This document shows, piece by piece, positions 1 to 64,000 of a stretch of DNA of 64,000 nucleotides. The position numbers and the translations under genes are program-made. This DNA is from Calcarisporiella thermophila CBS 279.70. Lineage: Eukaryota > Fungi > Calcarisporiellomycota. The notes below the pieces were generated by a model. It was not told the origin of the DNA. It saw only the letters and a program-made list of their open reading frames with translations, and did no database searches. The stretch spans positions 380,021 to 444,020 of the forward strand of contig NW_027192210.1 in the NCBI RefSeq assembly GCF_041956535.1, given 5' to 3'. Position 1 is the stretch's first letter. Each line of letters opens with the position of its first letter.

Positions 1-1636
1 GGCGCGTTTTCGCGCCTTTTCTATTGATTCTTCGGTTCGATCGTGCCAGTTTTCATCGTATTCGTTGTCGTTGTCCACCCCTGTAGCCTCCATATTATCC
101 CAGTGGGTTTCCGCGGCACGGCCTTGTAGCAAGCGACAGCGGTGTTTGATCACAGTAAGCGCTTTACGGTACTCGCCTGCCTGCATGTATAGTTCAGCCA
201 GCATATTCACCTCTGTGTAGGAGAAGCCGACGGGACGTCCTGTACGCTGGATTTCTTGAGCAAAATGATCCATTTCCTGCTCAAAAAGCGCAATCCCCTT
301 AAGTGGATGGCTCATTTCACGGTAGATAGCCGCCAGCTCGCAGACAACGTTCATATGGTGAGGGGCGAGTTGGAGCAGTTTGTTGAAGCCCCTAATGGCC
401 TAAAAGATAAATGGGAAGAGAAATAGGCCAAAATCACGCAAGCCTATGTTTAGAAGTCTATTCCAGCCAACATAACTCCTAGTGAATATCTACCTGAGGG
501 AATTTCTTCTCCTCCTTGTATAAAAATGCTCGATCCCATATTGTGTCGACGTCGGTTGGATCCGCTTTGATCGCCTGCCCCAAACAGTATATAGCTTCCT
601 GAATCATTCCTTGCTCTCTAATACAAGGGGGCGGGTTTTCACCATGCAGTGAAGAGAGTTTTCAAGATGCGAAATACTACCTAGCCATCTGTCCAAGACG
701 CTTCCAGGTGTCTCCGTCCCGAGGCATAAGATGAGCAGCGACGAGACCAAAGCGAAGACCTTTCTGCATGTCCCCGAGCTCCTCGTAGATCAGACCAAGG
801 GATACCCATGCTTGATGGATAGAGGGGGCCTTGGCAATGACCTGCTCGTAAATGTTGATGGCTTCTTCGTATTCCTGGTTGATGTAGTGCAGATTGGCCT
901 TTCCTAACATTTCCTGGACATCGGCCGGCAATCTCTTTGGCATGCCTGCGCGACCCTGTTCATGTTTTTAAATAAAAAATGAATCGTACAGAATGAGGGT
1001 CAGTGGATAAAGCCAAGGAAGGTACATGGACGCAAGCACGTACTTTTTTTGGCTTTTGTTTCCTCGGGGCTCTCAGTTTTTTGACGTTTTGCGACGATAT
1101 CGCTATTTCCATTTCTTCATTGAAGTCCTCCATATCTTCCTGCTCAGCCTCGAACGCAGAATCCTCGTCCCCAGTCTCATAATATTTGCCAGTAGCATCC
1201 CTTTTGGCGGCTGCCACCATTTGCCTAAGAGCCACAAAGAAGATGAGGAATGGACACGGTACTTAAACAGAGGCGCTGCGGCCACCTGCGGCACTTACTT
1301 GACGGAATACTCTCCTTCCACCTCATCCTCGTCAATCTCCTCTTCTGGTTCGTCTTCCTCGGCAAATTCGTCGTGTTCAGTAATGTGGGAAGGGGAAGAT
1401 CGCTCCTCAACTTCAGGTAGAGGAAGAAGTGGCTGTGGAACCGGGCGTTCGACGAATGTGGGGGCGACTAGATCGGTCGCGACGCGTGTCTTTGAAGATC
1501 CTTCAAGAGGGTCTTCGTGCTGAGGCGGGTGATGATCGCCAAGAAAACGCGACAACTCTTGTTCTTCATCATCGCTAGCACTAAGCAGACCAAAAAAGGA
1601 CCGCGACGATTGTCCCGATCTCTTTTCTTCCGTCAT
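1..1636 (-). CDS. TFC4: RNA polymerase III transcription factor TFIIIC TPR subunit (tau131/Tfc4/sfc4), multi-exon, 3' part runs off the window
   Basis: Acidic N-terminus followed by TPR helices (LGKANLHYINQEYEEAINIYEQVIAKAPSIHQAWVSLGLIYEELGD...AAHLMPRDGDTWKRL) as in Tfc4/GTF3C3; GT-AG introns link ORFs 1295-1636, 960-1235 and 677-943. Confidence 0.8.
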
Positions 1637-1977
1637 TTTTTACCTTGGCATCCAACGAAATGGCCGACCAAGTTAGGAATCAAATGAAAAAAGAAGTGCC
1701 AGGTTTCAGACAACCTAATATACGTCATCTTATGACGAAAGCTTTCCTCCTTCAATATTGGAATCGTTGGAAATTTTTACCAAATAATGCATATAGGTTT
1801 TTTAACTAATATTACCTAGAGCCACAATTTCCACAAAATTTAAACATGTACTCCCCCATTTTTCTCTTTTTCTATTCCCCTGTGCTCGAGGCTCTCACTC
1901 GTTGATCACCCTCAAACTCAATTGCGGTCACTTAACCCGACTCTACCATCTTGCCTCTTTGTTAAAGGCGCACCGTC

Positions 1978-3151
1978 ATGAGATTTGTACGGATAGTATT
2001 CAAGATAATGCCCGCCACATTGCTGGTGACGGCCTTCTCCACACTGGTCACCTGTGTGCACTTTCTTTCTCCCGTCAAGCTAGCCATCCCATCCGTGTTT
2101 ATCACTAGCATCTCTATGGTTATTTCGCTAGTGCTGGTGTTTAGAACGAATACTGCATATGAAAGGTCGGTATCTCTTGACCATCTGCGAGGAGATTTTC
2201 TTCTCATCTTACTTACTATGTGCTCGCAGATATTGGGAAGGCAGACGACTGTGGTCTAGCATGAGCGTGGCGATACGGAATTTCGCACGTATAGTCTGGG
2301 TGAATGGAAAAGAGGACACTCCCGAGGATGTGATATTGAAGAAGTCCGCCATCAACATGATGCTCGCTTTTGCCGTCTCAGTAAAACATTACCTAAGGGA
2401 GGAGTTCGGGACAGAGTATGAGGACCTGAAATACCTGCTAAAGCATATCCCCGAACTTGACACATCCGCGTCGATGCTGCATTCTGCCTTCCAGCCTCCC
2501 CCCAAGAGCCGTCTAAACCTGTGCTTCCCGATCCTGCCCTCGTACAAGAACTATTATGAAGCGCGCCGTACACACACCAACATCCTTGGCCAGCCGTTTT
2601 TGAACAAGCTACCCCTCGAGATCACGCTATACCTGTCTAGCTATCTGCAGCATCAGCGCAACCGCGACAAACTCGACCTCCCGTCTACGTCGAACGGGCT
2701 GGTCGCACTTGGTCAGCTGACCGAATGCCTGACAGGACTTGAGCGGATTCGATGCTCCCCCATCCCCTTCGCCTACACCGTGCATTTGATTGTGTCGCTG
2801 TGGATCTACCTGCTTGCCCTGCCATTCCAATTGCTTAGTACGGTTCACTGGATTACCATTCCCATATGCGCCATTGCGGCCTTCATTCTGCTTGGGATCG
2901 AGAGCATTGGTGCCGAGATAGGTGAGAATGGGCTGGACCTCGTCCGATATAGCGCCAACTAACCTTTGCTCTGCTTTTCTCTTACTTCATGCTTCCCTCG
3001 CTCATCGTAATGCACAGAGAATCCGTTTGGATACGATATCAACGATCTGCCCCTCGACGAGTACTGCGAAATGATCAAGCTGGAACTCGACAACGTCACA
3101 TCGCGCCCATCGCCCGCCAACTCCAAACTCCTCCTCGCCCACTATGATTGA
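1978..3151 (+). CDS. Bestrophin/UPF0187 (YneE-like) anion channel, paralog 1 (3 exons)
   Basis: Motifs LLVFRTNTAYERYWEGRRLW, LERIRCSPIPFAY and GIESIGAEIENPFGYDINDLPLD; two GT-AG introns; TGA at 3149-3151. Confidence 0.88.
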
Positions 3152-3752
3152 CCGATCTCCGAACCACAGAGACTCGGAAATTGAATGCCGACGCAAGAGA
3201 GGAGCTCTTTCCATCCTTTTACACAGCTGACTTTGAGACGCGGAGAAGACGGGGCCGCTTAGTGCAAATGATATCCCATCTTTTGTTTTGTTTTTCTTGT
3301 GAAATCATTCCATGCTATTATTTCTTCTTCATTTTTCTTTCCCTTTCCATCGTATCTGTGCGCCAATCGATTTCCCCCTCGAAATTAAAGTATTACCAAG
3401 CGAGGTTAGAAAAGGTTTCAGCTGCAGAATTGACGGTGATCCAAAACCGGCCCCAATTGCTTAGAGGAGGGATTTTCAGAAGGTTGCACGCTGCCCAAAA
3501 GCGGAGCCTGCTTTATTGTCAGTGATTTATTTCAAGCCGAAGGGGGACTCCACCCAGATCCCGCCACTTTTTCTCCCTTTCCACACCCCCCTTCTGCCCT
3601 TTCTTCCCCCCCCCCCCGCCTTGAATCGCTGGCCTGCATTTTGCGGAAACCCTCCTCTTCATCTATCCTTTCCTCCTTGCGCATCTGCTGCTCTCTTCAT
3701 CTGCCTCTTCTCTCGTGCTCTCCGGCTTGCGACTTTCGCAATTGAGACCAGT

Positions 3753-5322
3753 ATGAAAGCCTATAAATCTCTCAATGTCATAAAGCGGGTTCTGCCGGCC
3801 ACTTTGGCCTGCACCCTCTTTGCTGCGCTGGTTACTTGCGTTCACATTCTGACTTTTGTGAAGCTTAACATCGGCATTTCGCTCATCACGAGCATCAGTA
3901 TGGTCATTTCCCTCTTACTCGTCTTTAGGACTAATACCGCCTACGACCGGTAAGTTATCGGCTATCCATCTACCTGCTCCTCCATACGCATATACACTCA
4001 GCACGTGTTTTTGTCTGGATCTATCGTCTCTAACTTTTTGTATGTAGCTATTGGGAAGGCCGAAGGCTCTGGAGTACTGTCCATCTATGCATCAGAAATT
4101 TCGCTCGTACCCTCTGGGTCAACGTAAAGGAACCCACTCCTGAAGATGTAGTGGCCAAAAAGACGGTCATGAATCTGTTGTTGGCATTTGCTGTCGCCAC
4201 CAAACACTATCTCCGCGAGGAATTCGGCACCTTCTACGACGATCTACATCCTCTTCTTCGCCACATCCCACAGTATGCTACCCCTGCTGCTCTCACCAGC
4301 TCCGGCTCTTCCCCGGCCCCTTCGGAGTCCTGGATCGAATCTAGCTGTCTTTCGTCGCTGAGCAACTATTATCGTGCAAAGTTGTCGAACAGGGCTTATC
4401 CCGTTAACTCCGAAGTCGCTGCCAATCTCCCTTACGAGATTTCGTTGTACATCTCAGGCTATGTTCAACAAATTCGAAATACAGACCATGCAGACGTTCC
4501 CTCAACCAACATCATGCACAATTCCCTCAACCAACTGACCGATTGTCTCACTGGATTCGAGTAAGCTCGTGGTTGATTTCATTATACTGTTTATATATTC
4601 TCTCTAACCAGGTTTAATCCATACCCTCTCGTCTTCCCAGGCGTATCCGTCGCACACCTATCCCCCTCGCTTACAGTTTACACTTGTCGATCTCGGTTTA
4701 TCTTTACATTCTAGCTCTCCCCTTCCAACTTGTCGGCATCCTTAACTGGTAGTTATCCTCGGAATCAAATCGATGTACCAGGGCTAGTTCTAAACTGTTT
4801 TTCTTGATTTAGGGTCACCATCCCTATCACTTTCATGGCCGCCTTTATTCTTCTGGGAATCGAGAGCATTGGTGCCGAGATAGGTAGGGGCTCCGGGCCA
4901 TCCTGTCGATGCTGCCTACTCTAAATTGGGCCTGTAATAATAATCCAATCTTTCTTATTTGCTTAGAAAATCCATTTGGATACGACAGCAATGATCTCCC
5001 TCTAGATATGTACTGCGAAATCATCAAGCAAGAACTCGACGCAATATCCTCTCGCCCAGCCCCGACGAATGTCAGAAATTGGGGCCTATCCTCAAAAAAC
5101 AAGCCCGTGGAAAGCTCGAATGCTACGGCAGCGGAGCTGAGTCGGCTGTCTATGGAGGATGTGCGTGAGATATTGAAGGAAAATAGGCCACAAAAGCTAC
5201 CGATTGCCCATGAGGTAGTTGAGAGTGGGTTCAACAGCAACACGTCAACCCCAGTGCTGGAAGAAGTGCAAGTGCTGCAGCCCAAGAATGCCGAGGAAGA
5301 TGATGGGAATCAAATAAAATAA
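3753..5322 (+). CDS. Bestrophin/UPF0187 anion channel, paralog 2 (5 exons)
   Basis: LLVFRTNTAYDRYWEGRRLW, FERIRRTPIPLAY and GIESIGAEIENPFGYDSNDLPLD after removing four GT-AG introns. Confidence 0.88.
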
Positions 5323-5851
5323 CGTGGACATTCGTATCTATTTATGAACTTTTTATCACCCATTGATGAGAACATATTGGTATATGGCTAGTTTTAATGA
5401 GTTGGATCATGATTGGTCTTTCCCTCTATTTGGACATTGACTCCCCTTTTTCCATTGCATTTTATATTCATGTTTCGAGCTTCTCTATTCAGAAAATGCA
5501 TTTCTTCTTCCTATGAACACTGCAGCTGTTTTCTCCTCTGAGGTACACATCTAGTACCTGACTTTATCCGACCCTTTCTGCGGTGGAAGCCCCACTTCGA
5601 TGCCATCTGCTAATACCCCTGAACTGTTTCAGTGAGAATATCCTAGCCGAGCTCAAATTGAAGCCGAGGATTTTCTTAACTCTTTAGACGAATCTTTATA
5701 CCCACTGTTTAGGTACTAACTCCGAAAATAAACTCACTTGGGAACACTAGTTTAACTTTCGTTGCACACTTCTGTTGTTCTTTGTGCCCCCACTCATTGT
5801 TCTAGAGAGGAGGATGGATCGGATTCCTTCCCTACTCCATGTTTTGCTCCT

Positions 5852-6621
5852 ATGAATCATTCTAAGCTTCTAGATCCCAATTACTCTCCTTGCCCTGTCG
5901 GTGGACTCCATGACTTCCGTCGCAAGTACCTCGTCCGAGACTATATTACATCTTGCCTCTGCTGTCCATTTCTAGTGTGTTGGACGCTCATTTGCATCTT
6001 CCAGGTTTGCAGGCTTCTCGAACAAAGGCCGGGCATCCTTTTCGAGATTTTTGACTTACGTTTCTTCCTCTGTTCATGGATATTAGAACCCAGCTCCAGG
6101 AGGTGAGGGCGGTGGATGTGGTTTCGCCCCTTCTGTAAGTTGATCCCTTTCTGTCACCAAATCTACGATTGAGCGATGTTTATCTTTGAACACAGGGCCC
6201 TAAAATTTGCGAAAAATGCAACATCACATGGAAGCAAGCAGAGGAGGAACTCTCCATGGTATTCCTCTCTCCCGAGCATCAATATAGGCGCCTTGAAGAG
6301 CATCACCAACAACAGAATACTAGGGACATGAATTTGATGGAGCTTGGCACGGGAGATGCTCCTCCTCCTCTCCGGAGTCCACCGGCCTATACTCCCTATG
6401 CTCAAGGCGGCAACGGTGAGCCAGTTATTAGCTCGCCCGGGCCAACATACCAGCAGCAGCGCGGAATGGCACGGAGGCCCAGTGAGCAGCAGCATTATGC
6501 CCCTCACCAGCATGAGTACACTCGTGGCAGAATGGAATATCCGAGCAATCAAATGACTCCAGCGGAGCCAGGCGCTCGGGAGTCATATGGGAGGCCGGAG
6601 TCGGTGGGACACCGTGGGTAA
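5852..6621 (+). CDS. Small Cys-rich membrane-associated protein (BRI3/DUF2367- or LITAF-like topology) with Pro/Gln/Tyr-rich tail, 3 exons
   Basis: Exons 5852-6004, 6087-6134 and 6196-6621 splice in frame: CPVGGLH...hydrophobic CLCCPFLVCWTLICIF...KICEKC, then a low-complexity tail with PPAY. Confidence 0.6.
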
Positions 6622-6943
6622 ACCAGTCAACCCGAAGAGCTCATCTTGACTTGATACCCGGAGAAATCAACTTTCTAATAATATCAACCATGGTACTGTA
6701 ATGTTTCATACAGGATATCCTTCGAACTTTAGGCTTCTTTGTTGTATGTGGATTTTCTTTGTTTTATACGCTTTTTTTTTTGGGCTTTTACCTACATAAA
6801 GATGCTGGACACATCAACTCCATTTTCCTTAACCATTGGTCAAAGAAGCAAGCGATGGGTTTATTCGGATATAACCTTGGACTATAATTACACTTTCTCT
6901 ACTTTAACTCCCTCTCGAAACAGCGCTCTATTTCTGCATATCT

Positions 6944-9900
6944 CTACCGATTAACTATGTTTTCGATATACGCTGCCTCCAATGGGAGTGGGTCAATACA
7001 CCGGCGGTAGGCACAAGAGACTGCCTCTTCGAGCATGGAATTCATCAACCTATTGATAAAGCAAGTTAATGCTTTCGAGCTCTTCTCCTGAGCACAATGC
7101 CAACTCACTTTTCATCCGGGGTAAATCTCCACAGGTGGACCCGTAAATACTCCACATCCAACTGGACCTGCTGGAAGTCGTACTGCGTCAGAGTCTGCAT
7201 TCGCAGCGTCTCTATCAGCGCCTAAGCAAGATCGAATGGGAAAGGTTATCTTAAGAGGGAGATAGCAAAGATTTAGTAGCTATGGCTCACCTTGATTAGA
7301 ATCTTTATTAGCCCCAACATCACCCCCGTCCGACTAATCTCAACCCTCCCGAATATTTCTACCCTCTCCGAAAAGAGGCGATCTATGTGATTTAGTAGGA
7401 GGTGGTGCTGATGACCAGCCGCAGGCTCATACACATGTCCTCTGCTCCCGCCACCTCCGCCCATGCCGCCGGCATTGGAGGTTTGTGTGGAATGAAAGGA
7501 CGACATGCTGGCATTGGACCCGGTTCCGTAGAGGAACCCGCCACCTCCGGTATTGGCCCCGGATCCATGAAAGAGGTTGGACCCCTGTTCGCGGGTAGAG
7601 TATCGCCGGCTTGACTCCGAACTTAAATCCTTGACGCTGTCGTCCTCCTCGATATTGACACCAAAGAGAGGCTCTAATTCGCGCTCCACGACGGCAATCT
7701 GCTGGATAATATGGTTCCACACTGAGGACGGCCGCTCTGGCTTAACTGTGGCAAGTGAGGGGCGATTCTGAGAAAAACGGTGGGAGCGAACATGATAGGA
7801 AAGGCTATTGCCAACCAGCTCAACGTATCGATTGATGAACCTCTATCATAAAGAGGAAGAAAAAAACTGTTCAGTATCCAGCTCCATGCATGTGCCTAAC
7901 AAGGAGAGCTCACTTGGGTATATTCTTTGCACATTCCTACAGCATCCTTCGCATCCGGCAACAAATTCCCAATAATTACCGAGCCATTTGAGAGTGCACG
8001 CTCATCTTGAAACATTCGGCTGTCGTCGGAGGAATAGAGACGGCGAGAAAAGGCATCATACATGTTCATCACCACCTTCTCTGAAAAGCACATACTAACG
8101 CGTGTGGCAAATAAGGCCAAATACGCTTCAGATGGGAGCGTGTGAGTAGCTTGAGGGGTCTGTGTTGCACTGAGCGTGGATTGCTGAATAGAGTGAGAGC
8201 AAAGATAATCAGCGAATCTCGGGAGGAATAGAGATAAAAAAAATTTGAAATAACCACCATCAATAAATTCAAGCATGTCTCCCAAAACTCCTTGAAATTC
8301 TCCTGGAAACATAGTAGAAAATTCTCTTTCCCATTGTTTCGCTTTAAATAAGGGAAATCTGCGTTGATACATTTCTAGGGTAGAAAATTTAGATAAACCA
8401 ATGCAGTCGCGAAGCAATTGAAATATACCTCAAGGAAGGGCAAGCATTCTTCAGTTAATGTGCTCGTGAACCAATCGATGACCGTTGTTAAAAAGACGGA
8501 AGAAGCCGGGACAGGGGGGGATCTGAAGGGCTCCTGTTCTGAAGTCTCAGTTGTCTTTATACTTTGGCGCCCGATATTCGTATCCGCGTCTATTGAATAA
8601 GAAGCCAAGCGTTCTATAAAGAATTGCGAATTAGAAAACAAGTAAATTCACTCTTCTATTAGCCAAATCCTACTTTGTAGACCGTTTGCAGCAACCCCAA
8701 GCGTTTGGCGCACAATTTCACTCTCGCACTCCGCTATTTCAGTCATGACACGCGACTCAAAGTCAGCAATGCTATTGAGCGCATCACAGGAATAAATGTC
8801 GCTGTGCAGTCGATTAATCGCGTATATGATTGGATTTTGTGACGATGAAAGGTGATCCTAAATTCAGAATCATAATAGGATGAGCGACATGTCCTCAAGC
8901 ATTGCCAACCTACAGGGGACCAAAATTTACCGCAATTGAAAGTATTCCTTTAACGATGCTAAAGTATTCTTCCAGCAATGGTGAGAGAGCTTCCAAAAGA
9001 TCCGCTCTCGCTTTTTCGCGTTCCTTTTATAAACAAAATGTAAATTGATATATTTTTTCTATATTATAAAATGATAAATCAAATACCTCTTCGGGCAAAT
9101 TGGCCGAGATCAATAACATTTTATTCTTCGGGAATGATTCAACCCCTTTTATAGCAGTGCTGGAATTTCGGCTTCTAGCGCTTAACGAACTTGCACTTCG
9201 AGCGCGAGATGATCCCATCTGAGACACAAATGATTGCCCACGTTCATCCTCAATTGCATCAAGAAAGCCTTCGTGAGTCTCTAGGAAAAACTGCGAGAAT
9301 GACTTTACAAATTCATTCAGTTGATGCAGTAGGGTGCTGTTCAAATAGGAGGTACGGTCAAGCAATTCAGCATCAGTAGAGCTTTCTTCAGCTAGCCTTG
9401 AAGGCTCAATGGGAAGAGTTGGAAGTTTCTCAAGAACAGCCGCTTTCTGTAATTGGAGTTGCTGCATTGAGCTAGTAGAGAAAAGAGTACGTTAGACGTT
9501 CAGCCATGAAATATGGGGATGTAATTTGTGCTTACGTTCGAATATATATTGTCCAAAGTTCACGCATTGGCATATCCTTTAGCACAATAAGCAATCCCAC
9601 GTTTTCTGTGATTGCTTCGCAGCTTGCATCGGGTGATCTCAACTTTTGTCGGATCGTTTCAGAAATCTTCAACATGATCTCGTTAGATTCAGCTTCTATC
9701 TTATTGAAAACAGATAAATGTCTATAGCGCTCTAAAAGCTGTGAAGTACGTGCGAAATGTAGCACTGCTTGTCTGTAGGATTGTGATTGCAAACAATGAT
9801 CAAGATATGTGGGAAGCTCGAAAATGAATTGTAGCTAAATAGCAAAAAAAAAATAAAATAAAATGTAATGAATCAAAAGATCTATAAATAACGTAAAATG

Positions 9901-10632
9901 CCAGATCAACAAAAAATATATAGGAAATTTTCTTACTTTGCGCAGGAGAGAATGAATACTGCTTAATTGATCTATCCTATCTCTTCGAGGAGCAAGAACA
10001 CTATTAATTGAGGAGCAAGCCGTGGTGATTTTCGACATATTCTCAGACAGCCGTTTCATTTCCGAATCCATATCCTCCACGTTCGATTTCATCTGATAAA
10101 ATGTGAAAAAGAAGTGTTAAAGGCAAGTGGGCATATGAAGTTATAGCCGCAAAATTTAACCTGCCTTTCGTATTGTATCTGTTGCGCTTATGAATTTATT
10201 GTAGTTTTCATAAACAAGTGTCTTCATGTCACTATCCAGCTGGCGTATCTCTATTTAATAAGAGTGGTTATTTAGCCGCTCACTGACAGATGGACTGATA
10301 TATATATACCTGTAACGAGATCGTTATCACGTTGCATCAATGTGTTCAACGACTTCTCCCGCAATATGCGCTGCAAATACCGATCGGGGTCAAATGAGGC
10401 ATTGTCTTTGTTATGGAATTGAGCGATGGAATAATATTACTTTAAGCCTTTCAAAATATGCGTTATAATAGGTCGAGAATTATGTACCAATATCATTAGG
10501 ATCTGTCTTTTTCGCCTCACTATTGATCCCATAGTAGCTGCGCAATAGTCGCTTAGCGTTGCTCTTACGCTCCGGTAAAACTGATGATGTACTAGATGCT
10601 GCTGGATCTTTTACTCTGGGTATTGCCGACAT
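6944..10632 (-). CDS. VPS51: GARP/EARP complex subunit Vps51 (Ang2), multi-exon
   Basis: LLRSYYG...FDPDRYL...[37 protein letters not shown] (Vps51 N-terminal signature); C-terminal [12 protein letters not shown]...[11 protein letters not shown]...RCIDPLPLE. Confidence 0.92.
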
Positions 10633-10709
10633 CTTTTTTGCCTCCCTAATTTTTTACCACTAATTCATCAATTTTATACGTGAGGATATATTGAGGTGGC
10701 CAAGCCATC

Positions 10710-10719
10710 GTGACGTCAC
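10710..10719. promoter_or_regulatory. Palindromic CRE/ATF-type site GTGACGTCAC in the VPS51/NUP98 divergent promoter
   Basis: Perfect 10-bp palindrome containing TGACGTCA in the middle of a 176-bp head-to-head intergenic region. Confidence 0.5.
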
Positions 10720-10808
10720 AAATTGTTTTTTATTTCTTGGGGGCTGTTAATCACTACTCGCTTCGTATAACACGATCTCTCTCTAATTATCAACGCGCTC
10801 TGTCCGCG

Positions 10809-13800
10809 ATGTTTGGCAGCGGTGGCGGATTCGGATCTTCTGGCTTCGGCCAGCAGAATCAACCGCAACAACAGACTATGTTTGGTCAGCCTCAACAGCA
10901 ACAGAACACAACTGGATTTGGAGGTAAAATATATAAAAAATGTCTTTTGATTTTTAATTTCGCGCGAAAGCATTTTAGTGATCTTAACTGATGAAGCATT
11001 GGATACCAATCGTTAATTGATCGTTGATTTTCCTTTTGATTATTATGTCAGGATTTAATCAGCAGCCTACTGCTTTCGGGCAGAATACTGCCAGTACTCC
11101 CTTTGGTCAAACATCTACAACACCAGCGTTTGGTACCGGAACAACAGGTAATCCATCAGGACGATGATCTCTTCGAGTGCTTTTTCTTTTCAAGAATAAT
11201 TTACTCAACCAGTTATATCATCTCCCTTTAATACAGGTGGGTTTGGTTCGACCCCTGCTTTTGGACAGCAGCAACAGCAGCAACGATCTAGTTTCGGTAC
11301 AGGTGGTGGCCTCTTTGGATCAAACACCGCCAGCACTCCTGCTTCCTCCGCTCCTTCTTTTGGATTTGGATGTGAGTTTCTTTAATCCGATGATTCAATT
11401 GATGGAAAATTGCTAAACTTTTTATATACAGCATCCACTAGCACTACACCTGCATTCGGCAGTGCATCGACAGGCACTGGCCTCTTTGGCCAGAAACCTG
11501 CAACAACAACTACTGGATTTGGATCCACTACTGGCACTGGTCTTTTCGGTAGTACCGGCAGTTCTACTACCACTGGTTTTGGTTCAAGTATGTTAAGATA
11601 TATTTGTTTTTAAACATTCTCTTTCTCATCCCATTTCCATAACTGCTCTAATCTTTTAGCTACGCCGGGATTCGGTGCAAGCAATCTCGTCGGAGGAAAT
11701 GGCACTGCTTCACCTGCATATGAAGTCACCAGTGATAAAGATGCTACTAGTGGGCAAATGAACATGTTCCACAGCATCACGGCCATGCCTGCTTATCGAA
11801 ACTGGTCCTTCGAGGAGTTACGTTTTCAAGATTATCAGCAAAATCGGAAATCCGCTTCCACCGGCTTTGGGTCCTCTTTTGGAGCTACTAGCGCGGCCCC
11901 AACTTCAACTGGATTCGGCACGGCAAGTACTCCATTTGGATCCACATCTTCTACCGGAATGTTCGGCCAGCAGCAGCAACAACAGACCCCTGCGTTTGGT
12001 CAGACCACCACTGGGGGATTTGGCACCGCTGGGGGATTTGGGTCAACGCAGTCCACTGGTGGAATCTTTGGTTCACAGCCTAGCACTGGCACTTCTGGTG
12101 GACTTTTTGGTAGTAAAACTCCTTCGACACCCTTTGGTGCTACGACAGGTACAACGACCGGAGGTTTTGGTGGCACCGGGTTTGGCACCAGCACATCTGG
12201 CTTCGGCACTCAGCAGCAGAACACACCGTTTAGTTTTGGACAGGCTTCGACATCTCAAACCCCGGCCTTTGGCCAAACTGGCACCACTCCTGGATTTGGT
12301 CAGGCTGCCCAGACCTCGCAGCCTGGCTCGTTATTTGGAGCTACGAGCACGACTCCGGCTTTTGGTGCTGCTACTTCCACAGCCACGCCATCTTTTGGTT
12401 TTGGTCAACAGTCCACAGCTCAGACATCAACTACCCCTGCATTTAACTTCGGCTCATCAGCTACCCAAAAGCCAGCTACTTCGTTTACATTCGGCCAGTC
12501 TTCAACTGGCACCGGTGGTTTTGGAGCAGCACAGAACAAACCAGGTGGATTTGGTGGCTTCGGCACTAGCGCAGCTACAACCACCCCCGCCTTTGGAGCC
12601 GGCACAAGCACTGGCGGTCTCTTTGGTACAGCTACTACTCAGGCTTCAACTACCCCCGGCTTGTTTGGAAGCACAACCACACCAAGTCTCTTTGGGAATA
12701 CTGGTACGAGCACGGGCGGCCTTTTTGGTGGAACCACGCCTGCCGCTAGCAATGCTGTCAGTACTGGAGGTCTTTTCGGAGCGCAAACAACCACTCCGTC
12801 GTTTGGTGGGTTCGGGGCTGGCACAGCAGGCACACAGGCTGGCTCGACTGGTTCGTTGTTTGGTCAGCGACCTGCCACCGGCTTCGGTAACTCTACGACA
12901 CTTGGTGGCTCTATTCAGCCTACCATGCAAGCTAGCATTGATAAGTTTCCCTATGGGCGCCATCCTCTCTTTGACGTTGAGGTTCCCACTTCGACCGGCC
13001 TGCCAACAGAAACTCCTAAGAAAAAACCAACCCCCCTTCCACCAGTCAAGCCGACTCCTCGCTCAAGCTCTAAGTCGAAATCACGTAGTTTTCTCACTCC
13101 AAGCGCCTCCACAACTGCAGTTACACCGGCCAAAACTCCACAATCATTGCACCTATTTGATGGGGTTCGTGACGACGTGATACTTAGCGCAGATGCCTTC
13201 CAACCTAGGCGGAGCGTGAAAAAGTTAATTATAGACCGCAAACAATTTGAGCCTGCCCTCGAGCCTTCTGTCACCTCCTTCACTCCTGTCGCGCAACCGG
13301 TCGAAAAGGAGAAAGAGAAGAGTACCGGACGCCCGCGTGTGACATTTGATCCAAACTTGGAGGAGCAAGCCGCGGAAAATTTTGTAGAGCGGATAGTATC
13401 CAATACGCCAGTGAAGAAGCTCGATTTCACCGCAATGCAGAAATCGCCTGTCTCGACGGAAAAGAAATCCGGAATCAGCGATGGATTTGCCTCTCCAAAT
13501 CGCCTGGCTGACGGCTACTGGATGGAGCCATCACTAATTGAGCTTCGTAACATGTCCCACGATCAGCTCTCAAAAGTGCGTAATTTCACCGTCGGTCGGC
13601 GCGGTTATGGTCGCGTTCGTTTCCAGATGCCGGTTGACCTGACCACAGTGCGCTCCCTAGCCAATATTGCAGGTGGTATTGTTATTTTTGAACCGCGATC
13701 TTGCACCGTCTATCCAGACGACAACGTGAAACCTAAGGTGGGGGAGGAGCTCAATGTTCCGGCCACAATCGAGCTGGAAAACGTTGGTCCAAAGGATGGC

Positions 13801-16800
13801 CAGGAGCTGATTACCGACCCGGATCACCCCCGTGTCGTCAAATTGATCCGAAAGCTGAGGAAGATGCCCGATACCGAGTTTATTGATTTCGAACCCAAAA
13901 CTGGAACCTGGATCTTTAAAGTACAACATTTTAGTCGTTACGGGCTCGAAGACGAAGAGGAGGAAGAGCAAGATACCCAGCAGAAGACATCGACGCAAAG
14001 AGCATCAAATTTTAATCCCCAAGAACCCTCAGGCTCCTCTTCTCAGCGAATGGCGGTTGATGCTCCGCAGGAAGAAGATGAAGATGCACCTCCTACTGAA
14101 TCACTTCTTACTGCGTTGTCTGAAAAAAAGCCTGCAGTTCGCACCGGTTTTGGTGTTCCGGATCTGACCGAGTCATCCGACGAAAGCGAAACTGGAGACG
14201 CCCTGCCTACAACAGGGGATCAAGAAGCACCACACACTCCTCTCCGTTTTAGTGGCATTGCGCGCACACGCGCCCGATTAGGTGTTGAACCGCATCAAGC
14301 TCAAGTAATGCAAGCATCCCTCTTCGGCACTCCAACTTCAACGGGAGAAAAATCCAAACTCACACCCCTTACTCCACATTGGATTGGCTCCGGAGTATTA
14401 CCATCTTATCCTGCGGGACGGCAAGATCTAAGTGTTACCACACAAGACGAGTCTCGTCTGAATGCAGGCAAATTTCAGAGCAAACTTACAAGCGGGTCTT
14501 TTTTTGAGCGTCCGAGCGGCGGTGGGGGCCGCGACGACCAATCAGATATGAATCTTGATGCCCCACAGATTCTGGATGACTCCACCGTCGGCTATGAGGT
14601 ATTTGAATTAACTATTGTTATTTTCTGATTGAGCAATTCTATAGCTAATGATATCTTTCATTTTTCATTTAGTTTCCCTCTTCTCTTCAAGTCTTACCGC
14701 CGCGTAAGAAACCAACACGTAGATCCATTCATGTTGGCATGGATAAGTCTGTTCTGCGTAATCACCTTGACAATGTGGTAGATGCAGGACTGATGATGGG
14801 TCGTTCTTTTCGTGTCGGCTGGGGAACTGGTGGTATAATAGTTCGGAATCTTGGTAGCTCGAATGTCAGTCTAGATAAGCTAAGGATTTTTGTGGAAGAG
14901 GAGGTATGTATTGCTACTTCAATACTTCATTTTAACTCCTATAACATATTTCATTCCGGAATTATTTTTCTTTCATGAATTGCTCGGGATCTTTGATAGG
15001 ATGTTCAAAAAAAGAGGCACGAGACTTCTTTGAAAGTGCAGCTGGAACTTACAGAAATTGTGCAGGATGCTAAAGGAATCCCCAAGGCTTATACGCTTCC
15101 TAACGCCGATTTTGGAGCATTCGTCGAAAACATGTTTATCAACAAGGACCTCTTCCACACCAATGAATTGCTCATCTTTAAACTTGGAAAGGCTTTATGG
15201 GACCACATCCCATCGCTGGTGGATGATACTTTCAGCCGCCAAGTGGCAGATCATATTCGCGCGATTGATCGAAAGAGCGCTTTCTCCCGTTGGCTGCAGG
15301 AAGCAGTCGAGCCTGAGGTGCTTCGTGATTTGCAAACGAGCGTGAGCCAACGTGATGGCGCCAGTGCTATTTTCACCTATCTTACCGGTAAACAGATCGC
15401 TAAGGCGTGCATGGCTGCAATAAAGAATCGTGATTTCAGGCTTTCAACCTTGCTCGCACAGGCTGGGGGAGACGTGGCCTTCCGCGAAGACTTGATGGAG
15501 CAAGTGGAGAAATGGAAAGAGCTTCGATTCGAGTCTGAAATATCAAAGTCCTACCGCAAAATTTACGAGCTGCTTTCAGGAGAAGTGGGTATGTCCAAGG
15601 GAGTGCGTGACCCATCGCCTCATGACTGTAGCGATACTATTTTCATTGCCGAAGGTCTAGACTGGAAACGTACGCTTGGTTTACATCTGTGGTACGGGAT
15701 TTTTGAAGACTCCGTCTTAAACAAAGCAGTGACCCGCTACGAGACCTTCTTTAAACAAGGCGAGGGCGTTCCTCCACCCCTGCCTTGGTACCTTGAACGC
15801 CCAGAGGAGGTGCAAACTGGTGTCACCACCCTGCCGCGGGAAAAAGAAGCGATCGATGTACTTTTCCAACTGATGAAGCTCTACACAGATTCTACTCACT
15901 CGCTGAACTCTACGTTATGTCCCAACGGCATTACTCCATCGCTAATGGACCACCGTATATCTTGGCATCTATATCGTTTACTTGCCAAAGTACTCCGAGT
16001 GCGCGACTTTAACGATCGCGCTCAACTCTATGTGGATGAGGAGGCTATGGAAGGGGAAGAGAGAGATGAAGAGGAAGAGGGGTGGAGCTCAACCGCCGAC
16101 AGTGTCTGTGCTAGCTTTGCACTTCAACTCGAAAACCTGGGCCTCTGGGAATGGGCTATTTTCGTTCTCTTGCACCTCAATTTCGCCGAAAAGTGGGTGA
16201 TCCCCCTTCTAAGAGCATGCTTGTGGATGTTTTCACTAATTTTAATTTTATTTCTTATAGTCGAGAATCCGCAATCAAAGAAATCCTAGGGAGACATCTC
16301 TCAATTTCACCGATACCCGATGAGCACATGTCGCAAAAAGAAGACTTCCTCACCTCCACCCTGAAGATTCCAGAGACTTGGCTGCATGAAGCAAAAGCAG
16401 TGCGTGCCAAATACGAGCACAACTATCGCCTTGAGGCTATTCATTGGCTTAAGGCCGGGCAGTGGAGTGCAGGACACAAACTCATTGTGACCAAGCTAGC
16501 TCCTGAAGCAATCATTAACGGGGATTTGACGATGCTACGAGATCTTCTTGAAAGAGTTGACTCCCGAATGGTCTGGGACTGGCATGTCGGTGGCCAACTT
16601 TTCCTCGAATATATAGAGTACATCGAGACCATTCCACTTTTGCTTCGTCGCTTAACACGGGGGGAAATTACACGCGAAAAGCTTTATATTTTCAAACCGA
16701 AGTTGCAGCGATTACTGCGTGATCTAGGCGAACTTCGTCGAGATGAATTTAAGGGTGATGTGCGGCGCGTCGTATGCATTGCCGAGATGGCGAGTCAAAT

Positions 16801-17016
16801 ATCAGGCATGCTCCAACAAATCGACAGTAGGGTAAATATGAGCCATTCACGTACCGTGCCATTTGGTGTAGTTGCTTACCTTCTCTTCTATGTTAGTTGA
16901 GTGATGACGAGTTTTTGTTGGTGAATGTGTCACTACCCCAAGATCAGAGACTGCTTAGACTGCAGAAACTGAGCTCTGATTATTTTAGCGGTTTGGTGGA
17001 ACAATCATCACACTGA
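10809..17016 (+). CDS. NUP98: Nup98-Nup96 nucleoporin polyprotein precursor (Nup189/Nup145-like)
   Basis: FG/GLFG repeats, GLEBS motif (FHSITAMPAYRNWSFEELRFQDY), autoproteolytic domain ending in HFS at 13927-13935, Nup96 motifs (GRSFRVGW, RDFRLSTLLAQ, LDWKRTLGLHLWY, QLENLGLWEWAIFVLLH). Confidence 0.96.
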
Positions 17017-17432
17017 CGAGGGATATTATTGTTTTATTTTTCTTTTTAAATAAAAATAAAGGTATAATGCATTCGAAATATGAAGCCATCAGTTATTTTT
17101 ATTTTTTCCCCTTTGTCGTCTTTTTTTATTCGCTCTATTTACAAAACTTCGCTGTTATTTCTTTCTCCTTGACGTGAAATAAACATAACATAGAGACTCT
17201 GATGCGCAACCATATAGCTATTAAAGATTTGTAGTAACATATGTATCAAATAATACAAACTATGATCTTTTTCATGCCATTAACGAGGTAAGAAATCCTT
17301 TTCGTTTGTCTCGATTGGAAATATCAAGGTACTCTACAGTAATTGGTTTAATAAATCGGAGAGCGACAATCCAAGGAAATAAATGATATTGAAATATAAA
17401 CTTTATTGTTACGCTGGAATAAGAATAAAGAT

Positions 17433-19283
17433 TCACTTTTCGGTATTGTGTTTTTTCTGCTGCTCCTTCTTTTTATTTCTCTTCCTTGCCACCTCTTCTA
17501 CTTCCTCCCATGCTGCGTCCTTCATTTTCTCCCACATATCGCTAGCAATTTTTCCGCGCTTCACTAATCTATTGCCGCCACTTGCTACTTTACGCTTCTT
17601 GTGATCACTGTGGTGTAGTGTCTCGCCCCTCTGTTCTCCCATATCACGTCGGAAATAAATGTTCTCTTCAACGTGCTTGTTATGATTATGCGTTACCGAG
17701 TCGGAGATGGCCACAGGACGGATATGAACAACCGATTGACAGCTGCGCTTGAAATAAATATTGTTTTGATAGTTCTCATTCTCCTGCTCTACCCGCGAGT
17801 GAGACTCAGAAATGGGAGTAATGCTAACGTAACATGCCCCGTCATCATCGATCCAATAATCCTTTCGTTCAACTGCACTTGGTTTCTCCTGTCCCTTCTC
17901 ATTCTCCTTCTCATGCTTGACTCGTCGTCCATATTTCCTTGCCCCTTTTTGCTCCTCTTCATCCCCGAAATCATCATCCTCCTCCTCTTCGTCCTCATTA
18001 TCGTCTTCCGCAATGTCTTCCTCGTTATCAACTCTCTTCTTCTCAGACATATAGATATCAGCGAAATTTGCACTCTCCGCTAAATCATCCCGGTGCTTAC
18101 CCCGCTTCCAAAACTTGTCATTTTCACCATTATTGCAGTTGGCATTGACAGCCTCGGTATTGGATATTGCCACGGGCTGATTTTCAACCTTGGTGTGATC
18201 ACTTTCGTGGGAGGTATGGTGATAATCCTCATCTCCTCGCTTCCAAAATTCCTCGTTCTCAGCGTCGTTATGATTCACATTTTGAGCTTTCGCGTTTGAG
18301 ATGGCTTTGGGCTGATTCTTGATTTGCGCGCGGTGACGGTCATAGTAGCTCTGGTGCCAATCATTGTCATACCAACGCTTCCAGAATTCACTGTTTTCCG
18401 CGTCACTGTGGTTGTCATTGATCGCTTTCCCGTTAGACACCGCGACAGGCCTATTTTCAGCAAGGGTATGGTGGTTGTGCGAGCTATAATGGTCATGGTG
18501 ATACCAGTCATCATCGAATCCACGCTTCCAGAACCCATCGTTGTCGATGTGATTTCCATTAACATTTACCGCCTGCGAATTCGACACAGCCGTGGGGTTA
18601 TTTTTTATTATCGTGTCATCCAAATGATGGTAATCGTGGTAGTGGTGGTGGTGGGGATGGTGGTGGTGCCTGTGTTTGTTTCCCCAACGCTTCCACAAGT
18701 TTCCATTTTCTCCATGATTCGAGTTGATATTCTTTGCCTGGGAATTCGACACTGCTACCGGATTATTTTCGATCTTATGATGATGGTCATGCCAGTGTTC
18801 GTGATGGTGGTTCCAGCGCTTCCACAAATCACCATTATCTCCATGATTTGTGTTGATATTCTTTGCCTTAGAATTTGACACTGCTACCGGATTATTTTCG
18901 ATCTTCTGATGATGGTCATGCCAGTGTTCGTGATGGTGGTTCCAGCGCTTCCACAGGTTTCCGTTTTCGCCGTGATTACAATTGATATTCTCTGCCTGCG
19001 CATTTGAGACAGACGTAGGCTCATTCTCTACATGTAGATGATGATCCGAATAATGGTTATCCCAATCTTCATCATCTCGGCGCTTCCAAAACTCAGTATT
19101 CTCCTGGTGGTTGGCATTGAGATTTTTTGCACCAGCATTAGAGACTGCAACTGGTGATGCATCTATCACCATCGTATGGTGATGGTGGTGGTGATGGTCC
19201 CAATGGTCATGGCGCTTATCGACAGGAAGACCATTCACCAGGGTGCTGGCGGTAAGAGCGAGAGCAATAATAATGAATTTCAT
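17433..19283 (-). CDS. Secreted His/Asn-rich Kex2-processed repeat protein (KEP), 616 aa, intronless
   Basis: Signal peptide MKFIIIALALTASTLVNG, pro-peptide LPVDKR, then eight 43-55 aa repeats each ending in [FL]WKR and two degenerate repeats ending in NIYF[KR]R. Confidence 0.88.
   Translation of the reverse strand: MKFIIIALALTASTLVNGLPVDKRHDHWDHHHHHHHTMVIDASPVAVSNAGAKNLNANHQENTEFWKRRDDEDWDNHYSDHHLHVENEPTSVSNAQAENINCNHGENGNLWKRWNHHHEHWHDHHQKIENNPVAVSNSKAKNINTNHGDNGDLWKRWNHHHEHWHDHHHKIENNPVAVSNSQAKNINSNHGENGNLWKRWGNKHRHHHHPHHHHYHDYHHLDDTIIKNNPTAVSNSQAVNVNGNHIDNDGFWKRGFDDDWYHHDHYSSHNHHTLAENRPVAVSNGKAINDNHSDAENSEFWKRWYDNDWHQSYYDRHRAQIKNQPKAISNAKAQNVNHNDAENEEFWKRGDEDYHHTSHESDHTKVENQPVAISNTEAVNANCNNGENDKFWKRGKHRDDLAESANFADIYMSEKKRVDNEEDIAEDDNEDEEEEDDDFGDEEEQKGARKYGRRVKHEKENEKGQEKPSAVERKDYWIDDDGACYVSITPISESHSRVEQENENYQNNIYFKRSCQSVVHIRPVAISDSVTHNHNKHVEENIYFRRDMGEQRGETLHHSDHKKRKVASGGNRLVKRGKIASDMWEKMKDAAWEEVEEVARKRNKKKEQQKKHNTEK
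18687..18944 (-). repeat. Near-identical 2 x 129-bp tandem duplication inside the KEP gene (repeats 3 and 4)
   Basis: ttccagcgcttccaca recurs 129 bp apart; both units encode WNHHHEHWHDHH.KIENNPVAVSNS.AKNIN.NHG.NG.LWKR. Confidence 0.9.
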
Positions 19284-20259
19284 AATTAAATGAGAGTAAG
19301 GGGTAGAGGGATAAGTTATGATAAATAAAACTTTGGATATAGAGACGCCGCTGGGAAATTAGGGGTGAAAGGGGGGTACAAAGCAAAAGCAAAGGAGTGA
19401 TATATTTTATAAAGGCCCTTTTTTTTGGTTCCTGAGGAAAGGAGAGAGATTGACTCGAAAAATGATTCGAAAAGGCACAATAGGATGAATTGGAATGAAG
19501 CTGATCGAGCGCTAAGCTTTATATTCTCGCCCTCGGATAATTAATTCTTTTCATATTGATGCTATATTGAAAATTTGCCCATGCGACAATGGACAGACTA
19601 AGTTAATTCTTGTAAATGCGAGAAGGAATGTCAACGTACTAGTTCAAGTCACGGTAGGAAAAGCCTAACCAGAAAGGGAGGATCGCCGCGAAGAATGTGC
19701 TCGGCCTTGGCTTAGGACAATTTACCCCACGCAAATAATGCCGATCCCTGATCATAGGGAAGAAAACACTTTCCCATTTATGATTGACTCCTTGAATTAC
19801 ATCCGACGTGATGTTCAGTATTTAAAAACAATGCGAAAAACTTCGCGAGTAAAAAAAATTAGACTTAAGAATTTAATGTACACGCCTTTAAATCTGACCA
19901 AACGGTAATTAATTCGTTTAGATCTAGAATAATCTTTAAAATGGGATAATAGGAAGGAACTTCTTTATAATCTTGATTTTAACTAAACCCAAAGTTTCAT
20001 TCAGAATTTTTTAATATACCGTAGATATATGATTTTACATATAGGATATTATGTTTTATTAATTATATTATATGCCGGAAACTATTAGACTGGATAAAGA
20101 AAAGTGTGAATAGAAAAGAAAACAAATGTGAAACCATTTCGTTTAAAAAGACATTCGAACATAAAAGGAAAAAAAAAATAACTTGAATGCAAAAGTGTTA
20201 TACGAAAGACATTGAAGGAAATATAAAAAAGATATCATTTAAACCATAATTCAAAATAA

Positions 20260-21427
20260 TTATTTGTCTGCTAAGAGCGATACAAGTTTCTTAATCGGGC
20301 TCACTATTTTTGTTTCTGTCGGTTCTGTCGTATCAGCACCCTGATCTTCCTCCTCCTCGTCATTAGATGCCAGATCTGTGATGGGTTCCAGTTGGCGACG
20401 ATGGGCACTCTTCACCATCTTGCTTTTCTTGTTGGATTTAACCGACTTGCTGTGCTTATGCGCTTTGCTGTGATGCTTTTGACTCTTAGGCGCATCGAAC
20501 GACGGTTCCATACTCTGAGGTGCAGACTTTTCATCGACTATTGTCTTTTCCTGTTCTTGAGGTTGGGGTTGCGCTGGTTCAGGAGCCGCGGGGGCAGCTT
20601 CTGGACCACCCCCTCCTAATAATGGGAGAGAACCCACCAAGGGTAGTTGCCGACGTAGTAAACCCTGACCTGGGATGACTTCGAGTACACCTTGCAGCGG
20701 ACTTGGCTCCATTCCGACTGGGTTTGCTAGATCAGGAGTTTTAGCACGAGCAGCTTTCTTCGCGTGAATTGGAGAAGCTTTCTCTAAGTTAAAATCACGT
20801 CGATTAACCGCTTTTCCCTGGGCTTTAACCTTTTTGGTCTTTGTTTGCTCCTGAGGCACAGCCATTTGCGCCTGCTGTTGTACTGGCACTGCCACCGGAG
20901 CAGGAGCCTGCTGACTTTGCCCCAACTCTCCAAGCACATCTTGATCAATTAGAGGGGGGAGCAGACCCGTCTGCCGGCGCTGTGGATTCACTACCTTAGC
21001 TTTCGCCTCTGGCTTCACCGTCTTAATATTTTTCTTGGCCGAGCCCTTAGTAGCCGCATTTTTCAAGGTTTTCTGTTGCTGATTCTGTACCTGTTTTGAC
21101 TTTGTCTTTGCCTTCGCTTTTTGCTTTTTCTCATCCTGATTGACCTCTGGTTGGATTTGCTCCTGAGGCTGTTGCTCCACTTCTGGTGCCTCTCCTTGAT
21201 CCTGTTGCTCAGGAGTACTATAGATGAACAATCTCGTTAGTTTTCTCGACACCATTTTTAGGGGGAGTCTGGGCTTACATGTCAAGCAAGCTTGAAACAA
21301 CGGGAACTTGCTCCAGACCCAAGTCTCCGCGTTTAGCCAGGAGGTCTTGTGAGATAGTTGGTGCACTCTTGGATAGAGTTGCGAAATAGAGCATCGCCGA
21401 AATGGCGATGAATGTAGTTGATTTCAT
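20260..21427 (-). CDS. Secreted Gln/Lys/Pro-rich protein with multiple dibasic sites (second KEP-like precursor), 2 exons
   Basis: Exon 1 (21427-21279), not in the ORF track, reads MKSTTFIAISAMLYFATLSKSAPTISQDLLAKRGDLGLEQVPVVSSLLD; an intron gtaagc...ctaac...tatag joins it in frame to TPEQQDQ of ORF 20260-21366; internal QRR, NRR, LRR and HRR sites. Confidence 0.75.
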
Positions 21428-22157
21428 GATGATAAGTGAGTGGTGCTGTACAGGTATGCTCCTGAGAGAGGCAACTTGTGCTTTTTTGATACAGTAAAAA
21501 AACTTTTCAAAAATATATATAGAGAGGAGAAGGGATGAATTGAGGAAAAAGATGAAAAATTTGAAAGAGAAAAATGGAGAGAAAATATAAACTGATGCAA
21601 TATAAAAATGAATATCAGAAATTTACATACATAAATGAAAAATGAAACAATCGAAACGCTCCCACTTAAATTGCTTGCTAAAGCATGAGATTTTAAGAGG
21701 CAAAGTCGACCGATCCTATATAAAAACGTATAAAAAGAGAAATTAAGAAAATAATATTGGACAAAAGCACACACCATATCTGGTGCCTCAGTCCCTTAAT
21801 GGTGATATAATGCTTTGTGCGAATGCCTCTTCACCGGCTGACGAAAAGAGAGGTTGCAAAGGAGATATTTCATCGGTTGTGTGAAATTAACTGTCGATCG
21901 ATTTTCAACTTTAACCAATTTCCCCGCAATCATACCTTCTAAAAAGGGGTATATTAAGAGCGATCGTTTCAAAATAATTACTTTTCTCAGTTTTCAAGGG
22001 AAAAAAGGGGCGCAAGGTATGTCGTTATTTGACAAGCCCCTCCTTATCAAGGGAAGATGTTCGTGTTTATCAGTTTTATTTGGTACATACTAGAAAACAA
22101 TAATTACAATAATCGACAAAACAGACAAATCCCAATTCAGGCAAGCAACCGACATGT

Positions 22158-23343
22158 CTAGATATCCACTGGGGGTGGTCTCCAGGGCCCAGCGTCTGAG
22201 TGACGACATCCTCCTTCATTTTCACAACGACAGCTGCCACCGAACTATGACAAAAGAGGACTCGTAAAACGCAGCTTCCTTTTGAAATTTCTTAAGACTA
22301 TAATAAATTACCCACCTTTTCGGGTAGATTTTCTGGCGCTATATCTTTCAAAAGAGAACTTGTGTATTTGCTACCTAGAATCACAATTTTACTAGCCGTC
22401 ACCTCGTCCAAAAAATTCTAAATAGGATTAATGGCCAAGATCATAGGAGCATAACCCATTGTTCAGGAAGAGTCATCAACAGTTTTCCGTAAAATAATTT
22501 ACCTTTATGAGATTCCATATAGACGAAAACAATAGAGGCGCATTTATCACATACATCCGTCCGAGCTGCTCTGGATAGTAGTCTTGCGCTATTGCAGTAG
22601 TTCGACGAACAAAGCTCAAAGCTCGTGGTGCTTCCTTAAGACTTAGGCCCTTCAAATCCATGATTACCAAGCACTCCTCGATATTTCTCTCAGCATACGC
22701 GGAGCATGCGGGGAACTTTTCGCGGACAAGTTTTTCGTATCCTGAAATAAAATGCTTGATCATACGATCCTCTGTTGTCACCTTAAAGAGCTCCGTAATA
22801 TCTGCGCTTCCTGCCTCTTCGAAATAGACTGGTCTCCCAAAACGATCCGTCTTGTGATACTAATGCAATGATAGAGTGTTAAGAAGTAGAGCTACGCTCT
22901 CATGCAATCTCCCTACATACATAGCGAGGATATAAACTTTCCACCACTTTCTCCTCTGGAAATTCAAAATTTCGGTAGAGTTCATCCACCTTGAAATCTC
23001 TTCGCCATTGCTCACATGCTCGTATCATTTTCATAGTGGCTTCCAAGTCAAATTTCCTAGCTCGCAAAAATCTCAATATTAAATAATCCGTGTGTCGATC
23101 CGGATTAAAAAGTCCTTCGGACATCATTTCTGTGCGACAACGATCAAGAGTTGATTGTTGCTTGAGAGTTAGTGCTCCAACTCGACCAGTTCCTCCAAAC
23201 TTGGCTGGAAGTCTACTTGCTGAACCACGCACACTGTGCACTGAAAAAGTGGAAACTGAGCGTGGATCTGTTGTGAATGCGAGGGATTCATCAGAAGCTG
23301 AGTGTGATGGACGTAGTGGATATCCTAGAAAATTCTTCTTCAT
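22158..23343 (-). CDS. SEC14: Sec14-like CRAL-TRIO phosphatidylinositol transfer protein
   Basis: [52 protein letters not shown]-terminal GGSCRC...[10 protein letters not shown]; the start codon is uncertain. Confidence 0.9.
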
Positions 23344-24101
23344 TCCTCCTGCTAAACACAAAATGATAAGAGGATAGGTGGATGAGTGTTATACTGTGCA
23401 ATAGATTGGTAATATAGATACTTTCTAATTATGAAAAAGAATTTCAATGTTAAGCTATTAAAATTTTGATAATAGTATTATTACATCTATATATATAGTG
23501 TAAAATGACAAATGAAAGGTCACGCTTGACCCTGAAATCAAATGGAATTTTTCCTAGAATTCTATTTGCAATACAAATGAAATCAAATTCCCCATTTTGC
23601 CCTATATTCGCTATCTCTAGACTCTGAACTCGAGCTGTCATCAAAAATTCATCAAGAGGCGCTGTATTTTGTAATCTGCAACAAACATTATTTCGCTTCG
23701 TCTTGCCTTATTATGCCTTTAAGATTGCTCATTTTAAAGATAGGATAAGTTGCGATTTTATATTATATATTATACTATTTTGGATAAATTAATCCTGTAA
23801 AATAAATTTTTCGACAAAACCTATTTAACAAAATGTATGCGATTTTTTTGCTTTCATGGGTCACGCTCTGCGACCATTAGGAATAGCAGGCGAAAAGATA
23901 ATTCCAGTATCAAAAGCTGTAAAAATAAGAGATTACACCCTAGATAAACATGGTGAATTCTCCACTCTTCGGACGTGATATTTATGGTTTTCAAGTTGAA
24001 TGCGATTGTAAAACTGGCGCAGAGAAAATAAAATAAAGTGATATTTAATATTAAAATCAAAGTCGAGCGAGTATGAACACAAAGCGTATATATAAATCCA
24101 A

Positions 24102-26212
24102 CTAGAACTCGAATTCGCCTTTGAATTGACCAAGATCAGCACCAGAAACAGCTGCATCCGCCAAGTCTTTACGATTCTAGTAGTTATTAAGATGGATTAT
24201 CAGTAAAGAATGCCATCCTCTCTAAATTGCTTCCCATAGCTTACCATCATCAAAAATGCCTTTCGTAGAGTCTGCCACAAATTCTCACTGATATTCACTC
24301 CACGACCCCCGTGACTGCACTCAGTTTGATGCATACTTAATGCCGCGAGAAGGTGCTCAGCCGCTTCGTGGTAGCAGCCAATATTGATGCAACTGACACC
24401 CAAATTGTAACGTGCACGCACAAAAGTTGGCTTAATGTCAAGCGCCTTGTGGTACGCCTCAATTGCATCTTCACTCCGGCCACTGTTGGCGAGAGTTGCG
24501 CCCAGACGATTCCACAGTAAATAGTCCTAGAGAGTTTGGTGGTTCATTACACTATGTTATCATTTTGAAAATTTGAATTGCTAAGCGTTTCAATCCTTAC
24601 ATTTGGACGTCCACGTAGCGCAGCGACAAAACAGTCTACCGCTTTGTCGTAGTCAGCACTTCCATAGAAAAGAACTCCCAATCCGACTTGCACCTCGGGG
24701 TCCATCTGTTCACCTGATCGTGCCGCTTGCAAAAACATGTCCGTTACACGAGCATGAGTTTCGAAAGATGATGTAGGGGGTTGAACCGGCTCAGTTATTA
24801 AATGAGGATACTTTGCACGGAGCCAGCGTTCCAGTGTGAGATAGGCTCGGTGGTCGTATCCCTCATTCGTATAGCTCACGGCCAGAGTCTTAACATTAGA
24901 CATCAATATTTGTATTCCAATAAATTAGAATAGTTCTGTCAATTACCATCAGAGCTGTGGTGTTATTCTCGTCCTCCTGCACTGCTCGCTCTAGCGCTCT
25001 AATCGCGGGAATTTCTTTTTCATTTTGGGCTTGAGCATTACCCAACCATCCCCACGCTTCAGCATTGTGCATGTCCCGTTGCACTGCAGCTTCAAACGCC
25101 ATTGCCGCTTCTGAAAGTGACCCTCCATTCGCCTCCATCAACTTAAGTCCCTCGCTGAAAGGATCAGGATGGTTCAAGTATGGGTTATCTTGCTCGAACT
25201 CATATTCACCCACTGCGGGCCCCTCCAGAGATGCTTCGTTTGATAAGCGCGCAAATTCTTCGCCCCATTTTTTCGGGTCGAGCCATTCGTCCTCAGATTC
25301 GTCACCTTGGATGTTTTGCCATACGGACTCAAAGTTATCGAGGAATTTTTTATCTTCCTCAGCTGCTGCTTCATCAATCTTTTTCGCTATCGCGTCTTCA
25401 TCGAGATCTCCACGCTCAGCAGCAGCAAACTGATCTTCCCAAGCATCCTCTCTTAATTTCCCCTTATCTTTCGCGAGAGCATATTCCTGTGCCCAGTCGA
25501 AATGTTTTTGGAATGCTTCTTCGAATTCTTGTGGCAATGGCCCAGTGTGATCCACCGTGTGGTTAGCAAATTCTTCCCTCCACGCGTCTATATTTTAGCA
25601 ACCAAAATATCTACATATTAAAAAGATTGATTCCAAAAATGATAAAATGGTGGCAACTTACGCGGTTGAGCTTCGTATCTTTTGAAAGCCTCCTCCATTT
25701 CGGCATGGCCTCCCGGTCCAAGCTCCCATACGGGCATTTGATGCGTCGAAAATTCATCTGCCCAGCCACCGGGTCTATGAATAAGCGCAGATTCACGCTC
25801 TTCCAACCGGACAGCATCCAGTTGATCACGAATTTCATTAAAACGAAAAGAATCAACAGGACCCTGGTGTTCCAAAAATTCGTTAACAAACTCCTTATCT
25901 CGGTCTATTTGTACGGACGGTGCACCAGTACGGATCTTTTTGGGTGCACGAAGAATTGTTAGCTTCTATACTTTATCGCATAAGCAATATGCTACTTACT
26001 GTAGTGGGCCCACGCTGTGATGGTCCAGCCAAATATCTCTCCTATAATTTTATGTAAAAATTATGAAATTAAAGGATAAATATCTAGGCGTTATCAAGAA
26101 TTTGTTTTACTCGTTGTAAGGACTTGTCGTCGTTAAATTGCTTGGTAAGTTGAAGGAGAGGATTAGAGCCAGAGCACTCGGGTCCGCCGTTAACAAGATT
26201 TTGGAAAGACAT
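24102..26212 (-). CDS. PEX5: PTS1 receptor peroxin-5
   Basis: N-terminal conserved Cys (GPECSGSNPL), WxxxF/Y motifs (WADEF, WAQEY, WEDQF, WGEEF), TPR repeats (AFEAAVQRDMHNAEAWGWLGNAQAQNEKE; LWNRLGATLANSGRSEDAI; RARYNLGVSCINIG). Confidence 0.95.
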
Positions 26213-26524
26213 TTCTTAAAGAATTAAGAAGTTATAGGCTTAATAAGAAGTATTATTCCGGTTAAATAAATCAGACTCAAAAGAATATATTTGTAACGGT
26301 TAAATACAGAAATGAGCTCAGGATCTAGATCAAGAAATAAAAAAATATGAAAAAGTAGTCTTTTCACATGGCTCGGTTTATAGTATTAGATTATTTCAGC
26401 TATCCTAGCGATGGGATATTATCGAGGATATGCTAAACCACCAAAATATCTTAAGCAATTTTGGTTTCTTCTAATCTCGACTTCGATACATCACAAAATC
26501 CGTCATTCTTTCATCATCTCAATC

Positions 26525-29219
26525 ATGACAACTCGATCGAGATTTTTTTCAACTGCGAAAAAAGGTAATATACCTGTTGTTAATTTTCTCACATCATTTT
26601 TTAATTGGATCATTGGAAATATTCTATCTCTAAAGGTGAAAATTATGAGTTAAAGGCCGATTTAAATAGCGAATACCGTGACCGACGCAAGGACGCGGTC
26701 AAACGTGTTATCGCAAATATGACGGTTGGAAAGGATGTGAGCGGCTTGTTCCCAGATGTATTAAAGAACATGCAAACAGAGGATCTTGAACTCAAGAAGC
26801 TTGTTTACCTCTATCTGATGAATTACGCAAAGACACAACCTGAGCTGGTTATTTTAGCAGTGAACACATTCGTAAAGGTAAAATTTGATTGAACTGGTTT
26901 CAATTAATGAAAATCTCTGGAGATATCGCGTTAATTCACTAAATCCCAACAATTTTATATTTAGGATACGGACGATTCTAATCCATTGATTCGAGCACTA
27001 GCAATTCGCACGATGGGCTGCATCCGAGTAGACAAAATTATAGATTATCTTTGTGATCCACTGCGCAAATGCTTGAAGGTTTATACTTTGCTACGAAATT
27101 CATGTTCTCTCTCCTTATTTCTAAAATTCTCTATTATCCAGGATGATGATCCGTATGTTCGTAAAACCGCTGCTATCTGCGTTGCAAAATTATACGACCT
27201 TGATCCACAGCTTGCAATCGAGAATGGATTTGTGACAATGGTACAGGATATGGTGTCAGATATTAACCCGACTGTAGTTGCAAATGCGGTTGTAGCACTT
27301 ATGGAAATCGATGAGTCGACTCCAGATCGAAAATCTTTTGTAATTAACCAAACAATACTCAACAAATTGCTGGTTGCACTCAACGAGTGTACAGAGTAAG
27401 CTTCAGAATTATTTTTTACTCAATATATTTACTTCAATACTATTGATATTGATACTTAATAGATGGGGACAGATTGCAATATTGACGGCGCTAAGTGAAT
27501 ATAAACCAGTAGATGCAAAAGAGGCAGAATATGTGTGCGAACGCGTACTACCGCGCCTCTCCCATGCAAATGGAAGTGTGGTATTGACGGCTATAAGGGT
27601 ACTGATTAAGATATTCTTACTATATTTTATCTCTCCCAACTCAACTATTGTATTTATAGATTCTTCTTATTTACATGCGATCCATACACAACGATGATTT
27701 TTCCAAGCAATTAATTCGAAAAATGACTCCACCTCTTGGTACGCAAGATATCATTTTATTATTTTTATATTATGCACTTTTAACTTATTGTTAACACACC
27801 TAATTAATACAGTCACTCTACTTTCCTCTGCACCTGAGTTCCAATATATTGCCCTCAGAAACATAAAAATAATTCTTCAGAAGCGACCTGAGCTACTTAG
27901 TAACGAGATGCGTATATTTTTCTGCAAATACAACGATCCTCCGTACGTGAAGAGTGAGAAACTTGATATTATGGTTAAATTATGTAATGAACGTAATGTG
28001 GATCAGGTGCTATCCGAGCTGAAAGAGTAAGAATCTTGCTATATTATTTTATTGTACCCTAGCTAAATGCTTATTACTCTAGGTATGCAAATGAGGTTGA
28101 TGTTGATTTCGTGCGTAAATCAGTACGTACCATTGGCCGATGTGCGATTAAAATAGAAGAAGCTTCAGAACGATGTGTAAATGTGTTATTGGATCTAGTC
28201 AACACCAAAGTGAACCATGTAGTTCAAGAAGCTATAATCGTTATCAAAGTAAACATAGAGAATCAAGTGTTTAAGTTAGCATTAATTAATATCGATATTT
28301 TTATTCTCCCAAAAGGATATCTTCCGGAAATACCCCCAACGATATGAGGGCATCATTGTTACACTCTGCGAGAATCTCGAAATGCTTGACGAGCCCGAGG
28401 CTAAGGCTGCTCTCATCTGGATTGTGGGAGAGTATGGAGAGCGAATTGAAAATGGAAATGAACTTTTAGAGTACTTCCTGGAGGGATTCAAGGATGAGAG
28501 TCTTATAGTGCAACTTCAGCTGCTGACGGCAACAGTAAAACTATTCTTAAAACAGCCGCAACACTCACAAGATTTGGTGCAGAACGTATTGCAAATTGCA
28601 TCGACGGAGTGCGACAACGCAGACTTGAGGGATCGAGCATATATATATTGGCGCCTATTATCAACCGATCCTCAGGCTGCTAAGGTAAAGCCACTATTTA
28701 GTTTTAAAACATGCAATTTTTTAATGCAATTGAAAATAGGCAATTATCCTCTCGGAGAGACAACCTCCTTCTCTTGAGGATACTACACTTACTGGTGGAC
28801 TTCTCGAAGAGCTTGTCGATAACATAGCTACTCTGGCTTCTGTCTATCACCGGCCACCAGAAACATTCCTTGGCAGCCAGCGGTATGGTGCTGATAATAT
28901 TCAAAAGAAATCCATTGACCAAATTCATCGCGAGGAGGAGGAGAGAGCGACTATACCCGCTGCCGCTCAAATAATTAAAGGTGGGGTTGAGGATTTATTA
29001 GGTTTAGATTTTAGCCCCGCTGGTGGAATGGAACCTACTTCACCTTCGACTGCAACCTCAACACCAAAGTTGCATGAACTTCTGGACATTTTTGGAGGTC
29101 CAACCGACTCTCTATCCTCATCGATGCAACAGCAGATGCAGGGCGATGAGAATGGGTCACAAAATCGAGGGTTAAACATTAGTGGAGAAGGAAAAGAGAT
29201 ACAGGATTTATTGTTTTGA
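26525..29219 (+). CDS. APL2: Clathrin adaptor beta subunit, most likely AP-1 beta (earless fungal type)
   Basis: [14 protein letters not shown]...[47 protein letters not shown]; no ear domain, but tail motifs resembling clathrin boxes (LLGLD, LLDIF, DLLF). Confidence 0.88.
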
Positions 29220-29844
29220 ATATTTTTATACATTATATAACGAGGGATTTTACTGTTGATGGTTTTTCTTGTTCAATTTACATATTAACACTTGCTATTC
29301 TTTCATTTTTTTTTTTTCCTCGATGATGCCTGTAAAAGATGGGTATTGATTTAATTTTATTCTATTTTATTTTATTTTATTTTATCATTCTGATTTCATA
29401 AAAATTAAAATTGAAATTCAATTAGAAAATGTATAATTTGAAAACTCTGTGCTGAATTTCCAGACAAATCTGTAACGAAAGAAAAAAAAAGTTTAAATGG
29501 CGACGATCCCCGCAGAATCGAACGGTTATCTTTGGCATCCAACCTTCCCTTATTCCTCAATATTATAGTCTGATCTACAATATGACCAAACGAGCATGTT
29601 AAATGTAGAAATACACTCTGGATTATACGACCGGTCTTTCATTTATATTTTAATAAACTTCTTTACTTAAAAACCTTGAGAGCAAGCCTAAGAGCAAGAA
29701 AAGGTTTATGAATGTCATTACATTAATTCAAGTGGATGTCTGAATTATAATCTTTCATCATATATTTTCATAATATTGTATATACTGTGTAGATAGAAAG
29801 CCATTTATATAATTATTAGTCCTATTTGCTTATTCAACTGGATT

Positions 29845-31047
29845 ATGCTCTCCCGTATTCCTCTATTCTCCTACTATTATCCGCTTAATAACTCGTTAGC
29901 ATTTGCATCATTTTTTCGCGGTACCCCAAAAGTGGAGAGCCCGAGTACCCACTTGAAGAGGAGGGATCAAGAGAAACGTGAAGGGCAGCCGAATGATGCA
30001 GTGAAAGAGCCTGGTGCTGTAGCACCAAGCGGGAGTTCTCCATTATTAGCGCCTTCAGAAACTAATTCACTGCTATTGACTCCGCTGTCAAGTGTAAAAG
30101 AGCTTGAAAAAGACAAAGGACAAGAGATACCATCTCCGCCGATTTTGAGGAGCGAGATAACGGCAGCTGCTCTTACAGAACCACCACTAGTGGATTCAAC
30201 TACCGTAACAGAAGGCTCACCAACCGCCGATGCTTCTAGTTCAGCCCTATCAAATCCAGTAAATGGTGGAGAGCTAAGTGTTATTAAAATGCCAGAGTTC
30301 TCAGCCCTGCAACCCGCTACAGTCTCCTCTAACCCTTCTGCAACTCCTCAGCCCAACCCTGACCATCATAATAACAAGCATAGTCGGCCAACTGAAGACA
30401 ACCTTGATACTACCACCACTATTACCACCACTATATTTCCATCACCCACACTATATGTTTCTGAGTCCGAGGAAAGCTTGGCTACAGGCACCAGTGTTTT
30501 AACCACGGCCTCCATGGTCATGACCTCTATTTCTTCGAGTCCTAATGCACCACTTCTGTCTCCTTCGGAGCGAATGGATCTCCTTGCCCTTGTTATGCCG
30601 CTCGGAGCAGTTGCATGTATTTTCATCGTATGCATGATCATTTTGATCCGGAAACAGAGGCATCAGCTTGCTGCTGCGGCTGCAAAAAGAAAGCTCGAGA
30701 ATACTGAAGTTGGGGAAGAAATGCAAAAAAAGCAAGAAAATGGAAAGTTAAGCTGGTGGTGGTATGGAGTTGAAACAGTAACTTCTCCTCTGACAGCTCT
30801 ACGAGAAGCCAGAACTAAAGCGATCGACGAATCCGATACTACACCGATTGCAATTTCATACTCATCACTTCCTCTCTCTCATATTTCTATGTCATACCCT
30901 GTCACCTATGATGATACATTGCGAGTCGGAGAGTGGACCGAGGAGAGCAAGATGGAATCAAACATACAATTTCCGGCCGCCACCACGATGGATATAGGCA
31001 CGGAAAAAGATTCAATCGAATGGCGGAGAAGTTACTTAGGACCTTAA
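29845..31047 (+). CDS. Hypothetical single-pass membrane protein with Ser/Thr/Pro-rich ectodomain
   Basis: 400-codon ORF with S/T/P-rich region, TM helix LLALVMPLGAVACIFIVCMIILI and basic stop-transfer RKQR; the true 5' exon structure is uncertain. Confidence 0.65.
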   Translation: MLSRIPLFSYYYPLNNSLAFASFFRGTPKVESPSTHLKRRDQEKREGQPNDAVKEPGAVAPSGSSPLLAPSETNSLLLTPLSSVKELEKDKGQEIPSPPILRSEITAAALTEPPLVDSTTVTEGSPTADASSSALSNPVNGGELSVIKMPEFSALQPATVSSNPSATPQPNPDHHNNKHSRPTEDNLDTTTTITTTIFPSPTLYVSESEESLATGTSVLTTASMVMTSISSSPNAPLLSPSERMDLLALVMPLGAVACIFIVCMIILIRKQRHQLAAAAAKRKLENTEVGEEMQKKQENGKLSWWWYGVETVTSPLTALREARTKAIDESDTTPIAISYSSLPLSHISMSYPVTYDDTLRVGEWTEESKMESNIQFPAATTMDIGTEKDSIEWRRSYLGP

Positions 31048-31286
31048 ATAGATTATATAGCTAATTTGATATCACCTTTGCAAAGCGATATAATAAGTTT
31101 ATTAATTTTTATTCACAATAAACATTATCTCTCCAAAAATCTGTGAGCATACCCAAAATTTCTTTGTTATTTTTTACATCAAACCCACCTGTCCTGATGA
31201 GATAAATATAAAAATTTGTGAAGTATATAGAGAGAAAATAAATACATACAAAATTGGTCTAAGTCTAAAGTTAACATTCTCTTGGC

Positions 31287-33463
31287 CTATTCCCGTCCTG
31301 ATTGGCAACAAAATTCGATATCCACTACTTCCTTTGGTGCTGTTACACTCAGAATAATAGGATCCTCCTTCCCGACTAGAACGTTATCTTCAATTCTAAC
31401 CCCTATACCCTGATATTTCTTTGGATACGCATCGTCAAAAGGTATATAGAGCCCTGGTTCTATCGTAACCACCATCCCCTCGCGCAACCGTCGTACTCGA
31501 TCGATATCGTGAGTGTCGTGTACATCAAGGCCAAGATAGTGACCAATATGGTGTGGGTATAAACGTGTAGACAAATCCTTTATAATAAGTATATTAAGAA
31601 TTAAATTACCAATTCACTTTATGTACAATTCTTACACGTTCTGGTACTCTGATTCCGAGCTTCGACAGCTCTTCTCCCAGCATCCTCTCAGATTGTGCGT
31701 GTATTCCATTTAAAGAAATATTCTGTTTCTCTGTACACAACTAAGAAAAAAATTAGATTTTGAAATGTAAACAAATATCTATTTGAACCACATACTTTTA
31801 TACACTGCTTTTGCACATTCAATACAGCTTGGTATATTTCTCTTTGCGGGTCTGAAAAACGTCCATTAATAGGCCAGGTACGCGTAACGTCTGAAACATA
31901 ACCATTATATTCCTATTGCAATCAAGTATAAAAAACTTATATACGTGTATGAGAAAGTGCAAAATCGATCCATGTACATACCCCTCCGGCATCGACAAGC
32001 ACTAGATCCCCGTCTCTGGATAACAACAGAAAAAAAAAATTACAATTCGATCCAACTAGTGGTGCTTATAAGATACTCACTTCATTACCATATCATTGGT
32101 TACATAGTGTATAGTAAGTGCATTTTGTCCACTTGCAACGACTGGAACGTATGCGAGCATCTGTGCACCGCGAACTCGACACTCGAAATCAAGTTTTGCA
32201 TGAAGTTGATGCTCCGTCATACCAGGACGAGTAAATCTCATGCCCTAAATAGAAAATGAAATAATCAAGTTAACTAGAGTATATTATCCGGTCATGAAAT
32301 AGGAAAATACCTCTATAAAAGCTTTTGCTGTTATCTCTCCCGCTTGTCGCATCAGAACTGATTCTGTGCGACTTTTTATTAGCCGTAATTCCTGGATCAG
32401 CGGGCTTAGTGGGCGTATGCTCTTATCTAAAGCATCACGCAACGAGGGATTAGCTTTCTTATGAGAAGACAATTTTAACGTATACAGCAGAGAGCGTATT
32501 AATGATTCTCTACCATGCGCAGTAGAAACAGCACGGTGTGGGGTTGCCAGTGTTTCCAGTGAGAGAATGCTTGGCTCCGCAGGTGGTATATCGAGAAATA
32601 GCTGACGTGTTGTGTCTCTTGATAGCTGCTCTTCGATATATCGGTTGAACGATGCAGTATCATAAGCTTCATCTGCACCAAATTTTTCAATAGCGCCATC
32701 AATTCCAGTGCGTGCGCCTTCCCACATTTCGATATCACGGTGACGTGGAGGAACAAAGAGAATCATTTTGTAGCCACGAGAAGAGCTGTTCTTTTCAAGA
32801 ACAAGTGCTGAGTCAGGCTCGTTGAAACCTTGGATTAGACACGTAGAAAAATATATGTCTTGTCAGGAAGCAATACAAAATGAAAGTTACTTGGATCCAT
32901 ATATATTACCACATAGGTACCAAAAATCAGTGTTCTGGTGGAAAGGATAGCTAATTATGATGCAATCCAATATAATTATCGGTGAATGTTTAAATTTCCA
33001 AGGAAGCCTATACAGTGGAACCAAAAGTAAACACTCACAAAACATTATTCGACATATATCGTGTCCGATAACCAAGCGAAATCACCACACTATTCTCTGG
33101 GAGAAGGCTCATTAATTTTGAACGTCGCAACTCATATTCTATCGCAGGTATCCCAGGTGTTACTAAAATGGAATAAATATAAAAGAATAAATCACTACTG
33201 TATCAAATATAATAAAAGTTATTGCTTTAAATTTTACTCTCTCCCCTCTTCATCATATGTGGATGAGTTTCAGGTACAGGTTGTCCATATAATCTTTGCT
33301 TTCGTTCGCTCTTCCCGCTAGCTTTAGTAGATATTTTTCTTATTCCCGATAGCACATTTGAGCTTTGAGTGCAGGGTTGAACGAAAGATAGAAGTCGCAT
33401 GCCGCGAATGGGGTTAGTAGATCTTCCCACCCCAAATGTTACTCGACACATAAAGCGATACAT
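31287..33463 (-). CDS. ICP55: Mitochondrial Xaa-Pro aminopeptidase 3 / intermediate cleavage peptidase Icp55 (M24B)
   Basis: YGQPVPETHPH, YPFHQNTDFWYLCGFNEPD, LVLVDAGG...SDVTRTWP, YPHHIGHYLGLDVHD, VVTIEPGLY, GVRIEDNV; basic presequence; start approximate. Confidence 0.92.
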
Positions 33464-33616
33464 TTCTTTAACGGTTATAATTCTTACCACACTCCAGAAT
33501 TTGTAAAACCTCACACTCCAAAATAGAGTCAAAAGATGGAGAAGTGGCGCAGATTTTTATATTTTCGAATACACATTACTTTCAATTTTTATAAAAATCT
33601 CAATTCATCTAGAGAA

Positions 33617-34688
33617 ATGGCAAGCAAAAAAAGTAATGGTAAAGTCAAAATTCAATAACGAATAAGAATCTCAATCCCGTCTTATCAAACAACCGCATAA
33701 TTTAATAGAACCAGGTTTACCGGTTAAGATTTATCTTATCCTCTACAATGCCCTTAATTACTTCGGGTGGGCTTACGTGCTCTTCCTCACTGTGAAAAGC
33801 CTCGTTAATACTGGCGATTATACTAAGACTTACGATGCAATTGGCAAGCCACTACTGGTAGTCCAAAGTGTTATGGCGCTAGAAGTAAGTATCTAGTCGA
33901 GCAGTGATTATATTTATAATAGCACTCATTTTTTTTATGCTTTACCCTCTAGATTTTCCACTCTCTTTTTGGTATATATTTCCATATCTTTTACAATTTC
34001 AAAACTATGCATTAAGTATTTTATTGGCATAGGGTTGGTACGCAGTCCTGTCATGACTACAATAATTCAAGTGTTTTCGCGCCTCTTCCTTGTGTGGGCC
34101 GTGGTTGATCAATTCCCTTTTCCCGAGGTTTTTTTTCCCTTATTTTCTCGATTCACAGAGACAATAATATGACAAATATTTGTCTATTTGAAGATTCGTG
34201 AGCATTGGGCATATAGCACAATGGCGATAGCATGGGCGATTACCGAAGTAGTGCGCTATGCTTATTATGCTTTGGGCTTGATTGGAAGCCAACCAGGGTT
34301 TTTAGTATGGTGCCGGTAATATACCAAAGTTTTCTTTTATTTTCAATCATAATCGATTATTAATTTTCTCTTATCTTTAGTTACACCTTCTTCTATATTC
34401 TTTACCCACTTGGTGCGGGTAGTGAGGCAGCTCTTATAAAATTTTCGCTACCTTTTGCAAAATCAATTAGTCCCCTTTTGTATTACGGTTATATTTTGAT
34501 TTTGTTCACGTATATACCAGGTAAATTATCATTTTGCGCTGCATTGTGAATATTTAATACATGGTTGCTTGGGACTAATAGGTTTCTACACGATGTACTC
34601 GCACATGATCCGTCAGAGGAGGAAGTATGTAAAAGGTGGCAGCAAAGGTGCTACAGAAGCGAGCAGGAAGGCAAGGAAGATCGACTAA
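33617..34688 (+). CDS. PHS1: Very-long-chain 3-hydroxyacyl-CoA dehydratase (PTPLA/Phs1)
   Basis: YLILYNAL...GW, EIFHSLFGLVRSPVMTTIIQVFSR, AWAITEVVRYAYY, RYTFFYILYPLGAGSE, YSHMIRQRRK; ends in RKID. Confidence 0.92.
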
Positions 34689-34976
34689 GGATTAAGGACT
34701 TTTTTGGAGCGGCTTAAAATAATGCTTAGTAAATTAAGTGATATTCCCATTATTTTCTTATTAGCTCCTTTTAAGAGTGATTATTGGAAATAAATTTGAT
34801 TAACGGTTAAAGAATACAAAACTATAATAGCTGAAAAATATAAGCATTAATTCACAATAATATCAACTTTTGATTTGGCTGCGACTTTGTTATTACACAC
34901 TCTCATTGTTGTTGTCATTATCAATTAATTATTTTTTCGCGTCATCATGCTGAGCTTGCAAATCTTCACTTTTTCT

Positions 34977-35742
34977 TTATTTCTGCAGTTCCTCTAGCAG
35001 CTTGCTGTGTAAAAAAGAATTAAGAATAAATAGCCCGGAAGTACCACTAACCAAGCGATGGGCTGATAGCATCGGCTGATAGGATTCGGGCTGAATTATC
35101 CCACCGCGCACTAGCACGCTCCCGAATATGTCCTCCGGATCAGGAATCCGGCCAAACGGTGCTGGATTTCGTAGATCAGGGATATGTAACCAGCCCTCTT
35201 GCTGATATTTAGCCATAGATATTATTTCATCGCTTTGGTGCGCTTGCTTGGAAATTACATTGTGAAGTAGATCACGGAAAAGCTCATTCTCAAGAAATTT
35301 ATTGGGATTGAGACTTGGCGGAGTATCAGTTTTATCCCATTCACCCTTTCCTCCATTCACATTCAGCCAACCTATAATAGCCTTCTCTCGGTTTTTGCCA
35401 ATCTGTTGCGGCGAGAGAAAACTTAAGGCATAGTATCGTGAATAATCAGGGCCAGCCTTATGATTTGGAGGCCCATGGCATGGGTGATAATAGAGGGAAG
35501 AGTGACCTTTTGGAATAATTATTTCTTCAGCAATAAAGAAGGGATATACGCTAAAGATAGTCGAAAATACCTTGATAACCTGGTTGTATGCGTTTAAGCA
35601 GGTCATGGAAAGGTCGGGAAAATTAAAACTTAGCATATATTAAGTATTTACCTGGATCAACTAAAGATTTTGGGATGTTAATATATCGTGGCGACGATGT
35701 ACTGAAAGCTCTCCCTGACAAGCGGATATGTGTGAATCTCAT
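34977..35742 (-). CDS. Conserved hypothetical protein with a probable mitochondrial presequence
   Basis: First exon MRFTHIRLSGRAFSTSSPRY is presequence-like; conserved-looking block GWLHIPDLRNPAPFGRIPDPEDIFGSVLV. Confidence 0.65.
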
Positions 35743-36105
35743 TTTATTTTCCAATATTCCACCTCGACAACTCTTGCTTTAAAAATAATATATATTTAGA
35801 GTCGAGGGCAGTCACGCTATCTAAAGTAAAAAGTTTGCGGCCTTCTTCTTGAGTAGAATCAAAAAGCAGATCAATTAGGTCGATCCACTTTTCCCATCTA
35901 TTCCGGCGGATGCATCAGTGGAGTACGACTCTTAAAAATTTAGTGTAAAATGGCGGCTGACAAGGTGGGGGTTAACAACCCTCATGATCTACCGGTGATT
36001 AACTTTGTTATTGTCGATGAGTATTCTTGTTTTAACCATTAATTTCAAAATTCATTCTCGTAGTTCTTATACTCGATACCGCCACAACCTCATCCTGCTG
36101 CATCC

Positions 36106-38446
36106 ATGCATGCCGGCGTGCTTACAACCGCTCCAGCTCCCCCTCCTCCACCCCCGCCTCCTCCAACTCAATCAATTAACATAGAGCCAGCCATTAATAT
36201 ACCCCAGCTGGCAGATTTCGCCTCGTCTATGGTTTATGCTATGTGGCATACCCGACGTCCGTCCGTGACTTCTCTATATATGCCAGAAGGATCAACGATG
36301 AATTCATCCCATTCTAATTCTGACAGCTCATCTTCTCCGAGTCATGCATTCAAAAAATTTTGCACTCAAGTAAGATTTTCTCTTTTGCTCAAACATACTC
36401 CCTTACTCTTTCTATGTCTTTTTTTTCTCTTCTACTTTCTTCCTTGGCTTTTTTGATTTTGTTTTAATTTCCTCCTTCTTTTTCTTTTTCATCTTATAGA
36501 CTTTAACAGCAACGCAATTGTCAGAATCTGTCGTTTTGCTTAGCCTCAAATACATTGCGAAACTACTCCAGAGTAATCCGGCTATCCAGGGTGCAGAGGG
36601 CTCCGAATATCGGCTCTTCACGGTTGCTCTCATGCTTGCAAATAAGTTTCTTGATGATAATACTTACACCAACAAAACATGGTCTGACCTTACTGGCCTA
36701 CGCCTCTTTGAGCTAAATATTATGGAGATTGAGTTTCTGGACGTTTTGCGTTTCCGTCTCTTTGTATCGGTCAAGGAATTTAATGACTGGAAGTCGATAC
36801 TCGATGCATTTCGTCGCAAAGAACGGGAAGCGCAACAGCGCCAATTTTATGAGGAGGCCCTTCGTAACTTTGGCCTGCTATCTTTCCAACAGCAGCAGCA
36901 GCAACAGCAACACCAGCAAGAGTGGGCCGCACATCAACATGAGGCTATTCGACAGGCTAATGCTGCCGCCGCCGCTGCAGCTCAGCGTCATCAACAACAG
37001 CAGCAGCAACAAAATGAGTATCAGCTCTATCTGCTCCGACAGCAGCAACCACATCTGCACCAGCCCGATTTTAGCAGGCCTCTGGTACGAATACCACTTA
37101 TCTCTCGTCTTCCCCAACCCACCATGTACATGCTACCCACGCCACAGCAGACACCGCACACTACAATAGAGCCTCACCGAGCGCCCTCACAAACAGTAGT
37201 GCCACCCCCCCACCCCTCCTATTATTCCTCGGGCCATCCTAGTTCCAATTTTGCCACAACATGTCCAAGCAACCCAGTTAATCCAGCACCGGCTCTTCCT
37301 TATCCCAACGCGCCTCCTCCTCAGCCACATCATCACGCTACGACCTCGACTCTCCAATACCATAGTAATCCTCCGAGACCATCGCAACACTATCCGCCGC
37401 CCGCTCCATATCCTCAAGGAAATCAACTCCCATATGAAACTGTCCCCACTTTTGCACATTCTCCACAAAACATGAATCCTCACCATGGACTGGTCCCAGC
37501 AGTGGCCTCTCTCTCCCAACCGCCTGCTCAGAGCCACTACGCTCAAACTCCGCCGGAGCACCGACCCATTCCCACAGACCATCGGTCACCACTCCCAAGT
37601 TTAGCTCGGCCCCCTCCCTCGTCTCAACCCGCGCCTACAATATCTCTTTCACAGAATCGGCCCATCACAACCAAACAAGCACACGAATTATCCCAGATAC
37701 AAATTCCACCTCACGATCCCTCCTCCACTAACATGGCTGTTGTTGCCTACAGCCTCACTGCAACGATGGCGGTAATGGTTCCCGGAGCTGCTCTCGCTGT
37801 TGCACGTGCTCTGAAACAGCATCAGGAAATGCAACGTTCATCAAGTGATTTGCGAGATAACGCCAATATATCATCCTCTTCTGAGAATCTGACTCGCGAA
37901 GAAGAGCAACGGCAAGGTAGGCGCGCAATGGAGAGTCTACAGAAGTGGAATGAGGAAGGCAGATCGGGAAGGATATTAAAGCAAGAAGGGGGAAGTCCGG
38001 ACGTCCATCGCCCCTCTGAGAGCATCACAATGAACACTTCTCCAATGGCTTATACAACTACAACTGGAGATGAAAATAGAGGAGGATGGGCCACATCCCA
38101 CTATTCTTCTGGCCATCAGCACCCACATCCACATCCACCACCGCCGACGCAGTCCACTGGCTCAGAAGGAGCTGGCGGTTATCCCGTCAGCTATCAAATG
38201 ATGCCTCATTCTATTGCCGCCTCCGCTAATGTGCAGTCATTTCAACCTCCGCCGTACATATATGGTCAAGCGCCCCCGCCTTCTCAACAAGCCTCCACAA
38301 TGAGTGTCTCTTCAGCAGGCATGGCAGCGGGCACTCAACCCCCCGCTACCTATACATATTACATGCAGCCCTCCATGAATTATGTGCCTGGAAGACCTCC
38401 GCCTGCACCCGAAAATTACACCTACCATCCTTCGTCTAACCGTTGA
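36106..38446 (+). CDS. PHO80/Pcl (Clg1-like) cyclin with long Q/P/H-rich disordered tail, 2 exons
   Basis: AFKKFCTQTLTATQLSESVVLLSLKYI...RLFTVALMLANKFLDDNTYTNKTWSDLTG...LNIMEIEFL cyclin box; intron at about 36370-36499. Confidence 0.88.
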
Positions 38447-39586
38447 AGAGCATTTTGCAAATTTTTATTATTTTATGTTTGAAGATTCTCCGTTGACTCT
38501 ATTAATTAACTCTTATTATATATGAGTGAACTTGAATTTTTTTTCCTGTGTATTTTCAAATATCTTTTATTTTGTTTCCAGTGTTTCCAATTGTTGCTTT
38601 ATATATATTAGTTTTTTTTTATGTAATATCCCCTCGCAAGATCCATTCTTCTTGTTTCTTTCTTCCTTCCCCTCGGCATCCTCTTTGCTTGCGAATCTTT
38701 TCTTTCTCCCTATGATAGTGTGCTTATGGGAATTTACATTATTTTCTTCTAACTTACTCCTCCTCTATCTATAAAGTATATATATTTTATTATCCTCTTT
38801 TTATATATTCTGAATAAATCCATCAATCTAAGGTTGGTTGTACCAATAGCGGCGTATGCGTACGACCTCTTCTCTTCTTGAACTCATATATATCCTCGAC
38901 CCGCCATTGGTGTCTCCAAGAAACACTTAATAATGGCTAAAAGTTATGGAATGAAGTTGTTCCCTATTATGTGCATTTGTGCAATTTTTTTCCTAGCTGC
39001 CAAGTGTTTAAGCCCTCTCACATGACTTTCAAGGTCATATCTACAATGAATATCTCTTTGCAGAGTAAGGGCGCTAGGAACTCCCCTTTCGAAAGGTAAC
39101 ATGTGGTGATGATAGCATTTGCATAAGCAGGTTGTGACTGTGAAAATCCAACCCCGCAATCTTATTTCTTTACTAATGCAAAGGAGAGAGCTTAAGGAAG
39201 CCCATGCGGCTGTCAGATCTGAACCGCACTAGACCGTAGCAGTATATCGCTGATGAAATGCGGCATCTTTCCGGTTCCGCAGCGTAACCTATTGTCTCTA
39301 CGTCGCTCTCGTCATCGATAGAGATGAGGTTTTCTCAATAAATAGGCCAAAGTTTAGTAGTTCACCAATGACCACGCTATTTTGCCGCTTTAGCTTTTGT
39401 TCCCATTTCAGGTTAAGGCAAAAGACTCAAAGTTCGTGTTCATGATGGAGAGCCTCAATGTTATAAAAGTGCGCCCTGCTCTCTTAGCCATTTTTTTTTC
39501 CCTTGTCCCGTTGCGGCCCAACCTTTTTCTGTTTTTCTCATCCCACATTTTCTGGCTTCTTCTTCCTTCCAAAAAAAAAAGTTGCT

Positions 39587-41364
39587 ATGAAAATTGTAAA
39601 CAATATTTATGTGATCGGAGGTTTCGCCGCTGTTGCTGGCATATTATTTGGATTTGACATAGGAAGTAACAGCGGTGTAATCAATACAGTGCAATATAAG
39701 ACTTACTTTGATCATCCAAATGAGACTCTCCAAGGCGGGATCAACAGTTCCCTCTCTGCTGGGTGTTTCGTCGGCGCGATAATTTCCAGCTACCCAGCGG
39801 ATAAGATTGGTCGTAAGATGTCAATCATCCTTGCAGCCGCCATCTTTGTTCTAGGCGCCATCATTCAGTCTGCCTGTAACGGGCATGCGATGCTTATCGC
39901 TGGTCGTGTGTTGGCCGGGCTCTCCGTGGGAATGACTTCCAACATCGTGCCATTATATCAAAGTGAAATTGCGCCTGAGAAAGTCCGTGGTCGCCTAGTG
40001 TCAATACAACAGTGGGCAATCACCTGGGGCATTTGCATTTCGTTCTGGATTCAGTACGGCTGCTCGAAAATCGACGGACAAGCTGCCTTCCGTATCCCAT
40101 ACGGAGTGCAGGCTATACCAGCGCTGTTGCTATTTTTCGGTATGTTTTTCTTTCCGCGATCCCCTCGTTGGCTTATGGATCATGATCGGGAAGAAGAAGC
40201 TCTCCGTGTCCTAGCTGACATTCACGGGGAAGGAGATGTTAATCACCCGTATGTGCAGCGTGAATTCAGCCAAATTAAAGAGGCAATCCGATTTGATCGC
40301 GAAATAGCGGCGCGCTCTTATCTTGAGTTACTAAAACCTGGGTTGTTCAAGCGCGTGTTTCTTGGTGTAGCTCTTCAAGCTTGGCAGCAGCTGACGGGAA
40401 TGAACATTATCATGTTCTATGTAGTATATCTCTTCGAGCAGGTAAATTATATTTTAATATTTCAGATTATGGATATTCAGTTGATACTGAACCAAAATTC
40501 CGATACAAAGGCGGGTAAAGCTGAGCAAGAAGCAAATCTTGTAGCCTCAGGTGTCAGTTACGTTGTAAATGTAGTCATGACGGTTCCAGCAATTATTTAT
40601 GTAGATAAATGGGGGCGCCGACCCACACTTATTGCCGGATCTGCTGCCATGGCTACCTTCCTATTCATCATTGGAGGTATTATGGGTGGTATTGGCAAGC
40701 CGCCTGTTGATGATCCAAATTCACAAACAAAAACGACCGTTTCTGGGTGGGATATGCAAGGCAACACTGCTGCGACAAACGCGATTATTGCAATGGTATA
40801 TTTCTTTGTTGCATCCTTTGCCACAACGTGGGGACCCATAGGTCTGTATTATCTCATAATCATTTAGAATGTCGATCTATTTAATTTATTATATTCAACT
40901 GTGTTTACTTTATAATGGACATAGGATGGATTTATCCAGCGGAAATTTTCCCAATGCGTGTACGAGCTAAGGCAACCGCACTTTCCACTGGCTCAAATTG
41001 GCTGTTTAACTGGATTCTAAACTTCTTTGTGCCTATTCTTATGAGCAAACTAACCTATGGGCTCTATATTCTCTTTGGAGCATTCAATTTCCTAATGACC
41101 GCACATGTCTTTTTCCAGTATCCAGAGGTGAGTGCATAGTCAGTTGTGAAAGAAAGCAATGCATATTTTATATTATTTTACCTTGATATTTAGACTAAGG
41201 GTCGTACGCTAGAGGAAATGGACGAGATCTTTGCAGCTGGTTATAGTCCATGGCGGAAAAAGAAGATTAATGAAGCAACCCGAGAAGCAAATCTCGAAAA
41301 GGGACAGGATACTAATAAGGAAGAAAAAGAGAAAGAAGAAGGTCAACCACCGGAGGTCGCGTAA
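39587..41364 (+). CDS. MFS sugar porter, high-affinity glucose transporter (HGT1-like)
   Basis: GILFGFDIG, DKIGRK, PLYQSEIAPEKVRGRLVSIQQWAITWG, PRSPRWL, QQLTGMNIIMFY, DKWGRR, YPAEIFPMRVRA, PETKGRTLEEMD. Confidence 0.93.
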
Positions 41365-41979
41365 TAAAGGGAGAGATCAAGAGGTGACGATATTTAATGT
41401 ATTTGAATTCAGGTGTGGGGACGTCGCTATTTAATGCCTTATGTATTTCATTATACTTTTTGCCTTTATTTCTGTCATGGTTGGGATCACGTCAATATGT
41501 TAATACTACCTCCTCTGCTTTTATGTATTCTGTATCCTTTTATTCAATCCAATAAAGGGGAAAGATTAAAGGGCTCTCATTATTAGGTGATTCTTTGGGA
41601 AATCTATTATTTCATCTTAAAAATCAAATCATATTGGCAGAGTTTGTATTGGTGATTACTGGGGCTACATTTTTTTTGGTATTGGGCTTTTAGGAAAGCT
41701 GGAATCTGAAGATTGCATGAATCTGAGTTCAAAAGAGTTTTGAGTCACACGTATGATAATCTCGAAGGAAAAATGATTGTAGATGGTAGGTAAACCTTAT
41801 CTCACTTCACACCACGAGGACAGCATTTTTTTGACATTTGAGATAATATCAAAGATCTATATCCAAGTGCTTAACCCAGAGAGCAAAGCAAATACAGCGG
41901 GATAAATTTTTAGGGGGGGACTTCCCTACAGCTTTCTCACGCTCCAATTCTCTCTATATTTATTACGATATATCTCTAA

Positions 41980-43537
41980 ATGGCTAGACAAGGAAACCGC
42001 ATTCTCATTGTAGGAGGTGGCTGCTTTGGGCTCTCCACTGCTCTGGCTCTCTCTGGAGACCCTTCCCTCCACATTACGGTCTTCGACCGTGCCCAAATTC
42101 CGTCGCGTGATGCAGCCTCCAATGACACCACCAAATTAGTACGCATGGACTATGGAAATGACGTTCTCTACCAGGATCTCACCATCGAGGCCCTTCCAAT
42201 TTGGCGCAAATGGAACTCAGAAGCCAGACGCCGGTACGGCCAGGATGTTTTCACTGAATCTGGAATCCTCTTTCTTTCTCGGGACCACTTGGGGGAGTAT
42301 GAAAAAAGGAGTATGGCAAACTTATCTCAAGTGTTGCCTGAAGCTCTAAAGACGCTTTCGCACCAGGATGTACAGAGGGAGTATCCACAGTTCCATAGGC
42401 ATTGGAATATTGGATATCTGAATAAACAAGACGGGTGGTGTTTTGCTGAGCTGGCTATCCGACTAGTTGCGGACATTTGCCTGGAACGCAAAGTGAAATT
42501 TATAGTTGGAAAAGCAGGAGAGTTTAAGAGTTTTGTGTGGAGGAATGGTAGAGTTTGCGGAATCATGACGCAGGACGGTGGGCAATATTATGGGGATAAG
42601 GTGGATGATAACTTGTTTTGATTATTATTTAAAAAATGCTTAGGTTAACGGGCAAACTACTTAGATTATTATGGCAATTGGAAGCTGGACAGGCTCCTTA
42701 CTTCCAGGGATGAATAATATAATCACGGCAACGGGTCATCCTGTTATGCATTTCAAAATTCCCGAGCAACTCCGTGGTAGATATCTTTCAGATGTATTTC
42801 CAGCATGGGAGGCAGACACACCCAATACCGGTAGGATAAATAATAATATCGATCTTTTCTCTTTCTGTTCTCCTTTTCATTCCAACGCTTAATCGAAACT
42901 CTGCTATCACAGGTTTCTATGGCTTCCCCTCAAAACCTGACGGCGACTTAAAGATAGCTATTCATTCACCCGGTTATATTAACACAATCTCTACAAACAG
43001 CAATGGTGTTGTATCAGTTCCTCGAACCATTGTAGATCATCCTAATGATACTATCCCACATGAGATTTTAACCAAAACACGCGCTTTCTTACGAAATTGC
43101 CTACCCGAGATCGCTGACCTAGAAATTACAAAAGCAAAATTATGCTGGTATGGAGACCGTTATTGGATAGCTCGCGCAGTGATTTAAAATATCCAGAATT
43201 TTCTTATATATATAATAGGTATTGCGACACCTTCGATGGGAATTTTATCGCAGACTATCACCCATCACTTCCTGGTGTTTTCGTTCTCGCAGGTGATAGT
43301 GGTCATGGTATGAAGTTTCTTCCAGTAATCGGAGAGAAAGTACGTGGTATCATTGAAAAAGATGCAACCTTGTTGAAGAGGTATAGTGCGTGGAGTTGGA
43401 GAGAACCTCAAGTAGGTAAAGCAATAGTATTTGATGCCATGCGTTCCAATCAGAATGGCGATGATCGCAAAGAACTACGCGATTCGAGAATGGCAAGAAG
43501 TGAGGAGTTGTTCAGACACCAAACAGCACGACTTTAA
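41980..43537 (+). CDS. FAD-dependent sarcosine/pipecolate/fructosyl-amine oxidase family protein, peroxisomal (PTS1)
   Basis: Rossmann GGGCFG, AASNDTTKLVRMDYG, GFYGFP, CWYCDTFDGNFIADYHP, GDSGHGMKFLPVIG; C-terminal -ARL. Confidence 0.88.
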
Positions 43538-43623
43538 TTAAATAAATATATACATATTTATATGCTCATTCCACAATGGTTGACAAGGTTATTAACAAGG
43601 AATATACTGTATATCTCCTTGAT

Positions 43624-43954
43624 NNNNNNNNNNNNNNNNNNNNNNNNNNNNNNNNNNNNNNNNNNNNNNNNNNNNNNNNNNNNNNNNNNNNNNNNNNNNN
43701 NNNNNNNNNNNNNNNNNNNNNNNNNNNNNNNNNNNNNNNNNNNNNNNNNNNNNNNNNNNNNNNNNNNNNNNNNNNNNNNNNNNNNNNNNNNNNNNNNNNN
43801 NNNNNNNNNNNNNNNNNNNNNNNNNNNNNNNNNNNNNNNNNNNNNNNNNNNNNNNNNNNNNNNNNNNNNNNNNNNNNNNNNNNNNNNNNNNNNNNNNNNN
43901 NNNNNNNNNNNNNNNNNNNNNNNNNNNNNNNNNNNNNNNNNNNNNNNNNNNNNN
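43624..43954. other. Assembly gap (331 N)
   Basis: Run of n characters. Confidence 1.
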
Positions 43955-44090
43955 CCAGACGATTGCTATCTATGAATTTCGAAATAATAAATGTGACTGC
44001 ATATTGCAGCGCCACATTTATGGTTCATATAAGACACAAAGCCTACAGTTCGTGTCGATCATTTGAATCGAGACGCGACAAATCTTGAAG

Positions 44091-45781
44091 ATGAACAAGG
44101 TGAGTGCAGAATGTGTGACTAGAGATTGATTGATTTCGAAGATGGATCATTCAAATTATCCTTTTTTTTTACCCTCTTTATGGTTTATTTACATATTCAG
44201 GATTCAATCCATTCAGATCGTAAAGATGAAGTAAAACCTAGGTATGTTGACTTTGATTGATTCTAAGCTCCTGATGGCTTCATCGCAATTTTATTAATAA
44301 TAATTGTTCTGTTCTCTAGTCCGGAAGATGCCGGTTCGAAGGAATCGGTGAAAACAATTCAGAAAAAGGTCAAGGATATGGCTTGCAACGATCCTATCAA
44401 TCAGGAGGAAAATGTCTCTCAAGATCCCCCAGCCCCTCCAGCTACTACCGAAAAGAATAGTGAACCTTCTGGTACAGTTCGAAGAAAGAATATGGAGGAA
44501 ACACAGGAGGAACGAGAATTTGAGAAGAAACGACGCATAGACATCAACGACCAGAACTTAGAAGCCGAGAGCTCTCTCGACAGTTCAAAAGAAAACGCAG
44601 CTAAAAAGAGTGCCGAAGAAAGCACAGAGAAGGAGCTGAAAAGCAATTCCATTCCAAATAACCCATTCCTGAAAGCTTCGACAAATTCGACGAGCTGGGA
44701 TGATTTAGTAGAAGAACAGGGTAGCGAGGACACAAAAAACAATGTCACAGATTCTAACAAAGCAACTGCTAAACCAGGAGCAACAACTAAAGCTATCACA
44801 CCGGCAGAAGAATCTACTACTGAAAATAATTCTGCATTAAAAGGGGAATCGAAGCCAGCAGTTAAGGTAATTTCTGGTGCTATTATTACGCCTCGGTTAT
44901 GATGTTAACTATTCTACATTAATAGGGATTCGGATTTAAGATGGCCTCCACCACATCTCCATTTACCTCGTTTTCATCCGGGAAAACTTCTGAATCCCCG
45001 TTCTCCTCCCTGACATCCTTTTCCTCTAAAAAAGAAGAGAGCAATGGACAAAAGGCATCTCCATTCGCTGCCTCAAATTTAACATCAGAGAAGCAATCGT
45101 TTGATTCTTTGCTTTCCTCTTCGGGAACAGGGGACGATAAGGGGGAAAAGGATGACAAATTAGCAATATCAGCATCAATGATCGGGAGTGCGCCAAAAAG
45201 CACATTACAAGAGCAAGAAGGTATTCATCGCTTTTTCTATTCCACTTAGCCTTTTTGAATATTCACGCTGGAGTTATTTGTTTTTTGTTCAGTTATAACT
45301 GGAGAAGAAGACGAAGAAATGCTTCATCAACTAAGAGCAAAGCTTTACGCGATGGATGATGAACGGCAATGGAAAGAGCGCGGTGTCGGTAACTTGCGGA
45401 TAAATGTGAGCAAAGAAAACCCCAAGGCAGCACGGCTAGGTGAGACTTTTTCAAACATATCCTCCTCACTATCATATAGCTCATAACCCATACAATTTTG
45501 ATAGTCATGCGAGCAGATGGTGTTTTAAGAGTTATCCTAAATGTAGCCATTTTTTCCGGGATGTCCTGTGAATTATCGCAAGAAAAATTTGTTCGTTTGA
45601 TTGCATTTGAAAACAGCAAACCAGTCCATTTTGCCATCAAGGTAAATTGAATACTCAATCTTCCTCGGCGATTTTGATTCCAGCTAACCTATCGACTCTT
45701 TTGAAGGCACCCAACAAGAATGCGGCCCTGGACCTATTTGAAGCCATTCAAGACCGCCTCGAAGTAGTCGGCCAAAATTAG
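44091..45781 (+). CDS. Ran-binding-domain protein (Yrb2/RanBP3-like)
   Basis: Charged low-complexity N-terminus, FGF/SPF motifs, then RanBD: [17 protein letters not shown]...[12 protein letters not shown]...[16 protein letters not shown]. Confidence 0.82.
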
Positions 45782-45961
45782 TCTACGCATTTAAATGTAG
45801 AATGTTACATAATGATTTGTCATTTTTTATATATACGATCTTTTTCTTGTTTTTAAAGGGAGGTTTTGCAGGTTGATAGTTTATTGTCAAGAACATTAAT
45901 AACAATAATAATAACAATAAAAAAAAAAGAGATCTATTGCATTTTTTCACGTTGCGACTGC

Positions 45962-48900
45962 TCATCGTCTGTTCATTTCCAGGTCATCCAGTGAAAAAGG
46001 AACGCTCCTTCTGCCATGTTCGGCTGATCGTTGTCTCTCGGAAAGGGAAAAGGACCTCTGATGGGGTTGAATATGAGAGGAATGCCGCCTTGATGGGTGT
46101 CGATCCGAATCATAGCGGTTGAATATTGCATCTCCTCCACGCCCGGGAGATATGGCGCTCCAGCCTCCGCCAAAGCGTAAATCATCACCAGCTAGTTGTT
46201 CATACAGTTGAGGACTGTGCTCCTTGCGGGCGATGTATTTGAGAACATCTTTCACTGTCACTAGCCCTACGAGTCGTCCAGCGTGCTCAATTAAAATTAC
46301 GCGTGGCCTGTAAACAAAAAGGCTTCATTAAAATTCCACGGTTATTTAAACCAAAATACGCCATATTACCCCATTTTTTTGAAGAGTTCCATGACGGTTT
46401 CAAGGGGAAGTCGAGGGTGGACGGCAATTGGAGTCTGTATCAAAAGTTAGAGTCTTTGTTAACAATGGTTGTCAAAGGGATGCATGTATACAAAGTATAT
46501 TAAACCTGGTCGATATACGGCCCGAAATCAATAAAGTTGGAGGTGCTTTCACCATTTTCCTCCAGATCAGCTAGGCTGTTTGGAAACTCTTCGGTAGTGA
46601 AAAAGCAGTGTGCGGAGTTGGACACGCCACGAACACGTTTTGCTTTGTCTATATTAATTTGATCAATTAAGAATAGAATTTACTGCAGCCTTTGAGAATA
46701 TGAGCTCACCAATTGCATACTTGAGTTCAGATCTTCCGATGAATCCTAACAGAACCATGCTCTTCTTATCCTGTACCACAGGGAAACCTTGATACGCAGT
46801 CTCATGTAAAATTACATCTAATTTTAAAGGTTAAGGACTCTCGATCTGAGAAGAATTAGAGCTTGGACTTACCAATTTCATCCAGTCGCTGCCCAGTAGC
46901 AGATAACACCACCAAATCCCGTTGCATCACATGAGATACTAAAGATATATTGATAGAAGCGTGAGTCGTATTGGTAAAGCGAAACCAGGGAAAGGAGGGC
47001 TACCAGGTACACCAAAGGTATGCTCCTCTTTATCGAGGAAAGGGTATCCGTTTAACTGAATATATCTATCAGCAGTAAAAGTTAGGAGTTAAGGAGTAAA
47101 AGTGGTGCGAAGAAAGGTCAAAAAACGTCTGAAAGCAAAAGGATATATTCCGCCCTTGGAAAACCAGTCGCCAACTGCCTTTGTGACCATCAAAGTGATC
47201 TTTGATAAATAGGGTAATTATTTTCCTCATATAATCAAAGTAGTATTAAAAATGCACTACTCTTACCATTGTCGGAAGAATATAGTTGAGCGCACCGGTG
47301 AGCTCAAACATAATAACCACTACCGAGACTATATAAAAATAATTGCTTTAGGAGTAAGATTGGGTTACAATTAAACTAAAACCTACTAGTAATCCTCATG
47401 ACTCCTCTGTTGAGATTTTAATATACAAAATGTTTAACGATAAATATATGCTTATATTTATGGATAGCAAAGTTTACCCTAGCGCTGCTGCCGCACCAAG
47501 AAATGCATAAGTTCCGGGGGTGATACACTAATACCAAGATCAATAAAGATTGACAACAATCAAATAAATAAGCAAAGATGTACTCACGGTAACATCTTTC
47601 GCAAGTTTACAACTTGCAAAAAGGAAAAAGTCGGGATATGCTCTATTGAATTTCGTACAATTATAAGTAATATTAAGATAATAAAAAAACAAGTGGGCTT
47701 ACTGTTGCCATGCTTTCACAATCACACCAACCATTCGGCCAAATGTCGCACCGATCGCCATGGATGGAACAAAAATACCCGCAGGCACCTATGTTCAGAA
47801 TGAGAATTCAAAGGGCCGAAAAACATTAACGACCAGTATGTTTATAGGGATAGTAACCTTAGCACCATAGGAAACTATTGTTCCAAGTGTGCGCAAGACC
47901 ATAGCCAAAAAAAGTAGAGCTACAATTCTACGTGCTTCTGTTGCGCTGTCAAGTAAAATATCCAATATCAGATAAGTAGCCATGATCAATAACTGGAAAA
48001 GCGTGCTTCATTAACGAAAATGCCAACTTACACACAGAGCCCGTAGTAATCTTCATTTCCCTCGCATTCACGAAACAGAATGCCCATAATCTCTGTCATA
48101 TCAATACGAAGAAATACATTGAAATAACCAATTAGGGCAGTTATTCCCGCAAGCGCTCCAGCTTCCATCACGGGGTAATCTTTGAGATATTTTTTTCGAA
48201 AGGCAACCACCTTCAGGTTGTATTTAATCATCAAAGCACCATAGATACCCTGAAAAGCAAACAAGATTGGTCCAAGTTATTTGATTTGATAGAGAAATCG
48301 AATATCCTACCCCGAATACTCCAAGGAGAACAAAAAAGACAACCTCGAACCACTAGAATAGATATATTGGAATGTCATCATCCATCCGTCAGATATTGAT
48401 ATAGAAAATACTCACATGCCAATCTCGATTGTAGGAGACTTGGAACATGACCAGTTTACCGGTGCGAAAGGGATTCATTGCCTAATATAGAGCAACATTT
48501 GAGTCTGTGCAATCCAGCTGGGCTAATAAAAACAATATCAACCTCGAGAACAAACGTTGCCACTAGTGCACAATAAAAGCTCCTCCACATAGTTTTCATC
48601 GGAAAATTCGAGCACATTTCCTACGATTGAACAAGAGGCTCAAAAGGATGTTAATGAAGCAATCTATATCGACATATGCTTACTTCGAGGGAAAAGAGCA
48701 CACCCCCAATCGGAGATCCAAAAGCAACGGCTACCCCTGCTGCACTCGAGGCGGCAATGATCTCTCGTGTTTTTGCCTTGTTGCGCTTATATTTGCCAAA
48801 CATTCTTGACACTACATTTCCCACACAGCAAGCCATGTGTACCGAGGGGCCTTCTTTTCCGATGGAAAGACCAGATGCGACAGAGAGGGCCTATATATAA

Positions 48901-49996
48901 AATTTGAATAAGAGTATTGTTAACATTTAGCACCATGAAAATTTATATGTCAAACTGACCAAACCGATACTCTTCATCAGCAGTGTCCAGCCGCCAAGAA
49001 AACCCTTCATAACGAATCCAGCTATTCATATATGCGTTTTTAATAATAACTCTTGGTGACTTCAGGAAGAGCAGTGCTCACCTAAAATACACTTTATCTC
49101 TGAAATGCCAGACCCCGCTGCGTACGGAGCAAAAATTCGTACAAGGTGAGCACAAGTAGTCGCAAATAATATCTAGAAACAAAGAGAGGGGCAGTTATGA
49201 TGGGGATTGAAGCGACAGTGAATCGAAGATTTATCCAATGATTTTCTTACGGAAAAAATAACATAGAATAACCAGTTCACGATAGTAACTCCTCGTGGCA
49301 TATTAAAAGCAGAACTCCAGTCAGTCCAGTCAAGACATGAGCCATCTATCACAAGAATACTTATTAGTGATTTCTAAAAGAACGGCCACTTTCATATCGT
49401 TAGTACCTTCTTCCTCCACACCCCAGCAGCAGAATTTTTGATTTAACCACCATCCAGTTGAACAGTAACCAAGTTTTATGTCTGATAACCATTCTGTGAT
49501 AATTGCAATTATTGCGGAATTGATCCCTATTAGAGTGCCTAGACGGAGAAGCGAGAAGTGTGAGCATATTGAATGAGAATGTCCTCCACCCATTTCTCAC
49601 TCACCCACGATGGATACAACTATCCAAGCTTGACCGGCTTCATATGATTTACGTATATATGACCGCCACGAATTGTCTTGTTGGCGATAAAATGCTGATA
49701 CACGCCATCTCTCTTTAATCGCATCCTGCACCCAGTCTAAAAGAAAATGGAATTAGAAAATTCTAAAATGCCCTTTATAAAAATGCACTTCTAACCTGTT
49801 GTTGTAAAATCTTCGTAACGCTTAATTTCTTCCAGCTCACGGTCAATCCGCTCACGTAGCCCCGCTCGGTTAGAGAAAGACGTGGATCTGGAGCAGAAAT
49901 AATGTGTGAAACCCAACGTTGCAGTTTTACTTTGAAAACGCTACTCTCATACCTTGTTTGCGAATTTGTTAGTGTTTGCTCTTCTGTTCGTGTCAT
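45962..49996 (-). CDS. GEF1: CLC chloride channel/transporter (Gef1/ClC-3-like), many exons
   Basis: [44 protein letters not shown]-terminal CBS domains. Confidence 0.93.
47075..47146 (-). other. U12-type AT-AC intron in the CLC gene
   Basis: Minus strand: 5' ATATCCTTTT, branch site TCCTTAAC about 13 nt from the end, 3' TTTTAC; removal gives the in-frame [17 protein letters not shown]. Confidence 0.88.
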
Positions 49997-50265
49997 TATG
50001 GGGCATAATTAATTGAAATAACTCTCTGCAGAATCTCTCCATCAATAAGACTTTTCAAATAATTTCAGAATATCTGATTGACTGCATACTATTTTCGGTA
50101 GAGTTTGATTTCACTTAAAAGCAAGTTAAAAACAGATAATTATTATCACTAATGGGTCCCAATGCAGAAGGCAAACTAGCAGAGCAGCAAAAAAAAATAT
50201 TTATATATATTTTACTTTATGAATTCCCCAATAAAAAATAAAAGGAAATAAGCTCCAAATATCAT

Positions 50266-51020
50266 CTACTCAGATTTCTCCGGTTGCTTCTCCTTTTCCT
50301 CCTCCTTTTCCTCCTCCATTTCCTCCTCCTCTTCCTCTTCTTCCTCCTCCTCTTCCTCTTCTTCCTCCTCTCCACCTAGATCAGGCTCTCCCAATCCACC
50401 CCCTTGCTGCATAAGATCTGAGAAGTCCATACCGGCGAAATCGTTCTTGCCGCCGAATTCTTCCTCTTCATCATCGTCCTCATCCCTCCACCTATCGAAA
50501 TCGGTGCGCAGGAAAGAAAGCTTTCCTGGCTGTTTCTGAAGGCGTTGCCAGTAAGGCTTTCCTTCTTCTTTCTTCTTGATGAGAAGGAAGATATCGCGGG
50601 CATTAACAGATTTCTTCGAGATCTGCAATTGAGAAAAAAAAAGTACATATAGTTCAACATCTTCGATGAAGCGGATTTTTGTTTCATAAAACCGATAGAT
50701 ATATACCTCAGGATTAACTTCGGAGAAAAATTCAATTTCAAACTCGTACTCTTTATGGCTGTCCCCGGCGACTCCCTTGAAAGAGAGCTTCGTTGGCGTC
50801 AGATCAATCTGTGGATTCTCCGCCTCTTGAATCTGAATCGTTATATAGAGTTCATTTTGTCGCTGTGCCCAAAGTACCTCGGGGTGAAGTGTTTTGCTAT
50901 ATATGTACAGTATTAATCAATAAGCTCTTCGAAGAGAGAAAATATCATCAAATAAAATGATCTCCATCAAGGGATTCAAAAACGCGTTTTTCTTAGTAAA
51001 TGAGTAATTTACCTAGCCAT
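50266..51020 (-). CDS. SBA1: Hsp90 co-chaperone p23 (Sba1/Wos2)
   Basis: HPEVLWAQRQNELYITI...YWQRLQK...FLRTDFDRWRDEDD, followed by a long acidic tail. Confidence 0.93.
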
Positions 51021-51158
51021 ATTTCTTCAATCAAGCTTGAGGTGGTCGCAAAATAAAAGCTGGAAGTATGCAAAAAGCAACAAGAGCAAAAGGTGATAAA
51101 CAAGAAGAAAAAAAAAGTACGAGGGAAAAAGACCAAAAAGTTTCGCGAGTGTTCTTTA

Positions 51159-51168
51159 GTGACGTCAC
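51159..51168. promoter_or_regulatory. Palindromic CRE/ATF-type site GTGACGTCAC in the SBA1/ESF2 divergent promoter
   Basis: Same perfect 10-bp palindrome as at 10710, inside a 218-bp head-to-head intergenic region. Confidence 0.5.
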
Positions 51169-51238
51169 AGAAATTCATGACTGTCTTTGATAAATAAACA
51201 GTTAGAAAACTTACTAGATTCTTCGTTTTCATTCTACG

Positions 51239-52289
51239 ATGGATTTCCACGGCTTGTCAAAAGAGGAGGAAGAAGAGAGAATCACAGATCTAGAGGAAGA
51301 AGAGGAAAATGAAAGCAAGATAAAGTCTGTAAAATCCCGGCATTCTCCCGCTGAGGAGGAGAGTGAAAGCGAGAGTGAGGAGGATAATGAGAGTGACTCA
51401 GAAGAGAAGAAAGAGGCGAACACAACGGCAGAAGAAGCATCAGCCAAACCCAAGAAGAAGGGGAAGAAAAAAGTTAAACCTCTTACCCCTGAGGAACTTG
51501 CTAAGTGGCAGGAAGAGCAAAATCGAACAGGCATTGTTTATATTTCAAGAGTACCTCCTTTCATGAAACCGCAAAAAATCCGACAACTATTATCGCAATA
51601 TGGAGAGATAGGCCGAGTGTATTTAGCCCCAGAAGGTAGATAAGCAGTGGATAACATCCACCTATTCGTAGTAGCCTTTACTTATGCATTTGCTGTAGAT
51701 CCTAAAATTGCTAAACGACGGAAAAAATACGGTGGCAACAAGAAGAAAAACTTCGACGAAGGCTGGGTAGAGTTCAAGGATAAACGTATTGCAAAGCTGG
51801 TTGCAAAAACGCTTAATACACAACCGATGGGAGGGAGTAAACGGGGTTTCTATCACGACGATTTATGGAATATAAAATACCTGCCTAAGTTCAAGTGGCA
51901 TCACCTCACTGAACAGATTGGTGATTATCCTTTTGATCCGTGTGCTTTAACTTAACATCATCTAATATATGCTTATTATAGCTTATGAGAATGCCGCCAG
52001 ACAACAACGTCTCCGTGCAGAAATAGCTCAAGCAAAGAGAGAAAATCAAGCCTATATTCAGAACGTGGAGAGAGCTAAGATGGTGAAGAGCATGGAGGAG
52101 CGTGACGCAAAACGAAAAACAAAACGTAAAGCTCCAGAAGAAGAGACGGAAGAGAAAAAGCGAACAAATGATGAAATTCGACGAAGCTTCAAGCAGCGCA
52201 AAATTATTGATCGAGAAGCCAAGGTCGAGAAGGAGACAGAGTCGCCAATTGCTCCAGAAATGAAGAATATCTTGAGCAAAGTGTTTTAA
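51239..52289 (+). CDS. ESF2: Pre-rRNA processing protein Esf2/ABT1 (RRM)
   Basis: [72 protein letters not shown]. Confidence 0.95.
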
Positions 52290-52517
52290 AACTAATTCCG
52301 TTGTATTTTTTTCCCCCTTCATTGTGCATTTCTTTTTCTTGTCTAATTTAATCAAAAGGACTATTCATAATAGAACGAGAAAAACAATCTTCTCCTAATG
52401 TTATTCCAAGAATGAAAACAAGTCGAATTATATACATTTACATCAGTTAGTAGTGAAAATAAAAAGAAATAGATATTGATCAAAGTATAGTGTTCTTGAA
52501 ATAATTAAACCTATCAT

Positions 52518-53068
52518 TCAGCTGCAACTCAGGCAATTTACCTGTTCCTCGCGAGCATCGTAGCTAATGTTAAGACATAATGGCAGAAAATTAATCATGA
52601 AATTCCTGTCCTAACCAAAATCAAGCCTTCACCTTATTGTAGAACATACTCCACAGTAGCTTCCTTGACACTTCACACACATATTCAAGCACCGCGAACA
52701 AACAGGGTGCTCGCAGAAATCGCAACGTCTCAAAGAACAACCCGCACAGCGACATCGATAACATGCACCTATCCATGGCTGGATCCCCTCTCCCTTCCAG
52801 CCTTCAGCTATTGCTTTTCCCTTATTTTTACTGTGTAAACCAGCAGGAAAAGACTGTGAGCCTTCATCCTGATGAGCTATTTGACGTTGGCCATCAAACA
52901 GGAGGCGATTTGTGCGAGCTGTCGAAGGAGAAATCATTAGGGATTTTTTCTTAAATGTACTAGAATACGAAATATACCATATATACTCGGCCAATCGAAC
53001 TCAAAGCGACCCTTTTGCTTATTCAATGGGCAGATTTCATCGAAAGGGTTTTTACGTTTACCTGGCAT
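52518..53068 (-). CDS. SIVA1: Siva-like (CD27-binding/apoptosis regulator family) zinc-finger protein, 140 aa, 3 exons
   Basis: Exons 53068-52978, 52918-52633 and 52563-52518 give MPGKRKNPFDEICPL...YARTNRLLFDGQ...CDFCEHPVCSRCLNMCVKCQGSYCGVCSTISYDAREEQVNCLSCS, matching the recalled Siva pattern MPKRxCPF...KTKRLLFLG...CxxCExxxCxxCxxxCxxCxxxxCxxC...VxCxSC. Confidence 0.78.
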
Positions 53069-53177
53069 GCTAACCATTATTATTAGAAACTAAATAAAAC
53101 AGTTTAAAAAAACGAGGAAAATTTTCGATTTAATCTACACGAATTAAATATGGGTAATCAATGAGCGCAAAAAAAAA

Positions 53178-53215
53178 ACGCGTTACTAAGCCCAAATAAT
53201 TTAACAATAACGCGT
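53178..53215. promoter_or_regulatory. Two MCB-like elements (AACGCGTT) in the Siva-like/PSF2 divergent promoter
   Basis: ACGCGT at 53178-53183 and 53210-53215 in an otherwise very AT-rich 220-bp spacer upstream of a DNA replication gene. Confidence 0.6.
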
Positions 53216-53288
53216 TGAAAATACGATATATTGGCCTTTAACGTATATCAATACGTTTTACTTTGATCCCAGGGAAAAATAAAGTAGT

Positions 53289-54161
53289 ATGTTGCCACCA
53301 GCATTACGGCATGGGTTCTCACCTTATGAGATCGAATTCCTGGCTGAAAATGAGTTAATTGACATACTCCCCTCTTATAAAATGGATCCATTACATCTGA
53401 TCTGTGTAATTCAATTGCTTTACTATATTTTTTGGATGTTAACCGCATTATAACCAGCATCATATTTTTTTGGCTTATAGGGAACCTATGGACCTTTTCA
53501 GCCCCCTAAACGCACCCAGGTACCACTATGGCTTGCCTTGACACTGAAAAAACATCAAAAGTGCTCAATTATCCCTCCAGAATGGCTCACGATAGGTAAC
53601 AGGCGAACTCTATTCTATCTCGTTTAATGTGGCCTCACGGTGTTTTATTTTAGAATATTTAGAAAAGACCCTTGAAGAGGAGCGAGAGCATAGCGATAGA
53701 TTTAGCGAGATGCCATATCGATATATGGAAACGGCCCATCTTCTGCTCGAAAGGTATACATACCTTGTCCTCGCCTATACCTATTACTCATATTCTTTCA
53801 CTAGTGCGACAGATGATATTCAGGATGTCAATGAAATTCGGGCCCTGCTCAAAGACTTACGCGAAGCACGACAAGTGAAAGTTCGCGAGGGTATGCTTGC
53901 ACTCGAACCAACCTATATTCAGGTAAACAAACCCTCTGCCTTTTTTATTTCAGCTCTTCCCTCTGCGTAAATAAAATATAACAATCTTTATTTCAAAAGA
54001 TGGACAATCTCAGCCTAATGGAAATTAACGAGATTCGACCGCTCTTCGCTCAGGCATTTAACGATCTTCACCGGCTGACTCGCAGCATGGAGGAGGATAT
54101 CGACATGTCAGATGCACACATGCCCTCTAGTTCAGCTATTAACAGCTCTCAAAACATTTAA
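53289..54161 (+). CDS. PSF2: GINS complex subunit Psf2
   Basis: [28 protein letters not shown]...[46 protein letters not shown]. Confidence 0.95.
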
Positions 54162-54350
54162 ATTTTAAATAATTTTTGTATTATATCTGCAAATTCTATC
54201 TCCCTTTTCTTGCTCTATTGACACTATATAATAATCAACCGCAGGTACTCCTTTGTACATTTTATGGAAAAATAGCGAAATAGAAGCAAAAAGTACCAAT
54301 CAATGCTATAGCCTTCTAATCAAATTGCATTTTTATTCTTGTAAATGGGA

Positions 54351-55537
54351 TTAAGAGTTAACGTTGAGGAGGGGAATGGAGGGTCCGCGGGTTGAGCTAA
54401 TAAACACTTTCATAATAAAACCTAAGCAAAGGGTGAGAGGAAGTAAGTTTCGACCCGAACCATTTAAGCAATAGGAGTAACTAATCGAACAAACGGTAGT
54501 GTACCTTTTTTATCTTGAGCCTTTCCGATAGCTCGAACTTCCTCCAAAATTGCATTAACATTATCTAACATAAACATTGTCAAAATTAGTTTTAGAATCC
54601 TCTTAGCAGTTGGAGTTGCTAAGTGATCTACCTTGGATATCTTGGAAAGCAAATCCGACTCTAGCAATGGCCGTATGTACGATGCCCGTTTTATCAGAAC
54701 GGAAATCAAACGATGACTGTGAGAATTTAACTGCTCCTGCAATATCCTCTGTGACAGTTCCTGTTATTATATAATAGCAATAAAAAAAAAGAAAAATTAG
54801 TTCTATGTAAGTACTTTAGCTTTTTTTTCAGCTACAGTACCTTTCTTTACTGTTGGCATTAATCCCCTTGGGCCAAGTATCCGTGCGATTTTCTGGACCG
54901 AAGGAAGAAGATCAGGGGTAGCTATGCATTTATCAAAATCTAGTTTTCCGCTTTTGATCTAAATAAAAAGAAAACATTAATCATGAACCCAGCTCAATCA
55001 CAAATATAAAGAAATCCACTAACCTCCTCAATTAACTCTGAGCCTCCAACAATTTGAGCACCAGCTTGCTTCGCCTCCTCTGCCTTTTTACCCTCGGCAA
55101 ACACAAGAATCCTTGTCTCATCTGTCACGCTCTTTGGAAGTGTTAATGCAGATCGGATTGGCTGCGATTGTTTATCCCATTTGCATTGAATGTGCAATTC
55201 TATACGGTGCCCGGGGTTGCCTACCTCATAAGCCTAGGAGTGAAATAGAATAATTAGGGATTCAATCTTAAGCAATTTTGGAACATATGCAGCTTACCTT
55301 AATTACATTAACAGCATCCTCTAGTGGTATCTCATTGGGATCTCGAGTCTTCAGCTTCTTCTTAGTTGCATAGCCGCGCGTAGATAGAAGCATCTACCAA
55401 AGCCATAACTTTCAATTTATCCATTCAAAATGTGTAGAAAGATCTGGACTAACCGGAGGTAAAGCATTGTGTGCTATTTGTTTCCGTGCGAGTGCATGTA
55501 GAGATGCAACGTTAACTGATCTCAGTTGTGAGAACAT
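54351..55537 (-). CDS. MRPL1: Mitochondrial ribosomal protein uL1m
   Basis: Presequence, then [32 protein letters not shown]...[30 protein letters not shown]. Confidence 0.9.
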
Positions 55538-55836
55538 ATTTGAGTAATCGTATATTTTTTGACCTTGATTAAATTATTCGAAATTATGTTTACAAAGAAT
55601 AAATTGCTGCGGAATCACAGTCGCAATTCCAGAGTAATAATTACCCCTTGCAATACTGTATTGAGAGCAGGTCATAGAGTTCAGGTCAGCAATCGCCAGC
55701 ACTCCTCGCGTCACCAATGAATTGAGCATCTTTACAACCTGGAAAACCGTTAAAAGGATGGGACGTAGGTTTAATTTATCTATATTTTAATGGTATTGTT
55801 TATACACGAAATAATAATAAAAATCATGGAAATATT

Positions 55837-56601
55837 CTATAAAATCTGCGAAGGAGGTCCATACACTTCACGACATCGATCTTCGAAAGCTTGAACCATG
55901 CTTTTGCTAACCTGGTCGTGAAAAAGCGTCGAGACCTGGGTGTAAAATGAATTGGCAAACTCAAAAAGGATATGGAATTGTAGTTGGCAACTCCGGAAAT
56001 TAGCAGGATCCGTAACATTAGTGGAAGCGGCAGGAATGTTAGGCGTGAATCTCCATACCGTGGCCAGCTGCCGAAACAGAGAGGTATCCTTTGAGACAGC
56101 CTAGATGCCAAGCTTTAGAAAATGGCCCTGCAGATAAAGACAATACAATAATTTGATCATACCATCACCATATTATATTTTTCGCATGTAACCTCCGAGA
56201 CATAACGCTCTTTAAGAGCCCCAAACCCGATGCCTAGCTCGGCATGGAGGATTTGGCGATTTCCACTGCTATTGAGATTTCGAGTAGAGAGTATCATTGA
56301 GTCAGTGCACCATGGAACAAAGAGCCGGTAATCATCAATGTTGGAAACCACATCATATAGCTGCTTTTGTGAATAGCTTTGAGAGCAGAACAGATGCATG
56401 TCAGCACTATGGAGAATGACCCCAATTATTACAATGGCATTACCCAAGGATTTTCTTCTCCGAATGCTCTTTAGGAGAGGTTTCGCCAAATTGTCGCAGC
56501 GGATTGGGAAGTTCAGGGAGATTCGGCAACCCAAAGAAGGAACGTGCAACACCCACATTAAGTCGTGGTGGCGATATTCTCCTAAGAGCAAATCCAACCA
56601 T
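55837..56601 (-). CDS. COQ10: Coenzyme Q-binding START-domain protein Coq10
   Basis: RSFF presequence junction, YSQKQLYDVVSNIDDYRLFVPWCTDS, AELGIGF...ERYVSEV, FDQVSKSMVQAFEDRC. Confidence 0.9.
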
Positions 56602-57202
56602 CAAGCCTATACAGGAACGGTTCACAACAAAACTTCAATTTGTAAGTACTATTTACTCGTGATTTGTGGCTTACCGATCAAGGATTCGAGCGCATTTCAA
56701 TGTAGTTGAATAATACTTAGGGATAAGATTCTTCTGGTAAAATTACTCTGGGATAAGAGCAAGCATTTATCACCATCGAGAAGTCCAGATTTGCAAGAGC
56801 AAATATAACTAAAACATATATTCTATTTGCTAGGTTTCTCCCAGGCTTCTCATAATACAATAGAATAAAATGAAGTATGCCGTTTAACATGCTGTGGTAA
56901 GAAAGGAAGGGAAACTATACTCGACTTTGTGGGCACTCTAAATTACTGTTTAATGGAGGTACATCTTTTGTTCTACTTCTTTTTTTGGAGGTGTGATCAT
57001 CGTATATACAGGGGGGGAACAGCCGAGCAAAGAGCATATAAATAATTTCTATGTGTGAATTGGAGGCCAAGAGATTTTACGGCGTGTGAAAATGGAATTA
57101 TTGAGATTAGCCTTTTTTAACGCAATCTTATATACCCTAGCCTCGGCGTGGGATTTAAATATACTCTTCAACTTTTGGACTCTCCATACAGCTAATAGCA
57201 AA

Positions 57203-58007
57203 ATGCCACTCGTAACCATGTCGCAAGCAGCAACCGGTGTGCTGAAAAAGGATGGTGTTATCCCGGACGGTAGCTTGTCATTGGGGCTGATTTTTTTATA
57301 TATCGAAATGAAACCATTTATTTCTTATTTCTTTTCAATCCAGTCATCGATGAATTCAACGCGTCTACTTTACTGACTATTGCTTATGGTGATCATGAAG
57401 TGATCCCGGGAGCCAAATTCACCACTGCTGGTAAAATTGTATGAAGCCAAACATTCTTTTACCCCCCACTAATTATACTTGTATTCCTTAGAGACTCAAT
57501 CCGCCCCCAAAGTGACTTTTCACCCGGAAGAAGACGTCAAGTATACTCTGGCAATGGTAATTTCAATTAACCAAGACCAAAATTGAAACCATGGCTTGAT
57601 TATTCAGTGTATACTTAGACCGATCCCGATGCTCCCTCAAGAGAAAATCCAAAATCCAGAGAATTTCGCCACTGGGTTATCACAGATATTCAAGGTGAGA
57701 TCTATCTTTTTCCTGGGCAGACCTCAGCTCAACAGCGCTAAACACCTTTTCACTAGCGTCCGATGCAGAACATGACGCAAGTAAGAATGCTCGCACTTTA
57801 TCCGCGTACTATCCCCCCAGCCCACCCGCTGGCACCGGCCCACATCGCTACTGCTTCTTGCTCTGGAAGCAGACCATGCCTGAAACGAAATTTGCCCCTC
57901 TCTCGGATGAAGCTAGCGGGCGCAGAAACTGGAGTGCCAGGAAGTTCGCTAAAGAAAATGGGCTAGAACTCGTTGCAGCCACCTTCTTTAACTGTGAGCA
58001 TGCTTAG
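57203..58007 (+). CDS. Phosphatidylethanolamine-binding protein (PEBP/Tfs1-like)
   Basis: [56 protein letters not shown]. Confidence 0.9.
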
Positions 58008-58925
58008 ATAGGATAAATATTCATAGTGAATGTAAATTGGATCAGTTAGCGAAATAGATAAAGTGATCGGCCCCATGCCATATTTTGTGCCATTCAATTT
58101 GACTCTTATCAACTTAGTTTTTTTTGCTCGGCTCCATCTTAAGAATATTAGTGAAGATCCTTACCAACCTATATCTATAGTGAAAATGCACGCACTAAAA
58201 ATGGTTCTCGCTCATATAATCTTTCTCTGATAATTTGCCTCCTATTAAGTAGCTGCTAATGCCATTTCTACAGCGATTTTCCTGAATGAGGCATCAAACA
58301 TCAATCACCTCAAGTTTAAAATGGGTGAGAACCCAAGAAATATTATATCATGTATCAAAGTACACAAGGTTGAATTGCCATCATCTTTCAAGACAATATG
58401 CCATTCGTTTTTTTTGATACGAAAACAAATGCTAAAAACACCGGCAAACTTCTAGAAAGAAGAATTTAAAAGCAGGTGTACGCCGTCTTCCTTCACCATT
58501 CTTGATGGCTGACATAAAGAAAAGATTCTTCGCAACAAAGGTAGTGGCCCTCGATTCTGATCATGAATCAAATATTCGTATAGATATCATATTCATTGAA
58601 ATTTGTTTCCTATGGCCATATATGAGAACTCGTCAGAGTTGTACAACAAAGTTCTTTAGCCCAGAAACATGGTTTGTTCTTAGGTGATGTGTAGAAGCGA
58701 GCAGAGAGGGAAAATGGAAATACTTGCACGCTTACAATATACACCTGTGGAAAAGTACAAAGAAACCAGGATGGTCGCTGCATCTACGATTTATATATTG
58801 TAAATATTGTCGACGTAACTGTGACTGTTTGCATTTTGGGAAATTAGAATTGAAGATTGAATAGTTCATGGGAGAATAAATGTACAATCTATATAATCCT
58901 ATGTAAAAAACATGATATGCTCAAG

Positions 58926-60257
58926 CTAAGCAGCCGCCTTTGCCTTCACTCCGTTTCCGTTTCCTTTAGACTTTTCACTCTCGAAATAGAGATCTTTTGT
59001 TTTCTCTGCGACGACACTTGCTTGAGTGCGCAAGTCGAAGTCTTTGGTTTGGATCAGGACATCACTCATTAGATGGTTTGAGTCGCGGTGAAGAGCTTCA
59101 TCTGAGCGGACCGCAAGCACAACGTCGTGAAGAGTTGCGTCTGGATGGAGATTCCAGTAGTCTGATAGAAAAGGCAACGTTGGTATTAATAAAGAGGAAG
59201 CTATTATCGAAATACAAATCCATACCAATAGCTATCTTGGGGGCGGGTCCATTTTTCACCTTGCCTAGCTTGTAGTCCCTAATCCAGTGAGAATAACTAA
59301 TGACTGCTTCTTCCTCCAGGTACCCAGCTATTCAAACAACATAAGAGAGGATGAGGTTATATTTCAAAGTTGCTAGTATGGGGGAGCAGGGGAGAGCTTA
59401 CTGAAGCGGTGTGCAAACTTTGGAGATATGAGATAGGTTAGGAAGTACGTGTTGAAGAAGACGCCCTGTGCGGCGAAAATGAGCATGCGGTAGAAGAAGT
59501 TCGGCTGAAGTACCTTCATCCTAAAATAAAAGATCACGAAGTATGAGTGATTCGTTCGAGGGGAATGAAGGGAAATATATGGAGATATACCAAGTCATAA
59601 GATGCATGCGCTCGTTTTCGGCTTCGTGTAGAAGGTGTAGAATCCAACCTCCATCGTGTTGAAGGTTGCGTAGACTACGAAGATGTCTTACCATACCGCC
59701 GACCTAAAAACAAAGTAAAGTCTTAAGCACAAAGAAACCCCGCTTTCTCCGTGGGAGTCGTACGCACCATTCCGGGCACAGCCGCTATAGTCTCGAGGAA
59801 TACAAAGCGTAGATAGTGGTTGTTGTGAAAAAGCGTATCTGGAAAGACGCGCAATATCTTGGCTGAAAATAAAAATCGAGTTAACGATGCATTCGAACTA
59901 GGCAATTATAGCATTGTCTAACAGGATACCTGAGTAGTATGCAATTTTATCTGATAAGCCTGACGCCTTCCTATGCCTTCCCAGCCCAATATCGATTTCC
60001 TCCAAATCCTTTGTAGTTAGAGGCTCATGGGTAAACACAGAACGCATGGGGCGTGGAGCTTCTGCGATTTCATGGAGGATATCAGCTGGGATCTTGAATT
60101 CCGTGGTCTCTTTGGGAGCCGCTTGAGAGGCAGCGAATTTTCGCAGTGGTGTTGTTGAAAAGGCACGGAGAGCATTCCGGGTAGCTAGAATGCGCGTAGC
60201 GTGCGCAAAATTAGAGCGATAAAGAAGAGGTCGAATATGATGAAGAGTGGGTTGCAT
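58926..60257 (-). CDS. AOX1: Mitochondrial alternative oxidase
   Basis: [57 protein letters not shown] (di-iron ligands); N-terminal presequence. Confidence 0.96.
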
Positions 60258-60603
60258 GGGTCGCAAAGTTAATTCAGACTGTTTGTTGAACTGATAAAGA
60301 GCGAGGGGGGGGGTGAGAGATTTTAATATATATACCAGATCGGCTCCCGGCCGGGATAGAACGCGGGAAATTTTGTCCCGGAAATTTTCGCCTGGTTGAG
60401 TCAGGCTACTGGAGCTATATGATGTGTCATGGATTTGAATTAACAAAACTAGAAGTATGAATAGAAATTTGCAGGTAATATCCGGAGCCAGGCGAATCAC
60501 ACAATCGCTATTTTCAGCAGAGGGTGTTATGACGCTAGATTGACCGGCTGGTTACTAAAAATACTATACTGAATATATTGGTCCCTATATACACCTTCCC
60601 ATC

Positions 60604-61343
60604 ATGGACCCAGCATCCACCACAACTGCATCTAAATCAGGCTTCTCCTTTCCACCTATACACAATTTCCCACCATTCTACACGTAATATTATGATTTGC
60701 TGCAATCTTGTGCAATTATCAAAATTATTTTATTTACTCACCCGTCCCATTCCAATTACATTAGTCGCCAGCCCACTACCTCCACATGGGATCATCAGTC
60801 GCGCCTCTGGGCCCAAATCATCCTTACCCATCATCGTTACCATCGCCTATATCGCCTAGATCTTGCAGAGTCGCTCCATACCTCTCTCTTCTCAAATCGT
60901 TCTATCAAGCGTGAATTAAAGATGGAAATGCTAAGAGAGATTCTAGATTGCATGGTCGAAAGAGAAGAGGCAGAGTGGGTAGATAATGGAAAAGCACAGG
61001 CATTAATTTATTGGAGAAAGCCCGCCGATTGGGCCACACTGATCTATCAATGGGTAACATTTCATTAGTGCGATGCATCCTAATCTTGTATTCGAAATGG
61101 AAAATTCTAATTCCGATCCTTGCCGATACATTCACCTAGGTATGTGACAATGGGCTCAATAATTCCATCCTCACGGCATATGAGATCGCCCAGGGTGAAA
61201 ACACGGAAAAGGCCGAGTTCCATGGGATTGACCCGCTGGTGCTTCGGCGAGCGCTAGCTGTTCTCGAGCAGCGAGGAGTTGCACAGACTTTTCAGGGTAG
61301 CGAGCCAGAAGATTTAGGAGTGAAGTTCTTTGGGAATTCCTGA
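60604..61343 (+). CDS. VPS25: ESCRT-II subunit Vps25
   Basis: FSFPPIHNFPPFYTRQP...LFSNRSIKREL...IYWRKPADWA...LTAYEI...EFHGID...GVKFF. Confidence 0.94.
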
Positions 61344-61619
61344 CCCCCAGCTATGTACATTATCATTCAACCTGTTGCCATAACGCTTGGGACATTTTGT
61401 TTATTGGTTTAAGGCGAGAGTAGAGAGAAGCGCGGCTTTGTAAAATATATATAAAAAGGATGACTTGCTATAAATAAAACAAATAAAAAAAAATAAAATA
61501 TGAGAGCTCATGAAAATAACAAGAAACAATTTGGTATTGCTTTTTAGTACGTAGAAATATGAAATAGGGAAATAAAAACTCTGAAAACAAAACAAGTCGA
61601 CTCATATCGAGTATGTGTC

Positions 61620-62603
61620 TTAGACTGGACCATAGCCCCTAGATGCTTGGTAGCGTTTCCATCCGTAAGGCGCAGTTGCTCTGCTTCGGAAACTGCCAAG
61701 GGAGGAGTGATAGCGGAACTGAACGAACAGGCCAATTAGGAAGAAGATGGCCATACCCGCAAGCATTCCGTACACCTTTCCCGTCGCAACGAACTGCCCC
61801 CCATGAAGAAAGGCATCGACGGAGGTTCGGAGTCCAGTTTGAGCGAAAAAGTCGATACCTAAGTGAATAGAGGAGGGCGGATCAGGCCAAGAGGGGGACA
61901 AAATCCAAGCAGAGAGCGGTCGACTTTACCAAAGAAAAGGGAGAAGGAGCCAATAAAGCTGGTGAAAATAATGACGATTGGCTTCTCCAAAAAGGCAATT
62001 AGCAAAACACCCACGACACACATGACGATAATGAAGATGATCCGCCCTGTGTTGGATTCGATGAGGCCTCCGGTTTTGAGTGAAAGGACGAACATGGCTG
62101 CAAAGAAGCCACCCAGACCACCCAGGAAGTAGAGCCCGATGAACCAGCAGCAGGCAAGGATAAGGCCACCGAGAACACCCACACCAAGGGAGACTCCAAG
62201 GAGAAGCGCCGGGTTGGAGGCAGCCGAGGTGTTGAGGAGCGCCGCCGACACAAGCACGGTCACACAGTACAGGCCAACGAAGAACTAGGGAGGGCAGCAG
62301 CATTGTTATAGGAGTGGAACATCTGTTCTAAACGTATGGACCTACCATGGTCACTTTGAAGTACCGGTACCCAAACAATGCAAAGTAGAGCCCCACCGCA
62401 ATCAAAATAATGGCACCCACGATCTCGGGCACGGTTATCTGGAGGCGGCCAGCAACGACATTAGGGTCCAGCTGATTGGCAACAGAATTGGGGTCTTGCC
62501 GACGATCGAGCTGGAGAGGATTGGCACATGCATAATGGGTCAGAATGAGGGCCAGTAGTGCGAGATAAAAGAGAAGAGAGGAGCGACTATTAGATGGGGA
62601 CAT
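61620..62603 (-). CDS. Signal-peptide-bearing multi-pass membrane protein, TMEM198/TM7S3 (DUF4203)-like
   Basis: Signal peptide, then GLYFALFGYRYFKVTMFFVG, GLYFLGGLGGFF, TSFIGSFSLFFGIDFF, GLFVQ; three exons. Confidence 0.78.
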
Positions 62604-63744
62604 TGGAAGGAGAGAGGGCGGAACAGGGACAAGGATTGCGAGGGGAGGGGAAAGCAAAACAAGAAAACGTTAAAAATATGTAATTCTTTCAAGAAAATCT
62701 ATGGAGCGAGAACGCTTGCCCCCGTTTATGCGTAACAGGCCATGGCTCAGCAGCCCGGCCATTGGCCAGCGAGCTTCTAGGAAACTAAGTGTGAACCCAT
62801 GCCTCATTAAGCCTCACGAGGCTATTATTTTATGCTAAATTATTTCTGGTTAGCGAATCTTCTCGAACAGCGATAAGCCAAATAAGGACTAGTTGAAGAA
62901 GCGCTGATGGCTATTGAGAACATCCGCAGCACAACCTAACTGCTACCGACTCGGACTCTCGAGACCCCAGGAAATACGGGGAGCACTCATGACCGCATCC
63001 TCAATAAGGGACGAGAAATGGGAATGGTGGCTTCTGTTCTGCTGCCAAACGGGATGGATATTTATGGCAGCCCGGTGAAACGCCATGTATTGCATTGTTG
63101 CGGTGCTCTCGTAAGTCCTCGCAATAGCGTGCACTCCATGGAGGCGGCAAGGGTGTTGAGGGAGGTCCCAGACGGTAAGCCCCGACGATTCAGCATGCTA
63201 TTCTGTGCAATAGAATAAAAACAATGCCACCGCTTTCGAGCGAGGTGACACGTGTCGATTGCAGTAGTGAGACCTGGAAGTCGAGCCGAGATGCCCAGAA
63301 ATTGAAATCCAGCTGTCGAGGCTGGATCCACCGACTTGGACCCTCTTTCCTTTCCCATCTTTTCTCGGAATAAAGAAGCTGCGAGTGAAATGAGAGGCAT
63401 CGTGTGGAGGTGTCCATTAAACGCTGTGAGGCGTCGGCAGGTGTTTCAAGGAGACTTTGCGCGAGAGTGCCTCCCGACATTCGCTCATGGAAAAAAATGT
63501 TTCCGCGCACGAGTGGAAAGAGCTACGGAGGAGACTTGGCGAATGGTTAGGCCGACAGAGCCTCGGAAGGCTCATCATGCTACTTGAGTGAATCGCCTGC
63601 CACCATTGGGGATATTTCATTTGAAATCACTCCTTTGCATTGCAGCTCGTCCTCGAGCGCAGCCGTGCTCAGGTCAATTCCAGTATAAATTCGAACGCTT
63701 CCCCGCTCTCCGGCCTAGTCGACAGCCCCTCTCCCCCCCGTCCG

Positions 63745-63846
63745 ATGCTTTTCATTGCTATGCACCGCTGCCATTATTGCACGCAGACCTTCGTAACCGA
63801 GCAGCAACTACGCTATCACATGCGGATCAATCACCTTCGAGCATGA
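63745..63846 (+). other. Isolated C2H2 zinc-finger-like motif; gene fragment, exon or pseudogene
   Basis: HRCHYCTQTFVTEQQLRYHMRINH fits CxxC-x3-F-x5-L-xx-H-x4-H but is followed by TGA; no clear gene model. Confidence 0.35.
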
Positions 63847-64000
63847 AGGCCATCTGGCAAGCTTCCAAGCGAATTCCCAACACGTGCCGCCAATGGTGGA
63901 TGCAATGTGTATATCTTTATCTTCTCTATGTAAATTCTCCAGAGGCATTCTCTCTTTCTTTCTGTGGGAGGCACCCTCCTGACCTTCACCAACCAAAATA

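Follow-up and report, generated by a model that had tools for sequence, protein, structure and literature searches.

A Kex2-type repeat precursor of Calcarisporiella thermophila predicted to release peptides with variable histidine-rich heads and a conserved asparagine core

Introduction

A precursor belongs to the KEP class if it has a signal peptide and three or more repeats, each of 8-100 aa, bounded by dibasic sites (Le Marquer 2019, PMC6339444; Umemura 2020, PMC7329392). KEPs are numerous in Mucoromycota (9 per strain), where the peptides are longer (PMC6339444, PMC7329392). Tryptophan and HH are frequent in KEP cores, and 2560 of 7878 KEPs stand alone (PMC7329392). Many KEPs yield pheromones or toxins, and knockouts of KEP genes often show no phenotype (PMC9769878). 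Most KEP peptides are without known function, and Rep1 of Ustilago maydis is the one amyloid-forming example that we found in the literature consulted. Rep1 is a Kex2 polyprotein that gives about ten peptides of 34-53 aa together with a longer non-repeat part, and its peptides form amyloid in the cell wall (PMC3133707). Among bacterial amyloids, curli CsgA and Pseudomonas FapC are built of strand-arc-strand rungs with inward columns of Asn, Ser and Ala that stack into a two-sheet beta-solenoid; the 23-aa curlin repeat carries the motif N-x-hydrophobic-x-hydrophobic-x-Q and a Gln column (PMC10192328). In designed peptides, HxH placed on amyloid strands coordinates Zn (PMC8431744).

C. thermophila is a thermophilic member of Mucoromycota (PMC11393059), its lineage is sister to Mucoromycotina (PMC6899921), and the habitats given in the description of the genus are coal spoil and warm soils (PMC7760618). 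Here we describe a C. thermophila gene that resembles Rep1 in its layout, the peptides of which would, by analogy, also end as wall amyloid. The two differ in that the repellents build amphipathic fibrils for aerial growth, whereas the C. thermophila peptides are strongly hydrophilic and His-rich. The precursor class is already known and the His-headed peptide family is new: compared with known KEPs, each module has two parts, a variable His head and a conserved Asn core.

Organization of the gene and its predicted products

In the 64,000-nt stretch of C. thermophila DNA analyzed here (the window), reading of the open frames located a 616-aa frame without internal stop on the minus strand, the plus strand over the same interval being closed. 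On this frame we confirmed the signal-like N-terminus, the LPVDKR piece and the eight modules of 43-55 aa ending in [FL]WKR that the initial annotation had reported. The gene and its surroundings were resolved into the following features:

17433..19283, minus strand: open frame of 616 aa for a secreted Kex2-type repeat precursor; no intron required; identical sequence present in the ESM Atlas
19230..19283, minus strand: signal-peptide-like segment (aa 1-18) by hydropathy, similar to the N-terminus of the contig-21 paralogue; cleavage point putative
19212..19229, minus strand: short pro-piece LPVDKR (aa 19-24) with the first dibasic site
19080..19211, minus strand: module 1, 44 aa, 10 His, ending FWKR; nearest to the single module of the contig-21 paralogue
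18945..19079, minus strand: module 2, 45 aa, acidic head, one Cys, ending LWKR
18816..18944, minus strand: module 3, 43 aa, 8 His; forms a recently duplicated pair with module 4 (pS 0.35)
18687..18815, minus strand: module 4, 43 aa, 9 His
18522..18686, minus strand: module 5, 55 aa, 13 His
18375..18521, minus strand: module 6, 49 aa, 7 His
18237..18374, minus strand: module 7, 46 aa, 3 His, Tyr/Trp/Asp head
18102..18236, minus strand: module 8, 45 aa, 4 His, one Cys at the core position equivalent to that of module 2
17862..18101, minus strand: spacer (aa 395-474), first an Asp/Glu run and then a Lys/Glu stretch
17694..17861, minus strand: two-Cys segment (aa 475-530) with Cys484 and Cys515, also present in both paralogues; its two Cys are separated by a KR site
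17646..17744, minus strand: degenerate module (aa 514-546) ending YFRR, overlapping the two-Cys segment over the latter's second half; outscores every one of 2000 shuffles
17436..17645, minus strand: charged C-terminal tail with three more KR sites and, by hydropathy, no hydrophobic anchor
20260..21427, minus strand: adjacent secreted precursor with [KR]R|Q sites, belonging to a triplicated block
22476..23361, minus strand: Sec14-like (CRAL/TRIO) gene with visible exons, part of the same block

The signal peptide was called from hydropathy and pattern, the 11-residue hydropathy reaching 2.5 at the N-terminus and nowhere exceeding 1.5 downstream. The tripeptide WKR occurs eight times, against a maximum of two in 20,000 shuffles, and a degenerate DNA pattern of the core matched the window eight times, at the eight modules, against no match in 100 shuffles. 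The stretch ahead of the degenerate module (aa 475-513, ending YFKR) was not significant as a module in the shuffle test. The two-Cys segment, conserved in three secreted paralogues, gave no match in Pfam, PDB or the ESM Atlas; since a KR lies between its two Cys in the window protein, the pieces might remain disulfide-linked after cutting. Single Cys residues stand at aa 102 (module 2) and aa 383 (module 8), and these could cross-link peptides through a disulfide. Elsewhere in the window, a run of N at about 43620-43960 falls within an ORF call.

Conservation of the module core

The heads and the core consensus quoted in the initial annotation match this frame, although His is less evenly spread among the heads than that description implied: peptides 1 to 8 carry 10, 5, 8, 9, 13, 7, 3 and 4 His, and His makes up 11-25% of six of the eight. 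The module array of 370 aa holds 58 His and 25 HxH pairs. Once released, the predicted peptides would measure 41-53 aa and 4.8-6.3 kDa, with pI 4.4-6.7 and GRAVY -1.1 to -1.8.

Core identity among modules is 48-85%. Over nine modules (the eight and the one of the contig-21 paralogue), P, S, N, A, N, N, N, W and R are invariant, and the codons of these residues mostly differ between modules. Comparison of the nine modules over their last 28 codons gave a mean pS of 0.83 (saturated) and a mean pN of 0.25. This combination of saturated synonymous change, low pN and invariant residues with varying codons indicates a genuine coding sequence, in which the module cores, cut site included, are old and under purifying selection. 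What is conserved is the core and the cut site, while the heads differ in length and His count. A recent expansion of the whole array was considered and rejected, modules 3 and 4 alone forming a recent pair.

Searches for homologues

The claim that the repeat family is unrecognised held: no homologue outside the C. thermophila genome was found in protein, domain or structure databases, and the proposed profile HMM check returned only the paralogue. In a set of 5.8 billion proteins, the repeat region retrieved no homologue, the module profile only the paralogue, and the contig-2 paralogue only itself. Pfam, NCBIfam and PDB sequences gave no match, the ESM Atlas, searched by features, no relative beyond the identical sequence, and scans of metagenomes and bacterial genomes no homologue. 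A set of 1.84 billion representatives returned the paralogue and three Bacteroidota repeat proteins. The latter, surface proteins of Flavivirga and Draconibacterium, carry a short NKPTTIS stretch in tandem repeats without ladder or KR and are probably chance matches. A shorter DNA pattern gave 22 bacterial matches, about 17 being expected by chance, mostly in short or closed frames. These searches were bound by length and word limits and concern a lineage with few genomes, so that the blanks are not proof of absence; and since orphan KEPs are common, a lack of homologues is by itself unsurprising. In the parts of the KEP catalogue supplements that were consulted, neither the organism nor the motifs appear, the genome postdating those surveys. 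No Ustilago protein was among the sequence-search matches, and it is on these matches, rather than on a direct Rep1 alignment, that the gene is set apart from Rep1.

Predicted Kex2 processing of the precursor

Classification as a Kex2-type polyprotein was upheld by the sequence features of the KEP class, by retention of the dibasic site despite saturated synonymous change, and by the presence of kexin-type loci. The precursor has a signal peptide, as judged from hydropathy and pattern, and eight tandem repeats of 43-55 aa, where the class definition asks for at least three of 8-100 aa between KR, RR, KK or RK. The genome contains six kexin-type P-domain loci; both of the two that were inspected combine a subtilase S8 sequence, the P-domain and a membrane anchor. 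Candidate Kex1-type enzymes are also present, S10 carboxypeptidases being numerous, with no single one distinguished as the Kex1 orthologue. Four of the six P-domain loci form two convergent tail-to-tail pairs (G000 C5:1110032-1112179 and C7:757755-759762).

Acidic residues follow soon after most KR sites, a partial fit to the reported preferences of Kex2; unlike the acidic or small residues preferred there, several P1' residues are Trp or His (PMC2515848). The conserved F/L-W may aid recognition by the protease besides belonging to the mature peptide, and folding of the precursor in the ER might resist cleavage, which in Kex2 substrates is limited by structure (PMC2515848).

Paralogues and a triplicated block

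The gene family has three members; the genome, searched with one profile for the module and another for the two-Cys segment, yielded no more. The contig-21 paralogue (VTP21DRAFT_5176, 307 aa) opens with a signal peptide and carries a single His-headed module, which ends in FWRR and retains the whole Asn ladder, as well as the two-Cys segment and an acidic tail. In the contig-2 paralogue (VTP21DRAFT_4398, 209 aa), a short His-containing piece ending WRR is joined to the two-Cys segment; it lacks the Asn core and so has no module. A C-terminal motif D-L-x-x-x-x-M-x-x-x-x-W is common to the two paralogues, its counterpart in the window protein being discernible by eye only and left uncounted. A secreted protein at L017 1426-2556, which combines a Pro/Ser/Thr stretch with Gly-rich repeats some 22 aa long, gave a weak match and is not a member by profile.

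The gene is flanked on one side by Nup98-96 and on the other by the second secreted precursor, followed by the Sec14-like gene; a Pex5-like gene lies nearby. The Sec14-like gene, the secreted gene of the [KR]R|Q type and the family gene make up a block that is present three times (window 17433-23361; L034 1-5320; L035 1-5284), the window copy being inverted relative to the other two. The secreted precursors of the three blocks have a common [KR]RQL motif and a similar first exon. On this unrooted comparison, the most probable origin of the array is that a single module was repeated internally within one of the three copies of this old block. Sec14 functions in Golgi secretion, so that its proximity to kexin substrates could be either coincidental or meaningful. 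The neighbouring secreted gene of the contig-21 block (L034 1935-3140) encodes a long region rich in His, Lys, Asp and Glu that includes six consecutive His, and its product is possibly a further metal-binding secreted protein.

Predicted fold of the modules

Structure prediction and the single-module paralogue both back the beta-arch core that had been proposed from the sequence. For modules 1-8 without an alignment, AlphaFold2 gave pTM 0.57 and an identical strand pattern in each module, two of five models being confident. With modules 5-8 supplied as a shallow alignment, modules 1-4 reached pTM 0.63 with core pLDDT 83-92, in a run where one of five models was confident (67 versus 25-30). 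Each module forms one strand-arc-strand rung in this four-module model, and the heads and [FL]WKR ends lie in low-confidence loops. The ESM Atlas model of the full sequence has pTM 0.54. Such values are to be read with the bias that repeats impose on structure predictors toward solenoids.

The eight-module model resembles the flat beta-helices of SufB/SufD (Z 12.3). Among 48,161 chains, the best match of the four-module model, itself confident in one of five runs, was the E. coli CsgA fibril (Z 8.8, rmsd 8.4, 90 residues, 11% identity), the sole chain with Z above 8. Foldseek returned nothing at E below 0.001, its top rows, FapC and CsgA, being weak and not significant. As modeled, the rung may share with curli and FapC the strand-arc-strand form, the inward Asn/Ser/Ala columns and the two-sheet solenoid. 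It differs in lacking the curlin motif of the 23-aa repeat, the Gln column and a Pfam match; the CsgA resemblance is therefore one of shape at most. Curli subunits are moreover bacterial and carry several rungs per chain, against one rung per released unit in a product of eukaryotic secretion. Retention of the Asn ladder in a paralogue with a single rung suggests stacking between separate molecules, and is the strongest independent argument for it.

Proposed function and alternative explanations

Our leading explanation, held tentatively and with a little less than even confidence, is a functional amyloid akin to that of Rep1 but hydrophilic, built from kexin-released single-rung peptides with His heads serving metal or pH. 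According to the known pathway, a Golgi kexin would cut the secreted precursor after each KR, and a Kex1-type carboxypeptidase would trim the ends, yielding eight peptides of 41-53 residues ending in F/L-W. The conserved core of each peptide is predicted to fold as a strand-arc-strand beta-arch with small and Asn side chains inward. Since a single arch would be unstable alone, the arches would stack in register, either within one precursor, as a solenoid with nicked loops, or between molecules, and the predicted product is a cross-beta fibre of hydrophilic character, situated within the wall of the cell or spore or on its surface. The His/Asp/Trp heads would protrude or extend the first strand and may bind Zn, Cu or Ni, thereby cross-linking fibres or retaining metal at the surface; alternatively, they may serve as a switch that responds to the change in pH from the acidic secretory lumen to the exterior. 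Metal binding is plausible from the His content; the heads of modules 7 and 8, with only 3-4 His, count against the leading explanation. The GRAVY values, used as a proxy, do not indicate amphipathic, surface-active peptides of the Rep1 kind, and a water-repellent coat is disfavoured for very hydrophilic, neutral to acidic products.

The same His content could instead serve soluble chelators that scavenge or detoxify Zn, Cu or Ni, the core being a folding or uptake tag. His-rich composition in six of eight peptides, acidic partners, strong hydrophilicity and the coal spoil and warm soil habitat of the genus, where metals may matter (PMC7760618), are in keeping with this idea. We nevertheless consider it unlikely, since selection acts on the core and not on heads of varying length and His count, the invariant Asn ladder is left unexplained, and no metal-transport gene was recognised among the scanned long ORFs of the window.

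Somewhat more doubtful is that the protein stays uncut or partly cut as an eight-rung beta-solenoid of the wall or for adhesion, with KR serving turnover or release. A continuous solenoid is predicted for the whole chain (pTM 0.57-0.63; Atlas 0.54), and folded substrates can evade Kex2 (PMC2515848); but KR is invariant in every module, where it lies in predicted loops, and the single-module paralogue cannot build a one-chain solenoid.

His-rich antimicrobial peptides exist, and the initial annotation had listed an antimicrobial role among its suggestions. Diffusible signals or antimicrobials, similar to pheromones, histatin or candidalysin, would also accord with the pheromones and toxins released from many KEPs (PMC9769878) and with the W and HH of KEP cores (PMC7329392). 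However, the peptides are 41-53 aa long, neutral to acidic and without hydrophobic or amphipathic helical stretches, and none of the XA/XP Ste13 dipeptides that, with short cores, mark alpha-pheromone precursors follows a KR site. We regard this explanation as improbable, and a membrane-active role in particular is disfavoured by GRAVY and pI. Of the original interpretation, upheld in part, the Kex2 polyprotein, the predicted beta-arch and the unrecognised family stood.

A dikaritin-type RiPP precursor with oxidatively cyclised cores is very improbable: the precursor layout is the same, and links to DUF3328 genes can occur for KEP types that contain HH or W (PMC7329392), but the modules are far longer than known cores, the neighbours are Nup98-96, Sec14 and a Pex5-like gene, no DUF3328/UstYa gene was recognised among the scanned long ORFs of the window, and the genome gave no PF11807 match, in a search where the control was likewise silent.

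If the amyloid explanation is true, the gene would be a second, unrelated and hydrophilic case, in Mucoromycota, and would show that amyloid rungs set free by proteases were invented more than once; with their His heads on a scaffold like that of curli, the peptides would be the equivalent in nature, from a thermophile, of designed Zn-binding amyloids. The most far-reaching form of it, which we think unlikely, is a natural metallo-amyloid of protease-released single-rung beta-arch peptides, with a constant stacking core and interchangeable His heads mixed along the fibre; an early-diverging fungus would thereby make an extracellular material that is cross-linked by metal or even catalytic. Peptides of this length can be synthesised, which makes assembly and metal binding directly testable. 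The importance of the gene is limited by the family having been seen in one genome, by the commonness of orphan KEPs and by a larger system of similar character in the same genome.

Asn-rich family B of the same genome

This larger system, family B, consists of Asn-rich KEP peptides with 93 profile matches in the C. thermophila genome. C. thermophila, which has several kexins, invests heavily in Kex2-released Asn-rich peptides. Family B resembles the gene described here in its secreted Kex2 precursors with Asn-rich modules of about 50 aa, and a gap-free register aligns Asn, Ala and Asn (three invariant positions) and an xxNP start. It differs by a conserved hydrophobic N-terminal half, at the place where the present module bears its variable His head. 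The family B profile did not match this gene (hhalign probability 0.4%). For a remote common origin of the C-terminal half, a post-hoc full-length register test gave weak values, p 0.003-0.13 depending on the alignment window, with unrelated Bacteroidota repeats scoring higher, and a local test gave p of about 0.2. Kinship of the module with family B is possible on these sequence comparisons. The pool of heads of a metallo-amyloid would comprise the polyprotein and the single-module paralogue, and perhaps also the roughly 90 family B peptides. Two family B precursors directly adjoin the single-module paralogue (L034 7132-7671 and 8428-9363). The first of these genes encodes a module ending AWKR and a VYVSN stretch that resembles VAVSN of the window gene.
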